Shown: positions 1-12,790 of the stretch, one piece after another
Position numbering within the stretch: the stretch's first letter is position 1
Layout of the letters: every line of letters begins with the position of its first letter
DNA from: Pseudomonadota bacterium
GTDB taxonomy: Bacteria > SZUA-182 > DTGQ01
Assembly: GCA_030625085.1 (NCBI GenBank)
Contig: DAOURK010000144.1
Location: 1 to 12,790, forward strand
DNA: 12,790 nucleotides
Reading direction: 5' to 3'
Notes under the pieces: generated by a model
What the model saw: only the letters and a program-made list of their open reading frames with translations
Told to the model about the DNA's origin: nothing
The model's database searches: none
Translations under genes and position numbers: made by a program

Positions 1-151
1 TAAAATTGAGTAAAAAGGAAATGGCACCATATGAAAAACAGATACAACGAATGCCTGGATTAGAGAAGTGGTTCATTGATATTCCACCATCTCTGAATTG
101 ATCGAATTTTGGGACAATTTATTTTTTCCACGTACCTTAACTACTCAATTG

Positions 152-2119
152 CTAAAGCCCTGTGGGATTTTTATCCGTGCTTGTTAAAGAGACCAACTGA
201 GCCTCTTTCTTTTTCCGCGTCATTCGTGACAGCAATTTCTCTACCTCCATCTCTCCAAGGACCTCCTTTTCCATCAAGGCTTGAGCCAATCTATCCAAAA
301 CATGACGATTTCGCTTTATTATTTCCTCTGCTTGCTGCAAAGAAATCTGAAGTAAAGCCCTGACCTCCTGATCAATAATCACCGCCGTCCGTTCACTATA
401 ATCCTTCTCTTGGGCAATTTCTTTACCCAAAAATACATGCCCCTCTCCATGCTGAAAAGACACCGGCCCTAAGCGCTCGCTCATTCCCCAGTGGCAAATC
501 ATTCGTTTAGCCAATTGAGTGGCTTGCTTTAAATCATTTTCCGCACCCGAGGTCACATCCTCAAAGACCAATTTTTCTGCAGCTCTTCCTCCCAAACTGA
601 TAACCAACCGGTGCATCAGATAGGATTGAAAATAATTATACCTATCTTCTTTGGGAAGCTGTTCGGTTACTCCTAAGGAACGCCCCCGGGGGATAATGGT
701 AACCTTGTGAATAGGGTCAGAATCAGGGAAAAACCGGGCCACCAAAGTATGGCCTGCCTCATGAAAGGCCACAACCTTTTTTTCCCCTTCGCTTAATAAA
801 TCATCTCTCAATCCCCCCAGGAGAATTTTATCTTTGGCCCTCTCAAAATCTTCCATATCTACCTGATCCTTATTTTCTCTGGCTGCATCCAAGGCCGCTT
901 CATTAATGAGGTTTTCCAGGTCCGCCCCCGAAAACCCGGGTGTCCCCTGAGCCAATATGGTTAGATCCACGTCTGGGGCAAGCCGCACCTTTCGCGTATG
1001 GACCTTTAAAATTTGCAGTCTCCCTTCTTTATGCGGCCTTTCAATAACCACCTGACGATCAAACCTCCCCGGCCTGATCAAAGCAGGGTCTAAAACATCA
1101 GGACGGTTAGTAGCCGCAATAACCACCACTGATTGATGCTCGGCAAAACCATCCATCTCAGCCAAAATTTGATTCAATGTCTGTTCCCGTTCATCTTGTC
1201 CTCCTCCAATACCTGCCCCCCTATACCGCCCCACTGAATCGATTTCATCAATAAAAATAATGCTTGGAGCATTTCTCTTGGCTTTGCCGAACAAATCTCT
1301 TACCCGAGACGCACCCACACCAACAAACATTTCAATAAACTGCGAACCGGAAATAGAATAGAAAGGAACGCTTGCCTCGCCGGCCACAGCTCTGGCCATA
1401 AGAGTTTTCCCCGTACCCGGCGGGCCCATCAAAAGTACACCACGAGGAATTTTGCCGCCTAATCGCTCAAAGCGACCCGGTTCTTTCAAATAAGCAACAA
1501 TATCCATCAACTCCTTCTTAGCATAAGTTAAGCCGGCTACATCATCAAAAGTAATAATACTTTTTGTTTTTTGATACAAGTGGGCCCCGGACTTATTAAA
1601 CTTAGTAAACAATGTATTTTGGGTGCTGTTTAATTTCTTGGATGCATACCAAAAAAAGCCCAAAATAAAAACCCATGGCAAGACAAAAATCATCAGGCTA
1701 AAAAGCCATTCATTTCCTTTTTTGGCTGTTACAATTACCTCCGCTTCGGTTAATTCCCGCATCAAATCCTGATCGCCAAATTCCGGAATATGGGTAGTAA
1801 AATACAAATATTCAGCTTCTTTTCCCTCCTCTTTGCCCGAAGAGCTTGGCATAAAAACTGATTGAATAAATTCACCTTCAATTATTTCATTACGGGTTAT
1901 AATTTCTTTAATATTTCTGCCGGCCAACTCTTCCTTAAATTCGCTATAGGGAATTTCCATCCTCTCTTTTGGCTTACTTCCATAAAGAAAAAACTCATAG
2001 AAAATAAGGGCTAAAAGAAAAATTAAAAAAAGATGCTTCCAAATAGTATTTTTAGGAGAAGCCCCTCCTGATTCTTTATTTTCGGGGCTATCATCCCATT
2101 GATCATTCTCTGTTTTCAT
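152..2119 (-). CDS. ftsH: ATP-dependent zinc metalloprotease FtsH (membrane AAA+ protease)
   Basis: The 655-aa ORF has an N-terminal TM helix ([17 protein letters not shown]) and a second TM ([20 protein letters not shown]). It carries a Walker A motif (GPPGTGKT), Walker B ([11 protein letters not shown]), the AAA second region of homology ([19 protein letters not shown]) and the zinc-binding HEAGH motif of M41 peptidases. An AGAGGT Shine-Dalgarno sits about 7 nt upstream of the ATG at 2119 on the minus strand. Confidence 0.95.
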
Positions 2120-2301
2120 ACCATTACCTCTGTTTTCCCCTATTTATATTATCTAAAAAAATTTCCAAAACTCCAGTTTATTAACAAAAACCCTATTTAT
2201 ATCTCGGGTAATTTTTAAAAAAAACCTAAATTTCATTTTGCCCGGCTTCATAAGATTTATTTTAAATGAACGCCCTGTAAGATAAATATTTCAAAATCCT
2301 C

Positions 2302-2337
2302 TTGACCAAAATCACAAATACAGTATGATGGTACAAT
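2302..2337 (+). promoter_or_regulatory. Candidate sigma70-type promoter for the rSAM cassette: TTGACC (2302-2307), 16-nt spacer, TATGAT (2324-2329). An overlapping extended -10 of form TGgTACAAT ends at 2337.
   Basis: I spotted this by eye as a -35/-10 match in the 250-bp divergent intergenic region between ftsH and the cassette. No transcript data are available. Confidence 0.25.
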
Positions 2338-2368
2338 CAAATAATGGGTATCCCGGAAAAATAAAAAA

Positions 2369-3325
2369 ATGGATCATCCTTCACTACAAACCATCTCTAG
2401 TGCACCTCAATTGGAGAGAGAAAATTATCGCCTCTGCTTCCGCTTTGAATATGGCCCCCTGGATGACGGGACCATCTGGGTCAGGACCCCCCGCCGGGGG
2501 CTGTTTCATGTAGACTGGCTAACTTTACGACTTTTACTTGAAATGAATGCCGGAGCATCAACAAAAAATCTGGCCCAAAAGTACAAAATTGAGATTAAAG
2601 AGATTCACTCTCTTTTGCTCAATCTGGAAAAAGAAGGCGCCATTGTTCTTTCCAGACAAGGGAAAATAACCAGAGGTAAGCTGCAAGATGACATTCATCT
2701 GGCCCCCTTCATTTTTCTCTTTTTATTTTTAGGAATCATACAAGTTGAATATTTTCAAAATCTGGCCAGTACTGTCCACCTCAATCACTGGTATGAAGGG
2801 GTATTAATTGGTTTAATCTCTATCATACCTATCATTTTGCATGAATTGGGGCACTATATGACAGCCAAGCCTTATTTCCCGCCCAGGTTGGGATTTACCT
2901 ACTTATGGTTCTTTCCGGCGGTATACATTGACACTCAGGCAGCCTGGTGCCTTCCACGAAACATCCGGTTATTAATCAACTCAGCCGGGCTTTTCATGGA
3001 CCTTATTTTCAACACCGTAATGGCATATGTAGTCCTTTATTATCCACCCTGGGAGTATTTTGTTACTCCACTACTTATTCTTCAATATACTCGATGGACA
3101 ATCATTCTCAACCCTCTGGTTAACGGCGACGGCTATTGGCTCCTGTCCGATGCTTCTAAAACCATTAATCTGCGAAGAAAAGGGAGAGAAACCCTGCGTA
3201 AAGGTAAAATTCATTGGTTATCCCTCTATGGCCTTTTGTCTTTGTTCTTTTCTCTATTATCCATATTGGGCCTGGCCTGGTTTATCATAAATCTTCTGGG
3301 AAAGGTTATTCCCCCTTTCTTTTAA
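2369..3325 (+). CDS. PqqD-like (RiPP recognition element-like) N-terminal domain fused to an M50/site-2-protease-like intramembrane zinc metalloprotease
   Basis: Residues 20-95 (YRLCFRFEYGPLDDGTIWVRTPRRGLFHVDWLTLRLLLEMNAGASTKNLAQKYKIEIKEIHSLLLNLEKEGAIVL) follow the PqqD-family pattern of a beta-hairpin then a helical segment ending in a hydrophobic L..L...G motif. Six predicted TM helices follow. HELGH sits inside TM2 (nt 2840-2854) and NPLVNGDGYW inside TM5. Together these match the M50 HExxH plus NxxPxxxxDG signature of the RseP/SpoIVFB family. The ATG at 2369 has only a weak A-rich RBS. Confidence 0.6.
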   Translation: MDHPSLQTISSAPQLERENYRLCFRFEYGPLDDGTIWVRTPRRGLFHVDWLTLRLLLEMNAGASTKNLAQKYKIEIKEIHSLLLNLEKEGAIVLSRQGKITRGKLQDDIHLAPFIFLFLFLGIIQVEYFQNLASTVHLNHWYEGVLIGLISIIPIILHELGHYMTAKPYFPPRLGFTYLWFFPAVYIDTQAAWCLPRNIRLLINSAGLFMDLIFNTVMAYVVLYYPPWEYFVTPLLILQYTRWTIILNPLVNGDGYWLLSDASKTINLRRKGRETLRKGKIHWLSLYGLLSLFFSLLSILGLAWFIINLLGKVIPPFF

Positions 3326-3343
3326 ATAAGGAGGAGCATAAAA

Positions 3344-4108
3344 ATGCAGTTGGGATTGTTAAAGACGTTTCTTATTATTATAGCCGCCATTGCCCTTTTA
3401 GGGTCCACCTTTAAAATTATGAAAGAATACGAGAGGGCGGTTATCTTTCGATTAGGAAAATTATTACGAACCAAGGGACCGGGACTTATTTTTCTTATCC
3501 CTCTGGTTGACCGAATGAAAAAAATCGATCTAAGGCTCGTCTCAATAGATGTGCCAAGACAAGACATCATGACCAGGGACAATGTACCGGTAACCGTAGA
3601 TGCAGTAGTATATTTCCTCATTAGTGATCCGGCCCGGGCGGTCATTGGTATTCAAAACATCTATCAGTCTACTTTTCTGATCGCTCAGACCACTTTGCGT
3701 AATATTCTCGGCCAAGCGGAGCTTGATGATCTGCTAAGCCAGCAGTCAAAAATCAACCAGCAATTACAGCAGGTTGTCAGTGAGCATACCAGCCAGTGGG
3801 GAATCAAAATTCCTATTGTCGAAATCAAGGAAGTTACCCTGCCGGAAGAAATGAAAAGAGCCATGGCCAAGCAAGCCGAAACCGAGAGGGAGAGGAGGGC
3901 TCGAATCATAGATGCCCAGGGAGAATATCAGGCAGCCCAGACCCTTGCAGATGCTGGTAAAATTCTGTCCAGCAGCCCCCAAAGTTTACAATTGCGCTAC
4001 CTTCAGACGTTACGAGATATTTCTATGCAAAAAGGCTCTACTATTGTTTTCCCCTTCCCTCTAGATGTGGTTGAACCTTTTGTACAAGGAATAAAAAAAA
4101 TTTTCCAA
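3344..4108 (+). other. SPFH/stomatin (band 7) domain portion of the fusion CDS
   Basis: Stomatin/QmcA-like sequence including a coiled-coil region (EMKRAMAKQAETERERRARIIDAQGEYQAAQTLADAG). The C-terminal boundary is approximate. Confidence 0.7.
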
Positions 4109-5362
4109 AAAGAAGGGTCTGAAGCTAAGGGGAAAAAAGAGGAATCAGGTAAAAGTATGCCGAAGGAAAAAATTGCCGATAGCGAACCACAAGTAATAGA
4201 TAATGAGCCCCAAGTTACAAATTTTCAAAAAATTGATGTCCAACCCAATAAAAGCGAGACTCCACCCACTCCACCCCAACAAGAAATATTGACTCAATAT
4301 CAGAAATCCTGGCGGGAAGGGAAATTAAAACCTCAATACGTGCAGTGGTTGAGTACAGATAGATGCCAGTTCCAATGTGCTCACTGCGAAACAACGGCTC
4401 AGCAGGCCAATCCTAAAGAGTTAACTACTGATGAAGCAAAAAAAATCTTAGATGATCTGGCTGAACTTGGGTGTGAATTTTTATCTATCACCGGTGGTGA
4501 ACCCTTATTGCGCAAAGATGTTTTCTCTCTTGGCCAACATGCCCACCAAAGAGGACTGAAAGTGGGGCTGACCACCAACGCCCAGGCTGCGGAAAAAAAT
4601 CTTATGGCCTTGGAAAAGACGCGCTTTGACTCTTTGGTCATTACCCTGGATGGATATAAAGATACGCAAAACCACCTTCGTGGAACTGAAGATAGTTACG
4701 AGCGAGGTATTCGTACCATTGAATTTTTTCATGATCTGGGCGCACCCTCTATTGGCGTATCCACCATCCTGCTGGAAGAAAATCTTCAGGAACTTCCGCA
4801 GATGACTGAAGAAATTTTTCGTGCCGGCGCCCACAGTCTTCAGCTTCAACCATTACTCTTCCAGCACGGCCGGCCGGCTCGAAACTCATCGGAATTGGTT
4901 AAAAACGCCTTGAGGTTTGTTCCGGAAGCCAGGAGACGAGGTTTTGCCGTAGAAATTGGCGAGGTTTTCGGCTATCTGGGTCCTCTGGGACCCTTGGTCC
5001 GCAGCACTCCATTTTTCTGCGGCTGCGGCTGGAATACCTTTTGTATTAACCAAGAGGGAGATGTGGTGGGCTGTGCGCTGTCGAAGGCCTCTAATCTGAA
5101 GGAAGGAAATTGTCGGACCGATTCCCTTAAAGATATTTGGGAACAAAAATTTAGTACATTTCGTCAAAATGTACCCTCAGGGCTTCCCTCAACCTGTAGC
5201 CAATGTGAACATGTTTCCATCTGCCGGGGAGGATGCTGGCTTTTTAGGGCTCAAGGGTTAAACCCTTGTTTTCTGCCTGAGGCAGAACAAGTTTATCAGG
5301 AGATTAACAATGCGTTATATTCTCAAACTATTGAAGGAAAATCCCAAGTATTATCTCGATAA
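3344..5362 (+). CDS. Fusion protein: N-terminal SPFH/stomatin-like (band 7) domain, low-complexity K/E/P/Q linker, then a radical SAM enzyme with C-terminal SPASM (auxiliary 4Fe-4S) domain
   Basis: A strong RBS (AAGGAGGAG) lies 8 nt upstream of the ATG. Residues 1-255 form a complete stomatin-like protein: a TM helix, then YERAVIFRLGKLLRTKGPGLIFLIPLVDRMKKIDLRLVSIDVPRQDIMTRDNVPVTVDAVVYF, ending in LRYLQTLRDISMQKGSTIVFPFPLDV. The rSAM CxxxCxxC motif is CQFQCAHC (aa 341-348, nt 4364-4387), followed by a GGEPLLRKD glycine-rich SAM-binding segment. The C-terminus has SPASM-type cysteine clusters CGCGWNTFCINQEGDVVGC and CSQCEHVSICRGGCW. The reading frame is continuous with no internal stop. Confidence 0.8.
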   Translation: MQLGLLKTFLIIIAAIALLGSTFKIMKEYERAVIFRLGKLLRTKGPGLIFLIPLVDRMKKIDLRLVSIDVPRQDIMTRDNVPVTVDAVVYFLISDPARAVIGIQNIYQSTFLIAQTTLRNILGQAELDDLLSQQSKINQQLQQVVSEHTSQWGIKIPIVEIKEVTLPEEMKRAMAKQAETERERRARIIDAQGEYQAAQTLADAGKILSSSPQSLQLRYLQTLRDISMQKGSTIVFPFPLDVVEPFVQGIKKIFQKEGSEAKGKKEESGKSMPKEKIADSEPQVIDNEPQVTNFQKIDVQPNKSETPPTPPQQEILTQYQKSWREGKLKPQYVQWLSTDRCQFQCAHCETTAQQANPKELTTDEAKKILDDLAELGCEFLSITGGEPLLRKDVFSLGQHAHQRGLKVGLTTNAQAAEKNLMALEKTRFDSLVITLDGYKDTQNHLRGTEDSYERGIRTIEFFHDLGAPSIGVSTILLEENLQELPQMTEEIFRAGAHSLQLQPLLFQHGRPARNSSELVKNALRFVPEARRRGFAVEIGEVFGYLGPLGPLVRSTPFFCGCGWNTFCINQEGDVVGCALSKASNLKEGNCRTDSLKDIWEQKFSTFRQNVPSGLPSTCSQCEHVSICRGGCWLFRAQGLNPCFLPEAEQVYQEINNALYSQTIEGKSQVLSR

Positions 5363-6425
5363 AATTAAATATTACCCCCGCAATGTAGTCTGGGAGCTGA
5401 CTTTGCGCTGCAATATGAATTGTGCTCATTGCGGGTCCGAGGCTGGACCTGAACGAGGGCAAGAACTTAACCATGAAGAGGCCATGGATTTTTGTCGTCA
5501 ATTGGGAAAAATGGGTTGTGAACTCCTGACGCTCCTGGGAGGGGAACCTTTTTTGCGGGAAGATTGGGATGATCTGGCCCTCTGTCTTCAAGAATATGGG
5601 GTTAAGGTGAACGCTATTTCCAACGGGTATCTCATGGATCAAGCTTTGGTGGATAGGATTAAAAAGGCCCGCCTGAGCAATGTGGCCGTAAGTCTGGACG
5701 GACTTGAGCAAACTCACCAAAAAATGAGGCGGAAGCCGGGGTCGTTTCAACGAGTTCTGAATGCTTTAGATCTGCTTCGACAAAATGGTGTCTCCTCAGC
5801 TATGGTCACCACCATCTGCAAGGATAACCTGGATGAGTTAGATGGGATTCAACAGATCGCCATTGAAAAACAGGTGGATATCTGGCAGCTTCAAATCGGC
5901 GTTCCCCGTGGAAGGCTTTGTGAGCACTCCGATTTTGTCATCCAACCGGAAGACCTTTCCAAACTTGAACAATTTGTGCTCCGGGCACGCAAGGATCAAC
6001 GTATAAGGTTGGATGTCGCTGACAACATCGGCTATTTTGGCCAAAATGAGGAATCCTTGCGCACCAGCACACCCGGTCGGCTCCCTTTCTGGAGCGGATG
6101 TTTTGCGGGGATACAAGCCCTTGGCATCGAAGCCAATGGAGACATTAAGGGATGTTTATCAATGCCTACCCTGCCGGAATTCATTGAGGGTAATGTGCGC
6201 CAAGAACCTTTGGCCAAAATCTGGAACAAGCCTGGAGGCTTTTCCTACAACCGAGATTTTCATACCCGTATGTTGGAAGGTGATTGCAAGGATTGTGAAT
6301 ATGGTTATGTGTGCCGGGGAGGCTGTAAATCTACGGCCTATTGCTTTACCGGCTCGTTTTTTAATAATCCTTATTGCCTCTACCGCATAGAAAAAAAAGG
6401 AGAGGATAAAAAGTATAATAGTTAA
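5310..6425 (+). CDS. Radical SAM / SPASM-domain enzyme (peptide-maturase-like; anSME/sactipeptide-maturase-like architecture)
   Basis: An AGGAGA RBS lies 6 nt upstream of the ATG at 5310, and the start overlaps the upstream stop by 53 nt, suggesting translational coupling. The CxxxCxxC motif is CNMNCAHC (nt 5409-5432), followed by a GGEPFLRED SAM-binding motif. C-terminal SPASM cysteines are GCFAGIQALGIEANGDIKGC and CKDCEYGYVCRGGCKSTAYC. Confidence 0.85.
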   Translation: MRYILKLLKENPKYYLDKIKYYPRNVVWELTLRCNMNCAHCGSEAGPERGQELNHEEAMDFCRQLGKMGCELLTLLGGEPFLREDWDDLALCLQEYGVKVNAISNGYLMDQALVDRIKKARLSNVAVSLDGLEQTHQKMRRKPGSFQRVLNALDLLRQNGVSSAMVTTICKDNLDELDGIQQIAIEKQVDIWQLQIGVPRGRLCEHSDFVIQPEDLSKLEQFVLRARKDQRIRLDVADNIGYFGQNEESLRTSTPGRLPFWSGCFAGIQALGIEANGDIKGCLSMPTLPEFIEGNVRQEPLAKIWNKPGGFSYNRDFHTRMLEGDCKDCEYGYVCRGGCKSTAYCFTGSFFNNPYCLYRIEKKGEDKKYNS

Positions 6426-6454
6426 TGAATAGAGTGAATATAAGGAAATAAATA

Positions 6455-8095
6455 TTATATCTGAAGATACCAATCGGGATCGGGATCAGCAAAAATTTCT
6501 TCCCGATCCTCACATTCTTTCAAAAAATTCATATCATTATCGCCTATATTTGAATCCTGTTCCCATTTATAAGCCAGTTGAACAAGTTTTTTAAAATCCT
6601 CATGATGTTCGACTAACCTTCTGCTCCCATGATCTTTAGTGCTATTGGTGGAAATCATGAACTCCCAGTCAGAAGATTGAAGGATGAGTAATTCCCGGAT
6701 ACACTGGCGAAGAATTCTTTGAAGAAAAGCATCTTTCTGATCTCGAAAATGACTAGCCAAACGGCACATTTCTTCTTCAGCCGAATAAATCCTCTCCCAT
6801 ACCCATTCCAGCCCATTATTGATCCAGGTACTGCTGTCGGCATTTTTACCCCAAGATGATTCGGGTAACCGGACATATTCTGAAGAAGAATATTTTTCCC
6901 TGTAAGCAGAACAGGTAAGCAGACTTATTTCCGGATCACTATGAATCCATTTCAACAACTCATAAAGCCACGTGGGCCCTTCAAACCACCAATGGCCAAA
7001 TAATTCAGCATCAAAAGCAGCGACTTTCAAGCCTGCTTTATTGGTTTTGAAAAATTGACTCTTAAGGGTCCTTTTAATAGACCATTTGTAGTGACCTGCA
7101 TGTTGTATAATCAAATCTTTAACCGGTTCAGGAGAATAGACTTTTTTATACTCCATATCCAAGCGTTTATCAGTAATCCTCCAGTAACGATTACCGCTTC
7201 CCCAATGCTTTTTATGAAAGTCAAGATATTCGCCCTCTCCCGGATATCCGACATCAAAATTCCAGATCTGCGCAGAAAGTTTTGTGTCTCGAACAAACAA
7301 AGTGACAGGGGTTTGCTGTAAATGAGAATTATCGAGATAATAGGTGCTCCAAGGGATTTTCTCAACTTCGGCCGAGGAGCTTTTCTGAAATTGTTCTTGA
7401 TCAACAATGAAATAATACAAGCCGTTTTTGGCCAGCAATTCCTCAACCCCCGGTCGATAATAAGCCTGATGGTGTTTGCGATTCGTGAGAGGAAACGACC
7501 AATTACCAGAAGGACGGTAGCCGCATTCAGAGAGCCATATACCAGCAGGAGACCTCCCGAAAAGACGCTCATAGCTTAATCGGGCCATGCGAAGCTGGGC
7601 ATTGATACTGACATCTTTGGAAAGGGCCGGGAAATAAGAATGGGTAGCTGCACAGGTTATGATTTCAATGTGGCCTTCATCCTGTAAACGACGAAAGGCG
7701 TTAATAATATTTCCTTCATATTCATCCTGGAAAAGCCGTTTAGTTTTGTAGTAAAATTTTTTCCATAGCACAGCCAGCCTTTGCATCATGGGATCATTTG
7801 AGGTAAATTTTTTCTCTTCTTCCCAGGAAAAATATATCTTTTGATCACAATAATTTTGAAATTCTTCCCTAAAGTAATTCGTAACTAATTGCTCGGCCAG
7901 TACAGGTGAAATATTAATGGTGACTTTAGGTGAAATCCCCGTTCGAATCAACCGGTATAAGATATTAAGCAAAGGGATATAGGTTTCTGCAGCAGCTTCA
8001 TAAAGCCACTCTTCATTCATACGGTCGTGATGAAGAACATAGGGAATGTGAGAATGAAGAATTAAGATATAGGTACCTAAAAAATCATTGCTCAT
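6455..8095 (-). CDS. GH57-family 1,4-alpha-glucan branching enzyme
   Basis: The N-terminal LHSHIPYVLHHDRMNEEWLYEAAAETYIPLL is typical of GH57 branching enzymes. GIWLSECGY is the nucleophile region. FDAELFGHWWFEG matches the conserved GH57 branching-enzyme motif. Length is 546 aa. Confidence 0.85.
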   Translation of the reverse strand: MSNDFLGTYILILHSHIPYVLHHDRMNEEWLYEAAAETYIPLLNILYRLIRTGISPKVTINISPVLAEQLVTNYFREEFQNYCDQKIYFSWEEEKKFTSNDPMMQRLAVLWKKFYYKTKRLFQDEYEGNIINAFRRLQDEGHIEIITCAATHSYFPALSKDVSINAQLRMARLSYERLFGRSPAGIWLSECGYRPSGNWSFPLTNRKHHQAYYRPGVEELLAKNGLYYFIVDQEQFQKSSSAEVEKIPWSTYYLDNSHLQQTPVTLFVRDTKLSAQIWNFDVGYPGEGEYLDFHKKHWGSGNRYWRITDKRLDMEYKKVYSPEPVKDLIIQHAGHYKWSIKRTLKSQFFKTNKAGLKVAAFDAELFGHWWFEGPTWLYELLKWIHSDPEISLLTCSAYREKYSSSEYVRLPESSWGKNADSSTWINNGLEWVWERIYSAEEEMCRLASHFRDQKDAFLQRILRQCIRELLILQSSDWEFMISTNSTKDHGSRRLVEHHEDFKKLVQLAYKWEQDSNIGDNDMNFLKECEDREEIFADPDPDWYLQI

Positions 8096-8328
8096 GAGTC
8101 TCTTCTTATGTAATTTGATCTACTAACAGCCTTAATTTTTTTGCTTTGTGATTCCTAATGCGGCAGGTGTAAAAGTGAAAAATTATTGTATAGAAATAAT
8201 TCTATTGCGTCAACAAGTTTTTAAGAAATAAATATTTACAATATTTCGGACTTTTGATAGAATTTACCATTATTCTTTCAGATGAAAAAGCTGGGTTAAT
8301 CAATCAATAAAAAATCCAGAGGTAAAGC

Positions 8329-8913
8329 ATGCATAATTGGACAATAAAATATTTCCTCCCACTCTTTTTATCCTTATTTTTTTTCGTTACTCCTTCTTCG
8401 GCTTGGTTTTCTAGAGCAAAAATTATAGAATTTACCATTACGAATAATAATTATGTTTGTATCAACGCCAAAGTGAAAGGCGCCTTCACTGAAGGAATCA
8501 CTGAAGCCATTAATAGCGGGATCCCTACAACATTTAAATATTATATTGAATTAAGGAAACACCATTTGTTTTGGTTTGATAAAAAAGTTGTAAAAAAATT
8601 AATCCAACATCGAGTAAAGTATGACACCCTGAAAAAGGAATACCGGGTTACCATAGATAATGGAATTTCTCCTCAAGTGAAAATTTCCGGAAACGAAGAA
8701 GAGATGAAAAAATGGATGGCCAGTATAGATTCACTCCAATTTGTGCCTTCACAAAAGATACACCCTGGTAAAAAATACCAAATCAGGCTTAAGGCTGAAA
8801 TGAAATGTATTAAAATGCCTTTCCCTTTGAATTATTTGTTGTCTTATATTTCATTTTGGGATTTTGATACCCCATGGGTCAGCTTACGAATACCGCCTAA
8901 ATTCACTGATTAA
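8329..8913 (+). CDS. DUF4390-family secreted/periplasmic protein, the family often encoded immediately upstream of ntrY-like kinases
   Basis: Signal peptide (MHNWTIKYFLPLFLSLFFFVTPSSA). The core SGIPTTFKYYIELRKHHLFWFDKKVVKKLIQHRVKYDTLKKEYRV resembles my recollection of DUF4390. A strong RBS (AGAGGTAAAGC-ATG) is present and the gene sits directly upstream of an NtrY-type kinase. Confidence 0.65.
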   Translation: MHNWTIKYFLPLFLSLFFFVTPSSAWFSRAKIIEFTITNNNYVCINAKVKGAFTEGITEAINSGIPTTFKYYIELRKHHLFWFDKKVVKKLIQHRVKYDTLKKEYRVTIDNGISPQVKISGNEEEMKKWMASIDSLQFVPSQKIHPGKKYQIRLKAEMKCIKMPFPLNYLLSYISFWDFDTPWVSLRIPPKFTD

Positions 8914-9140
8914 ACATTTGCAAATTCTACACCTTTACTATAGTATTTCAGATATTAAATTTCATGCACTAATTTTTCTATAATGTATTATTGTATGAAT
9001 ATCTGTTATGAAATTATTTATCTAAAAATCTATACCACCAAAAAAAATACATGCCTACCAAATTGATACATCAAGTAAATTACCACGATCTTGTCGGCGG
9101 TTTTGACTAAGAATAAATTCATTCATGGATTTTATAAAAG

Positions 9141-11345
9141 ATGGAAAAAGCTGAAAAAATTGACGGCACGGGCCAAAAATGGAAGCTCATTATTGGCCTC
9201 ATTATTTTGATTGTTATTTTAACCGCCACTGAAACAATCATTTATCAATTGCGGACCCATGTTAATATTGCCGACAATGTTTTAATTCTGGTAGCTTTAA
9301 ATCTCAATATTATCCTCCTGGTAATCCTTGTTTTGCTGGTGTCACGGAATCTGGTAAAATTATATTTTGAGCGTAAACGTAATGTTTTAGGAGCAAAATT
9401 TCGTACCAAATTAATCATTTCGTTTGTCGGATTTTCTCTTATCCCATGTGTCTTACTTTTTCTGGTAGCCAGTGATTTAATTAACACCAGTGTTGACAGA
9501 TGGTTTACTGCACAAAATGAAGAACCCTTACGAAAAGCCTTAAAAGTGGCGCAAATCTATTATGATACTGAGTTAGGAAATGCTTTTAGTAAAACCCGTG
9601 AATTAAGCAAAGCTATTACTAAAAAAGCCTTACTCGACACAGGCAAGGAGGATGAATTAACATCTGCGATAAAAAAAATCCAGGAAAATTTTAACCTAGG
9701 CGTGGTTAAGATATTTAGTTCTACCAAAGAAGAAATTGCCCACCTTGAAAATGAAAGGATACCTCAAAGCCGTTTTATTAATCCAGTGTCAGACTTGGTG
9801 ACGAAAGCATTGGCAGGCCAGGAATTTTCCATTATTCGAAAAACCTATCAAGGTGATTTAATCGATGGAGTTGTTCCAATTATTTCCAAATGGAGGGAAA
9901 AAGATGTTGTCGGAGCATTAGTTTTTAACATTTTTGATCCCCACAGTCTCATGGAAGAGATCAATGATATTAAAAATTCATATGAAAAATACAAACAGCG
10001 AAAAATTTTTAAAGCTCCGGTCAAAAGTACTTATATTATAACCTTTTTGCTCATTACGTTATTAATTATCTTTTCAGCTACCTGGTTTGGTATCTATCTG
10101 GCCAAAAGCATAACCATTCCCATTCAAAAACTGGCTGAAGGAACACGCAAAGTAGCTTTAGGAAACTGGGATTATAAAGTTACGGCTCAAGCAAATGATG
10201 AAATAGGAATGCTCATCACCTCCTTCAATAAAATGACGAATGATCTGCATTCAGTCCATCAAAGTCTGCAAACAAGCAACCTGGAGTTAGATCAAAGAAG
10301 AGATTATATTGAGACAGTATTAGAAAACATAGCCTCAGGAGTTATTACCATTGGAAGAGATGGGAAGGTTACCACCATCAATAAGGCAGCCACGAAAATG
10401 CTGCGCCTCTCTAAAAAAGAACCGATAGGGGTTCATTATCAAACCCTTTTTGATACTCCAAATTTGCAGACACTCTATCTTTTACTTTATGATGTGGCAA
10501 AAAGGGAAAAAGCAGTTTATGAAAAAGAAATTCATCTCCCTATAGAAGGGATAGGGCTCAACCTGCTGGCCAGTGTATCAATCCTCCTTGACAAAGAAAA
10601 CCGATATATGGGAATGGTGTGTGCTTTTGATGATCTAACACAATTGATGAAAGCACAAAAAGTAGCTGCCTGGCAAGAAGTAGCACGCCGTCTGGCCCAT
10701 GAAATTAAAAATCCCTTAACGCCAATTCAGCTTTGCACACAACGTTTAAGGAAAAAATTCTATGAAGGGGCAGAGGGGTATAAGGATATTTTTGAAGAGT
10801 GTACAGAGACGATTATTCAGGAAGTAAATGATTTAAAAACAATGATTGATGAATTTTCTCAATTTGCCAGGATGCCTGTCCCCAATTTTAAGCTCGAAGA
10901 CATTAATGATCTGCTTAATACAGTTATTTCACGATATCAGCAAATGTATCCAAATATTCAGTTCAAACAAAAATTTTCACCAGATCTTCCGATGATCAAC
11001 CTTGACCGGGAGCAAATAAAAAGAGTCTTTATCAATTTGTTTGATAACGCAATTGATGCTATAATAGAGAGTAATCTGACTAAAAAAAATATAACTATAG
11101 TAAGTAGTTATGATCGAACTACGTCTAAGGTAGGCATACACATTTGTGATAATGGGAAAGGAATATCACCTGAAAATAAAGCCAAACTTTTCGTGCCTTA
11201 TTTTTCCAGCAAAAAAGAAGACCGGGGGCTTGGTTTAGCTATTGTTCATCGGATCATTAATGATCACAACGGTAGCATCAGTGTTGAAGACTATCAACCG
11301 AAAGGAACAAAATTTATTTTAATGTTTCCTGTTCAAACAGTCTGA
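9141..11345 (+). CDS. ntrY: NtrY-like sensor histidine kinase (multi-TM, HAMP, PAS, HisKA, HATPase_c)
   Basis: N-terminal TM helices, then a later TM followed by a HAMP segment (IPIQKLAEGTRKVALGNWDYKVTAQANDEIGMLITSFNKMTNDL). A PAS-like region (IETVLENIASGVITIGRDGKVTTINKAA) precedes the H-box (ARRLAHEIKNPLTPIQL). The kinase N, G1 and G2 boxes are present (NLFDNAIDA; ICDNGKGIS; GLGLAIVHRII). Confidence 0.9.
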   Translation: MEKAEKIDGTGQKWKLIIGLIILIVILTATETIIYQLRTHVNIADNVLILVALNLNIILLVILVLLVSRNLVKLYFERKRNVLGAKFRTKLIISFVGFSLIPCVLLFLVASDLINTSVDRWFTAQNEEPLRKALKVAQIYYDTELGNAFSKTRELSKAITKKALLDTGKEDELTSAIKKIQENFNLGVVKIFSSTKEEIAHLENERIPQSRFINPVSDLVTKALAGQEFSIIRKTYQGDLIDGVVPIISKWREKDVVGALVFNIFDPHSLMEEINDIKNSYEKYKQRKIFKAPVKSTYIITFLLITLLIIFSATWFGIYLAKSITIPIQKLAEGTRKVALGNWDYKVTAQANDEIGMLITSFNKMTNDLHSVHQSLQTSNLELDQRRDYIETVLENIASGVITIGRDGKVTTINKAATKMLRLSKKEPIGVHYQTLFDTPNLQTLYLLLYDVAKREKAVYEKEIHLPIEGIGLNLLASVSILLDKENRYMGMVCAFDDLTQLMKAQKVAAWQEVARRLAHEIKNPLTPIQLCTQRLRKKFYEGAEGYKDIFEECTETIIQEVNDLKTMIDEFSQFARMPVPNFKLEDINDLLNTVISRYQQMYPNIQFKQKFSPDLPMINLDREQIKRVFINLFDNAIDAIIESNLTKKNITIVSSYDRTTSKVGIHICDNGKGISPENKAKLFVPYFSSKKEDRGLGLAIVHRIINDHNGSISVEDYQPKGTKFILMFPVQTV

Positions 11346-11411
11346 TACTTCAATTTCACCCATATCTCAAGAATTACCAACAGTAGTTCAGGAGGGAATC
11401 GCACCCAGTCT

Positions 11412-12131
11412 ATGATGGTGTTAGGTATAGAAACTGCTACAATGGCAGGAAGCGTGTCTTTGGTGAATGAGCACGAGATTCTGGCTGAGTCCCTGGTGAA
11501 TAATGTAACCGGTCATGCTGAACGGCTATTGAAAGAGATAGATCAGATTCTTATTGATACAAATAAATCAACAGAAGAATGTGATGCTGTTGCAGTTTCC
11601 CTTGGCCCGGGATCATTCACTGGTCTTCGAATCGGCGTAAGTACAGCCAAGGCTTTTGCCTATGCCATTCAAAAACCCATCATAGGGATATCAACGTTGG
11701 AGACTTTATCTTGCAACCTTTCATGTGTTTCTCACCGCTTCATTTGTCCTATGATTGATGCTAAAAAAAAAGAAGTTTTTACCGCCCTATACAAATGGGT
11801 TGATGGAAAATTGGATATGATAATTCCCGAAAAAACCGTGCCTCCATTATATATGATTGATCAGTTAGATCATTCACAAGAAACCATTTTTTTAGGGAAT
11901 GGTTCACAATTATATGCGACAACAATTCAAACAAAATTTGGCCATAAGGGCATATTTGCTCCTTTTTATCATAATTTACCGAAAGCATCGATAGTGGCCG
12001 GCCTAGGATTAAGCCGCTTCATGGAGAAAAAATACGATGCAGTCGAAACATTAGTTCCAAAATATTTACGTCTTTCAGACGCGGAAATAAATTATACTAA
12101 AAACCACATTAAATGCCCTCCACATCACTAA
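11412..12131 (+). CDS. tsaB: tRNA threonylcarbamoyladenosine (t6A) biosynthesis protein TsaB (YeaZ family)
   Basis: N-terminal LGIETATMAGSVSLV and GPGSFTGLRIGVSTAKAFAYA match the TsaB/YeaZ ASKHA-fold signature. Length is 239 aa. An ATG at 11415 is an alternative start. The AGGAGGG upstream is about 16 nt away, which is rather far. Confidence 0.8.
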   Translation: MMVLGIETATMAGSVSLVNEHEILAESLVNNVTGHAERLLKEIDQILIDTNKSTEECDAVAVSLGPGSFTGLRIGVSTAKAFAYAIQKPIIGISTLETLSCNLSCVSHRFICPMIDAKKKEVFTALYKWVDGKLDMIIPEKTVPPLYMIDQLDHSQETIFLGNGSQLYATTIQTKFGHKGIFAPFYHNLPKASIVAGLGLSRFMEKKYDAVETLVPKYLRLSDAEINYTKNHIKCPPHH

Positions 12132-12303
12132 AAAAATATATCCCATAAAACAGTGGTGTCAAAGAGGTACCTTAAAAAGGAGGTGATTTTTAAAATATTT
12201 TAGCTTCATCAAGTTTTTTACACTAGTAGTAATAACATATTTTCCAAATCCTCTTTTTACCTATTACCTTTAGGGGGGAGAGGAACAAAGAAAGGATGAC
12301 ACT

Positions 12304-12790
12304 GTGAAAACGAAAAAAAGCGGGTTTTTGAAAAAATTTTTACTTTGCACTTTTGTCTTGTCAATTTTATCAGTATGGAGTATTGCTCCTGTAGCCCAAG
12401 CCCAAATACTTGGTGGCCTTAATCCCATGATGATGGGACAAATGGCAATGAATCAAATGTTTTCAAGCCCCATTATGATGCAAGGGATGATGATGAATCC
12501 CATGATGAGCATGTATGGTGCTGGAGCCGGCGGTTACGGTGGATATGCCGGTTACGGTATGTCCTCCCCTTATAGTGGTTACGGCGGCTATGGGTCCAGT
12601 GGATACGGCGGTTATGGTATGCAGTCCCCTTACAGCGGATATGGGTCCAGTGGATATGGCGGTTATGGTATGCAGTCCCCTTACAGTGGATATGGCAGTA
12701 GCTATGGCGGTTATGGTATGCAGTCCCCTTACAGTGGATATGGCAGTAGCTATGGCGGTTATGGTATGCAGTCCCCTTACAGTGGATATG
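12304..12790 (+). CDS. Partial CDS running off the window: secreted protein with a signal peptide, a methionine-rich segment and Gly/Tyr-rich tandem repeats
   Basis: The ATG at 12296 hits a stop after 3 codons. A GTG at 12304, with AAGGA 8 nt upstream, opens a frame that runs to the window end. It translates as VKTKKSGFLKKFLLCTFVLSILSVWSIAPVAQA/QILGGLNPMMMGQMAMNQMFSSPIMMQGMMMNPMMSMYGAG, then (GGYGMQSPYSGYGSS[G]Y)n. The n-region, hydrophobic core and AQA cleavage site form a classic Sec signal peptide. Confidence 0.6.
   Translation, partial: MKTKKSGFLKKFLLCTFVLSILSVWSIAPVAQAQILGGLNPMMMGQMAMNQMFSSPIMMQGMMMNPMMSMYGAGAGGYGGYAGYGMSSPYSGYGGYGSSGYGGYGMQSPYSGYGSSGYGGYGMQSPYSGYGSSYGGYGMQSPYSGYGSSYGGYGMQSPYSGY
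12607..12790 (+). repeat. Tandem direct repeats of 48 nt, preceded by one 51-nt variant unit. The units 12658-12705 and 12706-12753 are nucleotide-identical, and the partial unit 12754-12790 is identical up to the window edge. More degenerate GY-repeat copies start around 12526.
   Basis: Direct reading of the sequence. The unit is ggcggttatggtatgcagtccccttacagtggatatggcagtagctat. Confidence 0.9.

What the first reader, a model, noticed from the sequence alone, without database searches (positions are those of the whole stretch)
2369..3325. PqqD-like recognition domain fused to an M50 (site-2 protease-type) intramembrane metalloprotease
The first roughly 95 residues fit the PqqD/RRE pattern of a beta-strand region then a helix pair with a conserved hydrophobic register. 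The rest is a six-TM protein with HELGH inside a TM helix and NPLVNGDGYW inside a later helix, matching the two M50 active-site motifs. In RiPP pathways the RRE binds the precursor leader and a separate protease removes it, as in the lasso B1/B2 split. Here recognition and an intramembrane protease appear fused in one polypeptide. That would make it a membrane-embedded leader peptidase, or a regulated intramembrane-proteolysis (RIP) element that gates the pathway.
Basis: partly seen in the sequence, partly recalled or inferred. Interest (0 to 1): 0.7.

Follow-up and report, generated by a model that had tools for sequence, protein, structure and literature searches.

The report
Leader-binding domain fused to membrane protease
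This gene encodes a membrane-embedded zinc protease with a built-in peptide-leader-binding domain, a design already known from daptide antibiotic pathways, but here it belongs to an undescribed subfamily that always travels with a stomatin scaffold protein and peptide-modifying enzymes.

Summary

The architecture is not new. RRE-S2P fusions define the daptide peptidase MpaP (Ren et al. 2023). This protein scores far below the daptide and YydH/LiaK cut-offs, so it is a separate subfamily.

The context is the new part.
- In about 30 related loci from bacteria and haloarchaea, the protease sits beside precursors with a plesiocin-type leader (LFIEDLExRKST / HIFFEKLExRxST).
- An ATP-grasp ligase and TTxALGEEG cores accompany it in distant members.
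- In the window's clade the ligase is replaced by two radical SAM/SPASM maturases, one fused to a stomatin domain, with about 200-aa Gly/aromatic-rich precursors.
- Stomatin is adjacent wherever the downstream flank of a bacterial locus can be read (one exception, L057).

The window has the three-gene core but no precursor gene.

Most likely role: a leader peptidase recruited by its RRE. Rating: new variant of a known kind, moderate interest.

The parts
2369..3325 (+). Gene for the RRE-fused S2P-like (M50-superfamily) intramembrane metalloprotease, 318 aa
   Evidence: ORF. NCBIfam daptide_HExxH E 1.8e-14 and YydH/LiaK E 1.1e-13. 36 close homologues. AF2 model pLDDT 86.6.
2438..2674 (+). RRE / PqqD-like domain, residues 24-102 (b1-b2-b3-a1-a2-a3-b4), predicted cytoplasmic
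2702..3298 (+). Membrane core, residues 112-310: five TM helices plus a beta-hairpin at 173-188
2840..2854 (+). HELGH zinc-binding and catalytic motif (H158, E159, H162) near the cytoplasmic end of TM2
   Evidence: Invariant in 26 homologues. Translation check. Helix 152-166.
3110..3139 (+). NPLVNGDGYW motif. D254 is the presumed third zinc ligand. The motif lies at the cytoplasmic end of TM4.
   Evidence: N248, P249, D254, G255, Y256 and W257 are invariant. Translation check.
3344..5362 (+). Stomatin-type SPFH domain (about residues 25-250) fused through a low-complexity linker to a radical SAM/SPASM maturase (CQFQCAHC at residue 341). It starts 18 nt after the protease gene.
   Evidence: Pfam Band_7 1e-36, Radical_SAM 1e-21, SPASM 9e-9. 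The fusion is restricted to about 20 protein clusters of the same clade, and the SPFH part is 46-50% identical to animal stomatins.
5310..6425 (+). Second radical SAM/SPASM peptide-maturase-type enzyme (CNMNCAHC at residue 34, no N-terminal RRE). It overlaps the previous gene by 53 nt.
   Evidence: Pfam Radical_SAM 3e-26 and SPASM 3e-8. NCBIfam nif11-class maturase 3 E 1.4e-80 and GDL-motif maturase E 9e-72, both below cut-off.
2302..2329 (+). Promoter-like site (TTGACC-16-TATGAT, 10/12) in the 249-nt AT-rich intergenic region upstream of the protease gene
   Evidence: Consensus scan only. Not evidence of function.

Best explanation
ORF 2369-3325 encodes a leader peptidase for a ribosomal-peptide maturation pathway. 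It is an S2P-like intramembrane zinc protease (H158/H162/D254 as zinc ligands, E159 as base) whose cytoplasmic N-terminal RRE captures the conserved leader box of the precursor, [LIH]-F-[IFV]-E-x-L-E-x-R-x-[ST/N]-[TA]. This holds the precursor at the cytoplasm-facing active site for leader removal, possibly coupled to release through the membrane.

The protease is the first gene of a three-gene operon. The other two genes are a stomatin-radical SAM/SPASM fusion and a second radical SAM/SPASM enzyme. Neither has an RRE of its own.

I infer two further steps:
- The protease's RRE also presents the precursor to these maturases.
- The stomatin oligomer keeps protease and maturases together on the cytoplasmic face of the membrane.

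Shown: the domain identities, motif conservation, operon structure and co-occurrence with the leader family.

Inferred: leader binding, cleavage, topology, and scaffolding by stomatin.

The window's own precursor gene is not in the 12.8 kb and must lie elsewhere or be lost.
For: Domain identities:
- Catalytic motifs are invariant.
- The RRE and both motifs are predicted on the cytoplasmic side.

Precedent: daptide MpaP is an 'RRE-dependent intramembrane peptidase' with the same architecture. M50 proteases TglG/TmoG and EpeP act in other RiPP pathways.

Context in related loci:
- A leader HMM finds precursors beside the protease in L001, L002, L006, L011, L012, L014-L017, L020, L022, L023, L025-L028, and in L051, L055, L060, L061.
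- The leader matches the experimentally defined PsnA2 LFIEDL box, and the cores match TTxxxxEE.
- ATP-grasp lies directly upstream in distant members. Two rSAM/SPASM enzymes replace it in the window's clade.
- Stomatin is adjacent wherever the downstream flank of a bacterial locus is present, with one exception, L057.
- The rSAM Cys boxes begin at residue 34 and directly after the linker, so there is no room for an RRE in either enzyme.
Against: - No precursor with this leader occurs anywhere in the window. L005/L019 also lacks one.
- Pfam M50 is below threshold.
- Spacing in the second motif (N-P-x4-D-G) differs, as recalled, from the canonical NxxPxxxxDG.
- In plesiocin, the ATP-grasp itself binds the LFIEDL leader. 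The RRE could therefore bind something else.
- I looked for residue covariation between RRE and leader and saw no clear signal.
- No biochemical data exist for any member of this subfamily.
Confidence: 0.7

Rival explanations
1. It is a stomatin-partner protease, analogous to NfeD/STOPP with prokaryotic stomatin or FtsH with HflK/C. Its main job would be to process or regulate the stomatin assembly or its client membrane proteins. The N-domain would bind a stomatin tail rather than a RiPP leader.
For: A stomatin-type SPFH gene is adjacent wherever the downstream flank of a bacterial locus is present (one exception, L057). This includes Planctomycetota and Omnitrophota loci without rSAM genes. 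The SPFH part is closely related to true stomatins, and many prokaryotic relatives are fused to NfeD (PF01957).
Against: Haloarchaeal members keep the precursor, ATP-grasp and protease but have no SPFH gene nearby. The partner conserved across both domains is therefore the leader-bearing precursor. The best structural matches of the N-domain are RiPP RREs.
Confidence: 0.12
2. It is a regulated intramembrane proteolysis (RIP) switch. The S2P core would cleave a membrane-anchored regulator, and the winged-helix N-domain would act in signalling or DNA binding, gating expression of the pathway.
For: S2P-family fold. The N-domain also gives weak sequence hits to winged-helix domains such as MCM WH and Z-alpha.
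Confidence: 0.05
3. It is mainly a PqqD-like chaperone or membrane anchor. The RRE would deliver the precursor to the RRE-less rSAM/SPASM enzymes, and the HExxH core would serve export or immunity rather than leader cleavage.
For: It carries the only RRE in the operon. EpeP is thought to both cleave and export. Precursors in this clade are about 200 aa, which is atypical for a small secreted RiPP.
Against: The complete zinc-site residues are invariant across 42-98% identity, which argues for retained catalysis. In ATP-grasp-type sister clusters the ligase family is known to bind the leader itself, yet the RRE-protease is still conserved there.
Confidence: 0.1

Closest known systems
Daptide leader peptidase MpaP / DapP (NCBIfam NF041824, 'RRE-peptidase'; Ren et al. 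2023, bioRxiv 10.1101/2023.03.08.531785)
   Same: Same architecture: an N-terminal RRE fused to an intramembrane site-2-type HExxH protease, proposed to remove a RiPP leader. It is the best NCBIfam hit (E 1.8e-14). A daptide-like relative, P0037, shows a PqqD-like pattern at residues 34-97 that aligns weakly to this N-domain.
   Different: It scores 53.7 bits against a 300-bit cut-off, and only the membrane core aligns (profile positions 161-342). None of the daptide genes (DUF-RRE MpaB, alcohol dehydrogenase, aminotransferase, methyltransferase) and no ELExMEAP/C-terminal-Thr precursors are present. The partners here are stomatin and rSAM/SPASM or ATP-grasp enzymes, and the leader box is of LFIEDLE type.
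YydH / LiaK / EpeP epipeptide maturation metalloprotease (NF058609) and pearlin proteases TglG/TmoG
   Same: They are M50-type intramembrane proteases of RiPP pathways that include a radical SAM enzyme (epipeptides). E 1.1e-13 over the membrane core.
   Different: It scores 51.4 bits against a 225-bit cut-off. The YydH/LiaK profile is 246 positions with only about 50 before the matched core, so it has no RRE-sized N-domain.
Canonical site-2 proteases (RseP, SpoIVFB, MjS2P; Pfam PF02163)
   Different: Below the Pfam gathering score. It has no PDZ or CBS domains. As recalled, the second motif is NPxxxxDG rather than NxxPxxxxDG. The context is peptide maturation, not sigma-factor signalling.
Plesiocin-type (group 2) graspetide clusters (PsnA2/PsnB)
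   Same: Sister loci encode precursors with the LFIEDL leader box and TTxxxxEE cores, plus an ATP-grasp ligase directly upstream of the RRE-protease. The window-clade leader (HIFFEKLExRxSTQ) belongs to the same family.
   Different: The window has no ATP-grasp, no TTxxxxEE core and no precursor. Its clade uses rSAM/SPASM enzymes and Gly/Trp/Tyr/Pro-rich cores of about 200 aa with (L/Y)YG(I/V) motifs. I found no paper linking graspetides to an M50/RRE protease or to stomatin.
Stomatin-NfeD (STOPP) and HflK/C-FtsH protease-scaffold pairs
   Same: An SPFH-family scaffold is encoded next to a membrane protease. The functional analogy is from established knowledge of those systems.
   Different: The protease here is an RRE-S2P type, not a ClpP-like NfeD or an AAA+ FtsH. 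The stomatin is covalently fused to a radical SAM enzyme. The FtsH gene next to the cluster in the window (152-2119, minus strand) is not conserved in sister loci.

Membership tests
Peptidase M50 / site-2 protease superfamily | HExxH zinc motif inside a transmembrane helix | tested here: met
   HELGH is at residues 158-162 within modelled helix 152-166. H158, E159 and H162 are invariant in 26 homologues.
Peptidase M50 / site-2 protease superfamily | Second motif supplying the third zinc ligand (Asp of an N..P....DG-type motif) in a later membrane helix | tested here: met
   In NPLVNGDGYW, N248, P249, D254 and G255 are invariant. The spacing differs from the canonical motif; the canonical form is recalled, not tested.
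Peptidase M50 / site-2 protease superfamily | S2P core fold | tested here: met
Peptidase M50 / site-2 protease superfamily | Pfam PF02163 gathering score | tested here: not met
   19 bits against a 27.2-bit cut-off, E 9e-4. More distant superfamily members found with the family profile do pass, e.g. P0152 at 36.3 bits.
Peptidase M50 / site-2 protease superfamily | Zinc-dependent peptide-bond hydrolysis | not testable with these tools
   Needs biochemistry.
RiPP recognition element (RRE / PqqD-like) | Three-stranded sheet followed by three helices (b1-b2-b3-a1-a2-a3) | tested here: met
   E24-30, E36-39, E45-48, H50-60, H65-72, H76-88 in two independent AF2 runs.
RiPP recognition element (RRE / PqqD-like) | Structural similarity to experimentally defined RREs | tested here: met
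RiPP recognition element (RRE / PqqD-like) | Sequence-profile match (Pfam PqqD PF05402) | tested here: not met
   No PqqD hit at E<=0.1. A profile search against PDB sequences gave only weak winged-helix hits, best E 0.018. RRE-Finder models are not available here.
RiPP recognition element (RRE / PqqD-like) | Binds the leader of a co-encoded precursor | not testable with these tools
   Indirect only: a conserved leader box co-occurs with the protein in about 20 distinct contigs. None is in the window.
Daptide peptidase MpaP/DapP (NF041824 equivalog) | Score at or above the curated cut-off (300 bits), within a daptide gene set | tested here: not met
   53.7 bits. No daptide enzymes are among the window ORFs scanned.
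YydH/LiaK epipeptide protease (NF058609 equivalog) | Score at or above the curated cut-off (225 bits) | tested here: not met
   51.4 bits.
Group 2 (plesiocin-type) graspetide cluster | ATP-grasp macrocyclase plus a precursor with LFIEDL leader and TTxxxxEE cores | tested here: not met
   There is no ATP-grasp hit and no leader or core motif in the window. These features are met in sister loci L002, L020-L023, L055, L060 and in haloarchaeal loci.

The most novel reading that the evidence does not exclude
The three genes may form a stomatin-scaffolded membrane 'maturosome'. A stomatin ring would carry covalently tethered radical SAM/SPASM domains and surround an RRE-S2P protease that is the pathway's only leader reader. 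One membrane machine would then recognise, cross-link and cleave or export unusually long (about 200 aa) Gly/Trp/Tyr/Pro-rich precursors.

The same leader, protease and stomatin chassis would have swapped its chemistry from ATP-grasp ester cross-links (TTxALGEEG cores) to radical SAM cross-links. The products could be structural or extracellular polymers rather than small antibiotics.
Probability: 0.25. Interest if true: 0.75.

Novelty: new variant of a known kind. Interest (0 to 1): 0.5.

Why it matters
RRE-fused intramembrane proteases are documented only for daptides. This subfamily shows that the design is used by at least one more, phylogenetically wide pathway type: uncultured bacterial lineages, Planctomycetota, Omnitrophota and cultured haloarchaea.

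It also ties a leader that has been studied experimentally (plesiocin LFIEDL) to a dedicated peptidase. That would address how such leaders are removed.

The constant stomatin partner and the stomatin-radical SAM fusion suggest a role for SPFH scaffolds in organising peptide maturation at the membrane. I found no report of such a link.

The apparent exchange of ATP-grasp for radical SAM enzymes under one conserved leader and protease is a clean natural example of modular RiPP pathway evolution. It also points to unknown radical SAM chemistry on (L/Y)YG(I/V)-rich cores.

Tried and rejected
- Pfam PqqD and other sequence profiles for the N-domain gave no hit. A PDB sequence-profile search gave only weak generic winged-helix hits. 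The RRE call therefore rests on fold comparison.
- I considered FtsH (152-2119, minus strand) as a functional partner of the SPFH protein, as in HflK/C. I rejected this because the upstream neighbours differ in sister loci: HD-domain protein, ATP synthase, HhH-GPD.
- I considered the overlapping ORF 2325-2513 and the small ORFs in 2120-2368 as precursors. I rejected them: they have no leader-HMM signal, and 2325-2513 overlaps the conserved N-terminus of the protease in another frame.
- Precursor search in the window by leader regex, leader HMM over all six frames, and permissive tblastn with four sister precursors found nothing above noise.
- I inspected RRE strands against leader variants (FIEDLE vs FFEKLE) for charge covariation and saw no clean pattern.
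- I tried to retrieve a longer contig of the same organism. The exact-protein look-up gave only a 2.5-kb contig. The single-protein metagenome scan found nothing.
- Foldseek against afdb50 was unavailable.
- Literature searches for PqqD + site-2 protease, SPFH + radical SAM + SPASM, and graspetide + M50 found no description of this subfamily. The RRE-S2P precedent came from the daptide paper.

Full report
**1. What is in the window**

The ORF is real and sits exactly where the finding says: 2369-3325 on the + strand, 318 aa. It heads a tight co-directional set of three genes.
- The second gene (3344-5362, 672 aa) starts 18 nt after the protease gene. It is a Band 7/SPFH domain fused to a radical SAM/SPASM enzyme.
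- The third gene (5310-6425, 371 aa) overlaps the second by 53 nt. It is a second radical SAM/SPASM enzyme.
- An FtsH gene lies divergently upstream (152-2119, minus strand).
- A GH57 branching-enzyme gene converges on the cluster (6455-8095, minus strand).

**2. Protease domain**

- Sequence profiles: Pfam M50 is only sub-threshold (19 bits vs 27.2). NCBIfam gives significant partial matches to two RiPP intramembrane metalloprotease families. These are daptide_HExxH (E 1.8e-14) and YydH/LiaK (E 1.1e-13). Both are far below their equivalog cut-offs.
- Homologues: there are 36 close homologues, all from metagenomes or MAGs. In an alignment of 26 of them (42-77% identity to the window protein), H158, E159, G161, H162, N248, P249, D254, G255, Y256 and W257 are invariant.
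- Topology: I applied the positive-inside rule to the modelled helices. It places the N-domain, HELGH (end of TM2) and NPxxxxDG (end of TM4) at the cytoplasmic face. This is an inference.

**3. N-terminal domain**

No sequence method recognises it as PqqD. The model, made both full-length and from the N-domain alone, has the RRE order b1-b2-b3-a1-a2-a3.

- TigE (7.4)
- ThcOx (7.3)
- TbiB1 (6.8)
- PqqD (6.6)

DNA-binding winged helices score 4.4 or less.

**4. The architecture is already known**

The daptide class was discovered from 'RRE domains ... [quoted passage not shown] Its MpaP is described as an 'RRE-dependent intramembrane peptidase' (bioRxiv 10.1101/2023.03.08.531785). Other M50 proteases act on epipeptides and pearlins (PMC10885120).

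The window protein is not a daptide or YydH orthologue. Its scores are 53.7 of 300 bits and 51.4 of 225 bits, and no daptide genes are present. It is a distinct subfamily.

A profile search of 1.84 billion representatives found 8707 superfamily members at E<=1e-3. Only 28 reach E<=1e-30. Only a few dozen of the listed hits align from the N-domain onward.

**5. Context, which changes the picture**

*Loci examined.* I fetched 40 genome loci and 31 metagenome loci, plus contigs for individual homologues. I then compared them by tblastn and a leader HMM.

*(a) Distant full-length relatives (29-52% identity).* These come from Planctomycetota, Omnitrophota, other MAGs and cultured haloarchaea.
- An ATP-grasp gene lies immediately upstream of the protease.
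- A precursor gene lies nearby. Its leader box is KKLFIEDLExRKST..LF in bacteria and HFVEDLEERxNA in haloarchaea.
- The cores are TT[LM]A[LV]GEEG, with up to 13 repeats in L022.
- These are the experimentally defined features of plesiocin (group 2 graspetide) precursors: leader LFIEDL and core TTxxxxEE.

*(b) The window's own clade.*
- The ATP-grasp is absent and is replaced by the stomatin-rSAM/SPASM fusion plus a second rSAM/SPASM enzyme.
- Precursors of about 185-235 aa lie directly downstream. They start M[AS]HIFFE[KR]LE[KNQ]R[KQR][SN]TQ[ST]L, the same leader family.
- The leader is followed by Gly/Trp/Tyr/Pro/Ser-rich sequence with recurrent (L/Y)YG(I/V) motifs.
- By my tally, nine of the eleven clade contigs with visible flanks carry such a precursor.
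- The window and L005/L019 do not.

*(c) Stomatin.*
- A stomatin-type SPFH gene is adjacent to the protease wherever the downstream flank of a bacterial locus is present. The one exception is L057, where no SPFH was found in about 4.8 kb downstream. It is fused to rSAM only in the window's clade.
- It is absent from the haloarchaeal loci.
- The SPFH part is 46-50% identical to animal stomatins.
- The stomatin-rSAM fusion is confined to about 20 protein clusters.

**6. Mechanism proposed**

The protein is most likely the leader peptidase of this pathway. The cytoplasmic RRE binds the conserved leader box. The S2P-like site cleaves near the cytoplasmic leaflet.

Neither rSAM enzyme has room for its own RRE. 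Their Cys boxes are at residue 34 and directly after the linker. I infer that the protease's RRE also serves them. I further infer that the stomatin oligomer co-localises the components, by analogy with stomatin-NfeD and HflK/C-FtsH.

Main caveats:
- No precursor is present in the window.
- The RRE is supported only by predicted structure.
- In plesiocin the ligase itself binds the leader.
- No biochemistry exists for any member.

**7. Rivals**

- Stomatin-partner protease. This is supported by the stomatin adjacency but weakened by the stomatin-less archaeal clusters.
- RIP regulator. No conserved regulator neighbours were found, and the fold order is the RRE order.
- Chaperone or exporter with secondary proteolysis. 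This is partly compatible with the main model.

**8. Novelty and score**

Three associations were not described in the papers I could search:
- the link to a plesiocin-type leader;
- the obligatory stomatin partner, including a stomatin-radical SAM fusion;
- the apparent swap from ATP-grasp to radical SAM under one leader and protease chassis.

Interest is 0.5. It would be higher if the scaffolded-machine reading proves true.

Noticed in passing
window 12274-12790 (+, runs off the end); L006 15626-16462 (-); L011 13593-14543 (-): These are secreted Gly/Tyr-rich repeat proteins with a Sec-type signal peptide. In the window the sequence is a Met-rich stretch followed by 16-aa repeats SPYSGYGSSYGGYGMQ (TRF period 48, 95% match). 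In L006 and L011 the repeats are GLYGGLYG. Each lies 3-6 kb from the cluster in three window-clade loci. Their composition echoes the precursor cores, but they lack the leader box. The relation to the pathway is unknown.
   Followed up: partly
window 3344-5362: The stomatin-type SPFH domain fused to a radical SAM/SPASM enzyme is a rare architecture. About 20 protein clusters have it, all in the same uncultured clade as the protease. NCBI names them only 'SPFH domain-containing protein'.
   Followed up: partly
L002 2254-3060; L020 3883-4812: These precursors are 268-309 aa. They have the LFIEDLE leader, then dozens of Pro-rich GKPIPI(L/I)AP-type repeats, and only one or two TTLALGEEG cores at the extreme C-terminus. 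In the same loci the rSAM/SPASM and ATP-grasp are fused into one 694-aa protein.
   Followed up: no
L025 5563-5895 (-), L026 5660-5821 (-), L027 5413-5667 (-), L028 5685-5852 (-): Haloarchaeal precursors are small (40-45 aa), with the leader HFVEDLEER and Cys-containing C-termini (e.g. TTLALGEEGPLTMSCAETGC; TTTVVGECPEKCW). They sit next to ATP-grasp and the RRE-protease in cultured strains, which makes them an experimentally accessible entry point.
   Followed up: no
L007 4280-5191 / L018 4290-5198: A 303-aa protein with a signal peptide and about seven approximately 40-aa repeats (YKYxGxPxxWxxIA, propeller-like) lies between the rSAM/SPASM and ATP-grasp genes. No leader-type precursor was detected in this locus.
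   Followed up: no
L014 12975-13439, L016 10755-11246, L017 6702-7211, L015 2727-4801: Some window-clade loci carry additional radical SAM genes beyond the two core ones. L014 and L006 carry two or three precursor paralogues, and L006 12686-12862 is a truncated 23-aa copy.
   Followed up: no
window 152-2119 (-), 6455-8095 (-), 8329-8913 (+), 9141-11345 (+), 11412-12131 (+): The flanking genes are housekeeping and are not conserved next to the cluster in sister loci: FtsH, a GH57 1,4-alpha-glucan branching enzyme, DUF4390, a PAS/HisKA sensor kinase-like ORF, and a further 239-aa ORF that was not scanned (identities of the last two were judged from sequence only, not by HMM).
   Followed up: partly

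What the first reader, a model, noticed from the sequence alone, without database searches (positions are those of the whole stretch)
3344..5362. SPFH/stomatin (band 7) domain fused in-frame to a radical SAM/SPASM enzyme
Residues 1-255 form a complete stomatin-like protein: a membrane anchor, the SPFH core, a coiled coil and the characteristic C-terminal LRYLQTL..IVFPFP segment. A roughly 70-residue K/E/S/P/Q-rich linker follows, then a full rSAM core (CQFQCAHC) and a twin-cluster SPASM tail. Stomatins oligomerise into membrane microdomain scaffolds and are classically operon partners of membrane proteases (NfeD; HflK/C with FtsH). Fusion to an rSAM peptide-modifying enzyme suggests the radical chemistry is organised in a membrane microdomain next to the adjacent M50 protease. 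I am not aware that this architecture has been described.
Basis: seen in the sequence. Interest (0 to 1): 0.8.

Follow-up and report, generated by a model that had tools for sequence, protein, structure and literature searches.

The report
Stomatin fused to a peptide-modifying radical-SAM enzyme
A membrane-scaffold protein (stomatin) really is fused to a radical-SAM enzyme here, in a conserved gene cassette that looks like an undescribed membrane-bound machine for modifying and cleaving tyrosine/tryptophan-rich proteins.

Summary
ORF 3344-5362 (672 aa) encodes a full stomatin (Band_7 E=1e-36; residues 11-247 align with human stomatin, E=7e-69), a variable linker, and a radical SAM/SPASM enzyme with all cluster cysteines.

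It is not an assembly artefact. About 20 metagenome proteins and 11 distinct cassettes carry the same in-frame fusion; both halves are conserved and the linker ranges from about 20 to over 200 residues.

The cassette is conserved:
- A second rSAM/SPASM gene overlaps the fusion's 3' end (9/11).
- Then come 1-3 proteins of ~180-250 aa with a conserved leader (MAHIFFEKLENRRSTQSL) and Tyr/Trp-rich cores enriched in [L/Y]-Y-G-[V/I] (9/11; absent from this window).

In more distant cassettes the stomatin is a separate adjacent gene at 62-64% identity. Unfused relatives of the rSAM half sit beside proteins with P-x-Y-G-V-E repeats. FtsH adjacency is not conserved.

An exhaustive search of 1.84 billion representatives found one fused cluster, and no paper describes it. 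The chemistry and the scaffold role are inferred.

The parts
2302..2329 (+). Promoter-like site upstream of the cassette (TTGACC-16-TATGAT), in the divergent intergenic region between FtsH and the protease gene
   Evidence: a consensus match only (10/12), so weak evidence
2369..3325 (+). RRE-fused intramembrane HExxH (S2P/M50-like) metalloprotease, 318 aa; invariable upstream partner of the fusion
   Evidence: NCBIfam daptide_HExxH E=1.8e-14 and YydH/LiaK E=1.1e-13, both below cutoff; Pfam M50 19 bits, below the 27.2 cutoff; present in 11/11 fused cassettes; 4 hydrophobic segments; family of about 36 members, all 'hypothetical'
2369..2683 (+). N-terminal cytoplasmic RiPP recognition element (RRE, PqqD-like winged helix; b1-b2-b3-a1-a2-a3) of the protease
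2840..2854 (+). HELGH zinc-binding motif (residues 158-162) at the end of hydrophobic segment 2
   Evidence: H158, E159 and H162 are invariant
3110..3133 (+). NPLVNGDG motif (residues 248-255), counterpart of the S2P NxxPxxxxDG third-ligand motif
   Evidence: N248, P249, G253, D254 and G255 are invariant in A2; the assignment as third zinc ligand comes from knowledge of the S2P family (inference)
3328..3334 (+). Shine-Dalgarno AAGGAGG for the fusion gene
3344..5362 (+). Stomatin-linker-rSAM/SPASM fusion protein, 672 aa (the finding)
3350..3406 (+). N-terminal hydrophobic membrane anchor (residues 3-21)
   Evidence: aligns with the membrane segment of stomatin
3416..4084 (+). Stomatin body: SPFH core (residues 25-194), coiled-coil helix and C-terminal LQLRYLQTL...STIVFPFP segment (to residue 247)
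   Evidence: Pfam Band_7 E=1e-36; human stomatin E=6.9e-69 over 11-247, PDB entries with 16 chains; QmcA entry with 26 chains; Foldseek E=6e-18 to 9z7u/9oh9
4091..4330 (+). Low-complexity K/E/Q/P/S linker (residues ~250-329); hypervariable in length (about 20 to >200 aa) and sequence across the family, always in frame
   Evidence: alignment columns ~255-470; AF2 pLDDT <50 over 204-309; composition
4352..4810 (+). Radical SAM core (residues 337-489) with CQFQCAHC (C341, C345, C348; nt 4364-4387)
   Evidence: Pfam E=1.2e-21; invariant Cys; AF2 pLDDT 85-93; Foldseek to SkfB, SuiB, PqqE, CteB, anSME
5018..5269 (+). SPASM domain (residues 559-642) with eight invariant Cys for two auxiliary Fe-S clusters
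   Evidence: Pfam SPASM E=8.6e-9; C559, C567, C577, C618, C621, C627, C631, C642 invariant
5310..6425 (+). Second rSAM/SPASM maturase (rSAM-2, 371 aa). It is 30% identical to the rSAM half of the fusion. Its start overlaps the fusion's 3' end by 53 nt and has its own AGGAG
   Evidence: (best hits nif11-class maturase 3, 271 bits, and GDL-motif maturase, 242 bits, both far below cutoff); present in 9/11 cassettes with a conserved 32-53-nt overlap

Best explanation
The gene encodes a membrane-anchored stomatin whose C-terminus carries a peptide/protein-modifying radical SAM/SPASM enzyme on a flexible tether. It is the central component of a conserved RiPP-like maturation cassette.

Proposed mechanism:
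(1) Substrate proteins of about 180-250 aa have a conserved 18-residue leader (MAHIFFEKLENRRSTQSL) and a hypervariable Tyr/Trp/Gly/Ser/Pro-rich core. They are captured on the cytoplasmic face of the membrane by the RRE domain of the HExxH intramembrane protease.
(2) The stomatin module oligomerises into a ring or cage, as solved stomatins do. This would put many tethered rSAM domains next to the protease, so that the tethered rSAM and the translationally coupled rSAM-2 modify the core repeatedly.
(3) The tethered rSAM most likely acts at the recurring [L/Y/M]-Y-G-[V/I] motifs, for example by forming a Tyr-centred C-C or C-O crosslink.
(4) The protease then removes the leader and possibly helps release or export.

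Shown: domain identities, the fusion and its conservation, cassette synteny, the RRE fold, motif enrichment, and the separate-gene arrangement in relatives.
Inferred: oligomerisation, cytoplasmic orientation, which enzyme modifies which residue, the chemistry, and the order of events.

In this window's lineage the substrate gene is not in the cassette and must lie elsewhere or have been lost.
For: Fusion and conservation.

True stomatin including the C-terminal segment: (E=6.9e-69; the solved entries hold 16 chains for stomatin and 26 for QmcA).

rSAM half resembles peptide maturases: SkfB, SuiB, PqqE, CteB; best NCBIfam hits are RiPP or cofactor-peptide maturases.

Cassette synteny: HExxH 11/11, rSAM-2 9/11, leader protein 9/11.

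The RRE sits on the protease, while neither rSAM has room for an RRE of its own: both rSAM cores start within about 20-30 residues of the linker or the N-terminus.

Independent leader-only DNA scan: 8 contigs with 11 leader proteins, and an rSAM gene of the system is adjacent wherever flank exists, including one full cassette.

Y-G-[V/I] motif: 3-6 copies observed against 0.1-0.3 expected, P<0.003, in 8 of 12 candidate substrates.

The unfused sister clade of the rSAM half (42-45% identity) lies directly downstream of signal-peptide proteins with tandem P[LVM]YGVE repeats.

Rosetta stone: cassettes with a 47-52% identical HExxH-RRE protease carry a stand-alone stomatin that is 62-64% identical to the fused one, closer than any generic stomatin (<=58%). 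They also carry rSAM/SPASM and, in L029, a leader-like repeat protein (RLFIEDLEKRKSTSPLF...).

Operon coupling: SD sites and a conserved gene overlap.
Against: No substrate gene is present in this window or in its 98% identical sister contig L008. L007/L018 has neither rSAM-2 nor a leader protein.

Four of the 12 candidate substrates tested (two of them short or truncated) have 0-1 Y-G-[V/I] motifs, as do several further leader proteins from the metagenome scan. The motif therefore cannot be the only target.

The cores are about 200 aa, which is large for a RiPP.

No transporter is part of the conserved cassette.

The RRE assignment rests on a predicted structure: Foldseek E-values are not significant and sequence HMMs do not detect PqqD.

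The AF2 monomer says nothing about oligomerisation, and its SPFH region is only moderately confident.

All NCBIfam equivalog cutoffs are missed by a wide margin, so no chemistry can be transferred.

There are no expression or biochemical data.
Confidence: 0.62

Rival explanations
1. The stomatin half is only a membrane anchor or targeting device for the rSAM enzyme. Ring or cage formation and scaffolding of the protease play no part.
For: The linker is highly variable in length and sequence, as expected for a simple tether. A single N-terminal hydrophobic segment would be enough for anchoring.
Against: The whole stomatin body is strongly conserved, including the coiled coil and the C-terminal LQLRYLQTL...FP.P segment that is not needed for anchoring, with dozens of invariant positions up to residue 246. 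It aligns over its full length with cage-forming stomatin. In L029 and L031 the orthologous stomatin is kept as a separate gene in the cassette, where it anchors nothing covalently.
Confidence: 0.2
2. The two rSAM/SPASM enzymes make or mature a cofactor (heme d1/AhbD-like, PQQ-like or mycofactocin-like) or modify a non-protein substrate, and the leader-bearing proteins are unrelated neighbours.
For: NCBIfam hits include NirJ, AhbD/AhbC, PqqE and MftC at E=1e-26 to 1e-37.
Against: All scores are 2-6 fold below the equivalog cutoffs. No heme, PQQ or mycofactocin pathway genes are in the window or the related loci. The leader proteins co-occur with these rSAM genes in an independent leader-first search. 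An RRE-protease is the invariable partner.
Confidence: 0.06
3. HflK/C-like role: the stomatin module modulates the neighbouring FtsH protease (152-2119, minus strand), with the rSAM domain as an accessory.
For: FtsH is the divergent neighbour in this window. SPFH proteins HflK/C are known to cage FtsH (PDB 7vhp/7wi3 appear among the hits).
Against: FtsH is not adjacent in any other fused locus, where the flanks are HhH-GPD, HD-domain or ATP synthase genes. The module is stomatin-type (E=7e-69), not HflK/C-type (E=1e-10 to 1e-13).
Confidence: 0.03
4. Assembly or annotation artefact: two ordinary genes (a stomatin and an rSAM) merged by a sequencing error in the linker.
For: The linker is low-complexity. 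P0015 (98% identical) is annotated as a 401-aa rSAM-only protein.
Against: About 20 independent assemblies and 11 cassettes have the same uninterrupted frame with linkers of different length. P0015 starts 104 nt from a contig end and the frame continues upstream. There is no internal SD or start that is conserved.
Confidence: 0.01
5. Anti-phage defence system of the viperin type.
For: PADLOC pVip models hit both rSAM proteins (E=1e-16 to 1e-19).
Against: The hits cover only the generic rSAM core and score the same for both enzymes. Viperins lack SPASM domains. The NCBIfam viperin model scores 55 bits against a cutoff of 180. The protease has no PADLOC hit.
Confidence: 0.02

Closest known systems
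Stomatin / QmcA-type SPFH proteins (human stomatin, P. horikoshii PH1511, E. coli QmcA-YbbJ)
   Same: Full-length homology over residues 11-247: N-terminal membrane segment, SPFH core, coiled coil and C-terminal segment. E=6.9e-69 to human stomatin and 42-55% identity to solved stomatins. Like other SPFH proteins, it is genetically coupled to a membrane protease.
   Different: It carries a ~420-residue C-terminal extension (linker plus rSAM/SPASM enzyme). No NfeD partner is present; the partner protease is an HExxH intramembrane metalloprotease with an RRE. I found no SPFH protein with a covalently attached enzyme of this kind in the literature.
rSAM/SPASM RiPP maturases acting on repeated motifs in long precursors (TvgB/TigE cyclopropylglycine synthases; triceptide GRR-type systems; also SuiB, SkfB, CteB, PqqE, MftC)
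   Same: CxxxCxxC plus a twin-cluster SPASM. The structural neighbours are SkfB, SuiB, PqqE and CteB. The candidate substrates have a conserved leader and a core with a short motif repeated several times, as in TigB (repeating TIGSVS; PMC10878394 abstract) and the poly-cyclopropylglycine precursor of PMC9062424 (title and abstract). The Tyr-x-Val/Ile spacing formally fits an aromatic-X-X three-residue crosslink motif (my own knowledge of triceptides, not tested).
   Different: No equivalog cutoff is reached. The GYW motif that the TigE paper describes as unique to all cyclopropyl synthases is absent from both enzymes (PMC10878394 abstract). There is no N-terminal RRE on either rSAM; instead the RRE is on the protease. 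One enzyme is fused to stomatin. The cores are about 200 aa.
Intramembrane M50/HExxH proteases of RiPP pathways (EpeP/YydH of epipeptides, daptide HExxH protease, TglG/TmoG of pearlins)
   Same: HExxH within a hydrophobic segment and an NPxxxxDG-type second motif. The best NCBIfam matches are the daptide and YydH/LiaK RiPP proteases. EpeP is thought to cleave and export its peptide (review PMC10885120).
   Different: Scores are far below the equivalog cutoffs (53.7 against 300; 51.4 against 225). It carries an N-terminal RRE domain. It is coupled to stomatin, either fused to an rSAM or free.
Lasso-peptide B1/B2 (RRE + leader protease) logic
   Different: The protease here is an integral-membrane zinc protease, not a cytoplasmic cysteine protease. 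There is no lasso cyclase.
HflK/C-FtsH complex
   Same: An SPFH assembly associated with a membrane zinc protease, and an FtsH gene lies next to the cassette in this window.
   Different: The relation to HflK/C is only distant (E=1e-10 to 1e-13). The FtsH adjacency is not conserved.

Membership tests
Stomatin subfamily of SPFH/Band 7 | Band_7 domain above the Pfam gathering score | tested here: met
   127 bits against a cutoff of 23.6, residues 25-194
Stomatin subfamily of SPFH/Band 7 | Full-length collinearity with stomatin, including the N-terminal hydrophobic segment, coiled coil and C-terminal segment (as opposed to HflK/C, prohibitin or flotillin) | tested here: met
   Residues 11-247 align with 63-300 of human stomatin, E=6.9e-69; HflK/C 1e-10 to 1e-13, prohibitin 1e-8, flotillin 1e-6; hydrophobic segment 3-21
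Stomatin subfamily of SPFH/Band 7 | Homo-oligomeric ring or cage on the membrane | not testable with these tools
   Solved homologues are 16-chain (stomatin) and 26-chain (QmcA) entries. Only a monomer model could be made.
Stomatin subfamily of SPFH/Band 7 | NfeD partner gene in the operon (typical of prokaryotic stomatins; my own knowledge) | tested here: not met
   No NfeD (PF01957) among the window neighbours or the called genes of related loci
Radical SAM / SPASM subfamily | CxxxCxxC motif and Radical_SAM domain | tested here: met
   C341, C345 and C348 are invariant; Pfam 78 bits against a cutoff of 29.5
Radical SAM / SPASM subfamily | SPASM domain with the Cys set for two auxiliary clusters (C..G....C / CxxCx5Cx3C / C) | tested here: met
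   Pfam SPASM 36 bits against a cutoff of 21.5; C559, C567, C577, C618, C621, C627, C631 and C642 invariant
Named rSAM maturase equivalogs (MftC, PqqE, NirJ/AhbD, nif11-class maturase 3, GDL-motif maturase, StsB, AlbA, SkfB) | Score at or above the NCBIfam curated cutoff | tested here: not met
   Fusion: best 141 bits against 425 (TIGR04133) and 126 against 265 (MftC). rSAM-2: 271 against 725 and 242 against 592.
rSAM cyclopropyl synthases (TvgB/TigE) | Gly-Tyr-Trp motif that provides a Tyr ligand to auxiliary cluster I, described as unique to all CP synthases (PMC10878394 abstract) | tested here: not met
   No G[YF]W in either rSAM
Triceptide (three-residue cyclophane) maturases | Substrate with an aromatic-X-X motif crosslinked by an rSAM/SPASM enzyme (my own knowledge) | tested here: inconclusive
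   Y-G-[V/I] is enriched in the candidate substrates, which fits the pattern formally. No triceptide maturase model is among the 25 best NCBIfam hits. The chemistry cannot be tested here.
Site-2-protease/M50-like intramembrane metalloprotease (upstream partner) | HExxH in a membrane segment plus a second NxxPxxxxDG-type motif | tested here: met
   HELGH 158-162 and NPLVNGDG 248-255 are invariant
Site-2-protease/M50-like intramembrane metalloprotease (upstream partner) | Pfam Peptidase_M50 or NCBIfam RiPP HExxH protease score above cutoff | tested here: not met
   PF02163 19 bits against 27.2; daptide_HExxH 53.7 against 300; YydH/LiaK 51.4 against 225. It is a related but distinct family.
RiPP recognition element (PqqD-like RRE) on the protease | Three-stranded sheet followed by three helices, with structural similarity to known RREs | tested here: met
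RiPP recognition element (PqqD-like RRE) on the protease | Sequence-profile match to PqqD (PF05402) | tested here: not met
   Only sub-threshold wHTH hits
RiPP recognition element (PqqD-like RRE) on the protease | Binds the leader peptide | not testable with these tools
   Needs binding assays or a multimer prediction
HflK/C-FtsH system | Conserved genetic or physical coupling to FtsH | tested here: not met
   FtsH is adjacent only in the window lineage

The most novel reading that the evidence does not exclude
A stomatin cage serves as the physical chassis of a multi-enzyme assembly line for protein maturation. Sixteen or more rSAM domains would be tethered to the cage around an RRE-guided intramembrane protease. 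They would processively crosslink Tyr/Trp-rich ~200-aa proteins into a new class of heavily modified polypeptide, possibly a secreted or envelope material. This would be the first case of an SPFH scaffold with a covalently attached catalytic cargo, and it would give prokaryotic stomatins a concrete biochemical function.
Probability: 0.3. Interest if true: 0.88.

Novelty: new variant of a known kind. Interest (0 to 1): 0.72.

Why it matters
SPFH proteins (stomatin, prohibitin, flotillin, HflK/C) are universal, but their molecular function is still debated. The clearest cases are cages around membrane proteases. Here evolution has joined a stomatin to an enzyme and kept it next to a protease, and in relatives the same three parts are separate neighbouring genes. 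That is unusually direct genetic evidence that a stomatin scaffold organises a defined biochemical pathway, and it can be tested with four or five genes in E. coli.

For RiPP research it adds four things: a new precursor family (the MAHIFFEKLENRRSTQSL leader with Tyr/Trp-rich cores of about 200 aa), two uncharacterised rSAM/SPASM clades with a candidate Y-G-[V/I] target motif, an RRE-fused intramembrane protease, and the idea that maturation is spatially organised at the membrane.

Tried and rejected
1. Precursor in the window. Six-frame searches for the leader and for Y-G-[V/I] motifs found nothing. Small ORFs in the 2119-2369 and 8095-8329 intergenic regions look spurious.
2. Exact-sequence look-up of the window protein to get a longer source contig: not on record.
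3. Sequence-profile detection of an RRE on the protease: Pfam at E<=10 and a PDB profile search gave only sub-threshold winged-helix hits. The question was settled by structure instead.
It was redone with database hits.
5. P0227, a possible second fusion clade, is a tandem Band_7 protein.
6. P0015, a possible unfused version, is a contig-end truncation.
7. The FtsH/HflKC reading was rejected on synteny.
8. The viperin/defence reading rests on generic rSAM-core hits only.
9. The cyclopropyl synthase reading fails because there is no GYW motif.
10. The candidate substrates match no NCBIfam family.
11. There are no Rfam families or tRNAs in the window.
12. Taxonomy: the fused-clade MAGs are titled only 'bacterium', so I could not assign a phylum.
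Full report
OBSERVATION

A strong Shine-Dalgarno site (AAGGAGG, 3328-3334) precedes it.

Pfam finds Band_7 at residues 25-194 (E=1.1e-36), Radical_SAM at 337-489 (E=1.2e-21) and SPASM at 559-622 (E=8.6e-9), all above their gathering scores.

Against PDB sequences, residues 11-247 align collinearly with human stomatin residues 63-300 (E=6.9e-69). The alignment includes the C-terminal LQLRYLQTL...STIVFP.P segment. The matching entries contain 16 chains of that sequence, and E. coli QmcA (26 chains) follows at 2e-36. HflK/C, prohibitin and flotillin are far weaker, at 1e-13 to 1e-6. The N-terminal module is therefore a genuine, complete stomatin. It has one hydrophobic anchor at residues 3-21.

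The C-terminal module has the rSAM motif C341-x3-C345-x2-C348 and eight further cysteines in the SPASM pattern.

An AF2 model built on the family alignment shows two folded modules: SPFH at pLDDT 60-75 and the rSAM core at 85-93. They are separated by a low-confidence stretch at 204-309. Foldseek matches the first module to human and Pyrococcus stomatin (E down to 6e-18). It matches the second to the peptide maturases SkfB, SuiB, PqqE, CteB and anSME.

IS THE FUSION REAL?

Yes. A search of 5.8 billion proteins returned about 20 full-length homologues (58-70% identity, 619-884 aa). They come from independent NCBI MAGs and from JGI, ENA and Logan assemblies, and each has Band_7 and Radical_SAM (most also SPASM) in one chain.

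In the 19-sequence alignment both halves are densely conserved. The linker varies from about 20 to more than 200 residues but never breaks the frame.

The one apparent exception, P0015 (98% identical, 401 aa), starts 104 nt from the end of a 5.1-kb contig that otherwise has the same synteny as the window. It is a truncation, not an unfused gene.

An exhaustive phmmer search of 1.84 billion 50%-identity representatives found a single fused representative, P0017. The only other two-stretch candidate, P0227, is a tandem Band_7 protein. The architecture is therefore real, under selection, and confined to one narrow clade. That clade's MAGs are labelled only 'bacterium'. One caveat: only the best 150 hits were listed, so a very divergent second fusion clade scoring below about 213 bits cannot be excluded.

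GENOMIC CONTEXT

I compared 11 distinct fused cassettes: the window (with L008), L001, L003, L004, L005, L006, L007, L014, L016, L017, L019 and later L033. The flanks differ between them: HhH-GPD glycosylase, an HD-domain protein, the ATP synthase operon, and FtsH in the window only. The core is constant.

(i) Immediately upstream in 11/11 cassettes is a ~306-334-aa membrane protein with no Pfam hit above threshold. In the window this is 2369-3325. It has invariant HELGH (158-162) and NPLVNGDG (248-255) motifs and four hydrophobic segments. Its best NCBIfam matches are the daptide and YydH/LiaK RiPP intramembrane metalloproteases, at E of about 1e-14 and far below the cutoffs.

(ii) Downstream in 9/11 cassettes is a second rSAM/SPASM gene (window 5310-6425). 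It is 30% identical to the rSAM half of the fusion. Its start overlaps the fusion's stop by 32-53 nt and has its own AGGAG.

(iii) After that, in 9/11 cassettes, come one to three genes for ~180-250-aa proteins with no family assignment.

THE CANDIDATE SUBSTRATES

These downstream proteins share an almost invariant N-terminus, M[A/P]HIFFE[K/R/P]LE[N/K/Q]R[R/Q/K][S/N]TQ[S/T]L. A hypervariable Tyr/Trp/Gly/Ser/Pro-rich body follows. This is the anatomy of a leader plus core.

Y-G-[V/I] occurs 3-6 times per protein, against 0.1-0.3 expected from composition. P<0.003 in 8 of the 12 proteins tested. Leu, Tyr or Met usually precedes the motif.

Two independent observations tie these proteins to the enzymes.

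First, I scanned the JGI metagenome collection with a degenerate DNA pattern for the leader alone. This found 8 contigs carrying 11 leader proteins. Wherever flanking sequence exists, an rSAM gene of this system is adjacent: rSAM-2 in L032, the complete four-gene cassette in L033, and unfused rSAM1-like genes in L036 and L037.

Second, the closest unfused relatives of the fusion's rSAM half are about 360 aa and 42-45% identical, with one from Candidatus Omnitrophica. They lie directly downstream of signal-peptide proteins made of tandem P[L/V/M]YGVE...P repeats (L011/L012). Fragments of the same kind are present in L009, and a Y-A-V variant in L020.

The only feature these repeat proteins share with the leader proteins of the fused clade is the x-Y-G-V motif. 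This makes that motif the best candidate target of the rSAM1 lineage.

The window itself, and its 98%-identical sister contig, have no such gene. rSAM-2 is followed directly by a convergent GH57 branching-enzyme gene.

THE PROTEASE CARRIES THE LEADER-RECOGNITION DOMAIN

Neither rSAM has an N-terminal extension that could be an RRE. The first ~105 residues of the HExxH protein looked PqqD-like by eye, but sequence profiles gave only sub-threshold winged-helix hits.

An AF2 model built on 30 family members is confident, with pLDDT about 90 over residues 20-105. It has the b1-b2-b3-a1-a2-a3 topology.

I conclude that the partner is an RRE-fused intramembrane metalloprotease. M50 proteases are known in RiPP pathways, for example EpeP and TglG/TmoG (review PMC10885120).

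ROSETTA-STONE SUPPORT FOR THE STOMATIN LINK

The protease family is small, about 36 members, all annotated 'hypothetical'. Its more distant members (42-52% identity) lie in cassettes where the stomatin is a separate gene.
- L029: Band_7 (257 aa), then a leader-like repeat protein (MGKKVKRLFIEDLEKRKSTSPLF... followed by KPIPILAPTPIVAKPVVG repeats), then an rSAM/SPASM-ATP-grasp fusion, then the HExxH-RRE protease.
- L031: rSAM/SPASM (42% identical to rSAM-2), then a repeat lipoprotein, an ATP-grasp, the HExxH-RRE protease, and Band_7 (248 aa).

These free stomatins are 62-64% identical to the fused stomatin half. That is closer than any generic stomatin in the first search (58% at most).

The stomatin-protease-rSAM association therefore predates the fusion and does not depend on it. 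This is what one expects if the three proteins work together physically.

MECHANISM (inferred)

The stomatin half oligomerises on the cytoplasmic face of the membrane. Positive charges follow the single anchor, and rSAM chemistry needs cytoplasmic SAM and reductant. The C-termini of SPFH cages converge at the cap, so the flexible linkers would display a crown of rSAM domains.

The RRE of the protease captures the leader. The tethered rSAM and the translationally coupled rSAM-2 then modify the core at many sites. Finally the protease removes the leader.

The chemistry is unknown. A Tyr-centred crosslink within Y-G-[V/I] is my best guess, by analogy with three-residue cyclophane formation and with the Val-Tyr chemistry of MftC (my own knowledge). 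Cyclopropylglycine formation is unlikely, because the GYW hallmark of those enzymes is absent (PMC10878394).

WHAT IT IS NOT

- It is not an HflK/C-FtsH system, since the FtsH adjacency is unique to this lineage.
- It is not a stomatin-NfeD pair, since no NfeD is present.
- It is not a viperin or defence gene, since only generic core hits were found.
- It is not a member of any named rSAM equivalog family.

NOVELTY

Full-text searches combining SPFH or stomatin with radical SAM, SPASM or RiPP returned no paper describing such a fusion or association. Public annotations read only 'SPFH domain-containing protein' or 'radical SAM protein'.

All the modules are known kinds: stomatin, rSAM/SPASM maturase, RRE, M50-like protease and a leader-core substrate. 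I therefore rate it a new variant of a known kind (a RiPP-like maturation system) with an unprecedented architecture, not a categorically new system.

CONFIDENCE

- Observation: about 0.98.
- Membership in a conserved maturation cassette with the protease and rSAM-2: about 0.9.
- Leader proteins as substrates: about 0.7.
- Scaffold or assembly-line role of the stomatin: about 0.5.
- Specific chemistry: low.

Noticed in passing
window 152-2119 (-): A complete FtsH (TIGR01241, 775 bits) lies divergently next to the cassette. It is tempting to link it to the SPFH domain, but FtsH is not a neighbour in any other fused locus.
   Followed up: yes
window 5310-5362: There is a 53-nt dual-coding overlap between the 3' end of the fusion (tail ALYSQTIEGKSQVLSR) and the start of rSAM-2 (MRYILKLLKENPKYYL...). 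Both reading frames are conserved across loci, and the overlap of 32-53 nt recurs in L001 and L003-L006.
   Followed up: partly
window 6455-8095 (-), 8329-8913 (+), 9141-11345 (+), 11412-12131 (+): The downstream genes appear unrelated to the cassette: a GH57 1,4-alpha-glucan branching enzyme, a DUF4390 protein followed by a large membrane sensor histidine kinase, and a TsaB/YeaZ-like protein. The last two were read from the translation only and were not scanned.
   Followed up: partly
L013 and L014 (MAG299, contigs JBFMGO010000015.1 and ...18.1): One MAG carries two paralogous fused cassettes (P0002 and P0006). In L014 the protease ORF is only 207 aa, which may be a frameshift or a truncation.
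   Followed up: no
L017 799-7050; L036; L037: Alternative arrangement: a leader protein, then an unfused rSAM1-like paralogue (39-45% identity), then a third, distant rSAM; in L017 the HExxH protease and the fusion follow. The leader proteins of L017 and L036 lack Y-G-[V/I] and share a conserved C-terminal tail (DRLSKL.K.R.NLIA.F.NKGILSDKQGQRLL).
   Followed up: partly
L029 3197-5281: A 694-aa rSAM/SPASM-ATP-grasp (RimK-like) fusion sits in the distant stomatin-containing cassette. Beside it is a leader-like protein with proline-rich KPIPILAPTPIVAKPVVG repeats. In L031 the ATP-grasp is a separate gene. This suggests an additional ligation step in those systems.
   Followed up: no
L011 6990-7922; L009 3-284; L020 2-223: In unfused loci (L020 is from a Candidatus Omnitrophota MAG; L011 and L009 are unassigned), a signal-peptide protein with tandem P[LVM]Y[GA]VE..P..P repeats sits directly upstream of the unfused rSAM/SPASM. 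In L011 it is followed by large Asn/Thr/Ser-rich secreted-looking proteins of 547 and 314 aa.
   Followed up: partly
A1 alignment columns ~606-650 (P0002, P0005, P0007): Three family members have an insertion of 10-45 residues inside the rSAM core, after the RLRGV motif. P0007 (884 aa) also has a linker of about 230 residues made of Q/P/S/A-rich repeats.
   Followed up: no
L004 10725-11630; L007 10029-10937; L019 6690-7595: A ~301-aa rSAM protein with a weak DUF3463 hit recurs downstream of several fused cassettes. In L007 it directly follows the fusion, in the place of rSAM-2.
   Followed up: no
L031 4280-5191: A 303-aa lipoprotein-like protein with about eight repeats of a D[KR]YLG.PH[KQ]W..IA motif (propeller-like) lies between the rSAM and the ATP-grasp in the distant cassette.
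   Followed up: no

What the first reader, a model, noticed from the sequence alone, without database searches (positions are those of the whole stretch)
12304..12790. Secreted Met-rich and Gly/Tyr-repeat protein encoded by perfect 48-nt tandem repeats, truncated at the window edge
After a canonical signal peptide the mature protein opens with a 40-residue stretch containing about 14 Met residues (MMMGQMAMNQMFSSPIMMQGMMMNPMM). It then continues as GGYGMQSPYSGYGSSY units. The last units are 100% identical at the nucleotide level, which points to recent expansion by slippage or recombination and likely copy-number variability. Methionine-rich motifs are used by periplasmic Cu(I)/Ag(I)-binding proteins of the CopA/PcoC/CusF type. 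GY-rich repeats are typical of self-assembling or cross-linkable structural proteins. The combination in a bacterial secreted protein is unusual. Tyr-rich repeats would also be conceivable substrates for radical cross-linking chemistry. The window, and perhaps the contig, ends inside the repeat, as assemblers often break there.
Basis: seen in the sequence. Interest (0 to 1): 0.6.

Follow-up and report, generated by a model that had tools for sequence, protein, structure and literature searches.

The report
Exported charge-free Met/Gly/Tyr repeat protein
This is a real gene for an exported protein with no charged residues in the part seen: a conserved methionine-rich head and a variable number of Gly/Tyr repeats, found so far in two uncultured clades and most likely a self-assembling envelope or coat material, with no support for a copper-binding or radical-SAM role.

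Summary
The ORF starts at GTG 12304, which is ATG in a close relative. It has a Sec signal peptide (…APVAQA|QILGG) and 14 Met in 30 residues, followed by GY/SPY repeats. The last 136 nt (12655-12790) have perfect 48-nt periodicity. The window is a whole 12,790-nt contig that ends in the repeat, and seven related contigs also break inside this gene.

Orthologues sit at the same place (tsaB → gene → miaA/mutL) in a hot-spring sister clade. There they are complete: 257, 274 and 311 aa. The heads and the S/Y-rich tails are almost identical, and only the repeat number differs.

Repeat units that have diverged at the DNA level differ only at synonymous sites, so the peptide is under selection.

The visible mature part has no D/E/K/R/H/C. 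AlphaFold gives a helical Met-rich head and a disordered tail.

There is no Pfam or NCBIfam hit. The architecture resembles Beggiatoa sulfur-globule proteins, but Pfam SGP is not matched.

The rSAM cassette is absent from the syntenic loci of relatives. No copper genes are nearby.

Best reading: a self-assembling extracytoplasmic structural or coat protein. The function itself is inferred, not shown.

The parts
12176..12187 (+). AAAGGAGGTGAT, a perfect Shine-Dalgarno-like element 117 nt upstream of the start, with no conserved start codon or ORF after it
   Evidence: It is conserved in the window clade and, as GGGAGGTGGT, in the sister clade, although the rest of the spacer has diverged. A role as an mRNA-stabilising or standby site, like the Bacillus cryIIIA STAB-SD, is my own-knowledge analogy and was not tested.
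12273..12296 (+). Purine-rich leader GGGGGGAGAGGAACAAAGAAAGGA, including the ribosome-binding site AAAGGA (12291-12296) 7 nt before the start
   Evidence: GGGGGAGA(A/G)GAA is invariant in both clades. Sequence read.
12304..12402 (+). Start codon GTG and Sec signal peptide (residues 1-33): basic n-region with K2, K4, K5, K10 and K11, a hydrophobic core, and A-Q-A before the cleavage site. There is no lipobox.
   Evidence: The start is ATG in L084 at the same position. The sister clade has …SLTHA|QLLGG. The region is helical with pLDDT up to 94. The cleavage site was judged by eye with the -3/-1 rule, not by a predictor.
12403..12456 (+). Most conserved segment, the mature N-terminus Q-[IL]-LGG[LF]NP-x2-[MI]G-x-MAMNQ
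   Evidence: These columns are invariant between clades whose TsaB proteins are 58% identical.
12424..12513 (+). Met-rich head (residues 41-70, 14 Met of 30), predicted helical
   Evidence: Close relatives carry in-frame insertions here, such as QGSMMNPMMMM in L083 and L086.
12514..12790 (+). Gly/Tyr/Ser/Pro repeat region, with 15 [G/S]Y[G/S] triplets and a Pro about every 16-20 residues. It runs off the contig.
   Evidence: pLDDT is about 33, consistent with disorder.
12604..12651 (+). Older repeat unit that encodes the same 16 residues as the perfect units, with 7 nt differences in 5 codons, all synonymous (including TCC versus AGT for Ser)
12655..12790 (+). 2.83 perfectly identical 48-nt units encoding YGGYGMQSPYSGYGSS. 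The contig ends here.

Best explanation
This is a genuine, selected gene. Its product is exported by the Sec pathway and cleaved after A-Q-A.

The mature protein has three parts:
- a short conserved N-terminal motif and a Met-rich, probably helical, hydrophobic head;
- a disordered Gly/Tyr/Ser/Pro repeat region whose copy number changes quickly;
- by orthology, an S/Y-rich tail ending in YY.

The visible mature part has no charged residue. The complete sister-clade proteins have only one or two. In the sister clade the mature protein is 24-29 kDa.

I infer that it acts as a self-assembling structural material outside the cytoplasm, such as a coat, matrix or envelope layer. In this model the uncharged [G/S]Y[G/S]-type repeats associate through tyrosine stacking or cross-beta contacts. 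The Met-rich head mediates self-association or docking to a hydrophobic surface or partner.

Shown here: the gene is real, it has an export signal, its composition is as described, it is conserved, its repeat number varies, and its peptide is under selection. Inferred: self-assembly, location in the envelope, and the role of the head.
For: - Real gene: GTG/ATG start covariation and a conserved RBS and leader. The signal peptide and head motif are conserved between clades with 58% TsaB identity, at the same position between tsaB and miaA.
- Selection on the peptide: repeat units that diverged at the DNA level differ only synonymously, both in the window and in the sister clade. All allele length differences are in frame.
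- Composition: no D/E/K/R/H/C/W in the 129 mature residues seen; G 29%, Y 18%, S 17%, M 15%.
- Structure prediction: helical signal peptide and head, tail at pLDDT about 33.
- Rapid change typical of exposed or structural repeat proteins: alleles of 257, 274 and 311 aa in near-identical strains, different repeat units (48 nt against 75 nt) between relatives whose TsaB is 96% identical, and head pN about 0.09 against 0.017 for TsaB.
- Architectural parallel: the experimentally supported Beggiatoa sulfur-globule envelope proteins have a Sec signal, a non-repeat head, and GYGYPYGGY or APYGGYAPAPYAGYG repeats with spaced prolines (PMC7356093 supplement; PMC10386293).
- It looks like a separate gene. 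A 172-nt conserved spacer lies upstream, and in the sister clade the gene converges on miaA.
Against: - There is no experimental or expression evidence, and no structure.
- No functional partner genes are nearby. The neighbours are housekeeping genes (tsaB, miaA, mutL).
- A third related lineage (L003) lacks the gene at this site, so it is dispensable or has moved.
- Self-assembly is inferred from composition only.
- Low-complexity similarity to sulfur-globule proteins, to plant glycine-rich proteins or to the FUS low-complexity domain can arise by convergence and does not establish function.
- The head evolves fast in one comparison (dN/dS 0.7-1.3, based on few sites), which fits weak constraint as well as it fits surface exposure.
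Confidence: 0.5

Rival explanations
1. It is a functional analogue of sulfur-globule envelope proteins. The exported protein coats periplasmic elemental-sulfur (or other hydrophobic mineral) inclusions. The Met-rich head faces the sulfur and the GY repeats form the envelope. This is a specific version of the best explanation.
For: It has the same build as the Beggiatoa, Thioflexithrix and Allochromatium Sgp proteins: a Sec signal, a head, G/Y/P repeats with regularly spaced prolines, and a single-gene unit. G+Y fractions are similar, 40-50%. The habitats are sulfidic: cold-seep relatives (the CSMAG catalogue) and Obsidian Pool hot spring.
Against: There is no hit to Pfam SGP PF17228 even at E<=10, whereas the Beggiatoa-type controls hit it. 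BLASTP against the B. alba Sgp gives E=0.19 and phmmer gives 10-17 bits. The protein is about twice the size of known Sgps and lacks their W-rich head and their few charges. No sulfur-oxidation gene was seen in about 60 kb of related DNA inspected. Whether these organisms store sulfur is unknown.
Confidence: 0.15
2. It is a periplasmic Cu(I)/Ag(I)-binding or buffering protein that uses Met thioethers in MxM and MxxM motifs.
For: There are 14 Met in 30 residues, with 4 MxM and 5 MxxM motifs. Eight Met positions are conserved between the clades. From my own knowledge, Met-rich segments bind Cu(I) in CusF, CueO, CopA/PcoA and Ctr1.
Against: The head has no His, Cys, Asp or Trp. No copper-related Pfam or NCBIfam family matches at E<=10. 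No cop/cus/pco/cue gene is near the gene in any of the three lineages. The number and spacing of Met vary through insertions between close relatives. The idea does not explain the large GY repeat and the S/Y tail that make up most of the protein.
Confidence: 0.1
3. It is a sacrificial redox sink or redox-switchable material. Met and Tyr residues scavenge oxidants in the envelope, or Met oxidation tunes assembly, as reported for the Met-rich low-complexity domain of yeast Pbp1 (own knowledge).
For: The protein is extremely rich in Met (15%) and Tyr (18-25%) and sits in an exported location.
Against: No msrP/msrQ or peroxidase genes are nearby. The lineage's nearest named FtsH relatives are Deltaproteobacteria-type taxa, and the habitats are sediments and hot springs, where oxidant exposure may be low. 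The idea rests on composition alone.
Confidence: 0.07
4. It is a substrate of the radical-SAM/SPASM enzymes at 3344-6425, which would cross-link or modify the Tyr-rich repeats.
For: Two rSAM/SPASM proteins and an M50-like membrane protein lie 6-10 kb upstream on the same contig.
Against: Five unrelated genes, one on the opposite strand, lie between them. In the sister clade the GY gene and its neighbours are kept without the cassette, and the cassette is not next to ftsH there either. The product is exported by Sec with a signal peptide, whereas rSAM maturases act in the cytoplasm on leader-bearing peptides (own knowledge).
Confidence: 0.03
5. It is an artefact: either a spurious ORF in a DNA-level repeat, or a repeat produced by assembly.
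For: Other frames and the opposite strand are also open across the repeat. The perfect 136-nt periodic stretch lies exactly at the contig end, where de Bruijn assemblers can loop. Copy numbers from short-read assemblies are unreliable.
Against: Only this frame carries the conserved start, RBS, signal peptide and head. Diverged units differ only synonymously in this frame. The 274-aa allele was recovered identically in two JGI assemblies, L080 and L087. The first 330 nt of the gene are identical in a separate Logan contig (L001); whether its reads are independent of the window's assembly is not known.
Confidence: 0.03

Closest known systems
Sulfur globule envelope proteins (SgpA/B/C of Allochromatium; Beggiatoa ALG67575.1, B. 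alba EIJ43877.1; Pfam PF17228 SGP)
   Same: Both have a Sec signal peptide with Ala at -1, a short non-repeat head and then Gly/Tyr/Pro-rich repeats with regularly spaced prolines. Both have G+Y of about 40-50%, are small exported structural proteins, and are encoded by single-gene units.
   Different: There is no detectable sequence relationship: no PF17228 hit, BLASTP E=0.19, phmmer 10-17 bits. The head is Met-rich rather than Trp/Gly-rich. The protein has almost no charges, against 7-11 in the Sgps. It is rich in Ser rather than Ala/Pro. The complete sister-clade proteins are 24-29 kDa mature, against 8-15 kDa. It is not known whether the host stores sulfur.
Eukaryotic [G/S]Y[G/S] low-complexity domains (FUS LC) and Gly/Tyr-rich wall or cuticle proteins (plant GRPs, resilin; Met/Gly-rich abductin). 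Comparison from my own knowledge.
   Same: Both are nearly charge-free, G/S/Y/Q/P/M-rich, repetitive and disordered. The window protein has 15 [G/S]Y[G/S] triplets in the part seen, and the complete orthologues have 25-38. The eukaryotic proteins self-associate into gels, fibrils or elastomers.
   Different: This protein is bacterial and is exported through Sec. It has a conserved Met-rich head. There is no evidence of homology, and self-assembly was not tested here.
Met-rich periplasmic Cu(I) proteins (CusF, CopC/PcoC, Met-rich inserts of CueO/CopA/PcoA). Comparison from my own knowledge.
   Same: Both are exported and have dense MxM and MxxM motifs.
   Different: There is no fold or family match. 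The head has no His, Asp or Trp ligands. There is no copper-resistance gene context. Most of the protein is a GY repeat with no counterpart in those families.
Other GY-repeat proteins found here: P0005 (a secreted protein with GGYGYSTPYAGYGTSL repeats, from JGI contigs) and P0001/P0003 (GYGMQ[ST]PF repeats, in a phage-like locus)
   Same: The repeat motifs are very similar (GYGMQSPY/F, S/TPYxGYG). P0005 also has a signal peptide and a Y-rich C-terminus.
   Different: Their N-terminal regions are unrelated. P0003 has no signal peptide and sits among holin, lysozyme and transglycosylase genes. The similarity is confined to low-complexity sequence.

Membership tests
Pfam PF17228 SGP (sulphur globule protein) | Match to the family profile at or near the gathering score | tested here: not met
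   The window protein and the two complete orthologues give no Pfam hit at E<=10. As positive controls, B. leptomitoformis Sgp scores 27.7 bits (cut-off 26.7), and B. alba and Thioflexithrix score 21-23 bits.
Sulfur globule proteins (functional class) | Sec signal peptide and a repetitive G/Y/P-rich mature protein with regularly spaced prolines | tested here: met
   compared with PMC10386293 and the supplement of PMC7356093.
Sulfur globule proteins (functional class) | The host oxidises sulfide or thiosulfate and deposits sulfur globules, and the protein is found on the globules or induced by sulfide | not testable with these tools
   Only about 60 kb of related DNA could be inspected, and it held no sulfur-oxidation genes. 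Complete MAGs, expression data and microscopy were not available.
Met-rich periplasmic copper proteins (CusF PF11604, CopC PF04234, multicopper oxidases) | Profile match to one of these families, or His/Met/Trp ligand sets | tested here: not met
   No Pfam or NCBIfam hit at E<=10. The mature part seen has no His, Trp, Asp or Cys.
Met-rich periplasmic copper proteins | Genomic association with copper homeostasis genes (copA, cusCBA, cueO, pco) | tested here: not met
   None is present in the window or within ±10 kb of the orthologues.
Met-rich periplasmic copper proteins | Cu(I)/Ag(I) binding | not testable with these tools
   This needs biochemistry.
rSAM/SPASM-modified peptides (RiPP-like) | A precursor gene adjacent to and co-conserved with its maturase, and a cytoplasmic leader rather than a Sec signal | tested here: not met
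   The cassette is 6 kb away behind five unrelated genes. It is absent from the syntenic loci that keep the gene. The product has a Sec signal peptide.
Curli and other known bacterial functional amyloids (CsgA, Fap, chaplins, TasA) | Profile match, or the dedicated secretion or nucleator genes nearby | tested here: not met
   No Pfam or NCBIfam hit. No csgG/fapF-type genes are among the neighbours.

The most novel reading that the evidence does not exclude
Bacteria of an uncultured lineage, whose nearest named relatives are Deltaproteobacteria-type taxa, export a charge-free, FUS-LC-like Gly/Tyr repeat protein with a methionine-bristle head. Outside the cytoplasm it forms a gel, condensate or film, for example a coat on sulfur or mineral particles or an envelope layer. 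Its properties are tuned by repeat number and possibly by Met oxidation or soft-metal binding. This would be a previously undescribed type of extracytoplasmic low-complexity material in prokaryotes.
Probability: 0.15. Interest if true: 0.7.

Novelty: new variant of a known kind. Interest (0 to 1): 0.38.

Why it matters
If the inference is right, this is an unannotated family of exported bacterial low-complexity proteins. It combines a [G/S]Y[G/S]-type repeat region that is essentially free of charge with an exceptionally Met-rich head.

It would add a case to the small set of known bacterial Gly/Tyr structural proteins, of which the sulfur-globule envelopes are the main example. It would also give a simple system for asking how such sequences assemble outside the cell, including at hot-spring temperatures.

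There are two practical lessons. The gene breaks short-read assemblies wherever it occurs. Its family members are also missing from, or barely detectable in, the large protein databases searched here. Proteins of this type are therefore likely to be under-counted.

Tried and rejected
1. Word-indexed homology search with the full 162 aa gave only low-complexity matches (P0001-P0003).

2. A profile of the N-terminal 80-96 residues from two clades gave nothing.

3. Exhaustive phmmer against 1.84 billion representatives gave three low-complexity hits and no N-terminal match.

4. Calibration showed that these negatives carry little weight. The known sister-clade orthologues reach only 22-43 bits with the full query at that library size. 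The family's own gene products are not in the protein collection.

The genome scan with TsaB gave L002 and L003.

6. Pfam and NCBIfam gave no hits. Rfam on the window and on the leader gave nothing.

7. The sigma-70 promoter and terminator scans found no promoter-like site on the gene's strand and no terminator-like site next to the gene, and the totals were close to those in shuffled sequence.

8. Taxonomy could not be resolved. The cold-seep catalogue supplement does not list CSMAG_2299. FtsH relatives at 77-78% identity are labelled only 'bacterium', and the next tier (55-60%) is Deltaproteobacteria, Desulfuromonadales, Geobacteraceae and KSB1.

One hop through a cluster id showed only polysaccharide-synthesis, signalling and chemotaxis genes.

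10. dN/dS on the 68-codon head rests on too few sites to interpret.

11. Lipoprotein: rejected. Cys15 has no lipobox and is absent in the sister clade.

12. C-terminal sorting signals (LPXTG, PEP-CTERM): rejected. The orthologues end in …SGTYY.

Full report
**1. Observation**

Frame 1 from 12304 is open to the end of the window. It reads VKTKKSGFLKKFLLCTFVLSILSVWSIAPVAQA|QILGGLNPMMMGQMAMNQMFSSPIMMQGMMMNPMMSMYGAGAGGYGGYAGYGMSSPYSGYGGYGSSGYGGYGMQSPYSGYGSS….

- GTG 12304 is the first start codon after an in-frame TAG. AAAGGA lies 7 nt upstream. In the close relative L084 the same codon is ATG.
- The N-terminus has a basic n-region, a hydrophobic core and A-x-A before Q34. This is a standard Sec/signal peptidase I pattern, judged by eye. 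There is no lipobox.
- Residues 41-70 hold 14 Met. The other eight proteins of the window never exceed 4 Met in 30 residues.
- Tandem Repeats Finder reports a 48-nt period at 12607-12790. Exact periodicity spans 12655-12790, which is 2.83 units.
- The window is the entire contig (12,790 nt), so the assembly ends in the repeat.

**2. Is it a real gene?**

Yes.

- *Orthologues.* A genome scan with the neighbouring TsaB found two related MAG contigs. L002 (JAILZY010000046; TsaB 58% identical) carries, directly downstream of tsaB, a complete 257-aa ORF with the same build: signal peptide, AQ-LGGLNP-x2-MG-x-MAMNQ, a Met-rich stretch, GYGYSPYGY repeats and an S/Y-rich tail ending in …SGTYY.
- *More alleles.* A metagenome scan and look-ups of TsaB cluster members added L080 and L087 (274 aa, identical to each other), L088 (311 aa) and several truncated copies.
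- *Leader.* The RBS and a purine-rich leader are conserved across both clades.
- *Selection on the peptide.* The window's older unit (12604-12651) encodes the same 16 residues as the perfect units but differs at 7 nt in 5 codons, all synonymous, including TCC versus AGT for Ser. In the sister clade, the two to seven copies per allele of GYGAGYGYSPY differ only at synonymous positions. The repeat peptide is therefore under purifying selection in this frame. Only the last 2.8 units of the window look like a recent expansion.
- *Other frames.* Other frames are open across the repeat, but none has the start, the signal peptide or the conservation.

**3. Repeat dynamics**

- The three complete sister-clade alleles have nearly identical heads (four substitutions in L002) and tails. 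They differ by in-frame gain or loss of repeat blocks, giving 257, 274 and 311 aa.
- Within the window's own clade (TsaB 95-97% identical), L083 has a different 75-nt unit (GYGGSSMYGGGYGSPYSGYGSSGYG). L083 and L086 also carry extra MMNPMM-type insertions in the head.
- Eight contigs from different samples (window, L001, L083-L086, L089, L090) all end within 150-490 nt of the gene start.
- Copy numbers from short-read assemblies should be treated as minimum or approximate values.

**4. Properties**

- The 129 mature residues seen contain no D, E, K, R, H, C or W. Composition is G 29%, Y 18%, S 17%, M 15%.
- The complete sister proteins are 24-29 kDa mature, with 24-25% Tyr and one or two acidic residues in total. 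They have 25-38 [G/S]Y[G/S] triplets and a proline every 11-16 residues in the repeats.
- AlphaFold2, run on the single sequence, gives a helix through the signal peptide and the Met-rich head (pLDDT 55-94). The tail has pLDDT of about 33, consistent with disorder. A single-sequence model is weak evidence.

**5. Context**

- In the window the order is ftsH(-), an M50-like membrane protein, an SPFH–rSAM/SPASM fusion, a second rSAM/SPASM gene, GH57 branching enzyme(-), DUF4390, an NtrY-like kinase, tsaB, and then this gene.
- In the sister clade the block GH57–(cobU)–DUF4390–kinase–tsaB–gene–miaA(-)–mutL(-) is conserved. Upstream of GH57, however, lie an S10 peptidase and an MFS gene. The sister-clade ftsH sits elsewhere without the cassette.
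- L003, a cold-seep MAG, has kinase–tsaB–miaA with no gene between tsaB and miaA.
- The gene therefore has no conserved functional neighbours, and local linkage to the rSAM cassette is not supported.

**6. Organisms**

- FtsH relatives at 77-78% identity are labelled only 'bacterium'. The next tier, at 55-60%, is Deltaproteobacteria, Desulfuromonadales, Geobacteraceae and KSB1.
- The sister clade (GC 48-49%) occurs in hot-spring data. SRR6049666 is Obsidian Pool, Yellowstone (PMC10762115). IMG 3300009503 is listed among datasets that a correction notice says were deposited at IMG/M (PMC9599585).
- The window's clade has 36-40% GC. The related L003 comes from the cold-seep MAG catalogue (PMC10491686).

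**7. Comparison with known families**

- There is no Pfam or NCBIfam hit at E<=10.
- The closest described proteins by architecture are the sulfur-globule envelope proteins. The Beggiatoa and Thioflexithrix sequences in the supplement of PMC7356093 have a Sec signal, a W/G-rich head and GYGYPYGGY or APYGGYAPAPYAGYG repeats. They match Pfam SGP PF17228.
- The present family does not match SGP, and pairwise scores are at noise level. It may work like an Sgp, but it is not a member of that family on the evidence available.
- The Met-rich head recalls Cu(I) motifs. It lacks His, Asp and Trp, matches no copper family and has no copper gene context.
- From my own knowledge, the overall composition is closest to FUS-type [G/S]Y[G/S] low-complexity domains and to Gly/Tyr or Gly/Met structural proteins such as plant GRPs, resilin and abductin.

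**8. Limits of the searches**

- The three large protein searches returned only low-complexity matches.
- A local calibration shows that the known orthologues score only 22-43 bits with the full-length query.
- The family's products are absent from the protein collection.
- 'No homologues' therefore means 'not detectable with these resources'. It does not mean the family is restricted to two clades.

**9. Verdict**

The gene is real, exported, selected and hypervariable in repeat number. The most likely role is a self-assembling extracytoplasmic structural or coat protein (confidence about 0.5). A sulfur-globule-like coat is the most concrete sub-hypothesis (about 0.15). The copper-binding reading (about 0.1) and the rSAM-substrate reading (about 0.03) are weak.

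The family is unannotated, and its combination of features is unusual. But exported low-complexity orphan proteins are not rare, and no function has been shown, so the interest is moderate.

Noticed in passing
window 12176-12187 (also L080 and L002, about 130 nt upstream of their start codons): A perfect Shine-Dalgarno-like AAAGGAGGTGAT lies about 117 nt upstream of the start codon. It is conserved across both clades, although the surrounding spacer has diverged, and no conserved start codon or ORF follows it. It could be a ribosome standby or mRNA-stabilising element like STAB-SD of Bacillus cryIIIA (own knowledge). Rfam finds nothing here.
   Followed up: partly
window 2369-6425: This stretch holds an M50-like polytopic membrane protein (weak HExxH-region hit), an SPFH/Band-7 domain fused to a radical-SAM/SPASM enzyme (672 aa), and a second rSAM/SPASM enzyme (371 aa) that overlaps the fusion gene by 53 nt. 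The cassette is absent from the corresponding positions in relatives L003, L080, L087 and L088, and from beside ftsH in L093 and L094. No precursor peptide was looked for.
   Followed up: partly
L091 8001-8552 (Logan SRR13003735 contig): P0003, a 183-aa protein with GYGMQ[ST]PF(S)GY repeats almost identical to the window's GYGMQSPYSGY unit but with no signal peptide, sits in a phage-like locus with GTA-holin, GH108 lysozyme, SLT transglycosylase and polyvalent-protein genes.
   Followed up: partly
L081/L082 81-1007 (JGI 3300036286 and 3300036540, 1-kb contigs): P0005 is a 308-aa protein with a signal peptide, an acidic non-repeat region, four GGYGYSTPYAGYGTSL repeats and a Y-rich C-terminus ending in YGYY. 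Its architecture is similar to the window protein and its head is unrelated. Both contigs hold only this gene.
   Followed up: partly
L093 395-1756 and 1805-3031 (sister-clade contig, ENA ERZ27247235): Two adjacent proteins without Pfam hits (453 and 408 aa) each have an N-terminal signal or anchor, a probable folded domain and a long Gly/Tyr/Leu/Phe/Pro-rich low-complexity tail. The lineage therefore seems to encode several exported proteins with aromatic/Gly-rich tails.
   Followed up: no
L083 1203-3389: In this close relative the NtrY-like kinase is called as three pieces (496, 70 and 190 aa) instead of one 734-aa protein. This suggests frameshifts, either a pseudogene or assembly errors.
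   Followed up: no
L003 6903-8533: In the cold-seep MAG CSMAG_2299, tsaB and the convergent miaA overlap by 4 nt, with no GY gene between them. The gene has been lost or moved in one of three roughly equidistant lineages.
   Followed up: partly
protein databases: None of the family's called gene products is present in the 15-billion-protein collection by exact look-up, including the complete 272-aa JGI call in L087, although their neighbours are. The word-indexed and representative searches are therefore blind to this family.
   Followed up: partly
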